Assembly (NCBI RefSeq): GCF_013315695.1 | Contig: NZ_CP054353.1 | Source of the DNA: Escherichia coli | Lineage (GTDB): Bacteria; Pseudomonadota; Gammaproteobacteria; Enterobacterales; Enterobacteriaceae | Strand: one strand, 5' to 3' | Length of the DNA: 64,000 nt | Notes under the pieces: generated by a model | What the model saw: the letters and a program-made list of their open reading frames with translations, nothing else | Databases searched by the model: none | What the model was told of the DNA's origin: nothing | In this document: positions 1-64,000 of the stretch, one piece after another | Position numbering within the stretch: position 1 is the stretch's first letter | How the letters are laid out: the number at the start of each line of letters is the position of its first letter | Translations under genes and position numbers: made by a program

Positions 1-130
1 TAAAGTTGAGATAGTCAATATCTCGCAGGATGGTCCTGCCGGAAACGCCAGTCTGTTGCGCCAGCTCGCCAGGCGTGCGTGGCTGTTGCTCCAGCAGATC
101 GACAATCTTTAACTGGCGTTCGTTTAGCAT
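1..130 (-). CDS. frvR: frv operon transcriptional regulator FrvR, N-terminal 43 codons only (gene continues beyond the window start)
   Basis: Reverse complement of 1..130 translates MLNERQLKIVDLLEQQPRTPGELAQQTGVSGRTILRDIDYLNF, a DeoR-type HTH N-terminus; start codon at 128..130 overlaps the frvX stop by 1 nt; K-12 synteny. Confidence 0.7.
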   Translation of the reverse strand, partial: MLNERQLKIVDLLEQQPRTPGELAQQTGVSGRTILRDIDYLNF

Positions 131-1206
131 TAATCCACCTGACGGAACTGGCTAAACGCGTTGACTTTCTCCGCGGTTAAGGTGGTCAGAAAATCCCTTA
201 TCAACGTGAGCAGAGCATCGTAATCGGCTTTTGAAATCATACCGCTATTGGCGTGCAGATAACGCGTTGGCAGACACAGCGCGACAACTGGACGCCCGCC
301 GCCCATCACGTTGTAGCGCCCGCCATCCGTCGCTCCGGTTTTCATGGTGCAAAATTGCAGTGGTAAATCGTTATGTACGGCACAGTTTTTTAACGCTGCT
401 ACCAGTTTCTGGTTGGGGAAGTAGCGCTTGTCAAACAACATCAGCCCCGGCCCCTGGCCCAGTTTCAGCGGGTATTTTATGTTATCAATGCCCGGAACAT
501 CGCCCGCGACAGCGGTATCCAACACGATCACGACGTCCGGTTTAATGTGTTCCGCCGAGGTTTGTGCCCCGCGTAGCCCAACTTCTTCTTCCACGCTGCC
601 GACGCCATACAGCGTAATTTCGGGGTTATTTACTGTCTGTAGGAGCTCAGCCATCATCGCGCAGCCGATGCGGTTATCCAGCGCCTTGCCGACCACTTTA
701 TCTTCGCCCCAGCAGGCAAAATTGGCTTCCGGGCTAATAAAATCGCCAATTTCCACGCCGCGCTTTTCCACCTCTTCGCGACTGTTCGCGCCAATATCAA
801 TGAACATCTCATCAAATGACAGCGGTTGTTGCTTTTGCTTTTCCGTTAACGCATGAGGCGCGACGGAACCAATCACACCAGGGATTTTATATCCCTTGTG
901 TGTGCGTATGGTTACCCGGTGGTTGAGCATCGACTGATTCCACCAGCTGCCAATGGTGGTAAAGCGCAGAAAACCGCTCTCGTCGATATGGGTGACCATA
1001 AAGCCGACTTCATCCATATGCCCGACAACGGCAACTTTTGGACCTTTATTTCCCTTACGGGCAACAAAGCTGCCCAGACCATCAAAGGTGATCTCATTCA
1101 CGCAAGGTTCCAGCGTGTTTATCAGAATGTCACGAACTTCCTGTTCATCGCCGCTGACGGCGCTGGCTTCGCACAACTGTTGCAGTAACTCAATGTTCAT
1201 GGGCAA
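130..1206 (-). CDS. frvX: M42-family aminopeptidase / cellulase-like protein FrvX
   Basis: 358-aa ORF in track (MPMNIELLQQLCEASAVSGDEQ...); the annotated start may be the Met two codons in (1200); sits in the frv operon. Confidence 0.88.
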   Translation of the reverse strand: MPMNIELLQQLCEASAVSGDEQEVRDILINTLEPCVNEITFDGLGSFVARKGNKGPKVAVVGHMDEVGFMVTHIDESGFLRFTTIGSWWNQSMLNHRVTIRTHKGYKIPGVIGSVAPHALTEKQKQQPLSFDEMFIDIGANSREEVEKRGVEIGDFISPEANFACWGEDKVVGKALDNRIGCAMMAELLQTVNNPEITLYGVGSVEEEVGLRGAQTSAEHIKPDVVIVLDTAVAGDVPGIDNIKYPLKLGQGPGLMLFDKRYFPNQKLVAALKNCAVHNDLPLQFCTMKTGATDGGRYNVMGGGRPVVALCLPTRYLHANSGMISKADYDALLTLIRDFLTTLTAEKVNAFSQFRQVD

Positions 1207-2647
1207 GCTCCTGTTGCGCGGCTTTCGCTTTGCGGCGTAACCATAATCCTTTCAGGACGATAATGAATGAAATGTTCAGCGCGAGGCCAATCGCCAGCAC
1301 CAGGTAAAACGAACCTACCGGCGACATCAGGCCGATCAGCGGGTCAAAGATACCCAAACCAGGTGCCAGTCGTTTGATTCCAAAAGCGATCACCAGCACG
1401 CCGGTAATGCCGCCCGCCAGCGTATTGGCGGTGATCATTGGCAGTGGTGCCGCCAGAGCGTAAGGAATAGCCGGTTCGGTCGCGACCGTGGCACCGACCA
1501 CAATGGCGCTACTGGCGGCTTCTTTTTCCTGTTGAGTAAACAGCTTGGGCGCAATGAACGTCGCAAGACCCGCCGCGACAGGCGGCATCAGCGCGACAAC
1601 GCCGACGATGGCGTACCAGTCGTAAATGTGTTTTTCCAGCAGAGAGAAGCAGAAGAACCAGGCGGTTTTGTTGATGGGGCCGCCCATATCGAATGCCAGC
1701 ATCGCACCAACCAGAAACGCCGCCGCAAACTTCATTGACGGAGGAATGGTGTTCAGGAAGTGCAGCAACCCGCCCATGAGGTCGGACATCACCGGTCCGA
1801 TAACGTAGTAAGACAGTACGCCGAAAACCAGCAGAGTGACGAACGGGATCAGCATGGAACCGAGCAGCGGTTGTAATGCTTTGCCAAGGCGCACTTTACG
1901 GAACCAGAAGACGAAATAGCCAATCGCCAGCCCCAGCACCACCGCGCCGAGGAAGCCCGCGCCAGACTGGGTGCCGAGCAGGGCTTTGTCATTCGCCAGA
2001 TAGCAAACCAGAAACGCCGGAGCGAAAGCCGGTTTATCGGCAATCGACGAGGCAATATAAGCGCCCATGATGGGGATCATAAAGGTGAAGCCGAGATAAC
2101 CGATGGATTCCACCACCCAGGTAAACGACGGCGCGCCTTTCGACATATCGGTATACGGCAAACCGAACTGCACCAGCATGTTGGCAAGCGCCACCAGGAT
2201 ACCGCCACCGATGACAAACGGCAGCGCCGCAGAAACACCCGCCATCAGATGGCTCATTACGCTGCCACTTTGCACTTCCTGTTTGCCGAGCTTCACGCCG
2301 CTATCTGCGGCAAAAAGCTGCGAATTTGTCGGTAATTCACTGAAAATCTGGTCGATATTTTTCAGCGCCTGGGAGATGGCAATCTCATAAACCTTTTTCC
2401 CGGCAAATCGCGCGCGATCATCACCGCTCAGGCCACGCCCGGTAGCGAGAATCACGTAATCGGCAGCGGCAATCTCTTCGCTGGATAAGCGGTTTTCGAT
2501 GCCGCTTGATCCTTGAGTTTCAACTTTAATGGTATGACCGAGAGAACGGGCTTTCTGTTCCAGGGCTTCCGCCACCATGTAGGTGTGAGCGATCCCGGCG
2601 GGGCAGTTGGTGATCGCGACAATACGTAAGGATGACTCCATCGCCAC
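1190..2647 (-). CDS. frvB: PTS fructose-like EIIBC component FrvB
   Basis: 485-aa ORF; N-terminal IIB motif ITNCPAGIAHTYM and a IIC core containing AFDMGGPINK; alternative start at 2641. Confidence 0.9.
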   Translation of the reverse strand: MAMESSLRIVAITNCPAGIAHTYMVAEALEQKARSLGHTIKVETQGSSGIENRLSSEEIAAADYVILATGRGLSGDDRARFAGKKVYEIAISQALKNIDQIFSELPTNSQLFAADSGVKLGKQEVQSGSVMSHLMAGVSAALPFVIGGGILVALANMLVQFGLPYTDMSKGAPSFTWVVESIGYLGFTFMIPIMGAYIASSIADKPAFAPAFLVCYLANDKALLGTQSGAGFLGAVVLGLAIGYFVFWFRKVRLGKALQPLLGSMLIPFVTLLVFGVLSYYVIGPVMSDLMGGLLHFLNTIPPSMKFAAAFLVGAMLAFDMGGPINKTAWFFCFSLLEKHIYDWYAIVGVVALMPPVAAGLATFIAPKLFTQQEKEAASSAIVVGATVATEPAIPYALAAPLPMITANTLAGGITGVLVIAFGIKRLAPGLGIFDPLIGLMSPVGSFYLVLAIGLALNISFIIVLKGLWLRRKAKAAQQELAHEH

Positions 2648-2651
2648 TTCC

Positions 2652-3098
2652 TTATGAGCTGAGGGTTTGATTTAACAAAGCAAGTACCTGGTCGGCGTCG
2701 CCCTGTCGCAGTTGGTTGATAAAATCCTGGTGGATAATTTTGCGACACAGCGTGCCGATGATTTTGACCTGATCCTCTTCGCCACTTTGCGGCACGCCGA
2801 GGCAGATCCAGCAATTGACGTCTTCGCCGTCGCTGGCTTTCCAGTCAATGGCCTGCGCTTTGCGGGCGAATAACACGAACGGTTGTTTAACGCAGGCGCT
2901 TTTACCGTGCGGCACGGCGACACCGGAACCAAATCCCGTGGAGTGCATTTTTTCGCGCAGCAGCAGGGTTTGCAGGAACTGGTGTGAGTCGGTGATAAAA
3001 CCGTTTTGTAACGCCATTGTCGCCAACTGCTTCAGAACGGAATAAGCGCCATTGCCCTGAATATTCAGGTCAATACAGCTTGCAGTAAGTGCTGCCAT
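2652..3098 (-). CDS. frvA: PTS fructose-like EIIA component FrvA
   Basis: ORF 2652..3227 trimmed to the internal Met (MAALTASCIDLNIQ...) to give 148 aa; operon position. Confidence 0.85.
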   Translation of the reverse strand: MAALTASCIDLNIQGNGAYSVLKQLATMALQNGFITDSHQFLQTLLLREKMHSTGFGSGVAVPHGKSACVKQPFVLFARKAQAIDWKASDGEDVNCWICLGVPQSGEEDQVKIIGTLCRKIIHQDFINQLRQGDADQVLALLNQTLSS

Positions 3099-3574
3099 TA
3101 TTGGATTCCATGAAAAAATATTATAGTTAATTGTAACGGCGGGGCGGTTTTGTGATGAGCGCGGATATGTCGTGAAGTCGTGACAATATAAGGCAGAGTG
3201 AAGGATAAATTTTGCGGTGTAAGGCACATATTGATGGGTAAAATAAATGCAGTGAATAAAAAATCATTATTTAATGATGTTGTGAATGTTTAACTGCCGC
3301 ACATGTTTTGCAGCAAGGTTATTTATATTTGTGGCTTATGAGTCAGCGTGAATTATATCTAATATTTTTTACGATATTTGGTTAAAAACGGCACTATTGT
3401 TATATTCCTCACGTTCCAGGAAATCAGCGGATTTACTCATATTATGCAGCGGGATACTATCCATCGGCCTGCTGAAGTTGGATTAAAAATTCGAAAGTGC
3501 ACACCTTATATTTCTCTATATACGTATTCCTTTTGGAAAGCGTAGGGTCTCTTTTATTTCAGGGAACGTAAATA

Positions 3575-4969
3575 ATGAAAAAATCGACATTATCTTTAGC
3601 CATCGGTTTATTATTGGCATGTAGTACCGGAATGGCAAAAACACAGCATTTAACGCTGGAACAACGCATGGCATTGCTGGAAGAACGCCTGGAAGCGGCA
3701 GAAATGCGGGCAGCAAAAGCAGAGAGCCAGGTTAAACAGCTGCAGACACAACAAGCCGCTGAGATCCGCGAAATTAAGGCTGCCCAGGGCAATACGCCGG
3801 TAAATGGACAGGCAACGGCGGAATCTGCAAAGAAAAATTCCACCTCACCTAATCTTTTGCTCTCAGGTTATGGCGATTTAAAAATCTACGGCGACGTAGA
3901 ATTTAATATGGATGCGGAAAGTAATCATGGCCTGCTGGCAATGACCAACGCTGATGTGAATAGCGATCCCACTAATGAACAGTGGAATCTCAATGGTCGT
4001 ATTTTGTTAGGTTTTGATGGTATGCGAAAACTGGATAATGGCTATTTCGCCGGGTTCTCCGCACAACCGCTGGGGGATATGCACGGTTCAGTAAATATCG
4101 ATGATGCGGTTTTCTTCTTTGGCAAAGAAAACGACTGGAAGGTCAAAGTAGGCCGTTTTGAAGCCTACGATATGTTCCCGCTGAATCAGGATACCTTTGT
4201 TGAACATTCCGGTAATACTGCGAACGATCTTTATGACGATGGCAGCGGTTATATCTATATGATGAAAGAGGGCCGCGGGCGCTCTAACGCTGGCGGTAAT
4301 TTCCTCGTCAGCAAACAACTTGATAACTGGTATTTTGAATTAAACACGTTACTTGAAGACGGAACATCTTTATATAATGACGGTAATTATCATGGACGCG
4401 ATATGGAGCAGCAGAAAAATGTTGCTTATCTGCGTCCGGTAATTGCCTGGTCGCCGACAGAAGAATTCACCGTTTCCGCAGCGATGGAAGCGAACGTGGT
4501 AAATAATGCTTATGGTTATACCGATAGCAAGGGTAATTTTGTCGATCAGTCCGATCGTACCGGCTATGGTATGAGCATGACCTGGAATGGCCTGAAAACG
4601 GATCCGGAAAATGGCGTCGTGGTTAATCTTAATACCGCCTATTTAGATGCTAATAATGAGAAAGATTTCACTGCCGGGATTAACGCGCTGTGGAAACGTT
4701 TCGAGCTGGGTTATATCTACGCGCACAATAAGATTGATGAATTCAGCGGTGTAGTTTGTGATAACGACTGCTGGATTGATGATGAAGGGACGTACACCAT
4801 TCACACCATTCATGCGTCTTATCAGTTCGCTAATGTGATGGATATGGAGAACTTTAATATTTACCTCGGGACGTATTACTCCATTCTGGATAGCGACGGT
4901 GATAAAAAACACGGTGATGATACTGATGACCGTTACGGCGCACGCGTTCGCTTTAAATACTTCTTCTGA
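3575..4969 (+). CDS. Putative carbohydrate-selective outer-membrane porin (ScrY/OprB/LamB-like) with N-terminal coiled-coil extension; absent from the K-12 frvA-rhaM junction
   Basis: 464-aa ORF; signal peptide MKKSTLSLAIGLLLACSTGMA; heptad-like segment LEQRMALLEERLEAAEMRAAKAESQVKQLQ; Gly/Tyr/Asn/Asp-rich body typical of beta-barrels; C-terminus RFKYFF ends in aromatic Phe; locally AT-rich. Confidence 0.5.
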   Translation: MKKSTLSLAIGLLLACSTGMAKTQHLTLEQRMALLEERLEAAEMRAAKAESQVKQLQTQQAAEIREIKAAQGNTPVNGQATAESAKKNSTSPNLLLSGYGDLKIYGDVEFNMDAESNHGLLAMTNADVNSDPTNEQWNLNGRILLGFDGMRKLDNGYFAGFSAQPLGDMHGSVNIDDAVFFFGKENDWKVKVGRFEAYDMFPLNQDTFVEHSGNTANDLYDDGSGYIYMMKEGRGRSNAGGNFLVSKQLDNWYFELNTLLEDGTSLYNDGNYHGRDMEQQKNVAYLRPVIAWSPTEEFTVSAAMEANVVNNAYGYTDSKGNFVDQSDRTGYGMSMTWNGLKTDPENGVVVNLNTAYLDANNEKDFTAGINALWKRFELGYIYAHNKIDEFSGVVCDNDCWIDDEGTYTIHTIHASYQFANVMDMENFNIYLGTYYSILDSDGDKKHGDDTDDRYGARVRFKYFF

Positions 4970-5009
4970 TGAAGGCGCGGTGCTGGATATTTTCCGGCAC
5001 CGCAACTCA

Positions 5010-5324
5010 TTAAGGCAGGTAAAACACTTCTTGCAGCTCGCTACTGACTGGGCTGTTATCCGGGTTAGCTGGCATAACGTCGGTCATATATTTCCACCAA
5101 CGTTGGCAAACATCAGTACTGGCTACCGCATTCCACCGTTCTTCAGATTCAATCTCTACCGTGGCAAACAGCAGATTACGCGCTTTGTCGAGGTAAATGG
5201 CGTAGTTATGTGCACCGTGAGATTTCAACACTGCTTCCAGTTCCGGCCAGATTGGATTATGCCGACGCTGATACTCTTCGTGGGCGTCGGGGTTAACCTG
5301 CATGACAAAGGCTTTGCGGATCAT
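5010..5324 (-). CDS. rhaM: L-rhamnose mutarotase
   Basis: 104-aa [37 protein letters not shown]...; immediately downstream of rhaD. Confidence 0.92.
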
Positions 5325-5333
5325 GTTTGCTCC

Positions 5334-6158
5334 TTACAGCGCCAGCGCACTGGCGAGTGGTGTAACACCGAAACGCTGGCCGAGCGCTATCAGCTCTTCA
5401 CGACTGATGGTCTGTTTCATGCCGCCCATCGAATAAACCTTCACTAATACTTGTGCTGATTTTTCTGCGGTGTCGATTAAACCGAATGTTTCATCCAGTG
5501 TCGGACCGCTGCCGAAGACGCCGTGGAAGGGCCACAACACCAGCGAATGTTTTTGCATTTCCTGTGCGGTCGCCTGGCCGATTTCGTCCGTGCCGGGCAC
5601 CATCCACGGCAAAATGCCGACGCCATCCGGGAACACTACCAGACACTCGGTGCTGCCTTCCCAAAGCTGGCGAGTGAAGAGCGCGGTGTCGTTTTCCAGT
5701 ACGTAGGTAAGGGCGATCAGGTTGGTGGCGTGGCAGTGCATGATCACCCGATCTTTACCGTTGGTAGCTTTAATGCGCTCGCAGTGGGAGAGAAAGTGAG
5801 CCGGAAGTTCAGAAGTTGGAACGGCTTCGTTGGTTAGCCCCCAGAGAATATGGTAGCCCGCGCCGTCGCTGTCGACTTTTACGATGCCTAAGTTAGCCGC
5901 AGGATCAAGCTGGACGTTACGAAAGAATTTGCCGGAGCCGGTGACAATAAACGGTGTATTTGCCAGTAAAGGCATGGGCTGGCTGAGCGGGATATAGCGC
6001 GGTTGTGCATGAAAGTTGTCGTGATACGGTGCGATATCGGCGTCATCCAGGCGCAGCGTCAGGTTACCACCATTGCGCTCGTCCCAGCCTTTCAGCCAGG
6101 CGTCGGTGGTGGCTTTGATCATTCCCTGGACAAACCAGGACTGGGTAATGTTTTGCAT
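5334..6158 (-). CDS. rhaD: Rhamnulose-1-phosphate aldolase
   Basis: ORF 5334..6248 trimmed to internal Met ([37 protein letters not shown]) for 274 aa; class II aldolase; rha operon. Confidence 0.93.
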
Positions 6159-6240
6159 GTTCTGTGTTCCTGTAAATTCGGTGTTGTCGGATGCACGACC
6201 CGTAGGCCGGATAAGGCGCTCGCGCCGCATCCGGCAGTGT

Positions 6241-9253
<3,013 letters not shown>

Positions 9254-10090
9254 ATGACCGTATTACATAGTGTGGATTTTTTTCCGTCTGGTAACGCGTC
9301 CGTGGCGATAGAACCCCGGCTCCCGCAGGCGGATTTTCCTGAACATCATCATGATTTTCATGAAATTGTGATTGTCGAACATGGCACGGGTATTCATGTG
9401 TTTAATGGGCAGCCCTATACCATCACCGGTGGGACGGTCTGTTTTGTGCGCGACCATGATCGGCATCTGTATGAACATACCGATAATCTGTGTCTGACCA
9501 ATGTGCTGTATCGCTCGCCGGATCGATTTCAGTTTCTCGCCGGGCTGAATCAGTTGCTGCCACAAGAGCAGGATGGGCAGTATCCGTCTCACTGGCGCGT
9601 TAACCACAGCGTGTTGCAGCAGGTGCGACAGCTGGTTGCACAGATGGAACAGCAGGAAGAGGAAAATGATTTACCCTCGACCGCCAGTCGCGAGATCTTA
9701 TTTATGCAATTACTGCTCTTGCTGCGTAAAAGCAGTTTGCAGGAGAACCTGGAAAACAGCGCGTCACGTCTCAACTTGCTTCTGGCCTGGCTGGAGGACC
9801 ATTTTGCCGATGAGGTGAATTGGGATGCCGTGGCGGATCAATTTTCTCTTTCGCTGCGTACGCTACATCGGCAGCTTAAGCAGCAAACGGGACTGACGCC
9901 TCAACGTTACCTGAACCGCCTGCGACTGATGAAAGCCCGACATCTGCTACGCCACAGCGAGGCCAGCGTTACTGACATCGCCTATCGCTGCGGATTTAGC
10001 GACAGTAACCACTTTTCGACGCTTTTTCGCCGAGAGTTTAACTGGTCACCGCGTGATATTCGCCAGGGACGGGATGGCTTTCTGCAATAA
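9254..10090 (+). CDS. rhaS: AraC-family transcriptional activator RhaS
   Basis: 278-aa ORF; N-terminal cupin-like domain and C-terminal AraC HTH ([34 protein letters not shown]). Confidence 0.94.
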
Positions 10091-10163
10091 CGCGAATCTT
10101 CTCAACGTATTTGTACGCCATATTGCGAATAATCAACTTCGTTCTCTGGCCGAGGTAGCCACG

Positions 10164-11012
10164 GTGGCGCATCAGTTAAAACTTCTCAAAGATGATTTTT
10201 TTGCCAGCGACCAGCAGGCAGTCGCTGTGGCTGACCGTTATCCGCAAGATGTCTTTGCTGAACATACACATGATTTTTGTGAGCTGGTAATTGTCTGGCG
10301 CGGTAATGGTCTGCATGTACTCAACGATCGCCCTTATCGCATTACCCGTGGCGATCTCTTTTACATTCATGCTGACGATAAACACTCCTACGCTTCCGTT
10401 AACGATCTGGTTTTGCAGAATATTATTTATTGCCCGGAGCGGCTGAAGCTGAATCTTGACTGGCAGGGGGCGATTCCGGGATTTAGCGCCAGCGCAGGGC
10501 AACCACACTGGCGCTTAGGTAGCATGGGGATGGCACAGACGCGGCAGATTATCGGTCAGCTTGAGCATGAAAGTAGTCAGCATGTGCCGTTTGCTAACGA
10601 AATGGCAGAGTTGCTGTTCGGGCAGTTGGTGATGTCGCTGAATCGCCATCGTTACACCAGTGATTCGTTGCCGCCAACATCCAGCGAAACGTTGCTGGAT
10701 AAGCTGATTACCCGGCTGGCGGCCAGCCTGAAAAGTCCCTTTGCGCTGGATGAATTTTGTGATGAGGCATCGTGCAGCGAGCGCGTTTTGCGTCAGCAAT
10801 TTCGCCAGCAGACTGGAATGACCATCAATCAATATCTGCGGCAGGTCAGAGTGTGTCATGCGCAATATCTTCTCCAGCATAGCCGCCTGTTAATCAGTGA
10901 TATTTCAACCGAATGTGGCTTTGAAGATAGTAACTATTTTTCGGTGGTGTTTACCCGGGAAACCGGGATGACGCCCAGCCAGTGGCGTCATCTCAATTCG
11001 CAGAAAGATTAA
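10164..11012 (+). CDS. rhaR: AraC-family transcriptional activator RhaR
   Basis: ORF 10053..11012 in track; start placed at the internal Val codon ([13 protein letters not shown]) for a 282-aa product; the longer ORF overlaps the rhaS 3' end. Confidence 0.88.
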
Positions 11013-12043
11013 TTCGCCATGCCCATGCCGACGATGTTGGCGGCAACAATAATCACCACACAACCGAGGCTCAACACCGTTACCGGACGGCGTCCTGCAT
11101 TGTTCCACTCTTTCAGCACCAGCCCGACGATACCGCCGCACAATACATAGAAGCTCATATGCAGCATCCAGCTGATGTAGTCATACTGCGCCGGAATACG
11201 CGCGTGGCCCCAGGCATAGAAAAAGAATTGCAGATACCACATCAACCCGCCCAGTGCTGAGAGTAACACGTTGTGAATGATCAGCGGTTTTGCCAGCGAG
11301 AAGTCGGCTTTTAGCGACAAATCCTTCACTTTTGCCAGACGAATGAAGCAGAAACCGAGGTTGATGATCGCGCCGCCTCCCATGATGACAACATAGCTTG
11401 GCAGAGCGACATACAGTGGATCGACGCCCAGTGCGGCAGCGGCTTCATGCATCGGTTTTGCGGCGTTCATCGCAAAGGACATCCCGGCAGAGAAAATGCC
11501 GCACATCACCGCCAGCACCAGCCCTTTTTTCAGGTTGAACTCTTCGGCTTTAATGCCCATCTTGCGCTCTTTCAACTGCCCGGCGCGAGTCACAATCCCT
11601 ACGCCAATCAGCGCCACCAGAACGCCGAGCAACGTCATGCGTCCGCCTTCGGTATTAATCAGAACATCGAAATTGCCGTTGATAATTGGCGTCATCAGCG
11701 TACCGACAATCAACGTAATGCCAATGGCGATGCCAATTCCCATCGACATGCCGAGATAACGCATGGTCAGGCCGTAGTTGATATTACCGATCCCCCACAT
11801 AGCGCCGAACAGAAAAACAGGCAGCAGCGTAGAGAGACTAAACGAGCTGTAATACGCCCAGAAATTCGGCAGTAACAGGGCGCTGATGGCCCACGGCAGA
11901 ATAATCCACGAAACAATCCCACCAACTGACCACATGGTTTCCCATGACCATTTTTTTACTTTTTTGAACGGAGCGTAAAAACAGGCTGCACTGGCCGCGC
12001 CGATCAAATGCCAAAATATCCCCATCGTAATCGCGTTACTCAT
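11009..12043 (-). CDS. rhaT: L-rhamnose-proton symporter
   Basis: 344-aa polytopic membrane [41 protein letters not shown]. Confidence 0.93.
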
Positions 12044-12234
12044 CTTCTTATCCTCATCATTTTTCGTCGCGTCACATCTCCGACGAGATGAGTGTAAAAA
12101 TCGTGCTGTCGATTAACCTTTCGCCTGTTGCCGCCGCTGCCGATTTACTGGCAATCACGGCATTAAGTGGGTGATTTGCTTCACATCTTGGGCATTTTCC
12201 TGCAAAACCATACCCTTACGAAAAGTACGGCATT

Positions 12235-12255
12235 GATAATCATTTTCAATATCAT
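12235..12255 (+). promoter_or_regulatory. Fur-box-like AT-rich site in the sodA promoter
   Basis: gataatcattttcaatatcat resembles the Fur consensus; about 75 bp upstream of sodA. Confidence 0.45.
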
Positions 12256-12327
12256 TTAATTAACTATAATGAACCAACTGCTTACGCGGCATTAACAATC
12301 GGCCGCCCGACAATACTGGAGATGAAT

Positions 12328-12948
12328 ATGAGCTATACCCTGCCATCCCTGCCGTATGCTTACGATGCCCTGGAACCGCACTTCGATAAGCAGACCATGG
12401 AAATCCACCACACCAAACACCATCAGACCTACGTCAACAACGCCAACGCGGCGCTGGAAAGCCTGCCAGAATTCGCTAACCTGCCGGTTGAAGAGCTGAT
12501 CACCAAACTGGACCAGCTGCCAGCAGACAAGAAAACCGTACTGCGCAACAACGCTGGCGGTCACGCTAACCACAGCCTGTTCTGGAAAGGTCTGAAAAAA
12601 GGCACCACCCTGCAGGGTGACCTGAAAGCGGCTATCGAACGTGACTTCGGCTCCGTTGATAACTTCAAAGCAGAATTTGAGAAAGCGGCAGCTTCCCGCT
12701 TTGGTTCCGGCTGGGCATGGCTGGTGCTGAAAGGCGATAAACTGGCGGTGGTTTCTACTGCTAACCAGGACTCCCCGCTGATGGGTGAAGCTATTTCTGG
12801 CGCTTCCGGCTTCCCGATTGTGGGCCTGGATGTGTGGGAACATGCTTACTACCTGAAATTCCAGAACCGCCGTCCGGACTACATCAAAGAGTTCTGGAAC
12901 GTGGTGAACTGGGACGAAGCAGCGGCACGTTTCGCGGCGAAAAAATAA
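12328..12948 (+). CDS. sodA: Manganese superoxide dismutase
   Basis: ORF 12322..12948; start at [36 protein letters not shown] for 206 aa. Confidence 0.95.
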
Positions 12949-13004
12949 TCATTTGCCGCCTGCTGCAATGAGGCGTTTACGTCGCATATCAGCTTAAAAA
13001 ATGA

Positions 13005-13031
13005 ACCATCGCCAACGGCGGTGGTTTTTTT
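13005..13031 (+). terminator. Rho-independent terminator downstream of sodA
   Basis: Inverted repeat accatcgcc / ggcggtggt followed by a T7 run. Confidence 0.65.
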
Positions 13032-13068
13032 GTGATCAATTTCAAAATAAAAACAATGATCCGATAAA

Positions 13069-13088
13069 AATAAAACAGTGTTTCAATT
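13069..13088 (+). promoter_or_regulatory. KdgR-operator-like palindrome upstream of kdgT
   Basis: aataaaacagtgtttcaatt matches the KdgR half-sites (AAAACA ... TGTTT) as remembered. Confidence 0.5.
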
Positions 13089-13207
13089 GATGTGGTTTTG
13101 ATCACTTTTATTGATCAAATGAATGTCTATCTTCGTTTCCATCAACACTGATGCTCCGTTGAGGAATGACGCATCAGCCCTTAAAAATATGCCGACAGGT
13201 GATGGAA

Positions 13208-14109
13208 ATGCAGATAAAACGCTCGATTGAGAAAATCCCGGGGGGGATGATGCTCGTCCCGCTATTCCTTGGCGCACTGTGCCACACCTTCTCGCCGGAG
13301 GCGGGGAAATATTTTGGATCATTCACCAACGGGATGATTACCGGTACGGTGCCCATTCTGGCGGTGTGGTTTTTTTGCATGGGGGCGTCAATAAAATTAA
13401 GCGCGACGGGAACGGTATTGCGTAAATCCGGTACGCTGGTGGTAACAAAAATTGCCGTCGCGTGGGTGGTTGCGGCAATTGCCTCGCGCATTATTCCGGA
13501 ACATGGTGTTGAAGTTGGATTCTTTGCCGGACTTTCAACGCTGGCGCATTTGTGTTGATGTCATTGGAGTCCGGGCCGCTCATGACGATGATTATTCTGG
13601 GCACTGCCGGGATTGCCTCGTTTGAACCGCATGTTTTCGTCGGCGCAGTATTACCGTTCCTGGTGGGCTTTGCCCTTGGGAACCTTGACCCTGAATTACG
13701 AGAATTTTTCAGCAAAGCGGTGCAGACGCTGATTCCATTCTTTGCCTTCGCGCTGGGCAATACCATTGATTTGACTGTAATTGCCCAGACAGGTTTGCTG
13801 GGGATCCTGTTGGGTGTGGCAGTAATTATCGTGACCGGTATTCCGTTGATTATCGCCGATAAATTGATTGGCGGTGGCGATGGCACTGCCGGAATTGCCG
13901 CTTCCAGTTCCGCAGGGGCCGCGGTAGCGACACCTGTGCTGATTGCAGAAATGGTGCCTGCGTTTAAACCGATGGCTCCGGCAGCAACTTCGCTGGTCGC
14001 GACGGCGGTCATTGTGACTTCGATTCTGGTGCCAATTCTTACCTCTATCTGGTCACGTAAAGTCAAAGCCAGAGCGGCGAAAATCGAAATTTTAGGTACG
14101 GTGAAATAA
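13208..14109 (+). pseudogene. kdgT: 2-keto-3-deoxygluconate permease gene kdgT, disrupted by an internal deletion with frameshift
   Basis: Track splits it into 13166..13558 and 13552..14109 in different frames; first part begins [13 protein letters not shown], second resumes at [12 protein letters not shown]; the span encodes about 300 codons against 327 aa for K-12 KdgT as I remember it. Confidence 0.7.
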
Positions 14110-14257
14110 ACCTGCTTCCTTAATCCCCACAGCCGGATGAACTAACGTTCGTCCGGTTTGCTATTGAGCTCCTGCCTGGATACATACCGCGAAAACAGCA
14201 CGCCTGACATAAAATAAATATGGTCTAATGGGGAAATTTCTCGTGGAGAGGGAACAG

Positions 14258-14932
14258 ATGCGATATCCGGTTGATGTATACACAGGCAAGATTCAGGCTT
14301 ATCCCGAAGGCAAACCCAGCGCAATTGCCAAAATCCAGGTTGATGGTGAGTTGATGCTGACGGAGCTGGGGCTGGAAGGTGACGAGCAGGCGGAGAAAAT
14401 GGTTCACGGCGGGCCAGACAGAGCGCTGTGTCATTATCCTCGTGAGCACTATCTCTACTGGGCGCGGGAATTTCCGGAACAGGCGGAGTTGTTTGTTGCG
14501 CCTGCGTTTGGTGAAAATCTCTCAACCGACGGTCTGACGGAAAGTAATGTTTATATGGGCGATATTTTCCGCTGGGGAGAGGCATTAATTCAGGTCAGCC
14601 AGCCGCGCTCGCCTTGCTATAAACTCAATTACCATTTTGATATCAGCGACATAGCGCAGTTGATGCAAAACACGGGTAAAGTGGGGTGGTTGTATAGCGT
14701 AATTGCACCAGGGTTGGTATCTGCTGATGCGCCACTGGAGTTGGTTTCCCGTGTCAGTGATGTGACCGTGCAGGAGGCTGCCGCCATCGCATGGCATATG
14801 CCGTTTGATGACGATCAGTATCACCGTTTACTCTCCGCCGCCGGGTTATCGAAAAGCTGGACGCGGACGATGCAAAAGCGCCGACTGAGCGGCAAGATCG
14901 AAGATTTTTCCCGCCGGTTGTGGGGAAAATAA
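14258..14932 (+). CDS. yiiM: MOSC-domain protein YiiM
   Basis: ORF 14228..14932; start at MRYPVDVYTGKIQAYPEGKP for 224 aa. Confidence 0.88.
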   Translation: MRYPVDVYTGKIQAYPEGKPSAIAKIQVDGELMLTELGLEGDEQAEKMVHGGPDRALCHYPREHYLYWAREFPEQAELFVAPAFGENLSTDGLTESNVYMGDIFRWGEALIQVSQPRSPCYKLNYHFDISDIAQLMQNTGKVGWLYSVIAPGLVSADAPLELVSRVSDVTVQEAAAIAWHMPFDDDQYHRLLSAAGLSKSWTRTMQKRRLSGKIEDFSRRLWGK

Positions 14933-14942
14933 CCCCCGGAGT

Positions 14943-15026
14943 GTAGGCCTGATAAGACGCTATCGGCGTCGCATCAGGCATCCTGCTCAAATGCCGGATG
15001 CGGCGTAAACGCCTTATCCTGCCTAC
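14943..15026. repeat. BIME: two inverted REP palindromic units
   Basis: gtaggcctgataagacgc...gcatcaggc and gccggatgcggcgtaaacgccttatcctgcctac between yiiM and cpxA. Confidence 0.7.
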
Positions 15027-15036
15027 AATGCGGAGT

Positions 15037-16410
15037 TTAACTCCGCTTATACAGCGGCAACCAAATCACCAGCCGTAAACCGCCCAGCGGGCTGTCTTCC
15101 GCCTTCACCCAACCACGGTGCTGCTGAATGGCGGTTTCAACAATCGCCAGCCCCAAACCTGTACCGCCAGATTCACGATCGCGCGCTTCATCGGTACGAT
15201 AGAACGGGCGGAAAATCTGTTCGCGATCTTCCGGGCTAACGCCAGGACCATCGTCATCCACCGTAATGGTGATACCGTCTTTATCTACCGCGAAGCCTAC
15301 TTCAATCTTCGTATGGGAATAACGCAGGGCATTACGAACAATGTTTTCCAGCGCACTTTCCAGGGCGTTCGGGTTGCCGTACAGCGGCCACGGCCCAGGC
15401 GGGAAGTTAACTGTCAACGACTTGCCCATTTGCTCGGCTTCGAACGCCGCGTTATCCAGCACTTCACTCCACAACTGATTGGCTTTGATGGTCTCGCTAA
15501 CCAGCGCGTTTTTCTGCTGATTACGTGACATCACCAACAGGTCGTTAATCATGCTGTCCAGACGTTGCGCTTCGGTTTCAATACGCTCCAGTTCCTTGCT
15601 TTCACCGCTACGACGGCGCAGTAACGCCGTACCCAGTTGTAGACGCGTCAGCGGGGTGCGCAGCTCGTGAGAGATATCAGAAAGCAGACGCTGCTGAGAG
15701 GTCATCATGCGCTCCAGCGCGGTGACCATCTGGTTAAAACTGGCACCAGCGGCAAGGAATTCCTGTGGCCCCGCTTCCAGTTCCGGGTGCTGGCGTAAGT
15801 TTCCCTGGGCAACTTCATCGGCAGCGTTTTTCAGCTTACGCGCCGGTTTTGCCAGACTCCAGGCCAACCACAACAGCAGCGGCGTACTGACCAACATGGT
15901 GACAATCAGCAGTAATAGCGGGCGGTCAAACAGTAAGTTAATGAAATCGGATTGAGAACTGCTGGCCGGACGAATCAGATAAAGTTGGTAATTATCTTCG
16001 CCATCACGCACGGAGAACGGACCGACCAGTTCCACGCGGCCATACTTTTTCTTCTGCGGATGATCGGCGTTATCGGCCTGACCAATAAAGTTACGAATGA
16101 TCTGCATTTCGCTGCGTTCAGCGCCGATCACGCGGCCTTCGGTGGTCACCAATAACAAACGCTGTCCTGGCGGTGCCCACTTATCAATCGCCCGGAACAG
16201 ACGCCGCCACCACATTAAATCATTGGGCGGATCGTTCGCCAGCTCCGCTTCGACATGCTGCTCAATCATCAGACCCTGACGCTGTTCGCTATCCAGAAGC
16301 TCGGTCATCTGGCGTGAATCGAGCTTGGGTAACATCAAAACCAACATCAACACCAGCGCCAGCGTCAGCCAGAAGATGGCGAAGATGCGCGCGGTTAAGC
16401 TGCCTATCAT
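15037..16410 (-). CDS. cpxA: Envelope-stress sensor histidine kinase CpxA
   Basis: 457-aa ORF; two TM segments, HAMP and HisKA (SHELRTPLTRL) / HATPase_c domains. Confidence 0.95.
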   Translation of the reverse strand: MIGSLTARIFAIFWLTLALVLMLVLMLPKLDSRQMTELLDSEQRQGLMIEQHVEAELANDPPNDLMWWRRLFRAIDKWAPPGQRLLLVTTEGRVIGAERSEMQIIRNFIGQADNADHPQKKKYGRVELVGPFSVRDGEDNYQLYLIRPASSSQSDFINLLFDRPLLLLIVTMLVSTPLLLWLAWSLAKPARKLKNAADEVAQGNLRQHPELEAGPQEFLAAGASFNQMVTALERMMTSQQRLLSDISHELRTPLTRLQLGTALLRRRSGESKELERIETEAQRLDSMINDLLVMSRNQQKNALVSETIKANQLWSEVLDNAAFEAEQMGKSLTVNFPPGPWPLYGNPNALESALENIVRNALRYSHTKIEVGFAVDKDGITITVDDDGPGVSPEDREQIFRPFYRTDEARDRESGGTGLGLAIVETAIQQHRGWVKAEDSPLGGLRLVIWLPLYKRS

Positions 16411-17105
16411 GAAGCAGAAACCATCAGATAGCCGCGACCACGCAAGGTTTTAAACCACGGGTGACCATCTTTACGATCCGGCAGTTTACGACGCAGGTTG
16501 GAAATGTGCATATCAATAGCGCGGTCGAAAGGCGTCAGGCGTTTGCCCAGCACTTCCTGGCTTAAATGCTCACGGGAAACCACCTGACCCAGATGCTGTG
16601 CCAGCAAATAGAGCAGGGTAAACTCAGTGCCGGTTAACTCCAGCGTTTGCCCGTCGAAGCTGGCTTCCTGACGGCCTGGATTCAGCACTAAGGCATCAAC
16701 TTCCAGTGTCGGTGAACCGTTGTCGTTGTTTTGCTGTTGCTCGCTCCAGTGCGAACGGCGCAGGATCGCGCGAATACGTGCCACCAGCTCACGATCATTA
16801 AACGGTTTCGGGAGATAGTCATCTGCGCCCAGCTCAAGGCCGAGAACGCGATCAAGTTCACTGCCGCGCGCCGTCAACATAATGACAGGCGTCTGGTGTG
16901 TCTGGCGAAGTGCTTTTAATGTGTCGATACCATTTTTCTTCGGCATCATTACATCAAGCAAAAGTAAATCAATGCTGTCGTCCAGAAGATCAAGCGCCTG
17001 TTCCCCATCGTGGGCAACAATCACGTTGAAGCCTTCCATCTCGAGCAGCTCCTTTAATAGGGAAGTCAGCTCTCGGTCATCATCAACTAACAGGATTTTA
17101 TTCAT
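16407..17105 (-). CDS. cpxR: Response regulator CpxR (OmpR family)
   Basis: 232-aa ORF MNKILLVDDDRELTSLLKELLEMEGF...; overlaps cpxA by 4 nt. Confidence 0.96.
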   Translation of the reverse strand: MNKILLVDDDRELTSLLKELLEMEGFNVIVAHDGEQALDLLDDSIDLLLLDVMMPKKNGIDTLKALRQTHQTPVIMLTARGSELDRVLGLELGADDYLPKPFNDRELVARIRAILRRSHWSEQQQNNDNGSPTLEVDALVLNPGRQEASFDGQTLELTGTEFTLLYLLAQHLGQVVSREHLSQEVLGKRLTPFDRAIDMHISNLRRKLPDRKDGHPWFKTLRGRGYLMVSAS

Positions 17106-17160
17106 TGTTTAAATACCTCCGAGGCAGAAATTACGTCATCAGACGTCGCTAATCCATGAC

Positions 17161-17175
17161 TTTACGTTGTTTTAC
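17161..17175 (-). promoter_or_regulatory. CpxR box (GTAAA-N5-GTAAA) in the cpxR/cpxP divergent region
   Basis: Reverse complement of tttacgttgttttac is gtaaaacaacgtaaa. Confidence 0.65.
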
Positions 17176-17254
17176 ACCCCCTGACGCATGTTTGCAGCCT
17201 GAATCGTAAACTCTCTATCGTTGAATCGCGACAGAAAGATTTTGGGAGCAAATG

Positions 17255-17755
17255 ATGCGCATAGTTACCGCTGCCGTCATGGCCTCAACGCTGGCAGTCA
17301 GTTCATTAAGCCACGCTGCTGAAGTCGGTTCAGGCGATAACTGGCATCCGGGTGAAGAACTTACGCAGCGCAGTACGCAGAGCCATATGTTCGACGGCAT
17401 AAGTTTAACCGAACATCAGCGTCAGCAGATGCGAGATCTTATGCAACAGGCCCGGCACGAACAGCCTCCTGTTAATGTTAGCGAACTGGAGACAATGCAT
17501 CGCCTTGTCACCGCAGAAAATTTTGATGAAAACGCTGTGCGCGCACAGGCAGAAAAAATGGCGAATGAGCAAATTGCTCGTCAGGTTGAGATGGCAAAAG
17601 TCCGCAACCAAATGTATCGCCTGTTAACGCCGGAGCAGCAAGCGGTTTTAAACGAGAAACATCAACAACGAATGGAGCAGTTGCGCGACGTGACGCAATG
17701 GCAAAAAAGTTCATCGTTGAAGCTATTGAGTAGTAGCAACTCACGTTCCCAGTAG
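17255..17755 (+). CDS. cpxP: Periplasmic envelope-stress adaptor CpxP
   Basis: ORF 17252..17755; start at second Met ([21 protein letters not shown], signal peptide) for 166 aa. Confidence 0.93.
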
Positions 17756-17764
17756 TAAACCCTG

Positions 17765-17822
17765 TTTTCCTTGCCATAGACACCATCCCTGTCTTCCCCC
17801 ACATGATGTGGGGGTTTTTTTT
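17765..17822 (+). ncRNA. cpxQ: CpxQ sRNA region (processed cpxP 3' UTR) ending at the cpxP terminator
   Basis: About 58 nt after the cpxP stop, ending in hairpin cccccacatgatgtggggg plus T8; identified by position and remembered sequence, boundaries approximate. Confidence 0.5.
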
Positions 17823-17903
17823 ATCCTCAATTTGCCTGCTGCTTAATGCATTGCAGATGATTTGCTTCCGTTATACTACCGTCAGTTGATAGCGGGAGTA
17901 TTT

Positions 17904-18806
17904 ATGAATCAATCTTATGGACGGCTGGTCAGTCGGGCGGCGATTGCTGCGACGGCGATGGCTTCGCTGCTATTGCTGATTAAAATTTTTGCATGGTGGT
18001 ATACCGGGTCGGTGAGTATTCTCGCCGCGCTGGTGGATTCGCTGGTGGATATCGGCGCGTCGTTGACGAATTTATTGGTGGTGCGATATTCCCTGCAACC
18101 TGCCGACGATAATCACTCGTTTGGTCACGGTAAAGCTGAGTCCCTCGCGGCGCTGGCGCAAAGTATGTTTATCTCCGGTTCGGCACTATTCCTGTTTTTG
18201 ACAGGTATTCAACATCTGGTATCTCCAACGCCGATGACAGATCCAGGCGTCGGGGTTATCGTGACAATTGTGGCGCTAATTTGTACGATTATCCTTGTCT
18301 CGTTTCAGCGTTGGGTGGTGCGCCGGACGCAAAGCCAGGCGGTGCGGGCTGATATGCTACATTACCAGTCTGATGTTATGATGAACGGCGCAATTCTGCT
18401 GGCGCTGGGGTTGTCCTGGTACGGCTGGCATCGCGCCGATGCTCTGTTTGCATTGGGAATCGGCATCTATATTTTATATAGCGCGTTACGCATGGGATAT
18501 GAGGCGGTACAGTCATTACTGGATCGCGCATTACCTGATGAGGAACGGCAAGAAATTATTGATATCGTGACTTCCTGGCCGGGTGTTAGCGGCGCTCACG
18601 ATCTTCGCACGCGGCAGTCAGGGCCGACCCGCTTTATTCAGATTCATTTGGAAATGGAAGACTCTCTGCCTTTGGTTCAGGCACATATGGTGGCGGATCA
18701 GGTAGAGCAGGCTATTTTACGGCGTTTTCCGGGATCGGATGTGATTATCCATCAGGATCCCTGTTCCGTCGTACCCAGGGAGGGTAAACGGTCTATGCTT
18801 TCATAA
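17904..18806 (+). CDS. fieF: Cation-diffusion-facilitator Fe/Zn efflux transporter FieF
   Basis: ORF 17862..18806; start at [25 protein letters not shown] for 300 aa. Confidence 0.92.
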
Positions 18807-18986
18807 TCAGTATAAAAGAGAGCCAGACCCGCATTTTGTGTATAAAATACCGCCATTTGGCCTGACCTGAATCAATTCAGCAGGAAGTGATTGTTATACT
18901 ATTTGCACATTCGTTGGATCACTTCGATGTGCAAGAAGACTTCCGGCAACAGATTTCATTTTGCATTCCAAAGTTCAGAGGTAGTC

Positions 18987-19949
18987 ATGATTAAGAAAAT
19001 CGGTGTGTTGACAAGCGGCGGTGATGCGCCAGGCATGAACGCCGCAATTCGCGGGGTTGTTCGTTCTGCGCTGACAGAAGGTCTGGAAGTAATGGGCATT
19101 TATGACGGCTATCTGGGTCTGTATGAAGACCGTATGGTACAGCTAGACCGTTACAGCGTTTCTGACATGATCAACCGTGGCGGTACGTTCCTCGGTTCTG
19201 CGCGTTTCCCGGAATTCCGCGACGAGAACATCCGCGCCGTGGCTATCGAAAACCTGAAAAAACGTGGTATCGACGCGCTGGTGGTTATCGGCGGTGACGG
19301 TTCCTACATGGGTGCAATGCGTCTGACCGAAATGGGCTTCCCGTGCATCGGTCTGCCTGGCACTATCGACAACGACATCAAAGGCACTGACTACACTATC
19401 GGTTTCTTCACTGCGCTGAGCACCGTTGTAGAAGCGATCGACCGTCTGCGTGACACCTCTTCTTCTCACCAGCGTATTTCCGTGGTGGAAGTGATGGGTC
19501 GTTATTGTGGCGATCTGACCCTGGCTGCGGCCATTGCCGGTGGCTGTGAATTCGTTGTAGTTCCGGAAGTTGAATTCAGCCGTGAAGACCTGGTAAACGA
19601 AATCAAAGCGGGTATCGCGAAAGGTAAAAAACACGCGATCGTGGCGATTACCGAACATATGTGTGATGTTGACGAACTGGCGCATTTCATCGAGAAAGAA
19701 ACCGGTCGTGAAACCCGCGCAACTGTGCTGGGCCACATCCAGCGCGGTGGTTCTCCGGTGCCTTACGACCGTATTCTGGCTTCCCGTATGGGCGCTTACG
19801 CTATCGATCTGCTGCTGGCAGGCTACGGCGGTCGTTGCGTAGGTATCCAGAACGAACAGCTGGTTCACCACGACATCATCGACGCTATCGAAAACATGAA
19901 GCGTCCGTTCAAAGGCGACTGGCTGGACTGCGCGAAAAAACTGTATTAA
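18987..19949 (+). CDS. pfkA: 6-phosphofructokinase I
   Basis: ORF 18891..19949; start at [25 protein letters not shown] for 320 aa. Confidence 0.96.
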
Positions 19950-20005
19950 TGATTTCGGAAAAAGGCAGATTCCTTTAGCCTGAAACCGATGACAGAAGCA
20001 AAAAT

Positions 20006-20105
20006 GCCTGATGCGCTTCGCTTATCAGGCCTACATGAATTCTGCAATTTATTGAATTTGCAAACTTTTGTAGGCCGGATAAGGCGTTCGCGCCGCATCC
20101 GGCAT
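20006..20105. repeat. BIME/REP cluster downstream of pfkA
   Basis: gcctgatgcgcttcgcttatcaggcctac and gtaggccggataaggcgttcgcgccgcatccggcat; the track ORF 19989..20186 lies across it. Confidence 0.7.
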
Positions 20106-20268
20106 GGACAAAGCGCACTTTGTCAGCAATATGAGGCGGATTTCTTCCGCCTTTTTAATCCCTCAACATATACCCGCAAGTTATAGCCAATCTTTTTTTA
20201 TTCTTTAATGTTTGGTTAACCTTCTGGCACGCTTTGCTCATCACAACACAACATAAGAGAGTCGGGCG

Positions 20269-21258
20269 ATGAACAAGTGGGGCGTAGGGTTAACATTTTT
20301 GCTGGCGGCAACCAGCGTTATGGCAAAGGATATTCAGCTTCTTAACGTTTCATATGATCCAACGCGCGAATTGTACGAACAGTACAACAAGGCATTCAGC
20401 GCCCACTGGAAACAGCAAACTGGCGATAACGTGGTGATTCGTCAGTCACACGGTGGTTCAGGCAAACAAGCGACGTCGGTAATCAATGGTATTGAAGCTG
20501 ATGTTGTCACTCTGGCTCTGGCCTATGACGTGGACGCAATTGCGGAACGCGGGCGGATTGATAAAGAGTGGATCAAACGTCTGCCGGATAACTCCGCACC
20601 GTACACTTCCACCATTGTTTTCCTGGTGCGTAAGGGCAATCCGAAGCAGATCCATGACTGGAACGATCTGATTAAACCGGGTGTTTCGGTGATCACGCCT
20701 AATCCGAAAAGCTCTGGTGGCGCGCGCTGGAACTACCTGGCTGCCTGGGGCTACGCGCTGCATCACAACAACAACGATCAGGCAAAAGCACAGGATTTTG
20801 TTCGGGCACTGTATAAAAACGTCGAAGTTCTGGATTCTGGCGCGCGCGGCTCCACTAACACTTTTGTCGAGCGCGGAATTGGCGATGTACTGATCGCCTG
20901 GGAAAACGAAGCTCTGCTGGCAGCGAATGAACTGGGGAAAGATAAATTCGAAATCGTCACGCCGAGTGAGTCTATCCTCGCAGAGCCAACCGTGTCGGTG
21001 GTCGATAAAGTGGTCGAGAAAAAAGGCACCAAAGAGGTGGCGGAAGCCTACCTGAAATATCTCTACTCGCCAGAAGGTCAGGAAATTGCCGCGAAAAACT
21101 ACTACCGTCCGCGCGATGCTGAGGTGGCGAAAAAGTACGAAAATGCGTTTCCAAAGCTGAAGTTATTCACCATTGATGAAGAGTTCGGCGGCTGGACGAA
21201 AGCGCAAAAAGAGCATTTTGCTAACGGCGGTACGTTCGATCAGATCAGCAAACGCTGA
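20269..21258 (+). CDS. sbp: Periplasmic sulfate-binding protein
   Basis: 329-aa ORF with signal peptide [19 protein letters not shown]. Confidence 0.94.
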
Positions 21259-21364
21259 TTTCTCCAGGATAATTATCAAACCCGGTGGTTTCTCGCGACC
21301 GGGTTTTTTATTTGTCACGATTTTGCGTTACCCTTGCATCTCTTTGAGGTACAGGGAAAAAAAG

Positions 21365-22120
21365 ATGAAAAAAGCGGGTCTTCTTTTTTTGGTGATGATA
21401 GTTATCGCCGTTGTGGCTGCCGGTATTGGTTACTGGAAATTAACCGGTGAAGAGTCGGATACATTACGTAAGATTGTCCTTGAGGAATGTTTGCCCAATC
21501 AGCAGCAAAATCAAAATCCTTCGCCATGTGCGGAAGTCAAACCCAACGCCGGATACGTGGTTTTAAAAGATCTTAATGGCCCACTGCAATATCTGTTGAT
21601 GCCAACGTATCGTATTAACGGTACTGAAAGTCCTTTGTTGACCGATCCTTCAACGCCGAACTTCTTTTGGTTGGCCTGGCAGGCGCGTGATTTTATGAGC
21701 AAAAAATACGGCCAGCCGGTTCCCGATCGCGCGGTTTCTTTGGCGATCAACTCTCGCACCGGGCGTACGCAAAACCATTTTCATATTCATATTTCTTGTA
21801 TTCGTCCTGATGTGCGCGAACAGCTGGATAACAATCTGGCGAACATCAGTAGCCGCTGGTTGCCACTGCCAGGTGGTTTGCGTGGGCATGAGTACCTGGC
21901 GCGTCGGGTAACGGAAAGCGAACTGGTACAACGCAGCCCATTTATGATGCTTGCAGAAGAAGTGCCTGAGGCGCGGGAACATATGGGAAGCTACGGGCTG
22001 GCAATGGTACGGCAGAGTGATAACTCATTTGTATTGCTGGCGACACAACGAAATCTACTGACGCTGAACCGTGCTTCAGCCGAGGAAATCCAGGATCATC
22101 AGTGTGAGATTTTGCGTTAA
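21365..22120 (+). CDS. cdh: CDP-diacylglycerol pyrophosphatase
   Basis: ORF 21173..22120; start at [26 protein letters not shown] for 251 aa. Confidence 0.92.
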
Positions 22121-22142
22121 GGCGAGGAGTTAAGGAAAGTAA

Positions 22143-22165
22143 GTGCCGGATATGAAATCCGGCAC
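22143..22165. terminator. Hairpin between convergent cdh and tpiA (possible bidirectional terminator)
   Basis: gtgccggatatgaaatccggcac perfect inverted repeat; T-tract weak. Confidence 0.4.
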
Positions 22166-22174
22166 CTGTCAGAC

Positions 22175-22942
22175 TTAAGCCTGTTTAGCCGCTTCTGCAG
22201 CTTTAACGATCACTGCGAAAGCGTCAGCTTTCAGAGAAGCACCGCCAACCAGCGCGCCGTCGATGTCTGGCTGAGCAAACAGTTCTGCAGCGTTAGACGC
22301 GTTTACAGAGCCGCCGTACTGGATGATCACTTGTTCAGCGATGTTAGCGTCAACTTTAGCGATGTGGTCACGGATGAATTTGTGAACAGCCTGTGCCTGA
22401 GCCGGAGTTGCAGATTTGCCAGTACCGATTGCCCATACAGGTTCGTAAGCGATAACCGCACCTTCGAATGCCGCAGCCCCCTGAGTTTTCAGTACCGCGT
22501 CGATCTGACGTGCACAAACTTCTTCAGTTTTGCCCGCTTCGTTTTCCGCTTCGGTTTCACCGATGCACAGAACCGGAGTCAGTCCCTGCTCTTTCAGCAC
22601 CGCGAATTTTTTCGCGATCAGTTCGTCAGACTCTTTGTGGTAAGTACGACGTTCAGAGTGGCCGATGATGATGTACTGTGCGCCGATGTCTTTCAGCATA
22701 GCAGCAGAGGTTTCACCGGTGAATGCGCCGGACAGGTTCAGGTCCACGTTTTGCGCACCCAGCATGATGTGGCTGCCTTCAGCTTCGCGCTTCGCCATAT
22801 CGATGTACATTTCCGGTGGTGCGATTGCAACCGCACAGCCAGCAACACCTGCCAGCTCTTTACGCAGGTTAGAAACCAGCTCGTGAACCATGTGGCGGCT
22901 GCCGTTCAGTTTCCAGTTACCCATCACTAAAGGATGTCGCAT
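22175..22942 (-). CDS. tpiA: Triosephosphate isomerase
   Basis: 255-aa [35 protein letters not shown]... Confidence 0.96.
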
Positions 22943-23049
22943 TTTAATTCTCCACGCTTATAAGCGAATAAAGGAAGATGGCCGCCCCGCAGGGCAGCAG
23001 GTCTGTGAAACAGTATAGAGATTCATCGGCACAAAGGCTTTGCTTTTTG

Positions 23050-23649
23050 TCATTTATTCAAACCTTCAAGCGATTCAGATAGCGCCAGCTTAATCGGTTC
23101 AACAGCGAAGGTCAGCCCCTTTTCGCCGTTGTCCGCGACAACATAACGCAGTGCACCTTCTGTCTCGGTGTAATAACGTTTGTTTTTCCCCGCCGTTAGT
23201 AGCGACTGCAGTTTTTTCTGGCTTTGTGTTTTGGTCATTAATGGGGTGAGTGTGCGGATCACCGCTGCCATGTATTCCTGAGCTTTCGCTTTCGCGGCTT
23301 TTTGCTCTGGCCCCTGGATGGGTAGCCAGGTCATTTGAATGCTTTTGATTTTTAAGGTACCGCGCTCCAGCGCTGTAGAAGCATACAAGTTCTCGTTAAT
23401 TTTACTGGCAGCACGAGTGAGATTGGCTTTGTCGGGACTGCTGTCGATGGCACGAAATTCGTTCAGTGGCAGGCTGGGATTCTGGCTGTTAAAGTCTTCT
23501 CGAAACTGGCTGATGGAGAGATCGAAAGTAGGGGCTCCAGCCAGCAGATAAGGCGCGGTCGTTGCCGTATCTGGTGTTTGTGCATGCGCCGTTGTTGTAA
23601 CGGTTAATGCAGAATATAAGAGAAAAAACAGCGTACACCCTGGCTTCAT
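23050..23649 (-). CDS. yiiQ: Periplasmic DUF1454-family protein YiiQ
   Basis: 199-aa ORF with signal peptide MKPGCTLFFLLYSALTVTTTAHA; K-12 synteny. Confidence 0.85.
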   Translation of the reverse strand: MKPGCTLFFLLYSALTVTTTAHAQTPDTATTAPYLLAGAPTFDLSISQFREDFNSQNPSLPLNEFRAIDSSPDKANLTRAASKINENLYASTALERGTLKIKSIQMTWLPIQGPEQKAAKAKAQEYMAAVIRTLTPLMTKTQSQKKLQSLLTAGKNKRYYTETEGALRYVVADNGEKGLTFAVEPIKLALSESLEGLNK

Positions 23650-23749
23650 TGACAGTACCTTTTGTTATGACTGGCTCCGATTAAAACGATATCTGTCGCC
23701 CTTGTCAAAAGGGTAGAATCCTGGAAAAGACAACCATCAAGGAACTTAC

Positions 23750-24190
23750 ATGACCATACAGCAATGGTTATTCTCATTTAAAGGGCGTATTGGACGCCGT
23801 GATTTCTGGATTTGGATAGGCCTGTGGTTCGCAGGCATGCTGGTGCTTTTCTCACTGGCGGGTAAAAATTTACTCGATATTCAGACCGCGGCGTTTTGCC
23901 TTGTGTGCTTGCTTTGGCCAACAGCGGCAGTAACCGTTAAGCGCTTGCATGATCGCGGGCGTTCCGGCGCATGGGCATTTCTGATGATTGTGGCGTGGAT
24001 GCTGCTGGCGGGTAACTGGGCGATTTTACCGGGTGTCTGGCAATGGGCGGTGGGGCGTTTTGTCCCGACATTGATTCTGGTGATGATGCTTATCGATCTT
24101 GGTGCGTTTGTTGGCACACAAGGCGAAAATAAATATGGTAAAGATACCCAGGATGTGAAGTATAAAGCCGACAATAAATCAAGTAATTAA
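23750..24190 (+). CDS. yiiR: DUF805-family inner-membrane protein YiiR
   Basis: 146-aa ORF, hydrophobic (MTIQQWLFSFKGRIGRRDFWIWIGLWFAGM...). Confidence 0.85.
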   Translation: MTIQQWLFSFKGRIGRRDFWIWIGLWFAGMLVLFSLAGKNLLDIQTAAFCLVCLLWPTAAVTVKRLHDRGRSGAWAFLMIVAWMLLAGNWAILPGVWQWAVGRFVPTLILVMMLIDLGAFVGTQGENKYGKDTQDVKYKADNKSSN

Positions 24191-24401
24191 CCTTTAATAT
24201 ATCTCTTACTGCTATTTTTTTCCGGGATTGTTATTTCCACGATGCAAGTGACAATGCCCGGAAAATCCTTCTGAACTCTTCACCTTAAGCAATATCAAAA
24301 AAAATGGTAATCCATAAGATCATTACTTGTTTGTTCTTCCTTTAACGGCGCATTATTCTTAAGTCGTAATCGACAGAGAGGCGAATATACAGAGGTGCCC
24401 T

Positions 24402-40111: not shown

Positions 40112-40137
40112 AAAAAGCGCCGCACGGCGCTTTTTTT
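40112..40137. terminator. Bidirectional rho-independent terminator between rpmE and yiiX
   Basis: aaaaaagcgccgcacggcgcttttttt: GC stem flanked by A and T runs. Confidence 0.7.
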
Positions 40138-40157
40138 GTGCCTGAATTTTGGTCGTA

Positions 40158-40766
40158 TTACCACGAAAACAGCGGCCATTCTTTGGCGACCGTAGTGAGT
40201 TGTGGCGCATCGAAAACGGCTTGGGGTGAAACTACCGTTTCCTCAAGCGGAATATTTTTGCCGTAGCGTTCTTTGAGCTTCGCCTGGACCAGCGGGTTGC
40301 TGAGATCGAACTCTTTCAACTTCTGCTGTTCGCCTACGCGCATTCCCAGCGCATTCTGATAAACCTTCCACACCACTTCCGAACAGTACTGGCGATCGTC
40401 GCTCCACGAGAAGCTGAAATCGTACGGTTTGCCGAGATAACGTTTTGCCGTTTGCGCCAGTTTTTGCTGTTGTTCAACACTCAGTCCGCCTTCAACGCGG
40501 CGAACAACGTATTTGCCCTTTTCACCATGGGCAATCCACTGCTTGAGCGGGGTGTATTTCACCGGGCCGACCGCTTCAAAAACGTAGGGCTTTTTGTTAC
40601 GCATCACCAGCATACCGGTGTGGCTGTAATCGGAATGGGTCGCCAGTTGGATCGCTTTACTTTGCGATGAGCGAGAGATTTGAAAGATGATGTCGCCAGT
40701 TTGCGGCTGCCAGGCAAAGGCAGGCACAGAAACCAGCAGGCTGAGGATCAGTAGCCTGTATTTCAT
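40158..40766 (-). CDS. yiiX: Putative peptidoglycan peptidase / NlpC-P60-like protein YiiX
   Basis: 202-aa ORF with signal peptide MKYRLLILSLLVSVPAFA. Confidence 0.85.
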   Translation of the reverse strand: MKYRLLILSLLVSVPAFAWQPQTGDIIFQISRSSQSKAIQLATHSDYSHTGMLVMRNKKPYVFEAVGPVKYTPLKQWIAHGEKGKYVVRRVEGGLSVEQQQKLAQTAKRYLGKPYDFSFSWSDDRQYCSEVVWKVYQNALGMRVGEQQKLKEFDLSNPLVQAKLKERYGKNIPLEETVVSPQAVFDAPQLTTVAKEWPLFSW

Positions 40767-40825
40767 CGTTAAACGTCCATGTATGAAAAAAGCGGCTGGT
40801 TAACTCCGCGCCGCTCTTTTCCGCT

Positions 40826-41143
40826 TTAGTATTCCCACGTCTCCGGGTTAATCCCCATCTCACGCATGATCTCTTTTGCCGCTTCCGGGATTTCGTCGCT
40901 GCGCTCTTTACGCAGGTCGGCATCATCCGGCAAAGGTTGCCCGGTAAAGGCATGCAGAAACGCTTCGCACAGCAGCTCGCTGTTGGTAGCGTGACGCAGG
41001 TTGTTCACCTGACGACGCGTGCGTTCATCGGTGAGGATTTTTAACACCTTAAGAGGAATGGAAACCGTAATCTTTTTGACTTGTTCACTCTTCTTGCCGT
41101 GCTCAGCGTATGGGCTGATATATTCGCCGCTCCATTCAGCCAT
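40826..41143 (-). CDS. metJ: Methionine repressor MetJ
   Basis: ORF 40826..41281 trimmed to [46 protein letters not shown] for 105 aa. Confidence 0.95.
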
Positions 41144-41331
41144 GAGATACTTAATCCTCTTCGTCAATAAATTGAGACCAGACCACACAGTTAATGTGGG
41201 TACTGACCGTAAACCCGCATAGTTTACCGTACAGGCGCTACCGTGACATCGTGTAATGCACCTGTCGGCGTGATAATGCATATAATTTTAACGGCTATTT
41301 GGGATTTGCTCAATCTATACGCAAAGAAGTT

Positions 41332-41368
41332 TAGATGTCCAGATGTATTGACGTCCATTAACACAATG
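41332..41368. promoter_or_regulatory. Tandem met boxes (MetJ operator) in the metJ/metB divergent region
   Basis: agatgtcc agatgtat tgacgtcc: consecutive 8-bp repeats close to the AGACGTCT consensus. Confidence 0.7.
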
Positions 41369-41419
41369 TTTACTCTGGTGCCTGACATTTCACCGACCAA
41401 GCCCAGGGAACTTCATCAC

Positions 41420-42580
41420 ATGACGCGTAAACAGGCCACCATCGCAGTGCGTAGCGGGTTAAATGACGACGAACAGTATGGTTGCGTTGTCCCTCCCATC
41501 CATCTTTCCAGCACCTATAACTTTATCGGATTTAATGAACCGCGCGCGCATGATTACTCGCGGCGCGGCAACCCAACGCGCGATGTGGTTCAGCGTGCGC
41601 TGGCAGAACTGGAAGGCGGTGCTGGTGCAGTACTTACTAATACCGGCATGTCCGCGATTCACCTGGTAACGACCGTCTTTTTGAAACCTGGCGATCTGCT
41701 GGTTGCGCCGCACGACTGCTACGGCGGTAGCTATCGCCTGTTCGACAGCCTGGCAAAACGCGGTTGCTATCGCGTGTTGTTTGTTGATCAAGGCGATGAA
41801 CAGGCATTACGGGCAGCGCTGGCAGAAAACCCCAAACTGGTACTGGTAGAAAGCCCAAGTAATCCATTGTTACGCGTCGTGGATATTGCGAAAATCTGCC
41901 ATCTGGCAAGGGAAGCCGGGGCGGTGAGCGTGGTGGATAACACCTTCTTAAGCCCGGCATTACAAAATCCGCTGGCATTAGGTGCCGATCTGGTGTTGCA
42001 TTCATGCACGAAATATCTGAACGGTCACTCAGACGTGGTGGCTGGCGTGGTGATTGCTAAAGACCCGGACGTTGTCACTGAACTTGCCTGGTGGGCAAAC
42101 AATATTGGCGTGACGGGCGGCGCGTTTGACAGCTATCTGCTGCTACGTGGTTTGCGAACGCTGGTGCCGCGTATGGAGCTGGCCCAGCGCAACGCGCAGG
42201 CAATTGTGAACTATCTGCAAACCCAGCCGTTGGTGAAAAAACTGTATCACCCGTCGCTGCCGGAAAATCAGGGGCATGAAATTGCCGTGCGCCAACAAAA
42301 AGGCTTTGGCGCAATGTTGAGTTTTGAACTGGATGGCGATGAGCAGACGCTGCGTCGTTTCCTGGGCGGGCTGTCGTTATTTACGCTGGCGGAATCATTA
42401 GGGGGAGTGGAAAGTTTAATCTCTCACGCCGCAACCATGACACATGCAGGCATGGCGCCAGAAGCGCGTGCTGCCGCCGGGATCTCCGAGACGCTGCTGC
42501 GTATCTCCACCGGTATTGAAGATGGCGAAGATTTAATTGCCGACCTGGAAAATGGCTTCCGGGCTGCAAACAAGGGGTAA
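41420..42580 (+). CDS. metB: Cystathionine gamma-synthase
   Basis: ORF 41243..42580 trimmed to MTRKQATIAVRSGLNDDEQYGCVVPPIHLSSTYNF for 386 aa; PLP-dependent. Confidence 0.95.
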   Translation: MTRKQATIAVRSGLNDDEQYGCVVPPIHLSSTYNFIGFNEPRAHDYSRRGNPTRDVVQRALAELEGGAGAVLTNTGMSAIHLVTTVFLKPGDLLVAPHDCYGGSYRLFDSLAKRGCYRVLFVDQGDEQALRAALAENPKLVLVESPSNPLLRVVDIAKICHLAREAGAVSVVDNTFLSPALQNPLALGADLVLHSCTKYLNGHSDVVAGVVIAKDPDVVTELAWWANNIGVTGGAFDSYLLLRGLRTLVPRMELAQRNAQAIVNYLQTQPLVKKLYHPSLPENQGHEIAVRQQKGFGAMLSFELDGDEQTLRRFLGGLSLFTLAESLGGVESLISHAATMTHAGMAPEARAAAGISETLLRISTGIEDGEDLIADLENGFRAANKG

Positions 42581-42582
42581 AA

Positions 42583-45015
42583 ATGAGTGTGATTGCGCAG
42601 GCAGGGGCGAAAGGTCGTCAACTGCATAAATTTGGTGGCAGTAGTCTGGCTGATGTGAAGTGTTATTTGCGTGTCGCGGGCATTATGGCGGAGTACTCTC
42701 AGCCTGACGATATGATGGTGGTTTCCGCCGCCGGTAGCACCACTAACCAGTTGATTAACTGGTTGAAACTAAGCCAGACCGATCGTCTCTCTGCGCATCA
42801 GGTTCAACAAACGCTGCGTCGCTATCAGTGCGATCTGATTAGCGGCCTGTTACCCGCCGAAGAAGCCGATAGCCTTATTAGCGCTTTTATCAGCGATCTG
42901 GAGCGCCTGGCGGCGTTGCTCGACAGCGGTATTAACGACGCGGTGTATGCAGAAGTGGTGGGCCACGGTGAAGTGTGGTCGGCGCGCCTGATGTCTGCGG
43001 TACTTAATCAACAAGGGCTGCCAGCGGCCTGGCTTGATGCCCGCGAGTTTTTACGCGCTGAACGCGCTGCGCAACCGCAGGTTGATGAAGGGCTTTCTTA
43101 CCCGTTGCTGCAACAGCTACTGGTACAACATCCGGGCAAACGTCTGGTGGTGACCGGGTTTATCAGCCGTAACAACGCCGGTGAAACGGTGCTGCTGGGG
43201 CGTAACGGTTCCGACTATTCCGCGACACAAATCGGTGCGCTGGCGGGTGTTTCCCGCGTAACCATTTGGAGCGATGTCGCCGGGGTATACAGTGCCGACC
43301 CGCGTAAAGTGAAAGATGCCTGTCTGCTGCCATTGCTGCGTCTTGATGAAGCCAGTGAACTGGCGCGTCTGGCGGCCCCCGTTCTTCACGCCCGTACTTT
43401 ACAGCCAGTATCCGGTAGTGAAATCGACCTGCAACTGCGCTGTAGCTACACGCCGGATCAAGGTTCCACGCGCATTGAACGCGTGCTGGCCTCAGGTACT
43501 GGCGCGCGTATTGTCACCAGCCACGATGATGTCTGTTTGATTGAGTTTCAGGTGCCCGCCAGTCAGGATTTCAAACTGGCGCATAAAGAGATCGACCAGA
43601 TCCTGAAACGTGCTCAGGTGCGCCCACTGGCGGTTGGCGTACATAACGATCGCCAGTTGCTGCAATTTTGCTACACCTCAGAAGTCGCTGACAGTGCGCT
43701 GAAAATTCTCGACGAAGCGGGATTACCTGGCGAACTGCGCCTGCGTCAGGGGCTGGCGCTGGTGGCGATGGTTGGGGCGGGCGTAACCCGTAACCCGCTG
43801 CATTGCCACCGCTTCTGGCAGCAACTGAAAGGCCAGCCGGTCGAATTTACCTGGCAGTCCGATGACGGCATCAGCCTGGTGGCAGTACTGCGCACCGGGC
43901 CGACCGAAAGCCTGATTCAGGGTCTGCATCAGTCCGTCTTTCGCGCGGAAAAACGCATCGGCCTGGTATTGTTCGGCAAGGGCAATATCGGTTCCCGCTG
44001 GCTGGAACTGTTCGCCCGTGAGCAGAGCACGCTTTCGGCGCGTACCGGCTTTGAATTTGTGCTGGCAGGCGTGGTGGACAGCCGCCGCAGCCTGTTGAGC
44101 TATGACGGGCTGGACGCCAGCCGCGCGTTAGCCTTCTTCAACGATGAAGCGGTCGAGCAGGATGAAGAGTCGCTGTTCCTGTGGATGCGCGCCCATCCGT
44201 ATGATGATTTAGTGGTGCTGGACGTTACCGCCAGCCAGCAGCTTGCTGATCAGTATCTCGATTTTGCCAGCCACGGTTTCCACGTCATCAGCGCCAACAA
44301 ACTGGCGGGAGCCAGCGACAGCAATAAATATCGCCAGATCCACGACGCCTTCGAAAAAACCGGGCGTCACTGGCTGTACAATGCCACTGTCGGTGCGGGT
44401 TTGCCGATCAACCATACCGTGCGCGATCTGATCGACAGCGGCGATACCATTTTGTCGATCAGTGGGATCTTCTCTGGCACGCTCTCCTGGCTGTTCCTGC
44501 AATTCGACGGTAGCGTGCCGTTTACCGAGCTGGTGGATCAGGCGTGGCAGCAGGGCTTAACCGAGCCTGATCCGCGTGATGACCTTTCCGGCAAAGACGT
44601 GATGCGCAAGCTGGTGATTCTGGCGCGTGAAGCGGGTTACAACATTGAACCGGACCAGGTGCGTGTTGAATCACTGGTGCCAACCCATTGCGAAGGTGGA
44701 AGCATCGACCATTTCTTTGAAAATGGCGATGAACTTAATGAGCAGATGGTACAACGGTTGGAAGCGGCCCGTGAAATGGGGCTGGTGTTGCGCTACGTGG
44801 CGCGTTTCGATGCCAACGGCAAAGCGCGAGTAGGCGTGGAAGCGGTGCGAGAAGACCATCCGCTGGCATCACTACTACCGTGCGATAACGTCTTTGCCAT
44901 CGAAAGCCGCTGGTATCGCGACAACCCGCTGGTGATCCGCGGGCCAGGTGCAGGGCGCGATGTCACCGCCGGGGCGATTCAGTCGGATATTAACCGTCTG
45001 GCGCAGTTGTTGTAA
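42583..45015 (+). CDS. metL: Bifunctional aspartokinase II / homoserine dehydrogenase II
   Basis: 810-aa ORF directly after metB. Confidence 0.96.
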   Translation: MSVIAQAGAKGRQLHKFGGSSLADVKCYLRVAGIMAEYSQPDDMMVVSAAGSTTNQLINWLKLSQTDRLSAHQVQQTLRRYQCDLISGLLPAEEADSLISAFISDLERLAALLDSGINDAVYAEVVGHGEVWSARLMSAVLNQQGLPAAWLDAREFLRAERAAQPQVDEGLSYPLLQQLLVQHPGKRLVVTGFISRNNAGETVLLGRNGSDYSATQIGALAGVSRVTIWSDVAGVYSADPRKVKDACLLPLLRLDEASELARLAAPVLHARTLQPVSGSEIDLQLRCSYTPDQGSTRIERVLASGTGARIVTSHDDVCLIEFQVPASQDFKLAHKEIDQILKRAQVRPLAVGVHNDRQLLQFCYTSEVADSALKILDEAGLPGELRLRQGLALVAMVGAGVTRNPLHCHRFWQQLKGQPVEFTWQSDDGISLVAVLRTGPTESLIQGLHQSVFRAEKRIGLVLFGKGNIGSRWLELFAREQSTLSARTGFEFVLAGVVDSRRSLLSYDGLDASRALAFFNDEAVEQDEESLFLWMRAHPYDDLVVLDVTASQQLADQYLDFASHGFHVISANKLAGASDSNKYRQIHDAFEKTGRHWLYNATVGAGLPINHTVRDLIDSGDTILSISGIFSGTLSWLFLQFDGSVPFTELVDQAWQQGLTEPDPRDDLSGKDVMRKLVILAREAGYNIEPDQVRVESLVPTHCEGGSIDHFFENGDELNEQMVQRLEAAREMGLVLRYVARFDANGKARVGVEAVREDHPLASLLPCDNVFAIESRWYRDNPLVIRGPGAGRDVTAGAIQSDINRLAQLL

Positions 45016-46109
45016 TCCTGAGCCAGAGAAAGCAGTATTTGCGTAACGCGCCCTGCGGAAAGCGGGGTGCTGTGAGTAAATACTGCTTGTTTATGTAGCC
45101 AGTCGATAAAATGTCTGCTGGTTGCGAAAGAGAGCATTACAGCTTTGCTGTTATTTCCGCCCGTTAATGCACATACCATTTTACGATTTTTGCCCTGAAC
45201 CCAGAGTTGCCACTGATTTTTCCACCAGCCGTGATAAGTTTTTCCCTGAAAACGCCAGGGCGTATTATCGGTATAGTCAGCTATTTCCTCTTCAATAAAC
45301 CAAATTTCACCTTGCTGTTGGCGAAACAGTTCTGCCCAGGCCGTAATAATCGCACCTCTTAAAAAACACTCGTGTGAAATTACATGTGTTTTTACTGTAG
45401 GGAATAAAATATTCAGTACTCTAAAATGCCCGTGCGCTGTGATAACCGGACGCAGAATAACACCTTTAGCATTGCGTTTGAGCGCTGCGCTGCCATACTG
45501 AATTTCATCAAACTGACTGCGGCGTAGAAATTGTGCTTCGCGCATATCAACGCGTTGTACAATATTACTCTCGTGTAACTCTGGTTCTGCATTTCCTCTG
45601 TATCGATAATACAGACTTTCTCCAGCCTGATGCTGCGTGTAATTAGTAGAAAGATGAAGAATATTACCGCGAAGAGCATCAAAACTGATTAAAACATACA
45701 GTTTCTGCCCGCCGCTGGCTCCCTGAAATGGCACCAGAAGAGCAACCGTTTCGATTATTTCAGGAGGCGTTATTTCTTTCTGATATTGTTTAGGTGTCCA
45801 GACTTTTTTGCAGTTACGACATTGAATGCGTTGCGACCCCTGTGGATTGTGGCCATAACAAATCGTCTTTGTGCCATAACATACCGGGCAGAAATGACCT
45901 TTCTCAGTTGCAAAAGTAGATAAGTGAACTGACAACCAGTCACGAAATTGCTGTTCGTCAAACAACGGCGGGTAACTTCCACATGCCCGACAGTGCAGTG
46001 CCGGATAACCCAGTCGATAGTCTGGCCAGCTGTAATCTGTCGAAGTTGGCTGCCCTAAATTACGGCAACCAAACGACTTGCAGGCATTAATCGTAAACAG
46101 AGTCGACAT
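44979..46109 (-). CDS. Uncharacterized protein with two N-terminal CxxC...CxxC zinc-ribbon-like motifs; absent from the K-12 metL-metF junction
   Basis: 376-aa ORF; Cys pairs in CKSFGCRNLG ... CRACGS and CPVCYG ... CRNCKK; 3' end overlaps the metL 3' end by 37 bp (convergent); no confident family assignment. Confidence 0.5.
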   Translation of the reverse strand: MSTLFTINACKSFGCRNLGQPTSTDYSWPDYRLGYPALHCRACGSYPPLFDEQQFRDWLSVHLSTFATEKGHFCPVCYGTKTICYGHNPQGSQRIQCRNCKKVWTPKQYQKEITPPEIIETVALLVPFQGASGGQKLYVLISFDALRGNILHLSTNYTQHQAGESLYYRYRGNAEPELHESNIVQRVDMREAQFLRRSQFDEIQYGSAALKRNAKGVILRPVITAHGHFRVLNILFPTVKTHVISHECFLRGAIITAWAELFRQQQGEIWFIEEEIADYTDNTPWRFQGKTYHGWWKNQWQLWVQGKNRKMVCALTGGNNSKAVMLSFATSRHFIDWLHKQAVFTHSTPLSAGRVTQILLSLAQDYNNCARRLISD

Positions 46110-46235
46110 ATATCACCAACGATTTCACAAGGTCGTTGATTTTGTCCGGCAACGCTCCCTTGTGGATGTGATTGCTCTCACATAAATAATTCTTTCAGAA
46201 CGTAATGTAGCAATCCTTTATCTCACTGGAAGGGA

Positions 46236-47795
46236 TTGTTTATGAAAATTAAAATGCTTGCTGCGGGTATCGCATTAACACTGCCGTTTTGGGCTTGCGC
46301 CAAAGATGTCACCATCATTTATACCAACGACCTCCATGCACATGTAGAGCCTTATAAAGTGCCGTGGATTGCTGACGGTAAACGAGATATTGGCGGCTGG
46401 GCAAATATCACTACGCTTGTTAAACAAGAAAAAGCTAAAAACAAAGCGACCTGGTTTTTTGATGCGGGTGACTATTTTACCGGGCCGTATATCAGCAGCC
46501 TGACTAAAGGCAAGGCGATTATCGATATTATGAATACCATGCCATTCGATGCGGTCACTATAGGTAATCATGAATTTGATCACGGCTGGGACAATACGTT
46601 ATTACAGTTGAGTCAGGCAAAATTCCCGATTGTGCAGGGTAATGTTTTTTATCAGAACAGCAGTAAATCATTCTGGGATAAGCCCTATACCATCATTGAA
46701 AAAGACGGCGTGAAAATTGGCGTGATTGGTTTGCACGGTGTATTTGCCTTTAATGATACGGTATCTGCGGCAACGCGAGTGGGTATTGAGGCGCGTGATG
46801 AAATTAAATGGCTACAACGTTATATCGATGAACTCAAAGGCAAGGTTGATTTGACCGTTGCGCTGATTCACGAAGGTGTTCCGGCCCGCCAGTCCAGTAT
46901 GGGGGGCACAGATGTGCGCCGCGCACTGGATAAAGATATTCAGACGGCAAGTCAGGTGAAAGGGCTGGATATTTTGATCACCGGGCATGCACATGTGGGT
47001 ACGCCGGAACCGATTAAAGTCGGCAATACGCTCATCCTCTCCACTGACAGCGGTGGGATTGATGTCGGTAAACTGGTACTGGACTACAAAGAGAAGCCGC
47101 ATGATTTTACGGTGAAAAACTTCGAGCTTAAAACCATTTACGCCGACGAGTGGAAGCCCGATCCGCAAACAAAACAGGTGATCGACGGCTGGAATAAAAA
47201 GCTTGATGAAGTGGTGCAACAAACGGTCGCGCAATCGCCGGTTGAATTAAAACGTGCCTATGGTGAATCGGCTTCCCTCGGGAACCTGGCGGCTGATGCT
47301 TTACTGGTAGCGGCGGGTAAAAACACCCAATTGGCGTTAACCAACTCTGGCGGCATTCGCAATGAGATCCCCGCAGGGGCGATTACGATGGGCGGCGTCA
47401 TCAGTACCTTCCCGTTCCCCAACGAACTGGTGACGATGGAACTCACGGGTAAACAATTACGCAGTTTGATGGAACACGGCGCAAGTTTAAGTAATGGCGT
47501 TTTACAGGTATCGAAAGGCCTGGAAATGAAGTACGACAGCAGCAAACCGGTTGGTCAGCGGGTAATCACACTGACTCTGAATGGCAAACCCATTGAAGAT
47601 GCGACAGTTTATTCTATTGCCACCCAGAGTTTCCTTGCTGATGGTGGAGATGGTTTTACCGCCTTTACCGAAGGGAAAGCGCGTAACACAACGGGCGGTT
47701 ATTACGTTTATCACGCCGTGGTTGATTACTTCAAAGCGGGTAACACCATCACGGATGAACAGATCAACGGTATGCGCGTGAAAGATATCAAGTAA
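46236..47795 (+). CDS. Secreted bifunctional metallophosphatase / 5'-nucleotidase-like protein (UshA/CpdB family)
   Basis: 519-aa ORF; signal peptide [20 protein letters not shown]; calcineurin-like motifs DLHAH, GDYF, GNHEFD, GHAH; C-terminal 5'-nucleotidase-type motif NSGGIR. Confidence 0.7.
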
Positions 47796-48103
47796 AAGTA
47801 CGTATTGAGTTGATTCATTTGTTTGTTACCCGTTGATTTTGCAGATCCAGTATTCGGCCTACGCGAGGGCGCAGGCCGAATCAGATGCCTTAGCATCACC
47901 ATCCGGTGGCAGGACGTTGTTTTTCGAATAAGCCCAGGTGTCGCTGTGTTGTCAGAATATCAGTCAAAACGTGCGAGGTGGATTGCGCTATAGAGAAATC
48001 TTTTATCGCCTCTAATTAAGATGAGTTTTTTTCAACTTCCCTGATTTTTCCTCACCATCATTGGTCATTTTTCGGTTGACGCCCCTCGGCTTTTCCTTCA
48101 TCT

Positions 48104-48150
48104 TTACATCTGGACGTCTAAATGGATAGATGTTCACAACACAACATATA
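48104..48150 (+). promoter_or_regulatory. metF promoter met-box array
   Basis: acatctggacgtctaaatggatagatg contains GACGTCT-type repeats about 50 bp upstream of metF. Confidence 0.6.
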
Positions 48151-48173
48151 ACTACAAGCGATTGATGAGGTAA

Positions 48174-49067
<894 letters not shown>

Positions 49068-49289
49068 ATACTGTGACTTTTGTGAAAATCACACTGCGAT
49101 CACAAATTTTAAACAGAGCACAAAATGCTGCCTGAAATGCGAGTGAGAAAATAAGGTAGTCAGCCTCGTTTTCTCCCTCATTTCTTGAAGGATACGAATC
49201 TAAAACCCTTTTTTATAAAGTATTTGTCCGAAATCGGACATAATCAAAAAAGCTTAATTACGATCAATTTGATCTACATCTCTTTAACC

Positions 49290-51575
<2,286 letters not shown>

Positions 51576-51668
51576 TCTGACCTTCTTCAGCGACTGCCTT
51601 TCAGGCAGTCGCTGAAGTTTCTTTACCGGCGTATAGTGTCCACAGGAAAACTACACACTGGATCTCTC

Positions 51669-52574
51669 ATGTCTGCCGCAGGAAAGAGCAACCCACTGGC
51701 AATCAGTGGCCTGGTTGTGCTCACACTTATCTGGAGTTATAGCTGGATTTTCATGAAGCAAGTCACCAGCTACATCGGTGCCTTCGACTTTACCGCCTTA
51801 CGCTGCATTTTCGGCGCTCTCGTTTTATTCATCGTCCTTTTATTACGTGGTCGCGGAATGCGCCCGACACCGTTTAAATACACCTTAGCCATTGCCCTGT
51901 TACAAACCTGCGGGATGGTCGGCCTGGCGCAGTGGGCGCTGGTCAGCGGAGGAGCGGGGAAGGTGGCAATCCTGAGCTATACCATGCCGTTCTGGGTGGT
52001 GATTTTCGCCGCGTTGTTTCTCGGTGAACGCCTGCGACGTGGGCAATATTTCGCGATTCTGATTGCCGCTTTCGGCTTATTTTTGGTGTTGCAGCCGTGG
52101 CAACTCGATTTCTCTTCGATGAAAAGCGCCATGCTGGCAATCCTCTCCGGTGTGAGTTGGGGGGCGAGCGCGATTGTTGCTAAACGTCTGTATGCCCGCC
52201 ATCCGCGCGTGGATTTATTGTCGCTAACATCCTGGCAGATGCTGTATGCGGCGCTGGTGATGAGCGTGGTCGCTTTACTGGTGCCGCAACGTGAAATTGA
52301 CTGGCAACCCACCGTGTTCTGGGCGCTGGCCTACAGTGCGATTCTGGCGACAGCGCTGGCGTGGAGCTTATGGTTGTTTGTATTGAAAAACTTGCCTGCC
52401 AGTATTGCCAGCTTAAGCACACTGGCCGTTCCCGTTTGCGGCGTACTCTTTTCCTGGTGGCTGCTCGGTGAGAATCCGGGGGCCGTTGAAGGTAGCGGTA
52501 TTGTGCTGATTGTGCTGGCACTGGCGCTGGTGAGCCGTAAGAAAAAAGAAGCCGTCAGTGTAAAAAGGATCTGA
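51669..52574 (+). CDS. yijE: EamA/DMT-family inner-membrane transporter YijE
   Basis: ORF 51636..52574; start at [26 protein letters not shown] for 301 aa. Confidence 0.88.
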
Positions 52575-52600
52575 ATTTTTTCTTCATGTGGGGAGATCGC

Positions 52601-53218
52601 TTATTTAGCAAAATACCGATAGTGCCCCACCATCCGCCAGCTAAACAGTACATCTTCTTCCTGCGCGCCTGCGCCAATGTTATGTATCACCAGCGGCGTA
52701 CCGTCGCGGGCGAAGCCATCTGACACCACCCCAATATGTGCCAGCCCGTTATCTAATCGCCAGGAGACAATATCGCCCGATTGATAGTCACTGGGGTTCT
52801 TGCTGGTGGGGCGTGTTTTATCGTGGCGGGTAAACCAGGTTTCCAGATTAGGCACCCGACGGTGATCGATGTTGCTGTCCGGGCGCTTTAACTGCCATTT
52901 TTGCGGGTACGCAGCAAAATTCTTCGCCATATCTTCGTGCACCAGTTTCTGCAAATCGACCTTCTGGCTGCGCAATGCACGGATCACCACATCGGAACAT
53001 ACGCCGCGTTCTTGCGGGACATCACCGCCAGGATAGGTAAGCTGCACATACGCCGGATCGTAAAATAGCGTGCTGCCGATTTGCTGTCTGGCACCGTCTG
53101 CGATGGCAAGGTTGGTGTTGGCCTGGATCTGTACCACGGTTGGTGGAACGGCGGGAGATTTTAAGGAGTGGCTGGTAAATGCCGTTAGCAGGCTGACCAG
53201 CACCAGTGAAGCTTTCAT
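52601..53218 (-). CDS. yijF: DUF1287-family periplasmic protein YijF
   Basis: 205-aa ORF with signal peptide MKASLVLVSLLTAFTSHS. Confidence 0.85.
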   Translation of the reverse strand: MKASLVLVSLLTAFTSHSLKSPAVPPTVVQIQANTNLAIADGARQQIGSTLFYDPAYVQLTYPGGDVPQERGVCSDVVIRALRSQKVDLQKLVHEDMAKNFAAYPQKWQLKRPDSNIDHRRVPNLETWFTRHDKTRPTSKNPSDYQSGDIVSWRLDNGLAHIGVVSDGFARDGTPLVIHNIGAGAQEEDVLFSWRMVGHYRYFAK

Positions 53219-53365
53219 CTGGTTCGTCCGTGAAAATAAGAGTCACAGATTCGACCTTCCGGGCTAACGATTGTTCTGTAGAGAAAATGTCCAGAAGCGG
53301 ATAAAAAATTCCTGAACAACGTGGGAGTTTCAGACGGGTGATAACGTATAAAAAGTGCTCGAACA

Positions 53366-53471
53366 GTCCCCTCTCCCCTTTGGGGAGAGGGTTAGGGTGA
53401 GGGGAACAGGCCAACTCCGGGGCGAATATTTACCCTCACCCCGACCCTCTCCCTGAAAGGGCGAGGGGGAA
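53366..53471. repeat. GC-rich nested inverted-repeat intergenic element (BoxC/RSA-like enterobacterial repeat)
   Basis: ccctctcccc-ttt-ggggagaggg then gggtgagggg ... ccctcaccccgaccctctccc; the track ORF 53022..53414 lies across it. Confidence 0.55.
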
Positions 53472-53516
53472 AAACATGCCCGCAGTGACGAGTGAGCCAC
53501 TTTGCCTGCACTCTCA

Positions 53517-53541
53517 AACTCCCGGACAAGCCGGGAGTTTG
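53517..53541 (-). terminator. Terminator-like hairpin downstream of gldA
   Basis: aaactcccgg-acaa-gccgggagttt, just 3' of the gldA stop; T-tract weak. Confidence 0.4.
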
Positions 53542-53548
53542 GAGTAGG

Positions 53549-54652
53549 TTATTCCCACTCTTGCAGGAAACGCTGACCATACTGGTCGGCTACCAGCAGT
53601 GCGGCGTAAACCTGATCTGGCGTCGCGCCGCCAGGCATGTTGTGGATGGTTTCACCTTCTGCACATGCCGCTTCTGCCACAATTCGCATTTTCGCCGGGA
53701 CATCTTCTTTAATATCCAGTTGAGCGAGAGTTATTGGCAAACCTACCGCATGGCTAAGCGCAGCTACGGTTTCGATTTCCTCCACCGGCGCGTTTTCCAG
53801 CACCAGCTGCGTCAGCGTACCGAATGCTACTTTTTCACCATGATAATAGTGATGCGCGTCCGGGATAGCGGTCAGGCCGTTATGTACCGCGTGTGCCGCC
53901 GCCAGCCCGCCGCTTTCAAAACCAACACCGCTCAAATAGGTGTTCGCTTCAATCACGCGTTCCAGCGCCGGAGTCACTACATGCTGTTCGGCGGCAAGCA
54001 TCGCTTTTTCGCCTTCTTCCAGCAGAGTGTTGTAGCACAGTTCTGCCAGTGCCAGCGCCGCCTGGGTGCACTTGCCGCCCGCCATGGTGGTCGCGCCGCT
54101 ACGAGAGCAAGCACGCGCTTCAAACCAGGTTGCCAGCGCATCGCCGATACCCGCCGCTAACAGACGTGCAGGTGCGCCAGCGACGATTTTGGTGTCGACA
54201 ATGACCATATTCGGGTTATTTGGCAACATCAGATAGCGGTCAAATTCACCCTCATCGGTGTAGATAACAGACAATGCGCTGCACGGTGCGTCGGTAGAGG
54301 CGATAGTCGGTGCGATCGCTACCGGAACACCCATGAAATGTGCCAGTGCTTTGGCAGTATCGAGAGTTTTTCCGCCACCGATACCGAGAATTGCGCCACA
54401 CTGCGCAGTTTCCGCGATGCCACGCAGACGGTCGATCTCATTTTGCGAACATTCACCGCCAAACGGCGCAATTTCTACTACCAGTCCAGCATCTTTAAAG
54501 CTTTTCTCGACAGTGGATTGAGCAAAACCTAAAACAAATTTGTCACCCACCACTAACCAGCGTTCTGCCAGCGGCTTCAGGTATTCGCCCAGACGATTAA
54601 TCACATCAGCGCCCTGGATGTATTTACCCGGTGATTGAATAATGCGGTCCAT
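53549..54652 (-). CDS. gldA: Glycerol dehydrogenase
   Basis: ORF 53549..54691 trimmed to [29 protein letters not shown] for 367 aa. Confidence 0.95.
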
Positions 54653-54662
54653 AATTGCTCCT

Positions 54663-55325
54663 TTAGAGATGAGTAGTGCCAAATGCGGCATTCCAGTCGT
54701 GTTCGAACTTCTCTATAGCTGACTCTACCGCAGGGGTGTTGAGCATTTGTTGCGCTACATCTAAGGGCAGGGTGATGGATTCACATCCTGCCAGTAAACA
54801 GTCCAGCGCCTGACGCGGCGTTTTAAAGCTGGCTGCCAGCACCATGCTTTCTGGCGCGTGCATTTCCAACAGCGCTTGCAGCTCCTGAACCGTACGAATG
54901 CCGTCACCGCCCTGGGCGTCGACGCGGTTAACATACGGAGCAACATATTTTGCCCCTGCCAGCGCGGCTAATAACCCTTGTGCGGCGCTATATACAGCGG
55001 TGCCAAGTGTAGTAATACCCTCTTTTTTCAGCATTTTAATGGCGGCAAGACCTTCGGAAGTTACCGGGATTTTCACCACAATGCCCGGAATGGCGTCGCG
55101 CAGGCGCTTCGCTTCTTCCACCATACCCTGCGCGTCACGACTCATGGTCTGAGCAAACAAAATACCCTCATCACCAATCGCTTTTTGCAGACGCGGCAGC
55201 ACTTCCCATATGGACTCCTTGCTGGCAGCGATAATGCTCGGGTTAGTTGTCACCCCGGCAATCGGGAATATGCGTGCCAGACGTTCGACTTCTGCGACGT
55301 TAGCGGTGTCCAGATACAGTTCCAT
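54663..55325 (-). CDS. fsaB: Fructose-6-phosphate aldolase 2
   Basis: 220-aa [38 protein letters not shown] (transaldolase-like). Confidence 0.94.
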
Positions 55326-55336
55326 GATGTTTCCTT

Positions 55337-57838
55337 TTACAGTTCCAGTTCATGTTGCAGCAGGCTGGCGATAGCGTCGGCAGAGGCGGCGTTAACCAGC
55401 GCGTTACGGAATTCTTCGTGCATGATGCGACGAGCGAGGCGCGAGAAAATGCGCATGTGCTGATCGCCCGCAGCATGTTTGTTCAGGGTTAACATAATGA
55501 TGAATTGCGCTTCATCATCGCCCCAGCGCACCGGCGCTGCCAGACGCGCCACGCTGATGGTGGATTGCTCAATGTGTTCTGATTTGCTGTGGGGAATGGC
55601 AAAACTAAAGCCCAGACCGGTAGAGAAAACGGCCTCGCGCGCCCACAAGTCGGCTTCCAGTTTACGCGGATAGCGACAGCGGCCCGCCAGCAGCAGGTTA
55701 TCGGTCATGCCTTTGAGCACTTCTTCTTTGCTGCGCCAGTCGCTTTCCAGTGTGATGCACTCGGCGGTGACCAGCGGTGCGTCTTGTTGGGTCATGCGGA
55801 ATTGCGCCAGCAGGTGTTCCACTTCCAGCGAAGTACGGCAGGCCATTGCCTGGTTGAGCAACTTGCGGCACTCACGGCTATCAAGTTGCGCCATCCGCGC
55901 TTTCGCCGCCGGAATTGATGGTGCGCTCATGCTGAGTTCATCCAGCCCTAAGCCGACCAGCAACGGCAGCACGGAACCTTTCGCTCCTAGTTCACCGCAC
56001 AGACCAATCCATTTGCCCTGGCGATGCACCGCCTGCACGGCGTAATCGAGCGCCCGCAGGAATGCCGGATTCAGGCTGTTATAGTGACGAGTAACCTTAG
56101 CGTTATCGCGATCCACTGCCAGCAGATATTGCGTCAGGTCATTACTACCAATACTAAAGAAATCAATCTCTTCACAGCATTGATCGATGATGAACATCAC
56201 CGACGGCACTTCCAGCATGATGCCGAGCTGGATTTTCTCATCAAACGGAATGTGTTCGTTACGCAGTTGCTGTTTTGCTTCCGCCAGTTTTTCTTTCACC
56301 CATAAGATCTCTTCCATTGAGGAGATCATCGGGATCATGATTTTCAGGCTGCCGTGAGCGGAGGCACGGAGAATCGACCGTAGTTGTGTGGTAAATAACG
56401 ACGCGTACTCTTCATAAATACGCACGGCGCGATAACCGAGGAACGGGTTTGCCTCTGCGGGAATGTTCAGATAATCAACGGGTTTGTCACCGCCAATATC
56501 CATAGTGCGCACAATAATGCTGCGTCCGTTGGCGGACTCCAGCGCCTGACAAAAAATGTTGTACAGCTCGCTTTCGCCCGGTGCACTGGTGCGATCCATA
56601 TAGAGCATTTCAGTGCGGAATAAACCAACGCCTTCCGCACCATTGCCGAATGCGGCCTGCGCTTCCACGGAGTGAGCGATGTTAGCGGCAATTTCAATGC
56701 GGATACCGTCAGCGGTACGGGCTTGTTGGGTCAGCCAGACACGCTGTTGCTCACGCAGGGCGTCCTGTACGCGGGCTTCTTGCTGATAATAACGGGCCAC
56801 GGCTTCCCCTGGCTCAACCACAATCGCCCCTGCGTTGCCGTCGATATAAATCGTTTGATGCTGCCACGGAGTAAGGGCATCAATATCCACACCTACCAGC
56901 GTCGGAATGTTGAACGAACGGGCAAGGATCACCGTATGTGAGGTGGTGCCGCCACTTTTCAGTAATAGACCTTTGAGGTGACTTTTATCCAGTTCGAGGA
57001 ACTGGCTGGGGGTCAGTTCATCAGCCATACAAATGGCGGGCTGCGTCAGTTTGCCCGGTGCCGGGAAGCGTTGCTCACCGTAGATTTGCTGGAGTAACTG
57101 GAAGCAGACGTCGCGTACGTCCAGAGCACGTTCTTGCAGGTAGCTGCTGCTGGAACGGGCGAACTCTTCGCAAAAGTGATTCGCACTGGCAACAATCGCT
57201 TCGGCGCAGCTTAATCCGGCGCTGACACCTGCCAGTAAATGTTCGCGCAGGGAAGTATCGCCAGCCAGGGATCGGTGCGCTTCCAGAATCGCGCTGGTAG
57301 CACCGTCGCTATCCAGCAGACGAAACTCTATGTTTTTCAGTACCAGCGTCAGACCGTTTTCCAGTGCGGATTGTTCGGCGTCAACGCCTTTGGCTGCGGG
57401 AAGATTACCCAGCGCATTGAGATCTAAAGAAGAGATCGGCGTCAGAATGCCGCCTGCGCTACCGCTGCACACGGTGCGGGCGCGGATAATTTGCGGATTC
57501 AGATTGGTCAGTGAAACCGGCAGTGGTTCCAGTTCGTCAGATTTAACTTCCGCCAGCGGCGCATCGCAGTGGGGGAATTCATCGCGCAGCCATTGGCTTA
57601 AACGCTGGTGCGCTTCCTGTTCGTCGGCCCCGGAAATCAGTAACTGGCAGTTATCGCCCGCCAGCGTGTCGGTGCCAATCAGCGCAAGGGCGCTTTTGGC
57701 GTTGCCCTTGCGGTCAGTGCGCAGGTTATGCCACTCAATTTGTGATGAAAAAGTATTACACAGCGTTTCAACGTGGCTTGCCGGACGCGCATGGACGCCG
57801 TTAGGTAGCTCACAAATAAATTCCACAATCAGGGCCAT
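55337..57838 (-). CDS. ptsA: Multiphosphoryl transfer protein PtsA (EI/HPr/EIIA-like fusion)
   Basis: 833-aa ORF; N-terminal HPr-like segment followed by an enzyme-I-like PEP-utilising domain. Confidence 0.9.
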
Positions 57839-58146
57839 TGCCTTTCTCCCGGTACGGTTTTCTGTTTACAGGATAAGAGCGCACGGTAACGGCCTGCCAT
57901 GTGACAAATCTGCCAAAAGCTGGACAAATGTAATGTAACCGTCAATTTGCGACGCGTCTCACAAGACGCCGTTTTGCGGCATGCTTCCGGATTATCGCAA
58001 GTTATGAGGCGGATCGCATTTTTGTACTGATATTACAAAAGTCCAGTAAATGGCCTTTTTATCCACTGTTTGCTCCGCCTGCGATTGCCTATTGTTTCTT
58101 CCATCAAAAATATGGACATGGGCTTTCGCAAGCCCGGGAGCAGCTT

Positions 58147-58992
58147 ATGAATGAGTTGGTGCAGATCCTGAAAAATACCCGTCAGCATTTAATGACGGGC
58201 GTTTCACACATGATTCCCTTCGTGGTATCGGGCGGTATTTTGCTGGCGGTTTCCGTCATGTTGTATGGCAAAGGCGCAGTGCCGGATGCCGTAGCCGATC
58301 CGAATCTGAAAAAACTGTTTGATATCGGCGTTGCAGGTTTGACGCTGATGGTGCCTTTCCTCGCCGCTTACATCGGTTATTCCATTGCAGAACGTTCTGC
58401 GCTGGCTCCATGCGCTATCGGTGCTTGGGTTGGTAACAGCTTTGGCGCGGGCTTCTTTGGTGCACTGATCGCCGGGATTATCGGCGGCATTGTGGTGCAT
58501 TACCTGAAGAAAATTCCGGTGCATAAAGTTCTGCGCTCGGTGATGCCAATCTTCATCATTCCTATCGTCGGCACACTGATTACCGCTGGCGTCATGATGT
58601 GGGGGCTGGCGACGCTGATTGGTCGTAAAAATTTCTCCGCAGAAGAGCGCGAAACCGGCAAGGCGGCACTGGTGATGGGCTGTGTTGGCGTTACTGAAGG
58701 GGCGATTCCTTTCGCCGCTGCCGATCCGCTGCGTGTTATTCCTTCCATCATGGTCGGTTCAGTTTGTGGTGCAGTAACTGCGGCGCTGGTCGGTGCGCAG
58801 TGCTATGCAGGCTGGGGTGGTCTGATTGTGCTGCCGGTGGTTGAAGGCAAGCTGGGTTATATCGCAGCAGTGGCTGTCGGAGCAGTGGTGACGGCTGTTT
58901 GTGTGAACGTGCTGAAAAGTCTGGCGCGTAAAAATGGGTCTTCGACTGATGAAAAAGAAGACGACCTGGATTTGGATTTTGAAATTAATTAA
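58147..58992 (+). CDS. frwC: PTS fructose-like EIIC component FrwC, internally deleted allele
   Basis: 281-aa ORF; aligns to the FrvB IIC domain in this window but lacks the central segment that includes the AFDMGGP motif; K-12 FrwC remembered as 359 aa. Confidence 0.75.
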   Translation: MNELVQILKNTRQHLMTGVSHMIPFVVSGGILLAVSVMLYGKGAVPDAVADPNLKKLFDIGVAGLTLMVPFLAAYIGYSIAERSALAPCAIGAWVGNSFGAGFFGALIAGIIGGIVVHYLKKIPVHKVLRSVMPIFIIPIVGTLITAGVMMWGLATLIGRKNFSAEERETGKAALVMGCVGVTEGAIPFAAADPLRVIPSIMVGSVCGAVTAALVGAQCYAGWGGLIVLPVVEGKLGYIAAVAVGAVVTAVCVNVLKSLARKNGSSTDEKEDDLDLDFEIN

Positions 58993-59006
58993 TTGAGGAA
59001 CGAGCC

Positions 59007-59327
59007 ATGACGAAAATTATTGCAGTAACCGCGTGTCCATCTGGTGTTGCCCATACCTATATGGCGGCAGAGGCGCTGGAAAGTGCCGCGAAAGCGAAAG
59101 GCTGGGAAGTGAAAGTAGAAACCCAGGGCTCGATTGGTCTGGAAAATGAACTGACTGCGGAAGACGTGGCGAGCGCCGATATGGTGATTCTGACCAAAGA
59201 TATCGGCATCAAGTTTGAAGAGCGTTTTGCTGGCAAGACCATCGTGCGCGTCAACATCAGCGACGCGGTAAAACGCGCTGATGCCATTATGAGCAAAATT
59301 GAAGCTCACCTGGCACAAACCGCTTAA
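59007..59327 (+). CDS. frwB: PTS fructose-like EIIB component FrwB
   Basis: 106-aa ORF MTKIIAVTACPSGVAHTYMAAEALESAAKAKGWEVKVETQGSIG. Confidence 0.93.
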   Translation: MTKIIAVTACPSGVAHTYMAAEALESAAKAKGWEVKVETQGSIGLENELTAEDVASADMVILTKDIGIKFEERFAGKTIVRVNISDAVKRADAIMSKIEAHLAQTA

Positions 59328-59377
59328 GTTCTTATCCCGCCCGTAAGGGCGGGTTCGCTTTCCCACAGGAGTTCCTC

Positions 59378-61675
59378 ATGACGAATCGTATCTCTCGCCT
59401 CAAAACTGCACTGTTTGCCAATACCCGTGAAATCTCGCTGGAGCGGGCGCTGCTTTATACCGCCAGCCATCGGCAAACCGAAGGCGAACCGGTGATATTG
59501 CGCCGGGCGAAAGCAACAGCGTATATCCTTGAACATGTTGAAATTTCGATTCGTGATGAAGAACTGATTGCCGGTAACCGTACGGTGAAACCGCGCGCCG
59601 GAATTATGTCGCCGGAAATGGACCCTTACTGGCTGCTGAAAGAGCTGGATCAATTCCCGACGCGTCCGCAGGACCGCTTTGCTATCAGCGAAGAAGATAA
59701 ACGTATCTACCGCGAAGAGTTGTTCCCGTACTGGGAAAAACGTTCGATGAAAGATTTCATTAACGGGCAGATGACGGATGAAGTAAAAGCCGCGACCAGC
59801 ACGCAGATTTTCAGCATCAACCAGACGGATAAAGGCCAGGGGCACATTATTATTGATTACCCGCGCCTGCTGAATCACGGGCTGGGTGAGCTGGTAGCGC
59901 AAATGCAGCAACATTGTCAGCAACAGCCGGAGAATCACTTTTATCAGGCCGCGTTGTTACTGCTGGAAGCCTCGCAGAAACACATTTTGCGTTACGCCGA
60001 ACTGGCGGAAACGATGGCGGCAAACTGCACAGATGCCCAGCGTCGCAAAGAGCTGCTGACTATTGCGGAGATCTCCCGCCATAACGCGCAACATAAGCCG
60101 CAGACGTTCTGGCAGGCGTGCCAGTTATTCTGGTACATGAACATCATTCTGCAATACGAATCCAACGCCAGTTCGCTGTCTTTAGGGCGCTTCGACCAGT
60201 ATATGTTGCCGTTCTATCAGGTATCATTAACCCAGGGCGAAGATCCGGCGTTCCTGAAAGAACTGCTCGAATCTTTATGGGTGAAATGCAACGACATCGT
60301 GCTGTTGCGCTCCACCAGTAGCGCGCGTTATTTCGCCGGTTTCCCGACCGGCTATACCGCACTGCTCGGCGGGTTAACTGAGAACGGACGTAGCGCGGTG
60401 AACGTACTTTCGTTCCTCTGTCTCGACGCCTATCAAAGTGTGCAATTACCGCAACCGAACCTGGGGGTGCGCACTAACGCCTTGATCGACACGCCGTTCC
60501 TGATGAAAACCGCCGAAACCATTCGCCTTGGCACCGGTATTCCGCAAATCTTCAACGATGAAGTGGTGGTGCCAGCGTTCCTCAACCGTGGCGTTTCGCT
60601 GGAAGATGCACGCGACTATTCCGTAGTGGGCTGTGTGGAATTATCTATTCCCGGCAGAACCTACGGCTTGCATGACATCGCGATGTTTAATCTGCTGAAA
60701 GTGATGGAAATCTGCCTGCATGAAAATGAAGGCAATGCTGCGCTGACTTATGAAGGTTTACTGGAGCAGATCCGCGCCAAGATCAGCCACTACATCACCC
60801 TGATGGTTGAGGGCAGCAATATTTGCGATATCGGTCACCGTGACTGGGCACCTGTACCGCTGCTCTCATCGTTTATCAGCGATTGTCTGGAAAAAGGCCG
60901 CGATATTACCGATGGCGGTGCGCGTTATAACTTCTCCGGCGTACAGGGGATCGGTATCGCCAACCTGAGCGATTCTCTCCATGCGTTGAAAGGTATGGTT
61001 TTTGAGCAACAGCGTTTAAGTTTTGACGAATTGCTGTCGGTATTAAAAGCCAACTTCGCAACGCCAGAAGGCGAAAAAGTCCGTGCTCGCTTAATTAACC
61101 GCTTCGAGAAATACGGTAACGATATCGACGAGGTGGATAACATCAGCGCCGAACTGTTACGCCACTACTGCAAAGAAGTGGAAAAATACCAGAACCCGCG
61201 CGGCGGCTACTTCACGCCGGGATCGTATACCGTTTCTGCTCACGTCCCGTTGGGATCGGTGGTTGGCGCGACGCCAGACGGTCGTTTTGCCGGGGAACAA
61301 CTGGCAGACGGTGGCTTGTCTCCCATGCTGGGCCAGGACGCACAAGGACCAACGGCGGTACTGAAATCAGTCAGCAAGCTCGATAACACGCTGCTTTCTA
61401 ACGGTACGTTGCTGAACGTGAAATTCACTCCGGCGACCCTGGAAGGTGAAGCGGGATTACGCAAACTGGCTGACTTCTTACGGGCATTTACCCAGCTTAA
61501 GTTACAACACATTCAGTTTAACGTGGTGAACGCCGACACGTTGCGGGAAGCGCAACAGCGCCCACAAGATTATGCCGGGCTGGTGGTGCGCGTTGCCGGA
61601 TACAGCGCCTTCTTTGTCGAACTGTCGAAGGAGATCCAGGATGACATCATCCGCCGGACAGCGCATCAGCTGTAA
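59378..61675 (+). CDS. pflD: Pyruvate-formate-lyase-like glycyl radical enzyme PflD
   Basis: 765-aa ORF; glycyl-radical motif near the C-terminus (VVRVAGYSAFFVEL). Confidence 0.94.
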   Translation: MTNRISRLKTALFANTREISLERALLYTASHRQTEGEPVILRRAKATAYILEHVEISIRDEELIAGNRTVKPRAGIMSPEMDPYWLLKELDQFPTRPQDRFAISEEDKRIYREELFPYWEKRSMKDFINGQMTDEVKAATSTQIFSINQTDKGQGHIIIDYPRLLNHGLGELVAQMQQHCQQQPENHFYQAALLLLEASQKHILRYAELAETMAANCTDAQRRKELLTIAEISRHNAQHKPQTFWQACQLFWYMNIILQYESNASSLSLGRFDQYMLPFYQVSLTQGEDPAFLKELLESLWVKCNDIVLLRSTSSARYFAGFPTGYTALLGGLTENGRSAVNVLSFLCLDAYQSVQLPQPNLGVRTNALIDTPFLMKTAETIRLGTGIPQIFNDEVVVPAFLNRGVSLEDARDYSVVGCVELSIPGRTYGLHDIAMFNLLKVMEICLHENEGNAALTYEGLLEQIRAKISHYITLMVEGSNICDIGHRDWAPVPLLSSFISDCLEKGRDITDGGARYNFSGVQGIGIANLSDSLHALKGMVFEQQRLSFDELLSVLKANFATPEGEKVRARLINRFEKYGNDIDEVDNISAELLRHYCKEVEKYQNPRGGYFTPGSYTVSAHVPLGSVVGATPDGRFAGEQLADGGLSPMLGQDAQGPTAVLKSVSKLDNTLLSNGTLLNVKFTPATLEGEAGLRKLADFLRAFTQLKLQHIQFNVVNADTLREAQQRPQDYAGLVVRVAGYSAFFVELSKEIQDDIIRRTAHQL

Positions 61676-62519
61676 CGTTGTGGAAACGCGCCGCGATGAT
61701 GTGGCGCGCATTTTCAACATTCAGCGTTATTCACTGAATGACGGCGAGGGCATTCGTACGGTGGTCTTTTTTAAAGGCTGTCCGCATCTTTGCCCGTGGT
61801 GTGCTAATCCGGAGTCGATCTCCGGCAAAATCCAGACGGTACGCAGAGAGGCGAAATGTCTGCACTGTGCGAAATGTTTGCGTGATGCGGATGAATGCCC
61901 GTCCGGGGCGTTTGAACGGATTGGTCGCGATATCAGCCTTGACGCGCTGGAACGGGAAGTGATGAAAGATGACATTTTCTTTCGCACGTCCGGCGGCGGC
62001 GTCACGCTTTCTGGCGGCGAAGTGTTAATGCAGGCGGAGTTTGCTACCCGTTTTTTACAGCGGCTTCGGTTGTGGGGTGTGTCATGCGCCATCGAAACTG
62101 CCGGAGACGCGCCGACCAGCAAGTTGTTACCGCTGGCGAAATTGTGCGATGAAGTGTTGTTCGATTTAAAAATTATGGACGCGACTCAGGCGCGGGATGT
62201 GGTGAAGATGAACCTGCCACGCGTGCTGGAGAATCTGCGTTTGCTGATTAGTGAGGGCGTCAACGTGATCCCGCGTTTACCGCTGATCCCTGGTTTCACG
62301 CTCAGCCGGGAGAATATGCAGCAGGCGCTGGACGTGCTGATCCCGCTGAATATCAGGCAGATCCATCTGTTACCGTTTCATCAGTACGGCGAACCGAAAT
62401 ACCGCCTGCTGGGGAAAACATGGTCGATGAAAGAGGTGTCTGCGCCGTCGTCAGCCGATGTGACAACGATGCGCGAAATGGCAGAACGGGCCGGATTTCA
62501 GGTTACCGTGGGAGGTTAA
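61641..62519 (+). CDS. pflC: Glycyl-radical-enzyme activating enzyme PflC (radical SAM)
   Basis: ORF 61572..62519; start at MTSSAGQRISCNVVETRRDD for 292 aa; CPHLCPWCANPE radical-SAM motif; overlaps pflD 3' end. Confidence 0.92.
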   Translation: MTSSAGQRISCNVVETRRDDVARIFNIQRYSLNDGEGIRTVVFFKGCPHLCPWCANPESISGKIQTVRREAKCLHCAKCLRDADECPSGAFERIGRDISLDALEREVMKDDIFFRTSGGGVTLSGGEVLMQAEFATRFLQRLRLWGVSCAIETAGDAPTSKLLPLAKLCDEVLFDLKIMDATQARDVVKMNLPRVLENLRLLISEGVNVIPRLPLIPGFTLSRENMQQALDVLIPLNIRQIHLLPFHQYGEPKYRLLGKTWSMKEVSAPSSADVTTMREMAERAGFQVTVGG

Positions 62520-62520
62520 A

Positions 62521-62862
62521 ATGGCATACCTGGTGGCAGTAACCGCCTGCGTAAGCGGCGTGGCGCATACTTATATGGCGGCGGAACGGCTGGAAAAGTT
62601 GTGCCTGTTAGAGAAGTGGGGCGTCAGCATTGAAACTCAGGGCGCGCTGGGAACGGAGAATCGTTTAGCGGACGAGGATATCCGTCGGGCGGATGTTGCG
62701 CTGTTAATTACGGATATCGAGCTTGCCGGTGCTGAGCGATTTGAACATTGCCGCTATGTGCAATGCAGCATCTACGCTTTCCTGCGTGAGCCGCAGCGGG
62801 TGATGAGCGCGGTGCGCAAAGTGCTTTCTGCGCCGCAGCAAACCCATCTTATTCTGGAGTAG
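62521..62862 (+). CDS. frwD: PTS fructose-like EIIB component FrwD
   Basis: 113-aa ORF MAYLVAVTACVSGVAHTYMAAERLEKL. Confidence 0.92.
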   Translation: MAYLVAVTACVSGVAHTYMAAERLEKLCLLEKWGVSIETQGALGTENRLADEDIRRADVALLITDIELAGAERFEHCRYVQCSIYAFLREPQRVMSAVRKVLSAPQQTHLILE

Positions 62863-63700
62863 TCGGTTTTTCTGTCAGTTGGCTGTGGTACTGCCGACGA
62901 TATTCCGACGGCGAGCGTTCGGTATTTTTACGAAACAGACGGCAGAAGTAGTTGCTGTCGACAAAGCCGCAGGCGTGCGCCACTTCTTTTACCTTCAGGT
63001 CATAGCCTTTCAATAACGTCTTAGCGTGCTCCAGTCGCGTGTGATTCAGGTATTCGTTAAAACCAATGGCCCCCGTTTTTTGAAACAGGTGCGAGAGGTA
63101 ATTTGGCGAAATATAGAATGCCTGTGCGACAGATTCGCGGGTAAGCGCGGAGGCATAGCGTTCGTCGATATAATCGCGAATAGCTTCGAATAGAGCCTGG
63201 CTACGTGAGGCGGTCTGGATTTGGCTGCCGAGCAAATCGCGGCAGTGGCTAAGCAGGCTGGCGACGATAAGCCTTGCCGTTTGCTGCTCCTGCGGCTGCA
63301 TTTGCATTTCATTGAGCGTTTGTAGCAGAAAAGAACCAATGCGCGGGCCGCGTCGGGCGACGTGTTGCTTCGCCAGATTTTGATATTGTTTGCCATCCCA
63401 TTGCACGACGCTGAAGCCGAGTTGCTGTTTGCCAAACAGCACGCTAAAGGTAGTGGCGGGGGCTTGCCATTGTGGAAAATTCCAGCCACCAGCGGCAACG
63501 TACAGCACATCGCCGGGAACTAACGTTGCTCCAGCGCCGGTATCAACAAACTCACCTTCCAGCACAATTTCCAGACGTGGAAAATCGACCTGATACGCAA
63601 GATCGGGCACCGGGCCGTTACTGCTGGCAAAGTAAATCTGGCGCAGGGACAGCGGGCCGTTGATCAGGCGGGAGAGCAGATAGCTGACGTCGTGATACAT
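62849..63700 (-). CDS. yijO: AraC-family transcriptional regulator YijO
   Basis: 283-aa ORF; C-terminal AraC HTH; overlaps frwD 3' end (convergent). Confidence 0.88.
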   Translation of the reverse strand: MYHDVSYLLSRLINGPLSLRQIYFASSNGPVPDLAYQVDFPRLEIVLEGEFVDTGAGATLVPGDVLYVAAGGWNFPQWQAPATTFSVLFGKQQLGFSVVQWDGKQYQNLAKQHVARRGPRIGSFLLQTLNEMQMQPQEQQTARLIVASLLSHCRDLLGSQIQTASRSQALFEAIRDYIDERYASALTRESVAQAFYISPNYLSHLFQKTGAIGFNEYLNHTRLEHAKTLLKGYDLKVKEVAHACGFVDSNYFCRLFRKNTERSPSEYRRQYHSQLTEKPTTPE

Positions 63701-63747
63701 GTTATTCCCTTAGGTATGTAGACGGGAAAACAGTAACTGGCATTATT

Positions 63748-63775
63748 AAAAAAGGCCACCTGAAAAGTGTGGCCT
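63748..63775 (-). terminator. Rho-independent terminator downstream of eptC
   Basis: ggccac-ctgaaaagt-gtggcc inverted repeat followed on the minus strand by T6. Confidence 0.6.
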
Positions 63776-63848
63776 GAGGGGAGTTCGATGTAAACATTGC
63801 GGCAGTATCGCATCCGGCAAATAGCGCCAGACGCGATACAAAGGTCAT

Positions 63849-64000
63849 TTACTGATTACCTACCTGGTCGCCATATGGCAGCGTGTCGTAATCGATCAGC
63901 GCGTTTTTCTTGTACGGGTTACCAATCCAGCGGGTAGTTTCTTTGAACTGCGGATTCACCACTGAACGGGTTGGATCGTAACCGTCGTAAGATAAGCCCG
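63849..64000 (-). CDS. eptC: Phosphoethanolamine transferase EptC (YijP), C-terminal 49 codons only (gene starts beyond the window end)
   Basis: Minus-strand frame reads ...GYDPTRSVVNPQFKETTRWIGNPYKKNALIDYDTLPYGDQVGNQ then stop at 63849..63851; K-12 synteny after yijO. Confidence 0.65.
   Translation of the reverse strand, partial: GLSYDGYDPTRSVVNPQFKETTRWIGNPYKKNALIDYDTLPYGDQVGNQ

Follow-up and report, generated by a model that had tools for sequence, protein, structure and literature searches.

The Escherichia coli DNA analyzed here (a single stretch of 64 kb, referred to below as the window) carries a 464-codon open reading frame (ORF) between frvA and rhaM, which are direct neighbors in K-12, 300 bp apart. 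An earlier note on this DNA had taken the ORF for a dedicated porin that, divergently linked to the cryptic frv operon, completes a frv uptake pathway and whose specificity could point to the frv substrate. The question raised by the locus is whether the gene is a partner of frv or a sugar porin in its own right. The layout given in that note holds, including the adjacency of frvA and rhaM in K-12, the coordinates of the ORF, and the AT-rich character of the spacer between frvA and the ORF (3099 to 3574; 35.7% G+C), which measures 476 bp and not 475 bp. The ORF itself has a G+C content of 44.9%, versus 51.8% for the entire window. Features are listed in Table 1.

Table 1. Features of the frvA-rhaM interval, with window coordinates
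Feature	Position	Strand	Basis or detail
frvA	2652-3098	-	Upstream neighbor of the porin ORF
frvA-proximal 149 bp, about 91% shared with porin-less K-12	3099..3247	.	Alignment
Segment missing from K-12-type genomes, 1761 bp (porin gene plus 327 bp upstream)	3248..5008	.	blastn and local alignment
CRP-like site TGTTATATTCCTCACG, TGTGA-N6-TCACA with 2 mismatches	3398..3413	+	Conserved upstream motif
Candidate sigma-70 promoter P1	3432..3460	+	-35 TTTACT 3432-3437, 17-bp spacer, -10 TACTAT 3455-3460
Alternative promoter candidate	3483-3488 TTAAAA / 3507-3512 TATATT	+	Consensus scan
Predicted leader hairpin, 28-61 nt upstream of ATG	3514..3547	+	RNAfold -10.1 kcal/mol, z -2.3
Porin gene, 464 aa plus stop	3575..4969	+	ORF with ATG; Pfam match; RefSeq annotation
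Signal peptide, residues 1-21, MKKSTLSLAIGLLLACSTGMA, predicted cut before K22	3575..3637	+	Read from sequence
Periplasmic coiled coil, ScrY type ("Sugarporin_N"), residues 28-70	3656..3784	+	Heptads, models, PF11471
Beta-barrel, residues 100-464, modeled with 16 strands	3872..4966	+	C-terminal signal ...RVRFKYFF
Long loop joining strands 5 and 6 (residues 195-240)	4157..4294	+	Model and homologue alignment
G+C-rich inverted repeat GCGGTGCTGG-ATATTTT-CCGGCACCGC	4977..5003	.	Read from sequence; 40-bp porin/rhaM gap
rhaM	5010-5324	-	Downstream neighbor, convergent with the porin gene

The gene is already known. It is annotated in RefSeq as "carbohydrate porin" (WP_000749944.1), it belongs to a described family, and it was given the name rafY2 in the O157:H7 literature, where the paper's remarks on the chromosomal gene record its presence and nothing further (PMC4809568). 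The ORF is no chance reading frame, because it has a full-length Pfam match, is found intact and full length in 2557 complete E. coli genomes, and shows a dN/dS of 0.05 between alleles with a dS of 0.09 to 0.21; the gene is maintained by purifying selection. The four E. coli alleles that were compared all remain intact, and the sole indel among them is in frame and amounts to exactly one heptad of the coiled coil, missing from the Nissle 1917 allele. A search with the protein matched none of the NCBIfam family models, and a search of Rfam with positions 3000 to 5100 at an E value of ≤1 returned nothing credible.

The ORF codes for a glycoporin of the RafY family (PF16966, Porin_8; TCDB 1.B.15), here encoded on the chromosome. 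Residues 104 to 464 match the entire Pfam model (positions 1 to 372 of 372; E value, 3.7e-154; bit score, 513.7), all 30 aligned homologues match it as well, and the traits of the family are present, namely, a signal peptide and an outer membrane β-barrel, for which the family prediction is 16 strands. The ScrY/OprB architecture proposed earlier therefore stands in part: the protein is a sugar porin with a ScrY-type coiled coil, but its barrel is that of the RafY family and neither that of LamB/ScrY nor that of OprB. The Pfam comparison with sugar-porin families, suggested earlier as a check, returned PF16966 and a marginal PF11471. Assignment to the LamB/ScrY barrel was rejected, as PF02264 gave no match even at an E value of ≤10 and 16 rather than 18 strands are modeled; assignment to OprB was likewise rejected, with no match to PF04966 and a structural score lower than those of the general porins. 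ScrY and LamB (TCDB 1.B.3) do resemble the porin in providing an outer membrane route for oligosaccharides, and ScrY has the same kind of coiled coil (PF11471). Searches of the PDB with the single protein and with a 30-sequence profile returned no ScrY or LamB sequence and only chance or coiled-coil matches, so the family is without a solved relative. The best structural matches of the barrel model are classical 16-stranded porins, among them the trimeric OprP, PorB, Omp32, Omp-Pst1, VhChiP, OmpU, and Acinetobacter baumannii DcaP, to which amino acid identity is 8 to 14%; in contrast to these, the porin has no Porin_1 or Porin_4 Pfam match and has a barrel of 365 residues, larger than theirs and with longer loops. 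The RafY family is small, comprising 308 clusters at the 50% identity level in a set of 1.84 billion representatives.

Several parts of the protein were anticipated in the earlier note, and the signal peptide, the heptad coiled coil, the Gly/Tyr/Asn/Asp-rich body ending in RFKYFF, and the β-barrel were all recovered. The signal peptide was recognized by eye, without a predictor, from the KK of its n-region, a hydrophobic core, and G-M-A in the c-region; homologues do not conserve the cysteine at residue 16, which makes a lipoprotein signal unlikely. Hydrophobic residues at 28, 32, 35, 39, 42, 46, 49, 53, and 56 follow the 3-4 spacing of heptads, and residues 28 to 70 form one helix in both AlphaFold models. 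The match to PF11471 is weak in the porin itself (E value, 0.06; residues 27 to 54), and among the 30 homologues it reaches an E value of ≤1e-3 in 13 and of ≤0.1 in 29, the best being 6.9e-7. By these matches the segment is homologous to the ScrY-type N-terminal extension; its motif LEQR..LE.RL..AE.RA is invariant in the aligned homologues. The body of the protein is 10.6% D, 10.1% G, 9.8% N, and 6.5% Y, and at its C terminus hydrophobic residues alternate up to the terminal F. A first AlphaFold run with 30 close homologues was poor (pLDDT, 64.8) and was superseded by one with a more diverse alignment, in which the fold class is modeled as a 16-stranded β-barrel with a periplasmic coiled coil. 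The loop at residues 195 to 240 is the best-conserved stretch of the family, with much invariant sequence (FEAYDMFPLNQDTF...GYIYMMKEGRGR), and its position in the model matches that of the L3 constriction loop of classical porins; it probably lines the channel as a constriction loop.

RafY is described as the porin of the plasmid-borne raffinose operon rafRABD-Y of the pRSD2 type (Ulmke et al. 1997 and Andersen et al. 1998, cited through PMC4809568 and PMC4827864). RafY was represented here by the porin encoded behind rafR-rafA-rafB-rafD on plasmid p1002-4 and not by the pRSD2 sequence itself; the order of LacI-type regulator, α-galactosidase, major facilitator superfamily (MFS) transporter, GH32 enzyme, and porin on IncF plasmids is the published rafRABD-Y order (PMC4809568). 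This plasmid porin is the closest relative among the sampled sequences, sharing PF16966, the length of 464 amino acids, 78% amino acid identity, the N-terminal LEQRMALLEERLE coiled coil, and the C-terminal RFKYFF. The two genes nevertheless differ by a dS of 0.94, and the porin described here is chromosomal, at a fixed site beside rhaM, without rafRABD in the window, where homologues of RafA, RafB, and RafD were searched for and none was found. The plasmid rafD-rafY spacer aligns with the chromosomal upstream region only at the ribosome-binding site. In a neighbor-joining tree of 80 loci, out of 202 genomic relatives, the genes beside rhaM group in a single clade, and the chromosomal gene of E. 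coli has plasmid RafY as its sister. Linkage to raf genes is a trait of the founding member and not of the Pfam family. Paralogues are preceded by MFS or GPH symporters and GH32, GH78, or GH3 enzymes or trehalase, and none of the paralogue loci has frv genes or places the porin in an operon with a phosphotransferase system (PTS). A LacI-permease-hydrolase-porin type of operon has been demonstrated experimentally for GlyR/GlyP of Klebsiella pneumoniae, in which GlyP is a secondary porin normally kept low and its raised expression alters carbohydrate competitiveness (bioRxiv 10.64898/2026.03.29.715108). GlyP is of the RafY family, and its operon type resembles the LacI/MFS/GH32/porin paralogue loci found here; it differs in belonging to a paralogous clade, about 60% identical to the porin, and in ending a LacI-repressed operon, whereas the porin stands alone behind its own upstream region.

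That region has conserved elements of its own. In an otherwise 47%-identical alignment of 16 chromosomal orthologue upstream regions and one plasmid rafY upstream region, TGTTATATTCCTCACG forms invariant columns. In 28 of the 34 orthologue loci, a single match to the pattern TGTTANNTNNNTCACG, always on the plus strand, precedes the porin start, at about 176 to 240 bp in most and at 726 bp in one (L059), and none of the paralogue loci has the pattern; the motif is thus conserved at orthologue loci. Its likeness to a CRP site suggests CRP control of the gene, with the reservation that one of the two mismatches is the important G of TGTGA and that the bare CRP pattern is no more frequent in the window than chance predicts (30 found versus 26.6 expected). 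Conservation extends to the blocks TTTAC and TGATAnTAT, which keep the spacing of P1; a start from P1, near 3467, would place the CRP-like site at about -61.5. A consensus promoter scan yielded 3 promoter-like sites, versus 4.9 in shuffles, and missed P1, so it is conservation that argues for this promoter. The leader hairpin is followed by the pyrimidine-rich CTCTTTTATTTCAGGGAA with the ribosome-binding site, and per-sequence folding placed a hairpin with other stem sequences at the same position in about 23 of 29 other chromosomal loci; RNAalifold found no consensus structure on the MAFFT leader alignment, in which the variable stems are out of register. An operator-like sequence for RafR (CCGAAACGTTTCGG, queried as the twin operator of the plasmid rafR-rafA spacer) was not found upstream of the porin, and comparison of this region with the rest of the window, including the rha promoters, returned only chance 11- to 13-mers. 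H-NS could silence the AT-rich region and so leave the gene cryptic in laboratory culture. Beyond the gene, the inverted repeat is a candidate terminator common to porin and rhaM, although it has no adjoining T-run and is absent from the output of a terminator scan.

These data bear on the possibility that the gene is a relic, all that is left of a chromosomal raf cluster, unexpressed and without a present function in E. coli. The absence of raf genes from the window, the AT-rich upstream region (36% G+C), and the loss of the porin from half of E. coli, in one strain through IS1, would suit such a relic, which we nonetheless consider unlikely, given the low dN/dS at a dS of up to 0.21, the four intact alleles with their in-frame, one-heptad indel, the full-length gene in 2557 genomes, and the conservation across genera of the upstream motif and the ribosome-binding region.

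Synteny was sampled in 34 other species, with one orthologue locus each. The constant neighbor is rhaM, which lies downstream in 30 species and within 700 bp in 24. Upstream, frvA is found in 13, and neither frv nor raf genes are found in 14. Genes of the raf set (with rafA nearby) are located within 10 kb of the orthologue in 9. Klebsiella, Raoultella, and Enterobacter have rafR-rafA-rafB immediately upstream and in the same orientation. The position beside rhaM, at the end of rhaBADM, could tie the porin to the use of rhamnose or rhamnosides, and one group of paralogues does follow an AraC-type regulator, an MFS transporter, and a GH78 α-L-rhamnosidase. We regard such a role as very improbable: porin and rhaM are convergent, so they cannot be cotranscribed; the porin upstream region does not resemble the rha promoters of the window; rhaBADM occurs without the porin in half of the E. 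coli genomes; and in several species a GntR/PTS-IIC/GH4 cluster or raf genes are inserted between porin and rhaM. In addition, L-rhamnose is a monosaccharide, which general porins admit.

The relation to frv can be judged among 5426 complete E. coli genomes, frvB being present in 4191. Both frv and porin occur in 1378 genomes, the porin with frv deleted in about 1166, and frv without the porin in about 2824, which carry the K-12 150-bp allele. The porin is thus found in about 33% of frv-positive and about 95% of frv-negative genomes and is present versus absent in 47% versus 52% of E. coli. Loss of frvRXBA is a clean 4.8-kb deletion, as in the type strain ATCC 11775 and Nissle 1917. At the K-12 junction, 150 bp of unrelated sequence takes the place of the missing segment; it holds no porin remnant, and a simple deletion scar was rejected for this allele. 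The frvA-proximal 149 bp, which porin-less K-12 also has, is presumably the frv promoter region, separate from the conserved porin elements (3398 to 3460), which lie at least 300 bp from frvA and within the segment that K-12 lacks. In the other species, frvA is adjacent and divergent in 5 of the 34 representatives, 18 of the 34 loci lack frv and have 6 kb or more of sequence upstream, and the loci with frv usually have azlCD and a regulator gene between it and the porin. A search of the literature on frv function and on the chromosomal porin found nothing beyond PMC4809568.

The porin's distribution is therefore uncorrelated with frv in both samples, an outcome named in advance as one that would refute the link, and the link fails this test. 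That the porin is dedicated to the frv PTS operon through a shared divergent control region, forming one complete uptake pathway, is hardly credible: it has in its favor the divergent adjacency here, in 1378 E. coli genomes, and in 5 species, and the fact that frv, annotated only as "putative," has no established substrate, but against it stand an intact porin under purifying selection in the 1166 genomes with the frvRXBA deletion, frv kept without the porin in 2824, the species loci and paralogue loci without frv, and the apparent separation of the two control regions. The inference from the porin to the frv substrate should be dropped. We infer that the gene came to lie beside frvA by chance, through gene loss at the locus; the conserved neighbor is rhaM.

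The gene is most likely a stand-alone chromosomal RafY-family glycoporin with its own upstream region and not a partner of frv. The protein would be exported by Sec and cleaved after A21. Residues from about 28 to 70 would form a ScrY-type periplasmic coiled coil, presumably holding a trimer together, and residues from about 100 to 464 a 16-stranded barrel, with the long conserved loop after strand 5 probably lining the channel. By analogy with plasmid RafY, the channel would be wide and would lack a saturable binding site for sugars; substrates from disaccharides to oligosaccharides (raffinose, sucrose, and maltodextrins), a range extrapolated from the 78%-identical protein, would cross the outer membrane through it and feed whichever inner membrane sugar symporter the strain has. 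Expression would be driven from the gene's own conserved upstream region through a probable CRP site and promoter. As for the history of the locus, the raf cluster upstream of the orthologue in Klebsiella, Raoultella, and Enterobacter suggests that only the porin was kept in E. coli. A further step, which we put forward tentatively as possible rather than probable, is that the rhaM-adjacent site is the ancestral chromosomal raffinose locus of Escherichia, Citrobacter, and Klebsiella, that the Escherichia-lineage copy gave rise to plasmid rafY, and that the surviving gene encodes a scavenging porin under CRP control, so that strains with and without it differ in their access to oligosaccharides from the diet.

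As a discovery the gene has little value, being an ordinary, already annotated gene for an outer membrane sugar channel. It belongs, however, to a small family without a solved structure, and the three-way polymorphism of E. coli (frv and porin, porin only, and frv only) offers a possible natural experiment on a RafY-type porin in the gut. Secondary porins of the RafY family have recently been tied to fitness in porin-deficient, carbapenem-resistant Klebsiella. If the rhaM-adjacent site is indeed the ancestral raffinose locus, the porin could, by analogy with GlyP of K. pneumoniae, alter fitness and permeability upon loss of the major porins.

The gene between frvA and rhaM, immediate neighbours with 300 bp between them in K-12 MG1655, is the single long ORF there in the six-frame ORF list and is named "carbohydrate porin" on the identical RefSeq chromosome. 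As the earlier note had described in outline, it lies behind an AT-rich spacer and encodes 464 amino acids with a legible Sec-type signal peptide (MKKSTLSLAIGLLLACSTGMA, followed by K), heptads (hydrophobic positions at unbroken 3-4 spacing from residue 28 to 56), a D/G/N/Y-rich body, and a C terminus ending in RVRFKYFF. The G+C content of the ORF is 44.9%, compared with 51.8% for the window.

Features of the porin locus and of other parts of the window
Feature	Position	Strand	Basis or remark
frvA	2652-3098	-	Annotation of identical RefSeq chromosome
frvA-porin spacer	3099-3574		476 bp, 35.7% G+C
frvA-proximal 149 bp	3099-3247		Common to porin-less K-12
Spacer part CGGTGTAAGGCACATATTGATGGGTAAAATAAATGCAG	3215-3252		~38 bp, absent from B2 alleles
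Porin segment	3248-5008		1,761 bp; 150 unrelated bp instead in K-12
Invariant block TGTTAnnTnnnTCACG	3398-3413	+	Upstream alignment of 16 orthologues and plasmid rafY
Candidate -35, TTTACT	3432-3437	+	Conserved block
Candidate -10, TACTAT	3455-3460	+	Conserved block
Other promoter candidate	3483-3512		Promoter scan
Leader hairpin	3514-3547		About 28-61 nt upstream of porin start
Porin ORF	3575-4969	+	ATG, 464 aa
CxxxC pair	4757-4771		Residues 395 and 399
rhaM	5010-5324	-	Annotation of identical RefSeq chromosome
naRNA4 (REP derived)	14946-15023	-	Rfam match above gathering score
ES036 sRNA	20027-20068	-	Rfam match above gathering score
ClpQY (hslVU) promoter element	35157-35214	-	Rfam match above gathering score
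L31 ribosomal protein leader	39826-39878	+	Rfam match above gathering score
FrvA and FrvB paralogues	55346-62775		29-49% identity; presumably frw/ptsA cluster

The porin belongs to the RafY family, as seen in its profile match, its identity to the founder, and its predicted topology. Residues 104 to 464 match the whole Porin_8 model (PF16966, "Porin-like glycoporin RafY"; E value, 3.7e-154), a sugar-porin family. The LamB and OprB barrel families in Pfam were not matched, nor was any NCBIfam model, and a PDB sequence search returned no match. The family is small: a RafY-family profile found only 308 clusters at an E value of ≤1e-3 among 1.84 billion cluster representatives, and the coiled coil is missing from many of the full-length members. 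Residues 27 to 54 match Sugarporin_N (PF11471) weakly (E value, 0.06); when 30 aligned homologues were scanned singly, 13 matched at ≤1e-3 and 29 at ≤0.1, so the coiled coil is homologous to the ScrY-type N-terminal extension.

An AlphaFold2 model from an alignment of 30 close homologues was mediocre (pLDDT, 64.8). A second model, from a 50-sequence alignment including full-length members without the coiled coil (pLDDT, 82.6; pTM, 0.73), has one helix at residues 28 to 70, a disordered linker at 71 to 97, and a beta-barrel of 16 strands, strands 5 and 6 being joined by a 46-residue loop (195 to 240) that holds much of the invariant sequence of the family. The predicted architecture is thus a ScrY-like stalk on a classical-porin-like barrel; the LamB/ScrY family, in contrast, has 18 strands. 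Of the ScrY/OprB architecture originally proposed, the sugar porin with a ScrY-type coiled coil stands, but the barrel is of neither the LamB/ScrY nor the OprB type. The CxxxC pair, found almost without exception in the family, may form a disulfide; the model places it in a loop joining strands 13 and 14, where confidence is lower.

The gene is already annotated and already mentioned in the literature. Plasmids, those of the IncF type among them, carry a porin 78% identical to this one downstream of genes for a LacI-type regulator, an alpha-galactosidase, an MFS permease, and a GH32 hydrolase, the gene order of the published raffinose operon rafRABD-Y (PMC4809568). E. coli O157:H7 lacks rafRABD, yet has a rafY homologue annotated rafY2 (PMC4809568), which is the porin of the window (97.8% nucleotide identity). 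RafY constitutes TCDB family 1.B.15, with 16 predicted strands (PMC4827864). In a neighbor-joining tree of 82 sequences, plasmid RafY clusters with the chromosomal gene of Escherichia, which suggests that it is of chromosomal origin.

The earlier note had proposed a porin dedicated to the frv operon, and it is this link that would have been interesting about the gene. Distribution both within E. coli and across genera contradicts it. Among 5,426 complete E. coli genomes, 2,557 carry the full-length porin gene and 4,191 carry frvB; 1,378 have the frvA-porin junction of the window, 1,166 have lost frv, with a truncated yiiG abutting the porin spacer on its upstream side, and 2,824 are of the porin-less K-12 type, with 150 bp between frvA and rhaM. 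Since these counts agree (1,378 + 1,166 with 2,557, and 1,378 + 2,824 with 4,191, approximately), the porin is present in ~33% of frv-positive and ~95% of frv-negative genomes. The frv-deleted group, which includes the type strain ATCC 11775, Nissle 1917, and APEC O2:K1, shows in alignment a clean 4.8-kb deletion, with endpoints at the 3' end of yiiG and 18 bp before the frvA start, which takes out frvR, frvX, frvB, and frvA and leaves the porin upstream region whole. With the FrvA and FrvB paralogues towards its far end, the window holds two cryptic fructose-like PTS loci.

The K-12 sequence in place of the porin segment (positions 4474 to 4623 of the K-12 locus) is unrelated to it, so the alleles represent a replacement rather than a simple deletion; this 150-bp sequence occurs at 80-90% identity in 688 genomes. 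The B2 spacer (locus L086, gap at ~245-265) is only ~88% identical to that of the window. In E. coli HS30-1 (locus positions 1788 to 2577), IS1A occupies the place of yiiG, frvRXBA, and the porin gene except for its last 75 nt, a separate, IS-associated loss of frv and porin.

Scanning one genome per species yielded 202 relatives, and 80 loci were kept, 34 of which fall in one neighbor-joining clade with the window gene. Downstream, a convergent rhaM is found in 30 of these 34 orthologous loci (within 700 bp in 24). Upstream, frvA lies within 10 kb in 13 and is the direct neighbour in only 5; 18 of the loci with ≥6 kb of sequence upstream lack it. Nine have rafA within 10 kb, and Klebsiella spallanzanii, K. 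grimontii, Raoultella terrigena, and Enterobacter sp. JUb54 have the order rafR-rafA-rafB (with a LacA-like acetyltransferase)-porin-rhaM, recorded as co-directional throughout. In most Citrobacter and Kluyvera loci, the gene immediately upstream encodes an XRE/cupin regulator beside azlCD. The most parsimonious history for the sampled genera has an ancestral porin gene adjoining rhaM, the raf genes, azlCD with its regulator, and frv as variable upstream occupants, and the K-12-type (porin lost) and B2-type (frv lost) alleles as both derived. A further variable cassette at this hotspot, encoding a GntR regulator, a PTS cellobiose-type IIC, and a GH4 6-phospho-glucosidase, adjoins the porin upstream or downstream in eight loci (L011, L012, L023, L025, L027, L029, L033, and L044) and lies between porin and rhaM in five.

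The dN/dS of the window gene is 0.050 versus the O157:H7 allele (dS, 0.09), 0.050-0.051 versus B2 alleles (dS, 0.21), 0.045 versus Kluyvera (dS, 2.4), and 0.14 versus plasmid RafY (dS, 0.94). The Nissle allele has lost in frame exactly seven residues, 31 to 37 (RMALLEE), one heptad, so that the coiled-coil register is preserved. Low dN/dS and this loss indicate a maintained, functional protein, also in lineages without frv. The dS of 0.21 seems high for E. coli, and frvB falls into identity classes of 90-95% and 95-99%; old or imported alleles seem to be present at the locus.

Across the upstream alignment, which takes in 16 chromosomal orthologues and a plasmid rafY, identity averages only 47%. 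Downstream of the invariant TGTTAnnTnnnTCACG block, TTTAC and TAnTAT-like sequences are conserved at the spacing of a promoter, as is, further on, a ribosome-binding region. Upstream of the porin start, the exact TGTTAnnTnnnTCACG pattern is present a single time, on the plus strand, in 28 of the 34 orthologous loci, about 176-240 bp away in most (726 bp in locus L059), in all four E. coli alleles examined, and in none of the paralogous loci; in two Citrobacter loci it is replaced by TCACA. The block is the CRP consensus with two mismatches, and such matches are not above chance in the window. With the candidate -35 and -10 elements, we infer that this CRP-like site would be centred near -61.5, a spacing found in class I CRP promoters. 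Neither a RafR-operator-like sequence upstream of the porin nor similarity of this region to the rha promoters was found.

The position of the leader hairpin is kept in most orthologous loci (L006 to L036), but with widely differing stems: C. braakii has CGTCTTCCG/CGGAAGACG and Kluyvera has TGAAACCC/GGGTTTCA. Next to it, on the porin side, comes a pyrimidine-rich stretch. RNAalifold on an unregistered leader alignment found no structure. Possible roles of the hairpin are 5' stabilisation, attenuation, or termination for the genes upstream.

frv is never present in the 46 paralogous loci. There the porin gene typically follows genes for a LacY-type MFS permease and a GH32 enzyme behind a LacI regulator, for a GPH symporter beside a periplasmic trehalase, sometimes with a GH3 enzyme, or for an MFS permease and a GH78 rhamnosidase. 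The glyR-glyP operon of K. pneumoniae is the counterpart of the LacI/permease/hydrolase/porin type; derepressing the glyP porin alone in an ompK35/36 mutant gave a fitness gain (bioRxiv 10.64898/2026.03.29.715108). For a Salmonella homologue (58% identity), lactulose induction has been reported. RafY-family members thus partner with proton or cation symporters and glycosidases, not with PTS systems. By analogy with RafY, the porin most likely forms a wide channel through which di- to oligosaccharides cross the outer membrane, raising flux to whichever inner-membrane symporter is present; it is probably expressed when catabolite repression is relieved.

Follow-up and report, generated by a model that had tools for sequence, protein, structure and literature searches.

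A regulator binding site in front of a dead gene raises two questions: whether the site is what it seems to be, and whether its survival says anything about when the gene was lost. The case studied here is kdgT, a sugar-acid transporter gene of Escherichia coli, in a 64,000-nucleotide stretch of contig NZ_CP054353.1 (hereafter the window). The original prediction placed a retained KdgR-type operator upstream of a broken kdgT, added a second palindrome next to it, and took the retained operator as a sign of recent inactivation. From sequence comparison we consider it highly probable (roughly 0.88) that positions 13069-13087 are the normal KdgR operator of the kdgT promoter, still intact because the break, which occurred within one clone, is very recent.

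A KdgR-type box in the sodA-kdgT spacer

The gene order in the window is rhaT (minus strand), sodA (plus strand, 12322-12948), kdgT (plus), yiiM (plus) and cpxA (minus). The spacer between sodA and kdgT is 259 bp long and holds the KdgR-type box. Its upstream part contains the intrinsic terminator of sodA (13003..13027, plus strand), an 11-pair stem followed by a T run, which bounds the kdgT control region on its upstream side; a GC stem and a T run are found there in every genus aligned. Following the K-12 annotation, the start codon of kdgT is the ATG at 13208, and the box lies 139 bp upstream of it.

The 20-mer singled out by the prediction, AATAAAACAGTGTTTCAATT (aataaaacagtgtttcaatt in lower case), is found at exactly 13069-13088. 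Its first 19 bases, AATAAAACAGTGTTTCAAT (13069..13087), form an imperfect palindrome in which 14 of 19 positions are self-complementary. As a search pattern for boxes we used AATRAAAYRnYRTTTYATT, which we take to be the KdgR consensus; the motif was defined by Rodionov in 2004. The box has one mismatch to this pattern; elsewhere in the 64 kb the minimum is four.

For scoring, KdgR matrices were built from real sites and not from a published matrix. K-12 DNA around reported KdgR/PlaR targets (~86 kb) was fetched and searched at ≤3 mismatches to the same assumed consensus. Every match in these ~86 kb is directly upstream of kdgK, kduI (two boxes), tabA or ygjV. For eda and yeeO, which are also reported KdgR/PlaR targets, no box was found at ≤3 mismatches in the fetched K-12 stretches, and both were excluded. 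The five boxes, with kdgT left out, make up the paralogue matrix. Under this matrix, which is not fully independent because its training boxes were chosen by the assumed consensus, the window box scores 27.8 bits, compared with 20.5-29.0 bits for the training boxes, and outscores four of the five. Elsewhere in the 64 kb no site exceeds 11.7 bits, and the best of 200 dinucleotide shuffles reaches 22.3 bits. A second matrix, made from orthologous boxes outside Escherichia, gives the window box 28.5 bits, and again 0 of 200 shuffles score as high.

A stricter KdgR consensus string, RWWGAAACGNCGTTTCAKKA, is printed in PMC8222616. The window box has four mismatches to it and is tied with four other window positions. 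The accepted K-12 boxes have 3-5 mismatches and so do no better than the window box. We therefore dropped this string as a discriminating consensus.

Conservation and natural variation of the box

Species-representative genomes were scanned with K-12 KdgT, which yielded 80 loci from many Enterobacterales genera. A box (≤3 mismatches, within 400 bp upstream of kdgT) is present in 72 of these 80 genomes, at a median distance of 139 bp. Across 14 aligned sequences from 8 genera the core AAA..GTTT.A is invariant, whereas the surrounding spacer has diverged. The same pattern holds at close range, where the half-site core AAAAC...GTTTC is constant in 9 of 9 aligned Escherichia sequences and the flanking bases vary. 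The predicted operator identity is thus borne out by the matrix score, the shuffles and the conservation, and on these measures 13069-13088 is a genuine KdgR-type box. It is also an ordinary one: the kdgT operator is already known, a textbook site of a long-known regulon.

The closest relative of the window box is naturally the kdgT box of K-12, which stands at the same locus, at the same 139 bp from the start codon and between the same conserved flanking blocks, and is identical at 18 of 19 bases. The two loci differ in that the window has T at 13079, a degenerate central position where K-12 has C, and in that the window carries an 82-bp frameshifting deletion downstream. The other E. coli boxes (kdgK, kduI twice, tabA/yjgK and ygjV) and the boxes of the Dickeya and Pectobacterium pectinolysis genes share with it a 17-19-bp AT-rich imperfect palindrome of the form AAAC-N5-GTTT. 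The window box is further from its coding start (139 bp) than the boxes of kdgK (67 bp) or tabA (16 bp).

Is the T at 13079 a first sign of decay? Alleles were counted with 35-mers centred on the variable base, for which the 28-base word of megablast forces inclusion of that base. Among 5426 complete E. coli genomes, T is found in 2143, nearly all of them with a full-length kdgT, and C in 2257; the remainder carry other variants. These include ...CATCGTTTC... in strain E24 and ...TTTCAGT in O157:H7, and B2 strains also vary. All sampled Escherichia box alleles score 23.1-27.8 bits, inside the range of the training boxes, with the window allele at the top. Both matrices favour T over C by about 1 bit; the string of PMC8222616 favours C. 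We considered T at 13079 as operator damage and rejected it, as its frequency is like that of the K-12 allele and both matrices give it a slightly higher score. The site is not a mutated form of the functional operators. Because the T allele is common and all alleles fall in the working score range, the operator is, by these counts and scores, undamaged and not peculiar to the pseudogene lineage. The counts also put on record the natural variation of the box (central T or C, ~40% each), with all variants inside the score range of accepted sites.

A single deletion in kdgT

That kdgT is a pseudogene in this DNA (13208..14109, plus strand) was correctly predicted. In comparison with K-12, 82 bp are missing between 13545 and 13546. 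The deletion shifts the frame after 113 native residues, and the shifted frame continues with HLC and a stop codon (116 codons). The remainder of the kdgT frame runs uninterrupted to the native stop codon, and 185 residues of the C-terminus are still encoded in the native frame by a GTG-started ORF (13552-14109). The two ends of the Pfam KdgT profile are accordingly matched by separate ORFs, 13166-13558 and 13552-14109, and profile positions 109-136 are missing. In the intact allele the deleted 82 bp are flanked by imperfect 8-bp direct repeats, GCTGGCGC and GCTGGGGC, and these repeats suggest replication slippage as the origin of the deletion.

The age of the inactivation

Of 5426 complete E. 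coli genomes, one has the deletion junction, CAACGCTGGCGCATTTGTG: that of strain MSB1_4I, in which the identical kdgT allele is annotated as 'frameshifted'. The nearest intact allele is that of strain MS 21-1. It has 0 substitutions relative to window positions 12649-14500 (1852 bp), and the 82-bp deletion is the sole difference between the two over this 1.85 kb. The adjacent 24.5 kb of the window match MSB1_4I at 100.0% identity, and equally OZ547117.1 and MS 21-1, both of which have an intact kdgT. The pseudogene thus shows one lesion without additional decay and is phylogenetically narrow in its distribution, as recent pseudogenes are. Because the junction is found in one of 5426 genomes and near-identical genomes carry an intact kdgT, we conclude from these comparisons that the kdgT break is clone-specific and very recent. 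From the broken kdgT one would predict that this clone, in a human-associated lineage of E. coli, has lost KDG uptake.

The original argument had reached the same date by another route, namely that a binding site kept in front of a pseudogene points to recent inactivation. The date stands and the argument does not. The window differs from K-12 at 7 of 259 spacer positions and at 12 of 902 coding positions. At 7 of 259, a neutral 19-mer is expected to collect ~0.5 changes over the full depth that separates the window from K-12, and retention of the box therefore has no power to date the pseudogene; a 19-bp site is nearly uninformative. A pseudogene cannot be dated by the survival of a short operator, whereas comparison with near-identical genomes can date it.

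MSB1_4I is not identical to the source of the window. When window positions 14500-39000 are set against 5010659-5040497 of NZ_LR898874.1, MSB1_4I has ~5.3 kb of extra DNA, in which an ISEcp1 transposase is annotated and which is absent from the window. As this insertion is missing, the window comes from a close relative (a sister isolate) of MSB1_4I. The MSB1_4I genome (NZ_LR898874.1) has further annotated pseudogenes, among them flhB (internal stop) and yciW (frameshift), and several IS1 copies. A homologue of kdgT, with 87% identity, is carried by the 120-kb plasmid NZ_CP172870.1.

The tgatca pair downstream of the box

The second palindrome of the original prediction, tgatca-cttttat-tgatca, is indeed present, at 13099..13117, reaching past the 13100 at which the predicted feature ended. 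Its reading as a second palindromic operator fails. A pair of this kind is expected only 0.19 times in random sequence, even with one mismatch allowed. The second hexamer (13112..13117) is not conserved: it is polymorphic within E. coli, where position 13116 is C (TGATCA) in 1044 genomes, T (TGATTA) in 4139 and A (TGATAA) in ST131, and it is absent from other Escherichia species, which have unrelated bases there. The first hexamer (13099-13104) overlaps GATCAC at 13100-13105, and GATCACT is invariant across 8 genera. Because the second hexamer hangs on the variable base 13116 and the first belongs to the GATCAC element, the pair is, as far as the alignments tell, a single-base accident on one conserved element and not regulatory.

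Four GATC (Dam) sites lie within 83 bp of this region (13034-13116), at 13034, 13058, 13100 and 13113. Three of the four are kept across genera, inside the elements GTGATC, TGATCC and GATCAC.

Conserved spacing in the kdgT control region

The 72 kdgT loci with a box were anchored on it and the spacing of the neighbouring elements was analysed. Upstream of the main box is an auxiliary, degenerate KdgR-like site, ATAAAAACAATGATCCGAT (13047..13065, plus strand), its centre 22 bp away from that of the main box. It has the second-best score in the window under the paralogue matrix, which alone (11.7 bits) is not significant. The best secondary match within 60 bp on either side of the box is at exactly -22 in 47 of the 72 genomes, and across the 72 loci the mean score is 2.6 at this offset vs -24.8 at the others. 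Tandem sites 18-22 bp apart are common in the IclR family, with this spacing in more than half of the orthologous groups surveyed (PMC8222616). The kdgT pair resembles the tandem IclR-family operators that are bound by tetramers (e.g. TtgV) in that its sites are 22 bp apart and on the same helix face. It differs from them in that the upstream partner is strongly degenerate in its right half (TGATCC, not TGTTTC) and in that cooperativity of KdgR is putative.

On the other side of the box, 64 of 72 loci have GATCAC at +28 to +31, counted from where the box starts. Followed by T's, it corresponds to a CRP site's right half with the adjoining flank, and in the window it is contained in a candidate CRP site, TGTGGTTTTGATCACT (13091..13106, plus strand). 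The full 16-mer is found with ≤3 mismatches in 23 of 72 loci, its left half being poorly conserved, and it has two core mismatches to TGTGA-N6-TCACA, a level of match that occurs at chance frequency in the window. Another CRP-like site, TGTGATCAATTTCAAA (13031..13046, plus strand), is directly 3' of the sodA terminator and has one mismatch to TGTGA-N6-TCACA. Its GTGAT...TCA does not vary among the 14 sequences from 8 genera; at ≤2 mismatches it is found at the same offset in 13 of 72 loci, limited to Escherichia, Citrobacter and relatives. Across the window, matches to the CRP pattern number 30 vs 26.6 expected, which is not above chance. kdgT is listed as a CRP target by SELEX-chip (PMC3105977). 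Because the pattern counts equal chance, the CRP reading draws on the conservation and on this one SELEX paper.

Further downstream is a putative -10 hexamer, TATCTT (13128..13133, plus strand), of which T13128, A13129, T13130 and T13133 show little or no variation in the 14 sequences from 8 genera. The pattern TAnnnT at +57 to +59 from the box has 70 occurrences among the 72 loci. Placed 7 bp after the hexamer, transcription would start near 13140, and the centre of the downstream CRP-like site (13098.5) would then be at -41.5. Our literature searches returned no mapped kdgT transcription start. A sigma-70 scan of 12940-13260 found no full consensus promoter and no -35 element, as would be expected of an activator-dependent promoter. 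If the start is placed correctly, the arrangement is like that of class II CRP promoters: a half-site with a T-rich flank 41.5 bp from the start, no -35 element, and a repressor box that abuts the CRP site. It departs from them in the weak left half of the CRP site, and the layout itself is deduced from conserved spacing.

A possible mechanism of repression

These elements can be assembled into a working model. KdgR, a repressor of the IclR family that comes off its site in response to 2-keto-3-deoxygluconate, would bind 13069-13087 in this strain as elsewhere. The kdgT promoter would be CRP-dependent with class II geometry, with the GATCAC half-site at about -41.5, TATCTT as its -10 and a start near 13140. 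The main box would be centred near -62, adjoining the CRP-like site, and the degenerate partner would lie two helical turns (22 bp) beyond it on the upstream side. Repression by KdgR, which may bind as a dimer of dimers, would then work by blocking CRP and the alpha subunit of RNA polymerase and not by covering the -10. Antagonism between CRP and KdgR has been described at the pectinase genes of Dickeya. A box centred near -62 would be in an atypical position for steric repression, which counts against the mechanism. In the window, the intact operator, in the allele of ~40% of E. coli, would now control a dead kdgT: the 82-bp deletion, probably by slippage between the near-identical 8-bp repeats, broke the gene within one clone, and nothing else appears to have changed yet.

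Unlike the other boxes of the regulon, the kdgT box has a fixed partner at -22 and GATCAC at about +30. It is possible, though we regard it as doubtful, that these elements make up a fixed composite kdgT module across Enterobacterales, with an IclR-type site at -22, a CRP half-site at about +30 and a -10 at +57 to +59, in which KdgR, as a dimer of dimers or jointly with PlaR, would act as an anti-activator of CRP and not as a simple roadblock. No description of such a composite architecture for kdgT was found in the literature examined. The conserved composite layout of the control region is the only material here that is even mildly new, and it is testable.

Alternative readings and the cognate regulator

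Three readings of this stretch can be set aside with different degrees of firmness. The spacer is AT-rich, and the string RWWGAAACGNCGTTTCAKKA ties the box with four other window positions, so that a chance AT-rich palindrome might come to mind; given that no shuffle of 200 scores as high under either matrix, that 72 of 80 genomes, from many genera, have the box in the same place, and that the half-site core is constant in nine Escherichia sequences while the flanks vary, we regard this as almost certainly wrong. It is scarcely more probable that selection has preserved the operator since kdgT was lost, through read-through into yiiM, which follows kdgT on the same strand after ~150 bp, or through titration of KdgR. 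Retention is explained without selection by the 0 substitutions in 1.85 kb relative to the intact allele and by a deletion limited to one clone. The exact tgatca repeat at 13099-13117, improbable in shuffled sequence, could in principle be the site of a second regulator or, with four GATC sites in 83 bp (13034-13116) of which three are conserved across genera, a paired Dam-methylation switch. We consider this very unlikely: TGATCA as second hexamer belongs to the minority allele (1044 vs 4139 genomes), position 13116 is A in ST131 and the stretch is wholly different in other Escherichia species. The first hexamer is already accounted for by GATCAC at its fixed distance from the box and the -10-like element, and the conserved GATCs sit in the CRP-type GTGATC and GATCAC cores and in the TGATCC of the auxiliary site.

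The protein that binds the box is a more serious matter. Passages of PMC6958661 report that kdgT mRNA rises in a K-12 kdgR mutant and call kdgT a known KdgR target, and PMC6892915 agrees, with over-expression of kdgT in a strain that lost kdgR. The same passages of PMC6958661 list kdgT, with kdgK, kduI, eda, tabA, ygjV and yeeO, among the genomic SELEX targets of PlaR (YiaJ), the second IclR-family repressor that acts on plant-sugar-acid genes. PlaR is a different protein, and its box, ATnTGAAACnnnGTTCAnTT, has half-sites nearly identical to those of the KdgR box; the authors of PMC6958661 propose co-regulation. The window box could accordingly be mainly or additionally an operator of PlaR, shared with KdgR or competed for, and the auxiliary site at 13047-13065, with a GAAAC-like half followed by GATCC, could be the site that a second protein prefers. 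Set against this are the response of kdgT to loss of kdgR and the fact that the passages of PMC6958661 give no binding position for PlaR within the spacer. We give a share for PlaR a substantial chance, though below even; it is compatible with binding by KdgR and does not exclude it, and a normal KdgR operator remains the preferred reading.

The kdgR gene is outside the window. In MSB1_4I, the one complete genome that shares the deletion, it is annotated as intact. Among the 5426 E. coli genomes, kdgR matches are found in 5424, and in 5370 at least 80% of the gene is in one piece. From this annotation and these counts, the repressor KdgR is very probably still present to bind the orphan operator. 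About 50 E. coli genomes may carry a split or truncated kdgR.

A candidate hairpin in the kdgT leader

Between the putative promoter and the start codon, the leader at 13135-13209 has a minimum free energy of -25.2 kcal/mol (z = -3.3 vs shuffles). It contains a hairpin, CTGATGC...GCATCAG (13148..13177, plus strand), with some compensatory changes: in Citrobacter and Superficieibacter, 4 of 16 pairs are changed on both sides with pairing kept. A search of Rfam gave sub-threshold matches only. One of these, to the Hfq-binding RNA STnc150 at 13024-13217 (20.8 vs 60 bits, E = 0.02), was taken as chance. A further pairing, across the Shine-Dalgarno and start region, is possible between GUUUCCAUC (13135-13143) and GAUGGAAAU (13201-13209); a transcript beginning near 13140 would lack most of its 5' arm.

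Follow-up and report, generated by a model that had tools for sequence, protein, structure and literature searches.

Does the kdgT gene on this Escherichia coli chromosome still encode a transporter, and if it does not, what broke it, how often has that happened and what would the loss cost the cell? These questions are raised by the 64-kb stretch of DNA analysed here (the window), in which KdgT is spread over two open reading frames. The surrounding gene order, rhaT, sodA, kdgT, yiiM, cpxA, cpxR, is the standard E. coli chromosomal neighbourhood, and the run sodA-kdgT-yiiM-cpxA places the frames at the position at which the KdgT family orthologue is expected. The broken gene is kdgT, as identified by the TIGR00793 equivalog model, by Pfam family PF03812 and by the conserved sodA-kdgT-yiiM order.

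A first-pass annotation of the same DNA had described a KdgT frame that stops at 13558 and resumes from 13552 in another frame, leaving about 300 codons against 327 in the intact gene. Both ORFs are seen in translation, and the homologous codons number 113 + 187 = 300 of 327. The first ORF starts at ATG 13208 and its 113 codons are identical to KdgT; the second, in a different frame, runs from GTG 13552 to the TAA ending at 14109 and reproduces KdgT residues 143-327 without change (Table 1). Only two ORF starts are possible for this C-terminal remnant, GTG 13552 (185 aa) or ATG 13558, the native Met145 (183 aa). Both pieces match the KdgT family profiles significantly. In PF03812 the N-terminal piece covers profile positions 1-109 (E = 4.5e-34) and the C-terminal piece positions 137-305 (E = 2.8e-61), and in TIGR00793 they cover positions 1-113 (E = 1e-65, 222.4 bits) and 144-314 (E = 2.2e-94, 316.6 bits), respectively. 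The curated equivalog cut-off of TIGR00793 is 453.8 bits, which the intact allele of strain MS 21-1 clears with 615 bits and below which both window fragments fall, so that no single product scores above it. Nor is there an uninterrupted ORF of about 327 codons, the frame being broken by an 82-bp deletion, the resulting frameshift and a stop at 13556-13558. Judged by its reading frames and profile scores, the locus is the remnant of a KdgT family member and would encode no functional one.

Table 1. Features of the sodA-kdgT interval and of the kdgT locus, in window coordinates.
Feature	Position	Strand	Description and basis
Terminator-like hairpin and T-run after sodA	13003..13027	+	11-pair stem with 6 GC pairs, followed by TTTTGTGATC; consensus scan only
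KdgR-type operator palindrome AATAAAACAGTGTTTCAAT	13069..13087		1 mismatch to consensus AATRAAAYRNYRTTTYATT
N-terminal kdgT remnant	13208..13558	+	Native codons 1-113 (13208-13546), then out-of-frame His-Leu-Cys and TGA 13556-13558; product 116 aa
Remaining Chi site GCTGGTGG inside kdgT	13435..13442	+	104 bp upstream of the junction
Deletion scar, hybrid repeat copy GCTGGCGC	13540..13547	+	Alignment to intact alleles
C-terminal kdgT remnant	13546..14109	+	Shifted frame, codons 141-327, stop TAA 14107-14109
TGATG stop/start overlap	13556..13560	+	New TGA overlaps the ATG of native Met145; read from the sequence

The missing segment, which the annotation had put at roughly 80 bp, not a multiple of three, around 13540..13560, is exactly 82 bp long. 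Alignment against the MS 21-1 and K-12 alleles shows the loss of CDS nucleotides 339-420, from the last base of codon 113 to the end of codon 140, with the junction at window 13545/13546; because the dinucleotide GC is shared by both ends there is a 2-bp ambiguity, up to 13547/13548, giving three equivalent alignments. Against the nearest intact allele, that of MS 21-1 (L002), the 82-bp gap is the sole difference in a global alignment across window positions 12950-14250. Against K-12 the same gap is accompanied by 21 substitutions, a single one of them altering the protein (G31E). The alignment to K-12 kdgT, which the annotation had itself proposed as a check, defines the deletion exactly and brings out flanking direct repeats, and it yields no full-length in-frame kdgT.

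These repeats point to how the segment may have been lost. Intact alleles carry the imperfect 8-bp direct repeats GCTGGCGC and GCTGGGGC, which match at 7/8 positions and are spaced exactly 82 bp. The left end point in intact alleles reads GCTGGC|GC and the right GCTGGG|GC, and the window retains one hybrid copy; repeats are thus present at both end points, their spacing equals the deletion length and one copy is kept, as in short-direct-repeat deletions. No other 8-mer pair in kdgT at an offset of 82 matches at 7/8 positions or better. Direct repeats spaced by the deletion length are the configuration expected from slipped misalignment, and on the sequence at its ends the deletion most likely came from slipped misalignment between these two imperfect 8-bp repeats. 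The repeat is weak, at 7/8 matches and with exact homology limited to 2 bp where the crossover falls, and about 180 equally good repeat pairs occur in kdgT at offsets of 20-300 bp. The deletion site is therefore not special, and the repeat explains where a deletion could occur, not why it occurred there. A DNA hairpin bringing the repeats together was considered as an aid to misalignment and rejected, as the deleted region contains no stabilising hairpin and folds no better than shuffled sequence (z = -0.59).

The first eight deleted bases form a Chi site, GCTGGTGG, in all intact alleles examined (L002 3597-3604), and this site is lost with the deletion. The adjacency of Chi to the left end point is recorded here as an observation, from which a part of Chi and RecBCD in the deletion does not follow. 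Each of the seven intact alleles examined has retained the Chi site and the two repeats. As separate observations, intact kdgT has two Chi sites about 160 bp apart, the deletion beginning exactly at the second, and the window as a whole contains 14 Chi sites on the plus strand and 6 on the minus strand.

A single 82-bp deletion arose once, in the recent ancestor of the clone; in the mechanism we propose, GCTGGCGC misaligned with GCTGGGGC, exactly 82 bp apart, leaving one hybrid copy. Codons 113-140 are removed and the frame is shifted, as a result of which translation ends three codons later. Taking all the evidence together, we are highly confident that kdgT is here a true pseudogene made by one repeat-bounded 82-bp deletion of a single clonal origin, with transport presumably lost and regulation probably intact.

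How widely the lesion is distributed bears on its age. The gene is near-universal in the species, 5,425 of 5,426 complete genomes giving a match and 5,415 covering at least 80% of it. A probe across the junction, which intact alleles can cover only to 72%, is fully covered in just one of the 5,426 complete RefSeq genomes, where PGAP annotates a frameshifted pseudogene. Apart from the deletion, the remnants are unchanged from the intact sister allele of MS 21-1, which, together with the presence of the junction in 1/5,426 genomes, indicates that the lesion is recent and limited to a minor clone. The idea that it is private to one strain was rejected by an exact-protein look-up, in which the 116-aa product, with its junction-specific tail ending LAHLC, is recorded on 237 contigs (NCBI, JGI, Logan and ENA). 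The lesion marks one clonal lineage, and provides a clean and easily typed marker for it, as a 40-mer across the junction identifies the clone.

One set of sequences runs counter to a strictly clonal history and was not predicted by it: ten metagenome contigs (L008-L017) bear the junction on other SNP haplotypes. The same truncated product with the K-12-type G31 is found on 13 contigs, all of them metagenome or Logan assemblies and representing several SNP haplotypes. The base at 13563, 17 bp from the junction, is informative here. It is A in 12/12 deletion-bearing contigs and in the intact sister MS 21-1, and G in 6/6 intact alleles of other lineages; the protein sequence on which the look-up was based does not reach this base, so that A was not selected for by the search. 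In every case the junction is linked to window-lineage sequence, and repeated independent origin is consequently not supported. This indicates that the deletion has one origin, followed either by mosaic formation during assembly or by recombination.

Some of these contigs have the allele pattern of mosaics. The isolate that contig L008 matches best is E423 (99.2%). There are 80 differences between the two, in 79 of which L008 has the window allele, and K-12-type alleles stand at 13299 and 14076; within 9.7 kb L008 switches 24 times between window-type and E423-type alleles, the junction lying in a window-type block at 13418-13998. It is a two-parent mosaic, with the pattern produced when an assembly merges two co-occurring strains. 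At least three or four separate window-type patches are needed to explain L010, and L017 is misassembled after 13629. A phage-type integrase adjoins cpxP at L008 9735-10351, at the place where the window has fieF.

Genuine spread of the dead allele, by short-patch homologous recombination in the gut from one origin into other E. coli backgrounds, is an alternative suggested by a further contig. L009 (ERR1711650) follows a C311/M24FEP-type haplotype at 220/222 informative sites and passes without a break through the deletion and the adjacent 13563A, the background alleles resuming at 13299 and at 13608 (A). That only the deletion and its neighbouring base depart from the background suggests short-patch spread, and L009 may be a real short-patch recombinant; if the window-type strain were a minor component of the L009 sample, the intact path is the one that an assembler should have retained. 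Against such spread, all the contigs concerned are metagenome assemblies, a kind of assembly that routinely merges strains occurring together; L008 and L010 are mosaics with multiple switches and L017 is misassembled, and no isolate bearing the junction on another background was found. We consider recombinational spread unlikely as a general account of these contigs, and slightly more doubtful still the specific proposition that this dead kdgT allele, of single origin, has spread in human guts to unrelated E. coli backgrounds through short-patch recombination. If true, it would hint that loss of KDG (2-keto-3-deoxygluconate) uptake is favoured in some gut settings, and a genuine occurrence of the allele on other genetic backgrounds in gut metagenomes would be the point of wider interest in this locus. 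Contigs L008-L017 also serve as a caution on reading strain-level haplotypes from metagenome assemblies. Strains of the C311/M24FEP type (L018, L020, L021 and L022, each from 6927) carry a copy of IS621 just past yiiM.

The same contigs first suggested that the deletion might be a hotspot, recurring independently across E. coli lineages through the GCTGG repeats and the boundary Chi site. The occurrence of the junction, and of the truncated product with G31, on 13 contigs of several haplotypes would be in keeping with this, as would the conservation of repeats and Chi in every intact allele examined. A recurrent event would not, however, bring with it the window-lineage A at 13563, which every deletion contig has while its own background lineage has G. 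Nor is the allele pattern of L008 that of an independent event, with its many switches and its window-type alleles at nearly every difference from E423. The other-haplotype contigs are all metagenomic, the G31 form of the truncated protein being recorded from Logan and ENA alone, the junction is rare among complete genomes, and the roughly 180 comparable repeat pairs in kdgT give this pair no distinction. The recurrent-hotspot idea, raised by the G31 truncated product, was rejected after the haplotype tables were drawn up, and we regard it as very improbable. A single deletion in the ancestor of one clone remains our reading.

An assembly or sequencing error in a genome whose kdgT is in fact intact would be a simpler explanation, and finds some encouragement in the fact that only one complete RefSeq genome has the same junction. 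The kdgT region of E. coli MSB1_4I is 100% identical to the window over 7.3 kb including the junction, and PGAP independently marks the gene there as 'frameshifted'. The window and MSB1_4I are nevertheless different isolates, told apart over 58.6 kb by three SNPs and by an ISEcp1 unit present in MSB1_4I only, so that the common junction stands in two distinct assemblies. The junction also occurs in two gut-metagenome scaffolds (L006 and L007), which show one private SNP apiece over 8.35 kb, and database entries for the 116-aa product exist for E. coli UMEA 3304-1, for UMEA 3190-1 and as STF39575.1, besides its record on the 237 contigs. Furthermore, an 82-bp loss bounded by direct repeats is untypical of short-read or long-read error. 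The identical junction in independent assemblies answers the concern over an assembly artefact, which is barely credible: the deletion is real, on the basis of concordant independent assemblies.

Some further differences in gene content were seen in the course of this comparison. In MSB1_4I, of all complete genomes the one closest to the window, menA is interrupted by a 5.3-kb ISEcp1 transposition unit (L005 26039-31358), a 6-bp overlap marking the target site; its cargo comprises the ISEcp1 transposase, an MFS transporter, an ABC ATPase, a frameshifted FecCD permease and a truncated binding protein. The window is free of this unit and its menA is intact (ORF 32295-33233, minus strand), the point equivalent to the insertion being 32624-32629. 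Mapping of the MSB1_4I annotation onto the window places a carbohydrate porin between rhaM and frvA (about 3575-4969) and two hypothetical proteins between rraA and zapB (about 30234-31657); none of the three is known to belong to the corresponding region of K-12.

Upstream of the broken gene the control region appears undamaged. The terminator-like hairpin after sodA (Table 1) separates that gene from the kdgT control region, and by the criteria of our scan no sigma-70 promoter was found in the intergenic region. The KdgR-type operator is centred on G13078 and extends to a 21-nt palindrome at 13068-13088, in which 8/10 arm positions are symmetric. It matches 18/19 positions of AATRAAAYRNYRTTTYATT, which we take to be the KdgR box consensus of the Erwinia/Dickeya KdgR literature, and is unique in the 64 kb, where 0.04 such matches are expected by chance. 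On this consensus, kdgT has the upstream box of a KdgR-regulon member. The annotation had held a KdgR-operator-like palindrome (13069..13088) to be preserved, and comparison bears this out: the operator is identical in the intact strain MS 21-1, and the sole departure from K-12 is at 13079, where the window has T and K-12 has C and where the consensus is degenerate (Y). With promoter region and operator untouched, the kdgT locus is probably still transcribed and still regulated. A K-12 kdgR mutant has raised levels of kdgT mRNA, and a similar box at the kdgT promoter is bound by the related regulator PlaR (PMC6958661).

Three other features of this interval were noted. The sequence TGTGATCAATTTCAAA at 13031-13046, just past the sodA terminator, resembles by eye a CRP site (TGTGA-N6-TCACA, with 4/5 matches in the right half). 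Between the KdgR box and the kdgT start, at 13097-13119, lies a perfect 8-nt inverted repeat, TTTGATCA and TGATCAAA, the two arms 7 nt apart; the window haplotype alone has it in perfect form, K-12 having T at 13116. One deletion-bearing metagenome contig, L014, has a C to A change inside the KdgR box at the equivalent of 13076, which is either a real variant or an error.

What such a locus could still make is limited. By hydropathy, spans lie at about residues 10-28, 42-66, 73-97 and 100-121 before the break, the last of them in part, and at least six more lie beyond it. The 116-aa product would keep about 3.5 of roughly 10 hydrophobic spans and, on that count, should be unable to form a transporter. 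A ten-helix fold with a central crossover, of the NhaA/BASS type, has been proposed for the KdgT family (bioRxiv 10.1101/2024.06.26.600818), and sequence search detected no solved structure on which the deleted residues could be mapped. With about 3.5 of about 10 spans left to be made, and both fragments below the equivalog cut-off, loss of KdgT-mediated 2-keto-3-deoxygluconate import would be the natural consequence.

A split transporter, in which translation re-initiates at ATG 13558 within the TGATG overlap and the 116-aa and 183-aa fragments assemble and still work, is hardly tenable: stop and start do overlap exactly, the ATG is that of native Met145 and the 183-aa ORF continues unbroken as far as the native stop, but residues 114-144, among them the DMTNGG segment that follows hydrophobic span four, are absent from both fragments, each of which scores below the equivalog cut-off, no Shine-Dalgarno-like sequence was seen by eye upstream of the ATG, and the overlap, which a frameshift can create by chance, is such a chance by-product.

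The metabolic defect predicted from loss of KdgT is a narrow one. Transcription of kdgT is repressed by KdgR, and a cell obtains its KDG either through import by KdgT or by internal production (PMC6958661; PMC4784465). At the DNA level kdgT matches one place in the MSB1_4I record, which contains no second copy. KDG produced intracellularly from hexuronates needs no KdgT, and the expected defect is for this reason limited to external KDG and related compounds. In our proposal the 116-aa product, with only its first 3.5 or so hydrophobic spans, would yield no transporter, and uptake of exogenous KDG would be lost. The likely phenotype is no uptake of exogenous KDG and of related keto-deoxy-uronates or pectin-breakdown products; KDG catabolism from glucuronate or galacturonate should be unaffected and growth on hexuronates normal. 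Growth on uronate intermediates, which the annotation had named among its checks, is thus uninformative as a test of kdgT loss, since intracellular KDG is independent of KdgT.

The kdgT locus described here is an ordinary lineage-specific pseudogene, already flagged as such in the public NCBI annotation (PGAP). With more than 99% of complete E. coli genomes retaining kdgT, the loss seen here is unusual though unsurprising, and the case has little importance beyond strain description, adding a further instance of gene decay through deletion between short repeats.

Among known systems the closest is KdgT of E. coli K-12 (b3909, NP_418345.2), a 2-dehydro-3-deoxy-D-gluconate:H+ symporter (TC 2.A.10) encoded at the same locus between sodA and yiiM. 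It belongs to the same Pfam and TIGR00793 family, differs from the 300 codons of the window by a single amino acid, G31E, and has a KdgR-type operator at the equivalent upstream position. Unlike K-12 kdgT, the window allele has lost CDS nucleotides 339-420 and is frameshifted, which makes a full-length 327-aa product impossible. An identical allele is JMX41_RS25030 of MSB1_4I (NZ_LR898874.1), annotated by PGAP as 'kdgT, frameshifted', MSB1_4I being another isolate of the same clone that differs by its 5.3-kb ISEcp1 unit in menA and its 3 SNPs over 58.6 kb. Many other short KdgT fragments, from S. flexneri, S. boydii and E. coli annotations, appear in protein clusters; their different lengths suggest other lesions, though some may be contig-end cut-offs, and in at least one complete genome, that of E. 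coli H105, kdgT is without its first third. As to mechanism, deletions between short direct repeats were reportedly mapped in classical work on E. coli lacI and ascribed to slipped-strand misalignment or short-homology illegitimate recombination. The window deletion resembles these in that its length equals the repeat spacing, one hybrid copy is retained and nothing else is changed. It departs from them in the imperfection of its repeat, with 2 bp of exact homology at the crossover, and in the Chi site that abuts its left end point.

Follow-up and report, generated by a model that had tools for sequence, protein, structure and literature searches.

What are the GC-rich palindromes that stand between genes on this E. 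coli chromosome, and what might they be doing there? The window, that is, the whole 64-kb stretch of DNA analysed, runs from frvX to eptC. An initial annotation had placed REP-type palindromes at four of its intergenic junctions, described them as ordinary for E. coli, made them responsible for several spurious ORF calls and proposed that they act as stabilisers or terminators. Its overall span, 14943-20105, brackets only two of the four sites, and the genes lying between these are unrelated to them; its gene names were correct, the junctions being rhaD/rhaA, yiiM/cpxA, pfkA/sbp and glpX/glpK.

The four sites are genuine REP/BIME palindromic repeats, ordinary for the species, and together hold six REP units (U1 to U6), all of them extragenic, lying between annotated CDSs (gene names and CDSs were transferred from the annotation of strain MS 21-1). 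The account developed below, with six copies of the REP family, arranged as typed here and with a mechanism drawn from their anatomy and from published REPs, is very probably the best explanation of these elements.

Census and identity of the repeats

When a covariance model trained on REP units was scanned over the 64 kb, the six units scored 38-60 bits (37.9-60.5) and no further match exceeded 20 bits, so that no full REP unit had been missed. The arm pattern GCCKGATRMGRCG, allowing at most one mismatch, occurs 14 times, against 1.10 ± 1.13 expected from 100 shuffles, none of which reached 14. Nine of these matches fall in five units (U4 has none), and the other five are isolated one-mismatch occurrences elsewhere in the window. 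An independent repeat finder likewise placed these units first among the direct and the inverted repeat families that it detected in the window. Copy number agrees as well: the 35-nt y unit is found at 40 places or more in 5,425 of 5,426 complete E. coli genomes, which contradicts any lack of hundreds of related units.

The units are imperfect palindromes of 30-38 nt able to form a stem-loop, their length following subtype (z1, 30 nt; y, 35 nt; z2, 37-38 nt). In an alignment of 14 units, 97.3% of stem cells pair, as against 23-37% when the partners are slid, and two stem pairs show compensatory G-C to U-A covariation, namely columns 10/36 (U-A in seven sequences, G-C in six) and columns 17/29 (G-C in seven, A-U in five). 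A GTAG foot stands 5' of the stem in U1 to U5; U6 reads GTAAAT instead. The strand assigned to each unit below refers to the orientation with GTAG first. The formula gccggatg...catccggc, used to describe the repeats initially, makes them look like perfect palindromes: besides the GTAG foot, the stem contains an internal two-base mismatch (GAT-AA-G opposite C-GC-ATC), conserved in all canonical units as columns 14-15 (AA) opposite 31-32 (GC), and an internal 2x2 mismatch is kept in U6.

Non-complementary bases in the stem are needed for binding by TnpA-REP (PMC3333891), from which source the definitions of family and type (y, z1, z2; BIME-1, BIME-2) are also taken. The TnpA-REP (RAYT) gene belongs to the REPtron between yafL and fhiA, a locus beyond the limits of the window, about a third of E. 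coli strains are without it, and REP counts range from 286 to 574 between strains (PMC3333891). It is by this protein, encoded elsewhere in the genome, that the copies are thought to have been spread and rearranged.

Units within the rha and glp operons

U1, a solitary y-type REP (6202-6236, plus strand, 60.5 bits), lies in the rhaBAD operon, itself on the minus strand, between the stop codon of rhaA (6241-6243) and the start of rhaD (6158), its hairpin beginning 5 nt past the stop. The segment 6188-6201, previously included in the repeat, is unique flank and not REP; apart from this, the earlier coordinates hold to within a few bases at all four sites. U6, a degenerate y-type REP (27111-27147, minus strand, 37.9 bits), occupies the corresponding position in glpFKX, also on the minus strand, between the glpK stop codon (27149-27151) and the glpX start (27014), with a 9-bp outer stem that begins 6 nt past the stop. 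Its divergence is such that megablast no longer cross-matches it to other REPs, and its median is one place per genome.

Both junctions bear out, in a mechanical sense, the claim about spurious ORFs, for the longest ORF of rhaD (5334-6248, the gene proper occupying 5334-6158) and that of glpX (26004-27143, the gene proper occupying 26004-27014) each run upstream through a REP, and several ORFs of 25-143 aa cross REP units. The practical value of the repeats is that they flag two over-extended calls and, as detailed below, explain two Rfam 'sRNA' matches as repeat-derived. For discovery they carry little weight; the literature on REP/BIME types, strain polymorphism and proposed roles goes back to the 1980s.

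The pfkA/sbp element

Downstream of pfkA, U4, a 30-nt z1-type REP (20005-20034, minus strand, 48.3 bits), is joined tail to tail through a 35-nt L linker (20035-20069) to U5, a y-type REP forming the second arm (20070-20104, plus strand, 59.8 bits). By its sequence and architecture this element is a BIME-1 with a putative IHF-type linker. Aligned with two K-12 BIME-1 copies, the stretch 20005-20104 has 93% mean column identity, the linker core included, and in the core, GCAAATTCAATA.ATTGCA, all but one base agree across the three copies. The L linker of BIME-1 carries an IHF site (PMC3333891). Here the candidate is ATTCAATAAATTG (20045-20057, minus strand), one mismatch from WATCAANNNNTTR, a resemblance with a background of about one per 2 kb of strand.

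U4 lies 55 nt past the pfkA stop codon. An 8-bp GC-rich hairpin with a U-run, not a REP, is found 28 nt downstream of the BIME (20133-20158, plus strand; fold of 20100-20175); this is the intrinsic terminator of pfkA, and the REPs thus sit inside the pfkA 3' UTR.

This arrangement bears on the suggestion that the palindromes are Rho-independent terminators of rhaA, yiiM/cpxA, pfkA and glpK. They are GC-rich hairpins placed shortly past stop codons, and reviews list REPs among terminator-like elements (PMC3333891), yet a terminator scan called none of the six, no U-run or T-run follows any of the stems, and two of the units are inside operons whose downstream genes, rhaD and glpX, must still be transcribed. 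At pfkA a canonical hairpin with its U-tract is present separately. Termination is thus an extremely improbable reading, and intrinsic-terminator identity was ruled out for the six units on account of the missing U-tracts and the separate pfkA terminator. The other half of the original proposal, stabilisation, agrees with the anatomy of the sites and with published work (PMC6061677, PMC5927463).

The yiiM/cpxA pair

The genes yiiM and cpxA converge, and between them U2, a 38-nt z2-type REP (14943-14980, plus strand, 53.3 bits), and U3, a y-type REP whose foot carries a single substitution (GTAGGCAGG; 14992-15026, minus strand, 54.4 bits), are joined head to head by an 11-nt linker, TCCTGCTCAAA (14981-14991). 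The GTAG of U2 lies 10 nt past the yiiM stop codon, with its stem at 14 nt; that of U3 lies 10 nt past the cpxA stop codon on the minus strand, its stem likewise at 14 nt. The tandem array that marks BIME-2 is missing at this junction both in the window and in K-12, and the element is a single BIME-2-type unit, not an array.

Could this pair and the pfkA linker be dedicated small-RNA genes (naRNA4-like and ES036/CssrF, respectively), and not generic repeats? Rfam matches both above the gathering score: naRNA4 over 14946-15023, U2 included, at full length (all 77 model positions; 77 bits, with the gathering score at 59.5), and ES036 over 20027-20068 (48.2 bits). Moreover, naRNA4, one Y-l-Z2 unit of REP325, has been reported to bind HU and condense DNA (PMC4550694). 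The two Rfam families, however, are themselves built on BIME sequence; given that naRNA4 is a REP325 unit and that the ES036 match falls on the L linker of BIME-1, a match is to be expected from every BIME of the corresponding type. Other BIME-1 copies contain the L core as well, a query that includes the U2/U3 pair matches 18 places in the median genome, and a search beside both elements revealed no adjoining promoter-like site. Dedicated small-RNA genes are therefore very improbable at these two loci.

Comparison with K-12 and other strains

Over the shared genes K-12 has 21 REP units and the window six, a strain thus REP-poor relative to K-12 across this region, which fits the published two-fold spread among E. 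coli lineages. Architecture is the same as in K-12 at three of the four sites. The exception is rhaD/rhaA, where K-12 carries nine units in a classic 4.5-copy BIME-2 of 92-bp period (4 x 92 bp) and the window one; the size of this array differs across genomes, with one unit at the lower end and about nine or more at the upper. In addition, a half-REP remnant, TCGCATCCGGCA (63808-63819), absent from the initial annotation, occupies the yijO/eptC junction, at which two complete REPs are present in K-12. The BIMEs at yiiX/metJ and yijO/eptC are each absent in a third to a half of the sampled genomes. Such wide variation indicates that most copies are not needed, and the polymorphism of presence and copy number among strains that any host function is dispensable. 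A repeat of a different family, BoxC, occurs at yijF/gldA in the window and in the rhaD/rhaA and yiiM/cpxA slots of other strains.

Along this line, the units may be neutral or selfish DNA without host function, persisting as tolerated spacer hairpins with the help of TnpA-REP or recombination. The extensive polymorphism at the same junctions, the use of the same slot by BoxC in some strains, the decay of U6 and the existence of strains spanning 286 to 574 REPs with no obvious consequence (PMC3333891) all speak for it. Against it stand the pfkA/sbp BIME-1, which keeps one and the same length in all 29 genomes sampled and whose locus differs from K-12 by one base over about 340 aligned, the substitution being upstream of the BIME; the rhaA-proximal y unit, kept together with its 5-nt gap to the stop codon while the distal array varies; and the effects of REPs on mRNA decay documented elsewhere (PMC6061677, PMC5927463). 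Neutrality is accordingly a possibility to be taken seriously, though on balance a doubtful one.

A proposed role in the transcripts

The six units are best read as transcribed barriers to 3' exonucleases, a reading that draws on their anatomy and on what has been published for REPs at other loci. Each of them is situated in a transcribed 3' or intercistronic segment and would be expected to form a stable hairpin in mRNA. Predicted fold energies are -17 to -21 kcal/mol for single units and -42 to -46 for pairs; the z-scores of spacers and REP pairs run from -2.4 to -6.5, and U1 folded by itself reaches only -1.7. Following the model of exonuclease barriers and differential decay (PMC6061677, PMC5927463), the hairpins may block 3'-to-5' exonucleases and so stabilise the upstream cistrons, rhaBA relative to rhaD and glpFK relative to glpX, and may set the processed 3' ends of yiiM, cpxRA and pfkA. 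Against this account count the degenerate state of U6, with its lost GTAG foot, and the outcome of an operon screen for differential decay, which included glpFKX and did not find it among the decaying operons, although glp expression was presumably low there.

A second effect may operate in translation. REPs within 15 nt of a stop codon have been reported to stall terminating ribosomes and to lower upstream translation (Liang et al. 2015, as presented in PMC12306157). The stems at rhaA (5 nt), glpK (6 nt) and both yiiM and cpxA (14 nt each) fall within this distance and could act as brakes through ribosomes stalled at the stop; the pfkA unit, at 55 nt, lies outside it. The symmetric placement at yiiM/cpxA, a GTAG-first REP exactly 10 nt past each of two convergent stop codons, together with the full-length naRNA4 match, suggests a bolder and very improbable scenario, in which the element would be a bidirectional, translation-coupled brake that sets the output of CpxA and YiiM through stalled terminating ribosomes and also releases an HU-binding, naRNA-like fragment from the 3' end of cpxRA. 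If true, REP content would be tied to envelope-stress signalling, CpxA being the sensor, and tuned by the turnover of REPs from strain to strain.

The main selected role might instead be exerted at the level of DNA and not RNA, through IHF bending at BIME-1 and through gyrase and HU binding at y/z2 cruciforms, so relieving supercoiling between convergent or highly transcribed genes. In the preferred account, too, the BIME-1 linker, with its IHF-like site within a conserved L sequence, probably binds IHF, and y units of BIME-2 type may be preferred gyrase sites. Gyrase does cleave preferentially within BIME-2, most of all in y units and irrespective of transcription (PMC6379681), and the yiiM/cpxA pair stands between convergent genes, where positive supercoils accumulate. 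Yet the reports of gyrase enrichment concern a subset of multi-copy BIME-2 arrays, whereas yiiM/cpxA is a single unit, and the site that would suit gyrase best, the rha array, has collapsed to one unit here. DNA-level action as the main role is hence rather unlikely, and it is in any case compatible with a role in RNA.

Relation to known systems

Among functionally studied REPs, the stabiliser of malE-malF (Newbury 1987) is intercistronic, as are the units at rhaA/rhaD and glpK/glpX, and the stop-codon-proximal REP of nrdAB (Liang, Rudd & Deutscher 2015, as presented in PMC12306157) has its counterpart in the four window units that likewise start less than 15 nt from a stop. A point of difference is that glpFKX was not among the operons called as decaying differentially.

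With regard to composite elements, pfkA/sbp shares with BIME-1 (RIP/RIB: z1, L linker, y, in single copy) its architecture, linker core and single copy; BIME-1 is known for the IHF site in the linker, to which pfkA/sbp offers a consensus match with one mismatch. The yiiM/cpxA pair, z2 plus y with a short linker, resembles the BIME-2/REP325 naRNA4 unit (Qian et al. 2015, PMC4550694), but BIME-2 usually forms tandem arrays, whereas in the window yiiM/cpxA is single and the rha array is down to one y unit. The BoxC/PIT/TMECO triplex-motif repeats (PMC4666352) are likewise small, GC-rich and extragenic and occupy the same intergenic slots, but their family sequence (CCCTC...GGGAGAGGG...GGGTGAGGG) differs from REP and is not among the four sites.

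To sum up, the closest likeness of the six units is to the REP or palindromic units of E. coli themselves (Stern et al. 1984; Gilson et al.; Bachellier et al.; nomenclature of Ton-Hoang et al. 2012, PMC3333891). There is no essential difference, U6 being the one unit that has lost some of the consensus along with its GTAG foot, and the two sets have in common that foot (five of six), the stem mismatch, the compensatory changes between y and z, the extragenic location and the high copy number.

Identification and genomic context of the REP units

The REP units at the four intergenic junctions are not due to chance. Direct reading of the sequence shows REP-type palindromes at all four junctions named in the initial annotation, and half-site Hamming scans with exact searches, then a covariance model, set the boundaries of six units: U1 (6202-6236) between rhaA and rhaD, U2 (14943-14980) and U3 (14992-15026) between yiiM and cpxA, U4 (20005-20034) and U5 (20070-20104) between pfkA and sbp, and U6 (27111-27147) between glpK and glpX. 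The arm motif GCCKGATRMGRCG, with at most one mismatch, occurs 14 times in the window versus 1.1 +/- 1.1 times in shuffled sequences, none of 100 shuffles reaching 14 matches; nine of the 14 lie inside units and cover five of the six. In a generic repeat search of the 64 kb, these REP units came first among both direct and inverted repeat families, and the 35-nt y unit is found in at least 40 places per genome in 5,425 of 5,426 E. coli genomes.

In an alignment of 14 units drawn from the window, from K-12 and from three further strains, 97.3% of stem cells are paired, against 23-37% when the partners are slid, and the y and z types differ by a switch between G-C and U-A at two stem positions. 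Applied unfiltered to the entire window, the covariance model built from this alignment gives the six units (all in its training set) 38-60 bits and detects no further REP unit above 20 bits in the window; thus, no full unit had been missed. A candidate at 63806-63819 was rejected, being a half-REP remnant.

The gene names initially given are correct by annotation transfer, which places rhaD at 5334-6158 and rhaA at 6241-7500 (both minus strand), yiiM at 14258-14932 (plus), cpxA at 15037-16410 (minus), pfkA at 18987-19949 and sbp at 20269-21258 (both plus), and glpX at 26004-27014 and glpK at 27149-28657 (both minus). The suggestion that REPs lie behind spurious ORF calls also holds: the longest mechanical ORF of rhaD runs through U1 to 6248, 30 codons past the annotated start, that of glpX through U6 to 27143, 43 codons past it, and an antisense ORF of 143 aa (6003-6434) and several ORFs of 25-95 aa cross REP units.

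Over a 7-kb stretch around the sites, strain MS 21-1 is 100% identical by sequence comparison, and nearly all of the 5,426 complete E. coli genomes show at least 95% identity. The window is not exactly MS 21-1, since its kdgT lacks 82 bp (at 13540-13547) that are present in K-12 and also in MS 21-1, which is nearly identical elsewhere. At the edges of this deletion the two alignments overlap by 8 bp, and the gene is broken into two ORFs (13166-13558 and 13552-14109), so that kdgT is probably a pseudogene. A RafY-type glycoporin gene (PF16966; 3248-5008, ORF 3575-4969), absent from K-12, is intact in the window and frameshifted according to the MS 21-1 annotation.

Types and architecture of the elements

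Typed by the definitions of Ton-Hoang et al. 2012 (PMC3333891), the pfkA/sbp element is a BIME-1, in which a 30-nt z1 unit and a y unit stand tail-to-tail around a 35-nt L linker. Its mean column identity to the K-12 BIME-1 copies at yiiX/metJ and yijF/gldA is 93%; the linker core GCAAATTCAATA(A/T)ATTGCA is common to all three, and a candidate IHF site (consensus with one mismatch) lies inside it at 20045-20057. By the same typing, yiiM/cpxA corresponds to one BIME-2-type unit, a 38-nt z2 and a y unit head-to-head with an 11-nt linker. The stretch 14946-15023 at this junction is a full-length match to naRNA4 (Rfam RF02564; 77 bits, above the gathering score), itself a single Y-l-Z2 unit of REP325 (PMC4550694), and ES036/CssrF (Rfam RF02751) scores above its gathering score at 20027-20068, on the BIME-1 L linker. 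Automated annotation would call these naRNA4- and ES036-matching BIME repeats sRNA genes. Two other Rfam matches in the window lie where they would be expected: 35157-35214 is the ClpQY (hslVU) promoter element, and 39826-39878 is the ribosomal-protein leader of L31 (rpmE).

The rhaA/rhaD junction holds a single solitary y unit, and glpK/glpX a solitary decayed y unit without the GTAG foot, the tetranucleotide 5' of the stem, and too divergent for a megablast cross-match to other REPs. Ten nt from this degenerate REP, the spacer at 27081-27100 forms a perfect 8-bp GC hairpin (GTGCGGGG-TTGC-CCCCGCAC) with no U-tract on either strand; it is kept in K-12, O157:H7 and ZH193 although the adjoining REP content differs.

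Transcripts and probable roles

All six units lie within transcribed spacers. Their folds are stable: taken singly, U6 reaches -17 kcal/mol and U1 -21, and the pairs reach -42 to -46; z-scores are -2.4 to -6.5 for spacers and pairs and only -1.7 for U1 by itself. The initial annotation proposed that the units may act as stabilisers or terminators. No REP stem of the six is followed by a U-tract on direct reading, nor does a terminator scan make a terminator-like call at any of the six. The scan also missed the pfkA terminator, a hairpin with U-run (20133-20158) that lies 28 nt downstream of the BIME and that folding clearly shows; its silence there is a tool artefact, and at the REPs it is trusted because direct reading likewise finds no T-runs.

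By analogy with other REPs (PMC6061677, PMC5927463), the hairpins may be barriers to 3' exonucleases, which would fix stable 3' ends on the mRNA, to the advantage of the cistron upstream. Published work screened glpFKX for differential decay, and it was not among the operons called; supplement and full-text searches found no useful site-specific data on the REPs of rhaA/rhaD, glpK/glpX, pfkA or cpxA. The distance from stop codon to stem is 5 nt for rhaA, 6 for glpK, 14 for both yiiM and cpxA, and 55 for pfkA, and REPs within 15 nt of a stop codon might lower translation of the upstream gene, following the rule of Liang et al. 2015 as it is cited in PMC12306157. At the DNA level, the BIME-1 L linker could bind IHF, and the y units of BIME-2 could bind gyrase, as described for such units (PMC6379681).

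Variation among E. coli genomes

Samples evenly spaced along the hit ranking of the 5,426 genomes show that the rha site is hypervariable. Among 60 records, 11 have the length of the window, 10 carry an additional 92/94 bp, four 184/194 bp, two 276 bp, and 15 are K-12-like with about 368 bp more; one matches only a REP elsewhere. REP expansion was rejected as an explanation for a further class with 159 extra bp (11/60), as in the one record examined a BoxC pair adjoins the y unit. The alignment breaks in the remaining six, and here an IS insertion at the REP was rejected for the single genome examined, which has two extra z2-y units and a divergent rhaA 3' end.

The other junctions differ in how far they vary. 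Length at pfkA/sbp is invariant (29/29 sampled genomes), and yiiM/cpxA is mostly fixed, being as in the window in 33 of 40, with about 67 extra bp in four (an extra z1 in the one examined) and a BoxC pair in place of the REPs in one. At glpK/glpX, 21 of 30 genomes resemble the window; in O157:H7 the junction holds a canonical y+z2 pair, and in an ST131-like strain a z2 with a y remnant. The BIME-1 at yiiX/metJ is present in 15 of 30 genomes, and the REP pair at yijO/eptC in 19 of 30, ten being REP-less. BoxC-type elements adjoin or replace REPs in other strains at rhaD/rhaA (sequence L005) and yiiM/cpxA (sequence L009). Small repeats come to occupy these junctions time and again, a behaviour already known for BIMEs. 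The widespread polymorphism in presence and absence shows any function to be dispensable.

Comparison with K-12

The comparison of copy number and orientation with K-12, suggested initially, was made by sequence, because the K-12 RefSeq copy has no REP repeat_region features. Three sites (yiiM/cpxA, pfkA/sbp and glpK/glpX) have the K-12 architecture and depart from it by one to seven point changes, including one 1-base indel; rhaD/rhaA differs. The K-12 spacer there is 450 bp long and holds nine units, y-(z2-y)x4, with a 92-bp period, versus 82 bp and one y unit in the window; this unit has on either side exactly the sequence that lies outside the K-12 array. The y unit nearest cpxA retains its GTAG foot in the window (15021-15026, CCTAC), and in K-12 the foot is mutated (sequence L002, 13591-13596, CCTGC); given the GTAG requirement of the REP-associated transposase TnpA-REP (PMC3333891), the K-12 copy would have ceased to be a substrate of this enzyme.

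Scanned with the same covariance model, the K-12 equivalent of the window yields extra REPs at yiiX/metJ (two), metL/metF (one, weak), yijF/gldA (two) and yijO/eptC (two). The yiiX/metJ spacer of the window (40767-40825) is empty where the K-12 BIME-1 amounts to 124 extra bp. An inverted BoxC / PIT / TMECO triplex-motif pair (53335-53513, core about 53366-53474) occupies exactly the place of the K-12 BIME-1 at yijF/gldA, and at yijO/eptC, where K-12 has two full REPs, a 12-nt half-REP (TCGCATCCGGCA; 63808-63819) suggests a deletion scar. The weak metL/metF REP is replaced by a 3-kb island.

This island (45017-48026), absent from K-12, encodes a 519-aa 5'-nucleotidase/metallophosphatase (PF02872 and PF00149) and, on the minus strand, a 376-aa ORF with no Pfam match. 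A 1.5-kb insertion relative to K-12 between zapB and rraA (30192-31718) has two ORFs (238 and 228 aa) that match no Pfam family and are hypothetical in the MS 21-1 annotation. In frwC (ORF 58147-58992), about 232-234 bp are missing at about 58602 compared to K-12, an apparently in-frame internal loss (281 versus 359 aa).

To sum up, the window REPs are real and were rightly interpreted as ordinary for E. coli, their biology being textbook and already known. Over the shared genes K-12 has 21 REP units and the window six, which agrees with published counts ranging from 286 to 574 REPs per genome, clade A, that of K-12, being at the high end (PMC3333891).

Follow-up and report, generated by a model that had tools for sequence, protein, structure and literature searches.

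CpxQ of Escherichia coli K-12 and of Salmonella was reportedly described in Chao & Vogel 2016 and Grabowicz et al. 2016. It is an Hfq-dependent small RNA (sRNA) of ~58-60 nt, generated when RNase E cuts the cpxP mRNA near its stop codon (PMC9438474, citing Chao & Vogel 2016; PMC5222698), and Hfq both sharpens the RNase E cleavage and protects the CpxQ product (PMC9438474; PMC5222698). In E. coli, a 58-nt CpxQ species processed from longer precursors is visible on Northern blots (PMC6755755). CpxQ is very stable irrespective of its 5' phosphorylation state, with a half-life above 16 min (PMC10250213).

The biogenesis logic of CpxQ is common to SroC, SdhX, and the other RNase E-processed, Hfq-bound sRNAs of mRNA 3' ends: the parental terminator serves as the Hfq module, the cleavage falls near the stop codon, and the product carries a 5' monophosphate (PMC9438474, PMC5222698). 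These sRNAs differ from CpxQ in their parental genes, seeds, and regulons. Furthermore, the parental mRNA of CpxQ is monocistronic, and the sRNA spans nearly the whole 3' UTR. In Erwinia amylovora, an Hfq-dependent sRNA of ~74 nt with a Rho-independent terminator, Hrs1, is encoded on the strand of cpxP, in the interval that separates this gene from fieF (Zeng & Sundin 2014, PMC4070566).

Identity and anatomy of cpxQ in the window

The window, i.e., the whole 64-kb stretch of DNA that was analysed, contains the cpxA-cpxR / cpxP-fieF-pfkA locus of E. coli, as read from its list of open reading frames (ORFs; Table 1), and the gene arrangement of the cpxP region is common to 5425 of the 5426 complete E. 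coli genomes. The cpxP product is assigned to the NCBIfam equivalog NF007687 (CpxP) with 215 bits, against a cutoff of 160. The start of cpxP is identical to that of the MG1655 annotation, while its stop is the TAG at 17753-17755, followed by an in-frame TAA. The region around the 3' end of the gene reads cagTAGTAAaccctgTTTTCCTTGCCATAGACACCATCCCTGTCTTCCCCCACATGATGTGGGGGTTTTTTTTatcc. Upstream of cpxP, the exact sequence GTAAA-N5-GTAAA, which is the consensus of the CpxR box, has its single match in the 64-kb window (17161-17175), with 0.05 matches expected by chance. This box would drive the transcription of cpxP, and hence of CpxQ.

Table 1. Features of the cpxP-cpxQ locus, with positions in the window, and the Rfam RF02628 matches in Erwinia loci
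Feature	Coordinates	Strand	Basis or remark
cpxR and cpxA		-	ORF list; divergent from cpxP
CpxR recognition box GTAAAACAACGTAAA	17161-17175	-	cpxR-cpxP intergenic region
cpxP CDS, parental mRNA of CpxQ	17255-17755 (ORF 17252/17255-17755)	+	ORF list and NCBIfam
First 9 nt of the 3' UTR, TAAACCCTG	17756-17764	+	Upstream of the RNase E processing site, outside the mature sRNA
Mature CpxQ sRNA, 58 nt	17765-17822	+	57/58 identical to NC_000913.3 ncRNA cpxQ b4716
5' seed UUUUCCUUGCCAU, single-stranded	17765-17777	+	Predicted unpaired probability ~1.0 (nt 1-13)
Small predicted stem-loop, second conserved pairing region	17778-17794	+	MFE and centroid fold
47-nt attB core of Wphi-type P2-like phages	17779-17825		100% identity to attP core
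Rho-independent terminator hairpin CCCCCACATGATGTGGGGG of cpxP/CpxQ	17796-17814	+	Terminator scan
U8 tail TTTTTTTT (T8)	17815-17822	+	Read directly from the sequence; transcript 3' end
fieF	from 17904	+	ORF list; downstream of CpxQ
pfkA		+	ORF list; beyond fieF
RF02628 matches in Erwinia	L025:5697-5771, L071:1068-1142, L078:2468-2542, L057:1383-1454		Antisense to cpxP

The curated MG1655 record holds the ncRNA cpxQ (b4716, 58 nt) at 4106330-4106387, starting 10 nt after the cpxP stop codon. The pairwise alignment of the window and MG1655 over 121 nt has one differing column: A17806 in the window and C in K-12, the middle base of the terminator loop, is the sole difference within cpxQ. The window shares the position after cpxP, the seeds, the stem-loop, the terminator, and the U-tail with the CpxQ known from Salmonella and from E. 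coli K-12 (b4716), the K-12 form differing in that one loop base. The identity and position of the cpxQ sequence, as well as its conservation pattern presented below, were thus observed directly in the present analysis. Overall, we give a probability of about 97% to the reading that 17765-17822 on the plus strand is the cpxQ locus, acting by the published CpxQ mechanism.

Among the 5426 E. coli records, 4104 (~76%) matched a 91-nt query at 99% identity or more, and the K-12 strains fell in the 98.9% identity class, which is the minority. The A17806 allele of the window is the commoner one, carried by roughly three quarters of the complete E. coli genomes.

The initial annotation, which had called CpxQ here, is borne out by the match to b4716 at 57 of 58 positions and by the correct genomic context (cpxP equivalog, divergent cpxRA, fieF downstream, and CpxR box). 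It had proposed an alignment to the annotated cpxQ, with divergence in the seed or terminator as the result that would speak against the call; the alignment refutes nothing, the lone mismatch being in the terminator loop. Likewise, the GC hairpin and U-run that it had placed in the cpxP 3' UTR are found at 17796-17814 and 17815-17822, after the end of cpxP at 17755. Its length of roughly 60 nt after the cpxP stop has to be adjusted, as 67 nt run from the stop to the end of the U-run, and the mature sRNA is the last 58 of these. The call correctly identified a textbook sRNA of the kind encoded in mRNA 3' UTRs.

As for the anatomy of the RNA, the 5' seed is followed by a small stem in which AGACA (17778-17782) pairs with UGUCU (17790-17794), with five base pairs closing a C-rich loop, CCAUCCC; the pair probabilities are 0.84-0.99 in the MFE and centroid fold. 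The terminator hairpin has eight pairs, six of them G-C, and a 3-nt loop, and is the strongest of the three terminator-like sites in 17000-18100, where shuffled sequences give 1.4. The U8 tail that follows is expected to be the binding site for the proximal face of Hfq. The fold energy of the 58-nt RNA is -17.4 kcal/mol (z = -2.74), a value equalled by two of 200 shuffles.

The promoter scan found no sigma-70-like promoter in 17000-18062, thus none inside or just before the sRNA. This agrees with the remark of the initial annotation that the sRNA has no promoter of its own, as none is present between cpxP and the hairpin. It had also held, correctly, that the 5' end cannot be read off the DNA; the position used here was taken from the annotation of K-12 and from published mapping data. 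The context of the processing site, CCCUG/UUUUCC (slash at the site), is identical to K-12 and has a U at +2, which is typical of RNase E sites (PMC5222698). Three ORFs in this region were dismissed: the one starting from the ATG in the terminator loop, since the loop varies between species, and those at 17508-17804 and 17662-17802, which are antisense to a well-supported gene.

Other elements were recorded in the surroundings. The spacer between CpxQ and fieF contains TTGCAG (17851-17856) and TATACT (17872-17877), spaced by 15 nt, and TATACT or TATATT recurs at a similar distance 3' of the CpxQ terminator in the Serratia, Yersinia, Edwardsiella, and Pantoea loci. The TATACT at 17872-17877 may be the -10 element of a fieF promoter. 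Two REP-type elements on the minus strand are called by Rfam as naRNA4 (CssrE, 77 bits; 14946-15023, downstream of cpxA) and ES036 (CssrF, 48 bits; 20027-20068, downstream of pfkA). Two further Rfam matches, both expected in this part of the E. coli chromosome, are the ClpQY (hslVU) promoter element (35157-35214, minus strand, 63.6 bits) and the gammaproteobacterial L31 ribosomal-protein leader (39826-39878, plus strand, 60.1 bits).

Conservation across Enterobacterales and the Rfam family Hrs1

We scanned species-representative genomes with the pattern CCTTGCCA-N6-10-ATCCCTGTCT and obtained at least 120 loci, a sample that is silent on lineages with diverged seeds because the pattern demanded both seed blocks exactly. 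Fourteen of these matches were rejected as chance occurrences, lying in non-enteric genomes without cpxP and without a terminator. Among the matches listed, at least 106 loci belong to other species across the Enterobacterales, including Escherichia, Citrobacter, Enterobacter, Klebsiella, Kosakonia, Pantoea, Erwinia, Tatumella, Rosenbergiella, Serratia, Yersinia, Rahnella, Hafnia, Edwardsiella, Dickeya, Pectobacterium, Brenneria, Proteus, Providencia, Morganella, Moellerella, Arsenophonus, Photorhabdus, and Xenorhabdus. In ~100 of the 106 listed loci, cpxP is directly upstream on the same strand, with a protein identity of 37-98% (tblastn).

When the window and the 106 listed loci were compared, the first 30 nt of the sRNA were identical in 103 of the 107 sequences. 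The 12 positions left free by the pattern were also conserved, with TTTT in 105/107 and TAGACACC in 103/107. In the same set, the 5' UUUUCCUUGCCA and the C-rich CCAUCCCUGUCU, both identical to K-12, are invariant in 103/107, and the 5' seed (17765-17777) is invariant in 103-105 of 107. In the 40 nt upstream of the sRNA, the mean pairwise identity among the listed loci is 31%, and the terminator itself takes 62 different sequence forms.

The hairpins were compared by folding each sequence and indexing the pairs from the stem base. All the 64 distinct full-length variants form a hairpin of 5-9 bp (-9.6 to -17.7 kcal/mol) followed by 6-9 U, and the same stem position takes C-G, G-C, A-U, and U-A among them, i.e., compensatory changes. 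In the small stem-loop, the five pairs are invariant over the 64 distinct sequences, and covariation neither supports nor refutes this stem. A MAFFT alignment of the 64 homologues, analysed with RNAalifold, was discarded: it did not recover the terminator, with unequal stem lengths being out of register. The overall pattern is the one typical of a seed that acts in trans and is linked to a generic terminator.

A CpxQ family is absent from Rfam, and no Rfam family was called at the CpxQ locus at gathering thresholds. With permissive thresholds, no match on the plus strand of the CpxQ locus went beyond weak, terminator-driven ones; NsiR1, RyhB, OmrA-B, and similar matches (E from 0.1 to 10) were set aside as generic resemblance to a hairpin plus U-tail. 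On the minus strand, the Hrs1 family (RF02628) matches 17750-17822 with 44.5 bits and E = 3.3e-07, below the gathering score of 56.4 and opposite to the strand of the RNA.

RF02628 also matches four Erwinia loci with 51-83 bits, always opposite cpxP and the CpxQ seeds (Table 1). Its consensus begins with AAAAAAA-CCCCGCC, which is a terminator read backwards, and for this reason we consider RF02628 the reverse complement of the RNA. The model thus appears to have been built on the opposite strand. As it is antisense even in Erwinia, the failed Hrs1 test reflects the model and not the locus. The position, strand, terminator, and Hfq dependence of Hrs1 (PMC4070566) therefore identify it as the Erwinia orthologue of CpxQ. 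Coherently, the reverse-complemented Hrs1 consensus contains CCUUGCCA and AUCCCUGUCU, as CpxQ does. Hrs1 had been deemed restricted to Erwinia (PMC4070566), whereas the CpxQ core is found here order-wide among the matches listed. For the annotation of CpxQ, RF02628 is unusable, being strand-flipped and having a threshold that admits Erwinia only.

A phage attachment core overlapping the sRNA

The site of phage Wphi has been known for ~25 years. A limited literature search found no paper linking this site to cpxQ. The attB core of the Wphi-type P2-like phages corresponds to the 3' 44 nt of CpxQ (nt 15-58) plus 3 nt downstream, and is identical at 47 of 47 positions to Wphi 253-299. In the phage collection, the core is 100% identical in Wphi, L-413C, fiAA91-ss, R18C, P2_AC1, and many others. 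In Wphi, it is located between ogr and int, with repeats of the arm-type motif ATGTGGAC on its flanks, and the attP core carries the A allele at the position of 17806. Furthermore, a 45-nt perfect match was found ~100 nt from an integrase gene on a circular record of 32 kb that encodes P2-like phage proteins, although its annotation is that of a plasmid.

The integration site of Wphi and L-413C is given as MG1655 4104392 in an older numbering (Nilsson et al. 2011, PMC3448106). In the present window, the attachment site is empty. Adding 1977 to 4104392, an offset that we take from the cpxP coordinates in the current and the older numbering, would place the site at ~17804 of the window, inside the CpxQ hairpin.

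In other genomes the site is often occupied. The 91-nt query found ~670 more matching places than records. In the lysogen SCU-109, cpxP and a complete CpxQ are immediately followed by a convergent phage integrase gene (attL). From this junction it follows that integration rebuilds CpxQ at attL, with the other end of the prophage keeping a partial copy of it (nt 15-58). A query made of the attL junction was covered at 80% or more in 793 of the 5426 complete E. coli genomes (~15%), which indicates a prophage or a remnant. Outside E. coli, 12 of the 106 listed loci have a Wphi-type integrase homologue (51-84% identical) in convergent orientation, 140-285 nt downstream of the sRNA, the species including Rosenbergiella, Photorhabdus, Acerihabitans, and Erwinia.

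As the attB of Wphi and L-413C, the same bases serve at the level of DNA, in a role that has nothing to do with the regulation by CpxQ. The natural reading is that these phages would target a sequence already kept constant by the function of the sRNA, as with tRNA and tmRNA genes. The phage copy of nt 15-58 contains both the second, C-rich seed and the terminator that binds Hfq. Transcribed from attR, upstream of fieF, it could produce a truncated CpxQ mimic or an Hfq competitor, altering envelope-stress regulation during infection or lysogeny, an idea that we consider quite improbable. Read-through from the phage ogr into the core copy is unlikely, as ogr of Wphi is provided with a hairpin and T-rich terminator of its own (~152-178). 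Better supported than the mimic is the idea that, throughout the Enterobacterales, the invariant sRNA serves these phages as a landing site.

Targets, alternative readings, and proposed mechanism

CpxQ represses nhaB, skp, agp, ydjN, fimA, and cfa (PMC9438474, Table 1). For cfa, CpxQ C11G and cfa G135C form a compensatory pair, with C11 pairing to G135 (PMC6755755); this published test mutated C11 alone. In our comparison, GGCAAGG of the cfa 5' UTR is complementary to CCUUGCC of CpxQ, and the long cfa 5' UTR of MG1655 (~-176 to -127 from the start codon) holds both GGCAAGG and GGGGACAGG, complementary to the two invariant stretches. The duplex between CpxQ and the cfa 5' UTR has an energy of -25.7 kcal/mol (z = -3.8), and none of 500 shuffles was as good. 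This hints that both CpxQ seeds could engage cfa.

The down-regulation of skp by CpxQ prevents the mistargeting of outer-membrane proteins into the inner membrane (PMC4817254), and nhaB is repressed in E. coli via a site in its coding sequence that pairs with CpxQ U7 (PMC10250213). We found that ACACCAUCCC of CpxQ is complementary to UGGGAUGGU, a stretch that immediately precedes the Shine-Dalgarno sequence of skp, and that the best duplex in the nhaB coding sequence lies at ~+295 to +315. Both sites are at their published positions, and their duplexes agree with the papers but are no better than those of shuffled sRNA (z = -0.24 for skp and ~-1.0 for nhaB).

Different readings of the locus have to be weighed against these data. 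It is reasonable that any terminator looks like a strong hairpin plus U8 directly 3' of a gene and, as stated above, Rfam calls no sRNA here at gathering thresholds; the stretch could then be a plain cpxP 3' UTR with an intrinsic terminator, which ends transcription and stabilises the mRNA with no role as a trans-acting RNA. However, this leaves unexplained the 30 invariant nt upstream of the hairpin, in loci where CpxP is 37-60% identical and the hairpin varies freely, and trans regulation is shown by published genetics (PMC6755755, PMC4817254, PMC10250213), which makes the reading extremely unlikely. If CpxQ were instead a primary transcript with its own promoter within the cpxP coding sequence, as MicL and DapZ, it would resemble those sRNAs of mRNA 3' regions that do have internal promoters (general knowledge; PMC5222698), but the scan returned no sigma-70-like promoter anywhere in 17000-18062, and the mature 5' end is a U in a U-run, a poor start nucleotide (PMC10250213). 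Moreover, RNase E cleavage is required, and longer precursors are converted to the 58-nt form (PMC9438474, PMC6755755). We thus regard an unprocessed CpxQ as very unlikely.

The orientation of the RF02628 match (17822 to 17750, E = 3.3e-07) could suggest a functional RNA on the minus strand, yet such an RNA would have an A-run at its start and no U-tail. In the source paper, hrs1 is placed on the strand of cpxP and fieF, with a Rho-independent terminator (PMC4070566, Table 1), and the Rfam match is antisense to cpxP in the four Erwinia loci as well, which points to a model that is itself reverse-complemented; the chances of a minus-strand RNA are negligible. It could also be argued that the conservation is due to the use of the stretch as a phage attachment site and not to an sRNA, given that 17779-17825 is 100% identical to the Wphi-type attP core and that the site is occupied in ~15% of the E. 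coli genomes. Preserving a landing site, however, brings the hosts no gain, the invariant block runs 14 nt past the core on the 5' side (17765-17778), and the hairpin is the most variable part of the core between genera, so that hardly any weight can be given to this explanation.

For the cpxQ reading, the mechanism is the one obtained from published experiments, applied here to a sequence that is identical in every functional part. Under envelope stress, CpxA/CpxR would be activated, and phospho-CpxR on the GTAAA-N5-GTAAA box upstream of cpxP would induce cpxP transcription, which would halt at the hairpin and its U8 tail. Hfq would first guide RNase E and then block it, and the enzyme would cleave the cpxP mRNA 9 nt past the stop codon. 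The RNA freed by this cleavage, stable, 58 nt long, and carrying a 5' monophosphate (U1), would be gripped by Hfq via the U-tail and the terminator. The two invariant, single-stranded stretches, the 5' UUUUCCUUGCCA and the C-rich CCAUCCCUGUCU, would then pair with inner-membrane and envelope mRNAs (nhaB, skp, agp, ydjN, fimA, and cfa), leading to a translation block or to RNase E decay of the targets. We infer that CpxQ is made in the present strain and acts as published. A single transcript would, in this way, yield a protein (CpxP) and an RNA (CpxQ), both serving the Cpx response.

The CpxQ RNA, which helps to safeguard the inner membrane during stress, is already well known, and the locus is an ordinary one. 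Automated annotation misses it: the PGAP-annotated RefSeq E. coli records list cpxP (and fieF) alone under the CpxQ sequence, Rfam has no usable family, and, among the records inspected, cpxQ is annotated solely in the curated K-12 MG1655 record. The strand error in Rfam and the overlap with attB are useful annotations and not discoveries. Thirty invariant nt beside a CpxP that is only ~40% identical make the locus a clean positive control for the conservation-based discovery of sRNAs in 3' UTRs. Furthermore, the end of cpxQ is a heavily used prophage site, which is relevant when cpxQ is engineered or deleted and when breaks in the cpxP-fieF synteny are read.

Follow-up and report, generated by a model that had tools for sequence, protein, structure and literature searches.

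How a stretch of about 3.0 kb came to lie between metL and metF in an Escherichia coli chromosome, where K-12 has only a short spacer, and whether methionine repression of the neighbouring genes is left as it was, are the questions raised by this locus. We analysed 64,000 nt of E. coli chromosome (GCF_013315695.1, contig NZ_CP054353.1), hereafter the window, for which an initial annotation had described intact tandem met boxes at metJ/metB and metF. Dimers of the repressor MetJ, when loaded with SAM, bind runs of such boxes cooperatively. In the reading that we favour, with a probability of about 0.88, the two arrays are the MetJ operators classically described for the metJ-metBL-metF cluster of E. 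coli, the slot between metL and metF lies outside the metF control module, and K-12 most likely lost the gene pair that occupies the slot here. The methionine genes are laid out as follows:

40826..41143, minus strand, metJ CDS, methionine repressor of 105 aa (ORF list; RefSeq annotation of the 100% identical record NZ_OZ547117.1)
41420..42580, plus strand, metB CDS (annotation of the identical record; sequence reading)
42583..45015, plus strand, metL CDS (ORF list, annotation, K-12 BLAST)
48177..49067, plus strand, metF CDS, 296 aa (ORF list; annotation)

The metJ gene is intact within the window, and an E. coli blood isolate that is 100% identical over a 3.5-kb query (44800-48300) carries annotated metJ, metB, metL and metF.

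Met boxes were scored with the matrix and thresholds of Augustus and Spicer (PMC3228920, Table 3), under which a site passes if its boxes together reach the score of the consensus, 12.58 bits, and each box at least a quarter of it. Applied to K-12 sequences, the matrix reproduced the published values for metB (31.2 bits, 63 bp from the ATG) and for metF (24.95 bits, 41 bp from the ATG). Exactly two sites passed in the 64-kb window, at the two loci where tandem 8-bp boxes had been announced:

41325..41356, unstranded, metJ/metB operator, four in-phase met boxes AGAAGTTT AGATGTCC AGATGTAT TGACGTCC (31.18 bits, published matrix)
48104..48135, unstranded, metF operator, four scoring met boxes TTACATCT GGACGTCT AAATGGAT AGATGTTC (26.17 bits; 30/32 bases as in K-12)

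Thirty simulated windows held a mean of 0.5 passing sites and a top total of 16.7 bits, far below both arrays (31.2 and 26.2 bits), and the same two loci ranked top by plain consensus count. A short degenerate consensus could nevertheless be matched by chance: octamers resembling AGACGTCT with at most one mismatch were not enriched across the window (10 found against 15 expected), and the plain count at metF (25/40) equalled, without exceeding, the maximum of 200 simulations, all of which were surpassed by the counts at metJ/metB (24/32 and 28/40). Since single octamers are not enriched, the signal must lie in the in-phase tandem arrangement, and tandem and weighted scoring replaced the single-octamer search as the test. 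Each locus holds four adjacent, in-phase 8-bp boxes resembling AGACGTCT, and both arrays lie within the distance typical of the met regulon, ~75 bp or less from a start codon. Against a chance origin stand the weighted scores, far beyond the simulations, the conservation of the box columns across nine genera (0.93-0.96) and, decisively, orthology with the K-12 operators listed in the literature, to which 32/32 bases at metB and 30/32 at metF are identical; the probability of mere resemblance is thus next to nil, and both arrays are real, known MetJ operators.

At metJ/metB, the boxes score 6.8, 9.0, 8.6 and 6.9 bits (31.2 in total) and the metB ATG follows 63 bp past the end of the array. The K-12 metJ/metBL operator comprises the same 32 bp, with four boxes, the same total and the same distance to the metB ATG (Augustus and Spicer 2011, Table S1), and stands beside the same divergent metJ gene in an intergenic region that is 99% identical (358/361 positions); the box stretch is unchanged, and the three substitutions fall elsewhere in the 361 bp, at 41194, 41239 and 41398 of the window. 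The initial annotation had found the correct locus, but its span of 41332..41368 ran one base out of register, omitted the first box (41325-41332) and took in ATTAACAC, a non-box with a score of -14.5 bits.

The metF array is slightly stronger than its K-12 counterpart, with box scores of 5.1, 10.3, 3.6 and 7.1 bits that sum to 26.2 against 24.9, and ends 41 bp before the metF ATG. Position and register are those of K-12 and boxes 1 and 2 are identical, whereas box 3, which differs at 48123, reads AAATGGAT in place of the K-12 AAACGGAT (-1.4 bits) and box 4, which differs at 48134, reads AGATGTTC in place of AGATGTGC (+2.6 bits), together a predicted net gain of about 1.2 bits. In the cross-genus alignment, the T in box 4 of the window is the state of the other genera, and the K-12 base is therefore the derived one. 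The exact allele, with a score of 26.19 bits, has been catalogued for strains UMN026 and SMS-3-5 (Augustus and Spicer 2011, PMC3228920), and it recurs at ≥99% identity in 527/5426 E. coli genomes (~10% of complete genomes). The K-12 metF operator, which has four scoring boxes in Augustus and Spicer (2011), was classically described with five (PMC3274233). The description of the arrays as intact thus holds without reserve at metJ/metB, where the operator is identical to that of K-12, and at metF with the footnote that two box positions differ; the metF span that had been given, 48104..48150, has the right start but extends 15 bp beyond the last box that scores. Both operators are textbook cases and, with the metF allele itself on record, already known.

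What separates this locus from K-12 lies further upstream. BLAST homology with K-12 stops at 45016, one base past the metL stop codon, and restarts at 48027, or at 48022 by eye, which leaves 150-155 bp to the metF ATG (48177); in every island-free E. coli genome the match begins at this same point. The intervening DNA is the following:

45017..48021, unstranded, variable segment of ~3.0 kb in place of the 197-bp K-12 metL-metF spacer (K-12 BLAST; multi-strain alignment)

No similarity was found between the K-12 spacer and this segment. When 47796..48176 was aligned to K-12, only the part from 48022-48027 onwards matched, with the operator, the putative promoter and the MetR-like sites kept, while 47796-48021 belongs to the variable segment and travels with the gene pair. 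The variable DNA had been placed upstream of the metF operator, which is where it lies (homology resumes at 48022-48027 and the operator begins at 48104), but the ~380 bp of native promoter said to remain comes down to ~155 bp shared with K-12 and conserved across genera. Within 48027-48176, 147/150 positions are identical to K-12. Upstream of the operator, three elements could be proposed:

48022..48034, unstranded, upstream MetR-like dyad TGAGTTTTTTTCA (one mismatch to TGAANNNNNTTCA; left edge of the conserved control region)
48042..48054, unstranded, second MetR-like dyad TGATTTTTCCTCA (from the alignment; two mismatches to the consensus; TGAATATTCCTCA in Salmonella arizonae)
48076..48104, plus strand, putative metF core promoter, -35 TTGACG (48076-48081), 17-nt spacer, -10 CATCTT (48099-48104) (sequence reading and conservation)

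Conservation across genera rises at 48020 from about 0.5 to ≥0.75, and reaches 0.9-0.96 in the -35, -10 and box columns. As delimited by this alignment, the conserved metF control module comprises only ~157 bp (48020-48176), in which two MetR-like dyads come first, then the putative -35/-10 elements and the met boxes, and last the ribosome-binding site with the ATG. A strict sigma-70 consensus scan called no metF promoter in either the window or K-12, and the assignment of the hexamers therefore rests on sequence reading and conservation: all 14 aligned sequences share TTGAC and have either CATCTT or CATTTT. Both candidate hexamers are identical in K-12, from which the window differs by one change in the spacer between them (48087).

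The MetR consensus TGAANNNNNTTCA is a 13-bp interrupted dyad, as quoted in PMC13393422. This pattern occurs in the window at chance frequency (29 found against 30 expected), so that the case for a dyad at metF is made solely by its conservation across genera: the upstream copy shows 0-1 mismatch at the aligned position in 13/14 sequences from nine genera, with a freely varying spacer. Two such dyads, of the type bound by the LysR-type regulator MetR, lie 20 bp apart upstream of the -35. Cowan et al. 1993 reportedly described a MetR site, or MetR regulation, for Salmonella metF, to which the second dyad presumably corresponds. In the first dyad, the left half reads TGAG instead of TGAA, a variant common to the window and the other island-bearing E. 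coli examined, and this half-site could weaken a MetR contact.

With its operator, putative core promoter and MetR-like sites all retained, the metF control region is complete. In the mechanism that we propose, SAM-loaded MetJ would bind each run of four adjacent boxes cooperatively. The metJ/metB run would act from within the divergent promoter region, and the metF run would start at the end of the putative -10 and span the likely transcription start, so that bound repressor would exclude RNA polymerase. The DNA from the metL stop codon to the control module would form a variable cargo slot, here filled by a zinc-ribbon gene and a 5'-nucleotidase gene; as this slot ends just outside the control module, control of metF by MetJ and MetR should match that of K-12, and unchanged MetJ control is what we most reasonably infer.

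The new upstream context could, by contrast, alter metF expression quantitatively relative to K-12, either by read-through from the same-strand nucleotidase gene, which would be independent of MetJ at initiation, or by the weakened TGAG half-site. The nucleotidase gene is followed by a strong hairpin:

47852..47881, plus strand, hairpin with 13-nt arms and a 4-nt loop, about -20 kcal/mol, 57 bp past the nucleotidase stop codon, without U-tract and not called a terminator by the scan

From the nucleotidase gene to metF (47796-48176), the terminator scan predicted no canonical intrinsic terminator. The scan also misses a K-12 hairpin, whose loop exceeds 8 nt, and ViennaRNA folding was used instead; it places this hairpin, followed by a T-run (-14.3 kcal/mol), directly upstream of the shared module in K-12. 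In the window, by contrast, no terminator-like hairpin followed by a T-run separates the nucleotidase gene from the metF promoter, and read-through could for this reason occur. In addition, the first dyad combines its mismatch with an A for T at 48035 in the extended palindrome, and three more substitutions fall in the metF promoter and operator. The stable hairpin after the nucleotidase stop codon nevertheless speaks against this explanation, as do the slightly higher score of the metF operator compared with K-12, the presence of the TGAG variant in Klebsiella spallanzanii as well, and the fact that a third of E. coli genomes, as well as other genera, keep the arrangement, which is compatible with normal methionine control. 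We consider a quantitative shift in metF expression quite unlikely, and retain K-12-like control by MetJ and MetR. A structured RNA in the 231 bp specific to the island was also considered and rejected, as the fold of 47790-48040 was no more stable than its shuffles (z = -0.96) and Rfam gave no match in 40500-49500.

The segment itself carries two divergent genes, with 132 bp of intergenic DNA between them at 46110-46241:

44979..46109, minus strand, uncharacterised 376-aa protein, named 'cytoplasmic protein' in the source, with two Cys4 zinc-ribbon motifs (invariant cysteines)
46242..47795, plus strand, 517-aa metallophosphatase/5'-nucleotidase of the UshA-like family (Pfam PF00149 and PF02872; NCBIfam; RefSeq annotation)

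This pair was found in 1837/5426 E. coli genomes (34%), and 20 loci of 8 further genera or species groups carry it at the same site between metL and metF; the hosts belong to Citrobacter, Klebsiella, Kluyvera, Superficieibacter, Pseudocitrobacter, Salmonella enterica subsp. arizonae and Escherichia whittamii. Across these loci, the nucleotidase is 88-91% identical, comparable to KatG (90-91%) and MetL (91-95%), and the divergence of the pair parallels that of the flanking genes. The distribution is patchy within E. coli, yet syntenic in Citrobacter, Klebsiella, Kluyvera and S. arizonae. The Pseudocitrobacter nucleotidase is 98% identical to that of the window while its flanking genes reach 89-94%, and this greater closeness suggests some horizontal exchange of the pair.

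These observations bear on the polarity of the difference. The segment had been presented as an insertion between metL and metF, and a recent event of this kind in the present lineage, leaving ~380 bp of K-12-type promoter untouched, would explain why K-12 and about two thirds of complete E. coli genomes lack it, and would account for its somewhat AT-rich composition (GC 0.42-0.52, against 0.57-0.60 in metL) and for the weak transposase-type zinc-ribbon signature of one of its proteins. However, only 150-155 bp upstream of metF are common to K-12 and the window, and there is no clean empty site in K-12, where the unrelated 197-bp spacer points to replacement instead of clean insertion. Furthermore, no integrase, recombinase or transposase family of Pfam, PADLOC or NCBIfam exceeded its threshold in the segment, no tRNA gene was found in 38000-52000, and searches for flanking direct or terminal inverted repeats, att-like ones included, returned only short repeats (11-17 nt), all of them away from the two junctions. 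The segment thus departs from a classical mobile island, which would carry an integrase, a tRNA gene and flanking repeats, and the synteny of the pair in many enterobacterial genera, diverging in parallel with its flanks, suggests old residence and later loss. A recent insertion is, on this evidence, very improbable. The gene pair is common and probably old, if not ancestral, and because it is syntenic across genera, diverges with its flanks and lacks mobile-element hallmarks, the K-12 arrangement looks most likely like a loss, so that the word insertion probably has the polarity wrong.

The consequences are of little importance beyond correct annotation, but they do correct it in three respects: the conserved metF control region is ~157 bp only and begins at a MetR-like dyad, the genes beside metF form a widespread and probably ancestral pair, and K-12, if derived at metL-metF, gives the wrong polarity when taken as the native reference. 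In genome scans, a difference from K-12 need not be an insertion.

The segment also resembles the chromosomal indel regions of E. coli that vary between core genes, being likewise polymorphic for presence or absence (1837/5426) and sharing its slot with alternative cargo. At least five contents were seen: the K-12 spacer, the two-gene form, a five-gene form whose cargo includes a tsx-like channel and three nucleotidases, a PTS EIIBC and LacI-type pair in E. whittamii, and a LysR-type and CMD-like pair in Citrobacter. A broader reading, which we regard as doubtful, would make this a long-lived cargo slot of the Enterobacteriaceae whose edge is pinned by a functional MetR dyad and, as a separate matter, would make the zinc-ribbon protein a regulator of the nucleotidase gene. 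If it were true, the right edge of the slot would be fixed within a few bases by the TGAA-N5-TTCA dyad serving as the upstream MetR contact for metF, and the island-bearing alleles, with their TGAG half-site and without the K-12 terminator, would amount to a quantitative rewiring of metF in one third of E. coli.

The zinc-ribbon protein belongs to a family of 265 enterobacterial proteins (profile search) whose entries read only 'cytoplasmic protein'. It matched no Pfam or PADLOC family and no relative of solved structure, and its AlphaFold model, built on a 20-sequence alignment, was too poor for structure searching (pLDDT 47). Its C-terminus was compared with the long-type allele, and the last nine codons of its gene are antisense to the 3' end of metL. 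Its invariant cysteines are C10/C15/C40/C43 and C74/C77/C97/C100, and its matches to IS1/IS1595 zinc ribbons stayed below threshold (21 bits against a cut-off of 28); on the broader reading, it could have arisen from a transposase and regulate the divergent nucleotidase gene by binding DNA. The 517-aa protein, a periplasmic 5'-nucleotidase, has an N-terminus that reads like a signal peptide.

The 3.5-kb query 44800-48300 was 100% identical to the E. coli chromosome NZ_OZ547117.1 (a blood isolate); of 5426 complete E. coli genomes, 5425 gave a match. Genes were assigned from the annotation of NZ_OZ547117.1, combined with an ORF list and reading of the sequence:

40826-41143, minus strand, metJ
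41420-42580, plus strand, metB
42583-45015, plus strand, metL
44979-46109, minus strand, hypothetical 376-aa (zinc-ribbon) protein
46242-47795, plus strand, metallophosphatase/5'-nucleotidase, 517 aa
48177-49067, plus strand, metF
3' of metF, katG

The window held 10 single AGACGTCT-like octamers where 15 were expected, hence no enrichment, so that the test that counts is their tandem, in-phase arrangement. By number of matches to (AGACGTCT)n, the metJ/metB and metF loci were the top two across the whole window, the former (24/32 and 28/40) exceeding 200/200 simulated windows and the latter (21/32 and 25/40) lying at the upper edge of 200 simulations. Exactly two sites in the 64 kb passed when scored with the information-weight matrix that Augustus & Spicer published in 2011 (PMC3228920, Table 3) and judged by their acceptance rule, in an implementation that reproduced the K-12 values of their Table S1; simulated sequences gave a mean of 0.5 passing sites and a highest total of 16.7 bits.

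41325-41356, metJ/metB operator, AGAAGTTT AGATGTCC AGATGTAT TGACGTCC, 31.18 bits (PMC3228920 matrix)
48104-48135, metF operator, TTACATCT GGACGTCT AAATGGAT AGATGTTC, 26.17 bits (PMC3228920 matrix)

As the only two passing sites, both met-box arrays proposed in the initial annotation are real, with adjusted limits: its 41332..41368 fell near the first operator but was off register by one base, omitting the first box and including ATTAACAC (-14.5 bits), while its 48104..48150 started correctly but ended 15 bp too far. In K-12, the metB and metF operators score 31.2 and 24.95 bits, with four boxes each, 63 and 41 bp from the ATG, respectively (PMC3228920, Table S1). Traditionally, metF is given five boxes (PMC3274233), a count that takes in a flanking octamer with a negative score under the PMC3228920 matrix. 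All central points are already in the literature.

The metJ-metB intergenic region was identical to MG1655 at 358 of 361 positions, with an unchanged met-box stretch, and the 150 bp shared upstream of metF carried three substitutions relative to K-12. These were located at 48087, in the -35/-10 spacer, at 48123 in box 3 (T in the window versus C in K-12; -1.4 bits) and at 48134 in box 4 (T versus G; +2.6 bits), leaving the metF operator at a net +1.2 bits with the published matrix. The exact 32-mer is the UMN026 and SMS-3-5 entry of the 2011 table (26.19 bits; Augustus & Spicer). Other genera have T at the variable box-4 position, indicating that the K-12 base is derived there, whereas the box-3 T of the window is itself derived and also occurs in E. 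whittamii. The metF promoter-operator stretch was recovered at at least 99% identity in 527-528 of 5426 genomes. Carriers of this window-type stretch include IAI39, SMS-3-5, CE10 and one ST648 strain, which belong to phylogroups D/F.

The extent of native sequence preceding metF was smaller than the ~380 bp initially proposed. Aligning 47796..48176 to the K-12 metF upstream region did not give the expected result, as K-12 matched only from 48022-48027: homology ended at 45016, one base past the metL stop codon, and restarted at 48027 by BLAST, or at 48022 by eye via the shared TGA of a dyad, leaving 150-155 bp in common before the ATG. In all island-free genomes (E. coli without the gene pair), the match to the 48020-48180 query began at its eighth base, the same junction as in K-12, and 47796-48026, the 231 bp past the nucleotidase stop codon, was common only to other carriers of the pair. 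The K-12 spacer is 197 bp long and had no similarity to the window segment; on sequence reading, it contains a hairpin with a T-run behind it as well as a REP-like element. This unrelated spacer makes the difference a replacement. Within it, RefSeq places a minus-strand 44-aa 'hypothetical protein' in many K-12-type genomes (L004 1357-1491, a metL-metF locus from one of them) but not in MG1655; this gene call probably reflects misannotation of the REP/terminator region.

To delimit the metF control region, the 300 bp preceding the gene were aligned for 14 sequences: the window, K-12 and twelve loci representing nine genera. Through 48019, majority-base conservation stayed near 0.5, as in sequence that cannot be aligned; from 48020 it rose to 0.75-0.84, reaching 0.9-1.0 across the -35, -10, boxes and ribosome-binding site. 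The first conserved element was dyad 1 (TGAGTTTTTTTCA, 48022-48034), at which 13 of 14 sequences had 0-1 mismatch to TGAANNNNNTTCA, the consensus quoted for MetR (PMC13393422). Its half-sites are kept and its five spacer bases vary freely, the pattern expected for a spaced-dyad protein site; as a bare pattern, the MetR-type dyad occurred at chance frequency in the window. A second, weaker dyad lay 20 bp downstream (48042-48054; TGATTTTTCCTCA in the window, TGAATATTCCTCA in S. arizonae). Cowan et al. (1993) reportedly described regulation of metF by MetR in Salmonella, and one or other dyad may correspond to the MetR footprint published for that gene. Further downstream, sequence reading identified a candidate core promoter, TTGACG (48076-48081), a 17-nt spacer and CATCTT (48099-48104), that was conserved in 14/14 sequences and not called by a strict promoter scan. 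The met boxes would start at the last base of this putative -10 and span the start site, an overlap that fits repression through promoter occlusion.

It is reasonable to conclude that control of metF is probably unchanged. Its expression might nevertheless differ quantitatively from K-12 owing to upstream context, for which some room exists: K-12 has a hairpin with T-run (-14.3 kcal/mol) directly upstream of the shared module, whereas the window has a hairpin without U-tract after the nucleotidase gene (47852-47881, -20 kcal/mol) and no predicted terminator, and its dyad 1 reads TGAG instead of TGAA. We consider such a difference unlikely and retain unchanged control as the preferred reading.

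The gene pair had been described as an insertion, a reading that is not supported. In E. coli, the locus exists in three states, the K-12 spacer, the 2-gene form of the window and a 5-gene form in which two more nucleotidases accompany a tsx-like channel; the 2-gene and 5-gene forms are jointly present in 1837/5426 genomes. Scanning one genome per species recovered 30 zinc-ribbon protein loci, 20 with the pair between metL and metF, the others being paralogous clusters elsewhere in the genome. These 20 include Citrobacter braakii, youngae, portucalensis and werkmanii, Klebsiella pneumoniae, oxytoca and spallanzanii, Kluyvera, Superficieibacter, Pseudocitrobacter, Salmonella enterica subsp. arizonae and E. 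whittamii. Nucleotidases of the Citrobacter, Klebsiella and S. arizonae loci were 88-91% identical to that of the window, alongside 91-95% for MetL and ~90% for KatG. The variable segment (45017-48021) revealed no tRNA gene, junction repeats or recombinase, and its GC content was 0.42-0.52, versus 0.57-0.60 in metL. Combined, this synteny, parallel divergence and lack of mobility features make long residence with loss in K-12-type lineages more likely than recent insertion. Some horizontal exchange may still be visible in Pseudocitrobacter, whose nucleotidase (98%) is closer to the window than its flanking genes (89-94%). Across genera, the slot always met the metF module at the conserved dyad, including where, in several genera, extra cargo follows the nucleotidase gene: a PTS EIIBC and a LacI-family regulator in E. 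whittamii (L008 5139-8317), and a LysR-type regulator and a carboxymuconolactone-decarboxylase-like (CMD-like) ORF in C. braakii (L018 6742-8316).

The 517-aa nucleotidase carries Metallophos and 5_nucleotid_C domains. The 376-aa protein matched no Pfam or PADLOC family, had no relative among solved structures, and its AlphaFold model (pLDDT 47) was too poor for structure search. It belongs to an uncharacterised enterobacterial family with 265 members, which carry the label 'cytoplasmic protein', and has two invariant Cys4 motifs and sub-threshold matches only, to IS1/IS1595 zinc-ribbon models; it could be a DNA-binding protein that derives from a transposase. Its gene is collinear with the long-form allele up to residue 367, and the final nine codons run antisense to the metL 3' end, so the 2-gene form has lost the gene's own terminus and the spacer. 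In the window, this gene and metL are convergent, with a 37-bp overlap (44979-45015) and no terminator in between; the long-form allele (L006, NZ_CP039404.1) has a stop codon of its own, and metL is followed there by a clean terminator. An imperfect 27-nt inverted repeat (45030-45088; 74% complementary, 5-nt loop), starting 15 bp past the metL stop codon within the zinc-ribbon gene 3' end, may be the metBL terminator.

The zinc-ribbon gene is always divergent from the nucleotidase gene, and the 132-bp region between them in the window holds a terminator-like hairpin with T-run (46117-46138; CAACGATTTCACAAGGTCGTTG ATTTTG). Because of this position, the hairpin may not be a terminator but an operator-like dyad. 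Longer clusters (L006 12179-19369, also loci L015, L016 and L033) combine a tsx-like nucleoside channel with as many as three or four paralogous 5'-nucleotidases; they occupy either metL-metF or a second site in the same genome (L009 and L016 belong to one strain), and look like a nucleotide/nucleoside scavenging module.

Follow-up and report, generated by a model that had tools for sequence, protein, structure and literature searches.

InsA, a protein of the insertion sequence IS1, binds to the ends of IS1 and thereby represses transcription. Host regulators derived from transposases include FHY3/FAR1, CENP-B and ZBED in eukaryotes and the TnpB-derived TldR repressors in bacteria; to our knowledge, there are many well-documented eukaryotic cases in which a DDE transposase became a host regulator, and few bacterial ones. 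As regards transcriptional control, one CRP site can be common to a divergent regulator and operon, as occurs in malI-malX, and nucleoside genes are under CytR/CRP control. Here, we describe two divergent genes located between metL and metF in a 64,000-nucleotide stretch of Escherichia coli DNA (hereafter the window), one encoding a zinc-ribbon protein (ZnR) and the other a putative periplasmic metallophosphatase/5′-nucleotidase (5′-NT). We propose, with a probability of roughly 55%, that ZnR is a domesticated transposase which locally regulates a module for the CRP-dependent scavenging of nucleotides and nucleosides. It is gene order and descent that suggest this regulatory role, and we infer, rather than observe, DNA binding by ZnR, regulation, the effector and the promoter positions.

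A divergent gene pair between metL and metF

The ZnR gene occupies positions 44979..46109 on the minus strand and encodes 376 aa (RefSeq WP_000105527.1, ‘hypothetical protein’); its last 37 bp (44979-45015) overlap the convergent metL. Elsewhere the product is called ‘cytoplasmic protein’. RefSeq annotates the same two open reading frames that the preliminary description had recognised in a 100%-identical genome, where the second product is named bifunctional metallophosphatase/5′-nucleotidase and its PGAP start is the ATG at 46242. This ATG is invariant in five genera and lies 6 nt after the Shine-Dalgarno sequence AAGGGA, whereas the TTG at 46236 is not conserved. The 5′-NT gene thus spans 46242..47795 on the plus strand and encodes 517 aa, with a putative signal peptide at residues 1-20, and because of this start the spacer between both genes measures 132 bp; the 519 aa and 126 bp given initially have to be corrected. 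A GC-rich hairpin (terminator or REP-like) is found on the plus strand at 47852..47881, 57 bp past the 5′-NT stop codon.

The phosphoesterase noticed in the preliminary description was confirmed: Pfam identified the Metallophos (4e-12) and 5_nucleotid_C (5e-39) domains, the full metal-site motif set is present, and on inspection of the sequence the N-terminus reads as an AxA signal peptide. The PDB entries 3IVD/3IVE (‘Nucleotidase’) match residues 19-517 with 1114 bits and correspond to an essentially identical protein. This domain architecture, the metal-site motifs and the signal peptide are common to 5′-NT and the UshA/CD73-type 5′-nucleotidases. 5′-NT is not an UshA orthologue, since it reached 151.6 bits with the UshA orthology model NF007109, whose cut-off is 600; its nearest family models describe the 5′-nucleotidase half of YfkN-type enzymes. 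The dN/dS ratio of 5′-NT is 0.02-0.04, and no published account of its substrate range was found in the literature.

How widespread is this pair? Taking at least 80% coverage as presence, the two-gene block occurs in 1837 of the 5426 complete E. coli genomes (34%), and genomes of the ‘K-12 type’ have a metL-metF spacer of 348 bp without it. The same metL-metF site is occupied in at least 10 enterobacterial genera, including Salmonella, Citrobacter, Klebsiella, Kosakonia and Kluyvera, which makes loss of the block in K-12-type lineages more likely than gain here. Most likely, therefore, K-12 lost the block, and the initial view of genes inserted in a non-K-12 strain is not supported.

The arrangement of the pair recurs beyond this site. 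Of 37 loci at species level, 36 have ZnR adjacent to and divergent from a 5′-nucleotidase gene, at about 130 bp, and the remaining one is truncated by a contig end; this divergent pairing appears in at least four distinct chromosomal neighbourhoods. Co-occurrence, which the preliminary description had put forward as a check, was seen for both gene families in every informative locus examined. Divergent adjacency to 5′-NT extends to ZnR homologues at 35-40% identity, and at 25-30% identity the divergent neighbours of the homologues are NupC+PNP, DeoB+PNP+NupG or PNP/DeoB/NupC. Some 45 loci thus have a relative, with identities as low as 25%, divergently adjacent to 5′-nucleotidase genes or to PNP/DeoB/NupC/NupG genes. 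In the loci examined the ZnR gene is monocistronic and never inside the target operon. The pairing, first described as having no obvious precedent, has a rationale in the layout of a local regulator plus its target operon. Speaking against such a layout, one distant paralogue follows a sulfatase gene in the same direction and is not divergent from it.

Where the island is more complete, it also encodes a nucleoside channel of the Tsx type in the outer membrane and between one and three paralogous nucleotidases. The island (GR 31) has been proposed as a nucleoside degradation and transport system (PMC12928451); this paper, the only one we found to mention the island, omits the zinc-ribbon gene, and our literature search found no description of the ZnR family.

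ZnR combines two zinc ribbons with an RNase H-like core

Zinc ribbon 1 of ZnR (45966..46088, minus strand; residues ~8-48) carries C10, C15, C40 and C43 and forms short beta hairpins in the AF2 model, and zinc ribbon 2 (45792..45896, minus strand; residues ~72-106), of the InsA/IS1 type, carries C74, C77, C97 and C100. Close homologues keep all eight cysteines without exception, and the family alignment of 55 sequences keeps them almost invariantly, in agreement with the double zinc-ribbon protein initially described. A stretch thought to resemble HNH spacing fared differently: the Pfam GH-E model gave E = 0.086 and H87 of its ‘GHN’ varies (H/Y/R) in close homologues, and we rejected an HNH nuclease for lack of a significant profile and of a conserved histidine. 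When PDB sequences were searched with the ZnR family profile, the matches were all C2H2 zinc-finger arrays, which reflect a Cys-rich composition and say nothing about homology.

Comparison of the ZnR family profile with IS1 InsAB′ by hhalign gave a probability of 96.7% (E 3.6e-10). The Zn_ribbon_InsA model is matched by 8 of the 55 family members, and NF050000 gives 21.3 bits with ZnR of the window, below its cut-off of 28, and 30-32 bits, above it, with homologues. For the IS1 transposase model NF033558 the score of ZnR is 20.5 bits against a cut-off of 100, with positions 1-48 alone matched, and longer homologues match positions 1-85, which comprise the zinc ribbon and the HTH. From these profile comparisons we conclude that ZnR is transposase-derived and that its ribbon 2 is homologous to IS1 InsA. 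The C-terminal part gave no significant hhalign match to IS1 InsB (probability 0.3%), and the core can consequently not be traced to IS1 in particular. The HTH is present in every longer homologue and absent from the 376-aa protein of the window, in which ribbon 2 and core are separated by a linker of 10 aa, versus 51-94 aa in all longer homologues; the predicted model of a long homologue places three helices between ribbon and core.

The C-terminal domain, left unassigned in the preliminary description, can now be assigned by its fold. Residues ~117-263 (45321..45761, minus strand) adopt an RNase H-like core of the DDE transposase/integrase type, and residues 264-376 (44982..45320, minus strand) make up a four-stranded beta subdomain with a GWWxxxW motif (W295, W296, W300) followed by a helical tail. 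No Pfam or NCBIfam transposase catalytic model matches ZnR. By secondary-structure register, the DDE positions would fall on T121, R220 and E247: the first, the expected D1 position in beta-1, is Thr/Ser in 51 of 55 family members, the second, after beta-4, is R/K, and E247, for the position on the helix that follows beta-5, is acidic in all 55.

This core raises the question of whether ZnR is instead an active RNase H-like enzyme, that is, a cytoplasmic nuclease, phosphotransferase or nucleotide-processing enzyme of the same salvage pathway, a reading that we consider unlikely. Besides the fold itself and the uniformly acidic E247, it draws on D144, D201 and E247, which are invariant within the enterobacterial short subfamily and make a non-canonical active site conceivable, and on a cluster of invariant His, Arg, Tyr and Trp residues; the strictly conserved set R197, H228, H246, E247, Y168, N156, W296 and W300 may just as well belong to the active site of an enzyme. 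That the short form has lost its HTH would also fit a protein with no need for sequence-specific DNA binding. However, family-wide, position 144 is acidic in 73% and position 201 in 85% of the members, with C, L, H, S, F and Y also occurring there, and T/S and R/K take what would be the canonical D1 and D2 positions. In addition, the gene is monocistronic, divergent and outside the pathway operon, and recognition of DNA is what the zinc ribbons and the homology to InsA suggest.

ZnR behaves as a host gene and not as a mobile element

The junctions of the block lie exactly after the metL stop codon on the left and at about 48015 on the right, and no terminal inverted repeats, direct repeats or target-site duplication flank the two genes. 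The proposed check for terminal repeats of a known IS transposase found none. ZnR is present at a median of one place per genome, a set of 1.84 billion proteins contains no more than 148 representatives of the family at 50% identity, and the dN/dS ratio of ZnR, 0.09-0.19, denotes purifying selection. A mobile IS or islet was dropped for lack of flanking repeats; the single copy, the purifying selection and the apparent absence of a family-wide DDE triad likewise set ZnR apart from an IS. As for plasmid carriage, the two PLSDB matches inspected were chromosome fragments labelled as plasmids, and three others were records of more than 4.9 Mb. No family of the PADLOC defence models matched ZnR or the phosphoesterase, for which reason an anti-phage defence system was also discarded.

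These data bear directly on the view that the ZnR gene is a decaying IS remnant without host function, next to the nucleotidase gene by hitch-hiking. Its weak matches to IS1/IS1595 zinc-ribbon models would agree with this view, as would the naming of relatives as ‘IS1 family transposase’ by automatic annotation in several databases and the pseudogenes found now and then (Kluyvera genomosp. 3, S. arizonae). Against it, dozens of species, with identities between 25 and 98%, retain a full-length ZnR open reading frame under the selection measured above, the gene is present once per genome without terminal repeats or target duplications, and it is linked to nucleoside genes repeatedly, in neighbourhoods that are unrelated and with partner genes that differ. 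Selection and synteny effectively refute the remnant, to which we attach hardly any probability.

The 132-bp control region is conserved

The divergent control region (46110..46241) has a mean column identity of 85% over 5 genera, and its invariant blocks persist across genera with saturated synonymous sites. Nearest to ZnR, 8-29 nt upstream of its start codon, lies the dyad CCAACGA-N10-TCGTTG (46116..46138), which on sequence grounds is a candidate operator for ZnR autoregulation; it occurs in the form CCAAC-N11-GTYG in 35 of 43 loci, including loci with a 37%-identical ZnR. A perfect CRP consensus, TGTGA-N6-TCACA (46167..46182), is the sole match in the 64 kb, where 0.02 are expected, and a CRP-like site is likewise found in 35 of 43 loci. 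With the promoter positions that we infer, this site would lie at about -40.5 from the putative 5′-NT promoter and about -42.5 from the putative ZnR promoter. Finally, the invariant block CTTTCAGAACGTAAnGTAGC...CTGrAAGG (46192..46232) contains the inverted repeat CTTTCAG / CTGAAAG, a second candidate operator, which spans the putative -10 (TAATGT, 46203-46208), the putative transcription start and the Shine-Dalgarno sequence. We found no CytR-type site.

Alternatively, ZnR might be a non-transcriptional accessory factor, either a cytoplasmic sensor of nucleosides or nucleotides that works through protein contacts (for example with CRP, CytR or a transporter) or a factor acting post-transcriptionally at the mRNA leader. 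The overlap of this inverted repeat with the 5′-NT leader and its Shine-Dalgarno sequence, the missing HTH of the short form and the CRP site common to both promoters are compatible with such a role, but with z-scores of -1.5 and +0.26 the leader RNA fold does not stand out from shuffled controls, the spacer has no relevant Rfam match and descent from the N-terminus of a DNA-binding transposase favours DNA binding, so that we regard the accessory factor as quite improbable. The same Rfam and folding results led us to drop a cis-regulatory RNA (riboswitch or leader) in the spacer.

Discussion

What might a transposase-derived protein do next to a nucleotidase gene? In our preferred reading, ZnR and 5′-NT would form a conserved module for scavenging extracellular nucleotides. 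5′-NT would be exported through the Sec pathway and convert periplasmic nucleotides, which are unable to cross the inner membrane, into nucleosides and phosphate. Its gene is probably transcribed from a cAMP-CRP-dependent class II promoter, and through this dependence it would be induced under carbon limitation. ZnR would remain in the cytoplasm, and its extra ribbon, InsA-type ribbon and RNase H-like core, in which the DDE triad seems not to be conserved, suggest descent from an IS1-like transposase; it is single-copy, has no transposon ends, is inherited vertically, evolves under purifying selection and appears to be domesticated. As a pathway-specific transcription factor, ZnR may bind one or both candidate dyads (46116-46138; 46192-46232), perhaps in a way comparable to the repression exerted by InsA bound at the IS1 ends. 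A difficulty is that the 376-aa form has lost the HTH: the zinc ribbons or a partner, for instance CRP, would have to provide such binding. The degenerate core and the Trp-rich subdomain might serve for effector sensing or oligomerisation.

A broader, tentative possibility that we rate below even odds is that ZnR founds a family of transcription factors that arose in bacteria through the domestication of an IS1-like DDE transposase, whose dead core and Trp-rich subdomain would sense nucleosides or nucleotides and which, together with cAMP-CRP, would switch on extracellular nucleotide/nucleoside scavenging in Enterobacterales and Vibrionales, among them UPEC, Salmonella and Klebsiella. If true, this would bring a new regulator class into the CRP/CytR/DeoR picture of nucleoside catabolism and provide, in bacteria, a clean model for the re-use of a transposase core. 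The family is conserved, under purifying selection and tied to one physiological function, nucleotide/nucleoside scavenging; it is found in genetically tractable pathogens, and the partner enzyme already has a crystal structure. Since the module is variable in E. coli and also carried by ExPEC strains, it may be relevant to growth on the products of host nucleic-acid degradation.

Compared with known systems, ZnR resembles IS1 InsA/InsAB′ in the CxxC...CxxC zinc ribbon, followed by an HTH in the longer family members, and differs from them in its extra N-terminal zinc ribbon and about 150-250 more residues, in the lack of the HTH in the protein of the window, in a catalytic part that is not alignable to InsB, and in being single-copy without terminal inverted repeats. 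With DDE transposases and retroviral integrases (ISCth4/IS256 family, TnsB, Tn5, Mu and HIV integrase) ZnR has 6-15% identity, and in contrast to them it is not mobile and a DDE triad does not appear to be conserved across its family. As a transposase-derived, single-copy host gene adjoining its proposed target genes, ZnR would be analogous to the domesticated-transposase regulators FHY3/FAR1, CENP-B, ZBED and TldR, except that its source would be an IS1-like DDE transposase in Gammaproteobacteria, that its regulatory role is deduced and that, unlike in TldR, no guide RNA is involved. In its regulatory layout, the locus is close to divergent regulator/operon pairs such as malI-malX, with a similarly short spacer and one consensus CRP site at about -41 from the predicted promoters in both directions, and the putative targets of ZnR belong to nucleoside catabolism as do the CytR/CRP-controlled genes; in contrast to the regulators of both systems, ZnR is not a LacI-family protein.

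Gene calls and distribution of the locus

The window DNA is E. coli chromosome, its stretch 44900-48200 being 100% identical to E. coli isolate AF3 (NZ_OZ547117.1), and carries the gene order yiiX-metJ-metB-metL-[hypothetical]-[metallophosphatase/5′-nucleotidase]-metF-katG. The 376-aa minus-strand ORF at 44979..46109 that the preliminary description had proposed, here ZnR for its two zinc ribbons, is real and shares 37 bp with the convergent metL. The divergent phosphoesterase ORF is also real and ends at 47795 (+), but its start moves from the TTG at 46236 to the ATG at 46242 (517 aa), since five genera all keep this ATG and, 6 nt before it, the AAGGGA Shine-Dalgarno sequence, but not the TTG, and PGAP calls the same start. 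Directly after the metL stop codon, within the 3′ coding region of ZnR, lies a 27-nt imperfect inverted repeat (45030-45088, 74% complementary) that could be the metL terminator. A GC-rich hairpin with a 13-bp stem and without a T-tract (47852-47881), 57 bp 3′ of the phosphoesterase stop codon, is either a REP-like element or an atypical terminator.

Of the 5426 complete E. coli genomes, 1837 carry the pair (≥80% coverage); where it is absent, the metL-metF spacer is 348 bp long. Such an empty K-12-type spacer in E. coli SC492 (locus L002, 1617-1964) holds an annotated hypothetical ORF of 44 aa and, read by eye, an apparent REP-type element. Its common sequence with the island is limited to the last ~160 bp upstream of metF.

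The module is shared across genera and linked to nucleoside genes

Co-occurrence of the two genes, on which the preliminary description had made its reading depend, is clear: in a scan of one genome per species, the 5′-nucleotidase gene lay immediately upstream of and divergent from ZnR in 36 of 37 loci, the remaining one ending at a contig edge. The claimed insertion in this strain was not supported. The module occupies the metL-metF site in Escherichia, Pseudocitrobacter, Citrobacter, Klebsiella, Kosakonia, Phytobacter, Superficieibacter, Kluyvera and Salmonella, and because this site is filled in so many genera, an ancestral module that K-12-type E. coli has lost is a better description than an insertion. 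One Klebsiella species carries it near ompC and dcm-vsr, and Enterobacter, Pluralibacter, Silvania and Rahnella at other sites. In Salmonella enterica SR33 (L051, 4224-12776), an mscS-like and a hypothetical gene lie between ZnR and metL; the PLSDB record, 'plasmid unnamed1', is evidently a chromosomal fragment, since it also bears metJ, metB, metL, metF and katG. ZnR is broken or shortened in Kluyvera genomosp. 3 (L044, 7950-9145), where the neighbouring nucleotidase apparently forms two ORF fragments, and in S. enterica subsp. arizonae (L045, 7848-8525), where the nucleotidase is intact, which suggests that ZnR is occasionally lost.

At many loci the module is extended by a Tsx-type channel and by one to three more nucleotidase paralogues. 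The larger E. coli island, metL-Tsx-5′NT-5′NT-ZnR><5′NT-metF (L003, strain HS13-1, 1434-8624; compare window 44979-47795), is 'GR 31' of PMC12928451, which reads it as a nucleoside degradation and transport system and leaves the ZnR gene unmentioned. Relative to the window, the HS13-1 ZnR allele is 77% identical and the adjacent nucleotidase 98%, which points to recombination with a breakpoint close to the shared spacer. E. coli SCPM-O-B-8794 has two modules (L015 and L022), one at metL-metF and a second elsewhere with a 71% identical ZnR, four nucleotidase paralogues and a Tsx-like gene.

Homologues of 35-40% identity are also divergent from a 5′-nucleotidase gene. At 25-30% identity the divergent neighbours are NupC and a nucleoside phosphorylase; phosphopentomutase, phosphorylase and a NupG-type symporter; or, in Motilimonas, phosphorylase, phosphopentomutase and NupC. 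ZnR is monocistronic in all these loci. Since distant homologues adjoin such varied nucleoside genes, the linkage is to nucleotide and nucleoside scavenging generally, not to one enzyme. In E. coli RHB23-SO-C02 (L052, 4378-7245), a remote paralogue of 414 aa ('cytoplasmic protein', 24% identity) lies between mokC and nhaA, co-directional with and downstream of a sulfatase-like hydrolase gene, so that the wider family may have other exported hydrolases as partners.

The phosphoesterase is essentially a known nucleotidase

The phosphoesterase combines the Pfam domains Metallophos and 5_nucleotid_C; it is an ordinary protein and in essence already known. It falls below every NCBIfam equivalog cut-off (UshA model, 151.6 vs 600 bits) and matches PDB 3IVD/3IVE ('Nucleotidase') with 1114 bits from residue 19 on, a beginning that fits signal-peptide removal. 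We assigned the AxA cleavage site by eye; the Citrobacter version, WASA|K, has no Cys, so the protein is not a lipoprotein. We take the structure to be a structural-genomics target with locus tag c4898, solved with pyrimidine nucleosides bound; ZnR would then be c4897. The nucleotidase gene is under strong purifying selection (dN/dS 0.02-0.04).

ZnR very probably derives from an IS1-like transposase

As a whole, ZnR has no significant Pfam, NCBIfam, PHROG or PADLOC family; residues 74-105 alone weakly match IS1/IS1595/InsA zinc-ribbon models. A profile search run exhaustively over 1.84 billion representative proteins gave only 148 clusters, ~60 of them full length. Foldseek against AFDB50 places the family in Enterobacterales, Vibrionaceae and a few Alteromonadales, under the automatic names 'cytoplasmic protein' (the label across many Enterobacteriaceae), 'InsA N-terminal domain protein', 'IS1 family transposase' and, wrongly, 'lactate dehydrogenase'. 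In an alignment of 55 sequences (19-80% identity), the eight Cys, R197, H228, W296, W300, Y168, N156 and P221 are conserved and E247 is acidic throughout. The very confident AlphaFold2 model built from it (pLDDT 94.9, pTM 0.93) comprises two small zinc-ribbon units (C10, C15, C40, C43 and C74, C77, C97, C100) on either side of a long helix, followed by a beta-beta-beta-alpha-beta-alpha-beta-alpha core, then a beta subdomain of four strands with a GWWxxxW motif, and a helical tail.

For comparison we used an IS1 InsAB′ sequence, validated as IS1 transposase (NF033558, 243 bits). In a profile comparison, its InsA zinc finger and HTH align with ribbon 2 and the following region of longer homologues at 96.7% probability; these homologues also match the IS1 transposase model over positions 1-85 and score above the NF050000 domain cut-off. 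Ribbon, HTH and RNase H-like core thus give the family a full transposase-like architecture. The ribbon-core linker measures 10-11 aa in the short enterobacterial subfamily against 51-94 aa in every other member, and the HTH is deleted in this subfamily, the window ZnR included.

The evidence says that ZnR is no longer a transposase: it has one copy per genome, keeps its synteny from genus to genus, evolves under purifying selection (dN/dS 0.09-0.19), and lacks terminal inverted repeats and target duplications, none being present at the island flanks, so that an insertion sequence with identifiable ends is not borne out. Homology with the empty site ends exactly after the metL stop codon and restarts ~160 bp upstream of metF. 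Non-synonymous change is about five times faster in ZnR than in its partner (dN against C. freundii, 0.31 and 0.06). Its IS1-like matches might make ZnR a functionless insertion-sequence remnant, yet beside such synteny and selection this is very improbable.

No hhalign alignment was obtained between the ZnR core and IS1 InsB, and triad positions were mapped by secondary-structure register. On this mapping, the first-Asp position (mid beta-1, residues 118-127) would be Thr/Ser in 51 of 55 sequences, that after beta-4 (217-219) Arg/Lys, and the Glu position (E247) the sole always-acidic one. The other conserved acidic residues, D144 and D201, do not vary within the short subfamily but can give way to C, L, H, S, F or Y in other members. 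That ZnR works in the salvage pathway as an active RNase H-like enzyme is unlikely: D144, D201 and E247 of the short subfamily would suit a non-canonical active site, whereas Thr/Ser and Arg/Lys at the canonical positions would speak against activity.

A conserved control region lies between the two genes

Among five genera with saturated synonymous sites, the 132-bp spacer keeps 85% identity; RNA-structure explanations of it found no support. At 46167-46182 it holds TGTGA-N6-TCACA, the only perfect CRP consensus in the 64-kb window (0.02 expected by chance), and CRP-like sites recur at 35 of the 43 family loci, among them the distant loci linked to nupC and deoB. A dyad, CCAACGA-N10-TCGTTG (46116-46138), lies a few nucleotides upstream of the start codon of ZnR and persists in the form CCAAC-N11-GTYG even beside a ZnR of only 37% identity. 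An invariant block, CTTTCAGAACGTAAnGTAGC...CTGrAAGG (46192-46232), contains an inverted repeat covering a plausible -10 (TAATGT), transcription start and Shine-Dalgarno sequence. The CRP site would be centred at about -40.5 for the putative nucleotidase promoter and -42.5 for the putative ZnR promoter (-10 CAAAAT), which we infer to be a class II arrangement serving both directions.

Discussion

We favour, with a probability of roughly 0.55, a two-part reading: CRP-controlled nucleotidase scavenging, with ZnR as a domesticated-transposase regulator of the pathway. Under cAMP-CRP control, the nucleotidase, joined by Tsx and paralogues where the island is fuller, would convert nucleotides in the periplasm into nucleosides that the cell can import. 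ZnR, a domesticated IS1-like transposase, would regulate this pathway specifically from the shared control region, and its degenerate core and the Trp-rich subdomain would sense an effector or mediate oligomerisation. The InsA-type ribbon, transposase fold, domestication and obligatory linkage are jointly well supported and, we think, very probably right; the regulatory role is inferred from gene order and ancestry. Its main weaknesses are the HTH lost in the short subfamily and the possible non-canonical active site. The former would also suit a non-transcriptional sensor or accessory factor, which, given that ancestry, is at least as doubtful as the enzyme. The regulator reading is directly testable in standard strains, and the function is so far a proposal.

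The island and the nucleotidase are already known from databases, the PDB and one recent paper (PMC12928451). The ZnR gene is annotated solely as hypothetical or cytoplasmic protein, its core has no family model, and our literature search found no paper describing it. Host proteins that descend from transposases are familiar as such; a gammaproteobacterial family of them that is IS1-like, derived from the DDE fold and tied to nucleoside scavenging seems to be a new form.

Follow-up and report, generated by a model that had tools for sequence, protein, structure and literature searches.

A convergent overlap between metL and a zinc-ribbon gene at the Escherichia coli metL-metF locus, a likely scar of an old deletion junction

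Results

Genes and features of the metL-metF interval

We analyzed a 64,000-nt stretch of E. coli DNA (contig NZ_CP054353.1), hereafter called the window, in which metL ends inside an oppositely oriented gene, referred to here as hyp. The following features are considered:

42583..45015, plus strand: metL, bifunctional aspartate kinase/homoserine dehydrogenase II, 810 aa, intact, stop codon TAA at 45013..45015.
44979..46109, minus strand: hyp, a 376-aa "cytoplasmic/hypothetical protein", stop codon TGA at 44979..44981, with N-terminal IS1 InsA-type zinc ribbons and then a predicted RNase H-like, transposase-like fold.
44979..45015: convergent overlap of metL and hyp in phase (123:213), third codon positions facing each other.
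44982..45008, minus strand: NCARRLISD, the C-terminal tail that hyp has in place of the native tail of its family, to which it is not homologous; 9 codons, antisense to metL codons.
45009..45016: junction with the 8-nt microhomology GTTGTAAT; metL ends G-TTG-TAA-T, and the opposite strand carries the hyp Asp-Tyr-Asn codons GAT TAC AAC.
45017..48026: accessory segment of 3010 bp with hyp and a 5'-nucleotidase gene, replacing 197 bp of the K-12-type metL-metF spacer.
45030..45088, plus strand: very stable hairpin (arms 45030-45056 and 45062-45088), candidate intrinsic terminator of metBL, beginning 14 nt past the metL stop codon and lying within hyp.
46110..46241: divergent control region of hyp and the nucleotidase gene, 132 nt, with two conserved inverted repeats, ATGTGAGA..TCACAT and CAACGACC..ATCGTTG.
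46242..47795, plus strand: UshA-like bifunctional metallophosphatase/5'-nucleotidase (Pfam matches and annotation), the constant partner of hyp.

The two genes share 37 nt tail-to-tail, as read directly in the sequence and as the first-pass annotation had described. RefSeq annotates both CDSs with this overlap, as metL and WP_000105527 ("hypothetical protein"), in NZ_CP033850, a 99.9% identical genome. That annotation had also considered that the true C-terminus of one gene might differ from the predicted reading frame, and had named a metL C-terminus altered relative to the reference as evidence against its reading. Neither was the case. metL closes with the same 11 residues, QSDINRLAQLL*, in K-12-type, B2-type, Citrobacter and Pseudocitrobacter sequences, which rules out an altered metL C-terminus. 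A mis-called hyp end was ruled out as well, since there is no in-frame stop codon earlier than 44979..44981 and the length of 376 aa is common to the E. coli protein clusters returned by our search. The dN of metL relative to the K-12 type is 0.001, and across comparisons metL gave dN values of 0.001-0.04 and dS values of 0.13-1.1. Both overlapping frames are real protein-coding genes, and the C-termini given here are those predicted from their sequences.

Distribution and age of the overlap

The metL-metF locus exists in three states among 5426 complete E. coli genomes, 3578 of which are of the K-12 type, about 1180 of the window type and 659 of the B2 type. In the B2 type, tsx and two nucleotidase genes intervene between metL and hyp, and a perfect terminator follows metL. 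The 197-bp spacer is private to the K-12 type, with no detectable homology to any other locus type. In the unfused locus of C. freundii (that is, one in which hyp does not run into metL), a 35-nt gap separates the two genes and the hyp tail reads into a REP element, while E. albertii, Klebsiella and Enterobacter carry the hyp module without metL as a neighbor. The spacing between hyp and the nucleotidase gene is constant, at 132-133 nt, in every locus examined, and the control region between them is highly conserved. The N-terminus of the nucleotidase looks, by inspection, like a signal peptide.

The identical 37-nt overlap was found in Pseudocitrobacter cyperus, Escherichia sp. E2593, a non-Escherichia enterobacterial metagenome contig and another E. 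coli allele. Relative to Pseudocitrobacter, dS is 0.80 for metL, 1.03 for hyp and 0.69 for the nucleotidase gene; the junction is shared with taxa at a metL dS of 0.76-0.80 from the window, and alleles within E. coli differ by a dS of 0.16-0.25. The arrangement is old and shared, and not the recent insertion that had been supposed. The accessory segment does combine a presence/absence polymorphism with an atypical composition (GC of 0.463 vs 0.566 in metBL), but it has no hallmarks of recency or mobility. It encodes no integrase, and a search for terminal inverted repeats at its ends, made with a mobile element in mind, found none. An Rfam scan of 44000..48400 (E <= 1) returned nothing relevant, and a consensus promoter/terminator scan flagged weak sites only. 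Divergence from K-12, 1-2% in metB, climbs to 8-9% over the final 500 nt of metL. As a test for co-transfer of the metL 3' end with the cassette from an L017-like donor, we examined its last 243 nt; the identity was 0.901 against a baseline of 0.885, a small margin.

The junction lies at the metL stop codon

Alignment to K-12-type genomes, which had been proposed as the way to locate the breakpoint, shows that homology ends at 45016, one base past the metL stop codon, and resumes at 48027. Homology of the B2 type to hyp begins at 45022. The microhomology sets the resolution of the breakpoint at 45009..45016. The Klebsiella hyp allele has the codons GAC TAC AAC (reverse complement GTTGTAGT), and the metL end GTTGTAGT is matched by the reverse complement AGTTGTAGTCC of that allele. 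The consensus GTTGTA(A/G)T forms the end of metL and, read as its reverse complement, gives GAY-TAC-AAC. The Tyr-Asn codons of hyp are the antisense of the last Leu codons of metL together with bases one and two of the metL stop codon. In all, hyp finishes with 11 codons of antisense metL.

An insertion within the 3' end of metL, with the reading frame running on into older sequence, had been offered as an explanation. Its second half holds, as hyp does extend into old metL sequence; YNNCASRLISD is already encoded antisense to the metL end in K-12-type genomes. Its first half does not, as metL has kept its sequence and the junction coincides with the stop codon or directly follows it.

The hyp tail changes character at this point. 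Y366 and N367 do not vary among 24 hyp homologs with identities as low as 62%, and in a 54-member family alignment that reaches down to about 20% identity, the conservation of N367 is still at least 90%. Native tails of the family follow the pattern x-K-L-T-x-x-x-S-G-D/E, to which the fused tail, NCA[SR][RL]LISD, is unrelated. All substitutions within the overlap, those behind the R/S and R/L variants of the hyp tail included, are synonymous in metL, and some are non-conservative in hyp. It is thus metL that dictates the 37 shared nucleotides, and the new hyp tail drifts passively.

An overlap of this kind had been judged unusual for a recently inserted gene. Stop codons occupy 27 of the 810 codons in this antisense phase of metL, and reading through at least 11 codons from a random position has a probability of P = 0.68. 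The length is therefore ordinary, about what chance gives. The placement of the junction precisely at the metL stop codon is not random, and the junction is conserved across genera.

hyp is under purifying selection

The dN/dS of hyp is 0.08-0.26, over dS values that reach more than 2, and about 130 residues are invariant, all Cys among them. It is a real gene under purifying selection. The predicted model (pLDDT 94.7) is confident up to residue 370, and pLDDT falls to 64 for residues 371-376; it shows a transposase-like, RNase H-like fold preceded by an N-terminal zinc ribbon. D144, D201 and E247 are invariant among close homologs, and only E247 reaches at least 90% conservation in the 54-member alignment. 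No Pfam transposase catalytic domain matched hyp, and a search of solved structures by sequence with the family profile retrieved nothing but generic zinc-finger matches.

hyp resembles IS1 InsA and IS1595-type zinc-ribbon proteins and DDE (RNase H-fold) transposases, from which it differs in having a median of one place per complete E. coli genome, no terminal inverted repeats, no catalytic domain match and a constant pairing with nucleotidase genes. In these respects it is more like a domesticated protein than the gene of a mobile element.

A stable hairpin is confined to fused alleles

The hairpin within hyp has a dG of -45.3 kcal/mol (z -5.06), and none of 200 shuffled sequences was as stable. 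It ranks second in stability among 21,314 60-nt segments of the window (rank fraction 0.0002). The structure is compound, with a 13-bp outer stem, which is AU-rich, and an 11-bp inner stem. It is followed by GUUUAUGU at 45089-45096, an interrupted U-run in which 5 of 8 positions are U (7 of 10 when the two closing U are counted). A simple consensus scan does not call it as a terminator. The hairpin was present in 5/5 fused alleles (z -3.5 to -7.0) and absent from 7/7 unfused homologs examined (z -1.1 to +1.2), despite nearly the same encoded peptide, and it needs residues that are specific to the fused hyp alleles (A343, V344 and P349). It should be noted that the five fused alleles share one ancestry, so that for the association of the hairpin with the fusion they count, in effect, as a single evolutionary event.

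The U-rich run is also present in unfused homologs, because it encodes a conserved Y/H-K-Q. No clear compensatory substitutions were seen in the stem across the fused alleles. On the hyp strand, the complementary hairpin is also followed by a U-rich run (UUUCUCU) and may cause some premature termination of hyp. A terminator for hyp was sought inside metL, past the hyp stop codon; the minus-strand fold of 44880..45030 was not distinctive (z -1.78). Judging by its position and fold, the plus-strand hairpin is probably the relocated terminator of metBL.

Discussion

A probable old deletion scar and a probable relocated terminator

We consider it likely that an old junction, formed by illegitimate recombination or deletion, left the overlap as its scar and that the hairpin in hyp ends metBL transcription. 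A hyp-nucleotidase module would have stood convergent to metL, and the DNA from the metL stop codon to the Asp-Tyr-Asn codons of hyp would have been deleted through the 8-nt microhomology GTTGTA(A/G)T. The native hyp tail of about 10 residues, the hyp stop codon and the spacer would have been lost together, the spacer being the region that holds a terminator or REP hairpins in other locus types. hyp would then read antisense metL for 9 codons, up to the first in-frame stop. Since no intergenic space is left, the strong hairpin within hyp most likely terminates metBL; on the hyp transcript, translating ribosomes would keep it from acting. It is important to note that the ancestral sequence could be rebuilt only from homologs of 62-80% identity, because our searches found no close relative of the window allele in the unfused state.

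A more specific version of this history can be put forward tentatively, and we regard it as possible but somewhat doubtful as a whole. It holds that a one-directional metBL terminator evolved de novo within hyp after the spacer was lost, and that hyp is a domesticated IS1-like transposase acting as a regulator. The terminator would have arisen partly through A343, V344 and P349, substitutions selected for RNA structure and not for protein function. Ribosomes on hyp would melt the hairpin, and those halting at the metL stop codon 14 nt upstream would let it fold. hyp itself would control the nucleotide-scavenging module via the two conserved palindromes at 46110..46241.

Alternative explanations

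The overlap could instead be a neutral junction scar and nothing more, with the hairpin a codon by-product of the hyp allele and metBL ended by Rho or further downstream. The chance-like overlap length, the drifting hyp tail, the stem without compensatory pairs, the imperfect U-run passed over by the terminator scan and the prior existence of the U-rich run in unfused homologs all agree with such an origin. They leave unexplained why the second most stable of all folds compared (z -5 to -7) lies directly past a stop codon for which no other terminator is available, why it is missing from seven unfused homologs that encode nearly the same peptide, and why it depends on residues specific to the fused alleles. 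We regard this explanation as unlikely.

Selection for antisense, excludon-like cross-regulation is very improbable. Transcript pairing and cleavage, or polymerase collision, would couple methionine status to the nucleotidase module. The concept is established for neighboring bacterial genes (PMC7154746, PMC12288877), the arrangement has been kept across genera at a dS of about 0.8-1, and the transcripts would overlap by at least 37 nt, a figure that rises to about 115 nt with a metBL end past the hairpin. However, the module works without a metL neighbor in E. albertii, Klebsiella and Enterobacter and with spacers in C. freundii and B2 E. coli, there is no evident functional link between methionine synthesis and 5'-nucleotidases, and persistence is equally explained by a deletion having no way to revert.

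That hyp is a decaying or non-expressed mobile-element remnant, 3'-truncated by the junction, and the overlap an annotation artifact can be practically dismissed: the transposase-like fold with its IS1-type zinc ribbon, the low GC (0.449; GC3 0.401) and the lost native tail would fit, but a remnant would not combine purifying selection over such divergence with invariant Cys, a full-length product in the E. coli protein clusters returned by our search, a confident model up to residue 370, a single copy per genome lacking terminal inverted repeats, and constant synteny with the nucleotidase gene across a highly conserved 132-nt control region.

Relation to known systems

Among prokaryotes, a known kind of convergent overlap forms when a gene loses its stop codon and its frame runs on to the next one (Lillo and Krakauer 2007, PMC2174442). 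The metL-hyp pair shares with the pairs described there its orientation, its scale of tens of nucleotides, the lost native stop codon, the unchanged neighbor and a length that fits a neutral model. Under the deletion-junction reading, it differs in that the stop codon was lost with the whole tail and the spacer at an 8-nt microhomology, and not by a point mutation. Its phase, (123:213), is also the rarest one, at 18%, among convergent overlaps of more than 4 nt (PMC2174442), and its junction leaves the conserved Tyr-Asn of hyp, the extended gene, in place.

Where convergent genes overlap, a rho-independent terminator has to sit in the coding sequence of the partner. The hairpin in hyp is like such terminators, and like bidirectional ones, in having a stable stem and a U-rich run past the stop codon, inside the other gene. 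It differs in being a candidate predicted from sequence, in its compound stem and interrupted U-run, and in apparently having arisen in coding sequence after spacer loss, through allele-specific amino-acid changes.

The same chromosomal site corresponds to the genomic region "GR 31 metL..metF" of B2 extraintestinal pathogenic E. coli (BEN2908; PMC12928451), which has the same hyp family and a UshA-like nucleotidase adjoining metF. GR 31 differs in that genes for a Tsx-like channel and two further nucleotidases separate metL from hyp. Its hyp ends in a tail of the native type (ESLTPSC) without overlapping metL, its metL has a perfect terminator of its own, and the two hyp alleles are only about 80% identical in protein.

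Biological significance

The overlap is routine, yet it offers a clean and datable case in which a microhomology junction, the loss of a dispensable tail and passive extension into antisense sequence can be followed together. The resulting sequence conflict was won by metL, whose synonymous changes rewrite the hyp tail. In E. coli, the metL-metF site has long been polymorphic, with three states, and other genera share this polymorphism. The hairpin, found only in fused alleles, would exemplify in nature how a terminator can evolve inside coding sequence. Always paired with putatively secreted 5'-nucleotidases and Tsx, hyp may be a domesticated transposase that regulates nucleotide scavenging in Enterobacteriaceae, extraintestinal pathogenic E. 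coli among them.

Structure and origin of the metL-hyp overlap

The 37 nt common to metL and the minus-strand ORF hyp were confirmed by the ORF coordinates and by the RefSeq record of a 99.9%-identical genome, in which both overlapping genes are annotated, the second as WP_000105527 ("hypothetical protein").

42583..45015, plus strand: metL, 810 aa, stop codon TAA at 45013..45015
44979..46109, minus strand: hyp, 376 aa, stop codon TGA read from 44979..44981

Complete E. coli genomes present three states of the metL-metF interval, of which the long type has already been published as "GR 31 metL..metF" (PMC12928451).

States of the metL-metF interval in complete E. coli genomes
K-12 type: short spacer with a private 197-bp stretch; 3578 genomes
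Window type: hyp (minus) and a UshA-like 5'-nucleotidase (plus); about 1180 genomes
Long type (B2 strains, e.g. ABU 83972 and IHE3034): metL, tsx-like (minus), two nucleotidases (minus), hyp (minus), nucleotidase (plus), metF; 659 genomes

Homology between the window and the K-12 type extends to 45016, one base beyond the metL stop codon, and resumes at 48027; therefore, 3010 bp in the window replace 197 bp in the K-12 type. Against the long type, metL is homologous up to its stop codon and hyp from 45022. The last residues of metL (QSDINRLAQLL*) are identical across all locus types and genera examined, and metL is untouched by the junction. The first-pass annotation had proposed that an insertion landed inside metL or that one of the two C-termini was wrongly called. 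Neither proposal was supported. Its suggestion that the ORF extends into old sequence was right, the hyp tail being the antisense of the metL end.

The conserved core of hyp ends at Tyr366-Asn367. Both residues are invariant in 24 sequences, and N367 retains at least 90% conservation when 54 members with identities down to about 20% are aligned. The family tail that follows is short and variable, with the consensus x-K-L-T-x-x-x-S-G-D/E (ESLTPSC in the B2 E. coli allele), and the window tail, NCARRLISD, is unrelated to it. The codons of Y366 (45012..45014) and N367 (45009..45011) lie antisense to the last Leu codons of metL plus the initial two bases of the metL stop codon. GTTGTAAT (45009..45016) is at once the metL end and, in reverse complement, GAT-TAC-AAC (D-Y-N). 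In Klebsiella, an unfused allele, in which hyp keeps its own tail, reads GAC TAC AAC, and the reverse complement of this, GTTGTAGT, is the metL end in TAG-stop alleles. In K-12-type genomes, the strand opposite the metL end already contains the peptide YNNCASRLISD in latent form. The simplest reading is that this 8-nt microhomology was the site of a deletion or illegitimate junction, through which hyp lost its native tail and stop codon and the spacer disappeared, the hyp frame then continuing to the first available stop. A second, independent replacement of the family tail is found in Citrobacter freundii (about 7100..7211 in loci L006 and L007), where the ORF runs past Y-N into a REP/BIME element and has the tail ..LPGGAAAYRAYGSCHM.

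In the overlap (phase 123:213), the third codon positions of the two genes lie opposite each other. Among the five fused alleles, in which hyp runs into antisense metL, all substitutions in the shared 36 nt are synonymous in metL, and the hyp tail carries non-conservative changes at two positions (R/S and R/L). Confidence in the hyp structure model is high up to about residue 370 and falls to a pLDDT of 64 across the last six residues; the tail behaves like a passenger that hyp could do without. Nothing special is needed to explain how long the overlap is, because an open run of at least 11 codons in this metL antisense phase has a probability of 0.68.

Age and distribution

An identical 37-nt overlap was called in four more places: Pseudocitrobacter cyperus, Escherichia sp. 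E2593, another E. coli allele, and a metagenome contig whose metL is as distant from E. coli as that of Pseudocitrobacter. Between the window and Pseudocitrobacter, dS was 0.80 (metL), 1.03 (hyp), and 0.69 (nucleotidase), so that metL and the module share a divergence of roughly inter-genus depth. With this distribution and divergence, the recent insertion proposed earlier is not supported. The label "accessory" is fair, since the segment is AT-richer than its flanks (GC 0.463 vs 0.566), but "recent" is not. Synteny of the module with metL extends to C. freundii, where the gap is 35 nt, and to C. farmeri, where other genes intervene; in E. albertii, Escherichia sp. E3659, Klebsiella, and Enterobacter, the module sits elsewhere.

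Across 41701..45016, the window departs from K-12-type genomes by 1-2% of nucleotides in metB, rising to 8-9% over the final 500 nt of metL, which suggests that the metL 3' end is part of a divergent haplotype to which the accessory module is linked; a search for a specific donor of this end identified none. The Pseudocitrobacter hyp allele (L004 6001..7134) has a mosaic appearance when set against L003 4814..5938 and the window: over its first ~300 residues it is similar to the B2 E. coli allele (dS 0.55), and over its last ~70, as at the metL junction, to the window allele. This pattern points to probable intragenic recombination.

Nature of hyp and its module

Homologs at 62-98% identity, annotated simply as "cytoplasmic protein", are spread across Enterobacteriaceae, with dN/dS of 0.08-0.26 and dS up to saturation, and about 130 residues, including all cysteines, are invariant in 24 sequences. 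hyp is a genuine gene whose tail has been replaced. Its predicted structure contains, with high confidence, InsA-type zinc ribbons and an RNase H-like, transposase/integrase-like core. The gene is present in single copy, no terminal inverted repeats were found at the segment ends, and no Pfam transposase catalytic domain matched hyp. The family is small (147 clusters at 50% identity, searched among 1.8 billion proteins). At every locus, a spacer of 132-133 nt separates hyp from a UshA-like nucleotidase in divergent orientation, and further nucleotidases and Tsx often accompany the pair. hyp looks like a domesticated transposase, and a reasonable guess is that it is a candidate regulator of this nucleotide-scavenging module.

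46110..46241, 132 nt: divergent hyp-nucleotidase region, better conserved than its coding flanks (E. coli, Pseudocitrobacter, Citrobacter)

This region contains two inverted repeats, ATGTGAGA-N-TCACAT and CAACGACC-N8-ATCGTTG, the latter immediately before the hyp start codon; candidate roles for them are operators or a 5'-UTR hairpin. A separate 13-bp inverted repeat, ATTCGGCCTACGC/GCGCAGGCCGAAT (47852..47881), lies ~57 nt after the nucleotidase stop codon and may be a nucleotidase terminator or a REP-like element. In Escherichia sp. E3659 (L010), the usual hyp-adjacent nucleotidase gene is not called, leaving a gap of ~1 kb (5972..7000), and shortly past hyp, close to kdsA, there are Ldr-type toxin ORFs (8280..8763).

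A hairpin within the hyp coding sequence

A compound hairpin lies within hyp codons 343-362, 14 nt after the metL stop codon.

45030-45056 and 45062-45088, plus strand: hairpin arms, by folding

Its predicted stability (dG -45.3 kcal/mol, z -5.06) was equaled by none of 200 dinucleotide shuffles and ranks second among 60-nt folds at 21,314 positions of the 64-kb window. The most stable such fold, at 30172..30231, consists of two adjacent perfect hairpins and is probably a bidirectional or tandem terminator.

The hairpin after metL is present in all five fused alleles (z -3.5 to -7.0), which share one ancestry, and was not found in the seven unfused homologs examined (z -1.1 to +1.2), whose encoded peptide is almost identical; the fold relies on Ala-Val 343-344 and Pro349, which are specific to the fused alleles. 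Other locus types carry ordinary structures after metL: in B2 strains a perfect stem that has A and U tracts, in Citrobacter REP pairs. GUUUAUGU follows the hairpin directly. The U-run there is interrupted, a consensus terminator scan did not call the hairpin, and no compensatory pairs were seen in its stem. A mirror-image hairpin with UUUCUCU is present on the hyp strand. In attenuation, the ribosome suppresses a hairpin within a translated region; in translated hyp, the element would therefore be effectively one-directional. We infer that this hairpin is probably the metBL terminator, relocated into the coding sequence of the partner gene, in agreement with the published argument that terminators of convergently overlapping genes must fall within coding sequence.

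The overlap is real, old, and mechanistically ordinary, a convergent overlap arising from the loss of one gene's end with the neighbor unchanged, and only the hairpin and the nature of hyp go beyond the routine.
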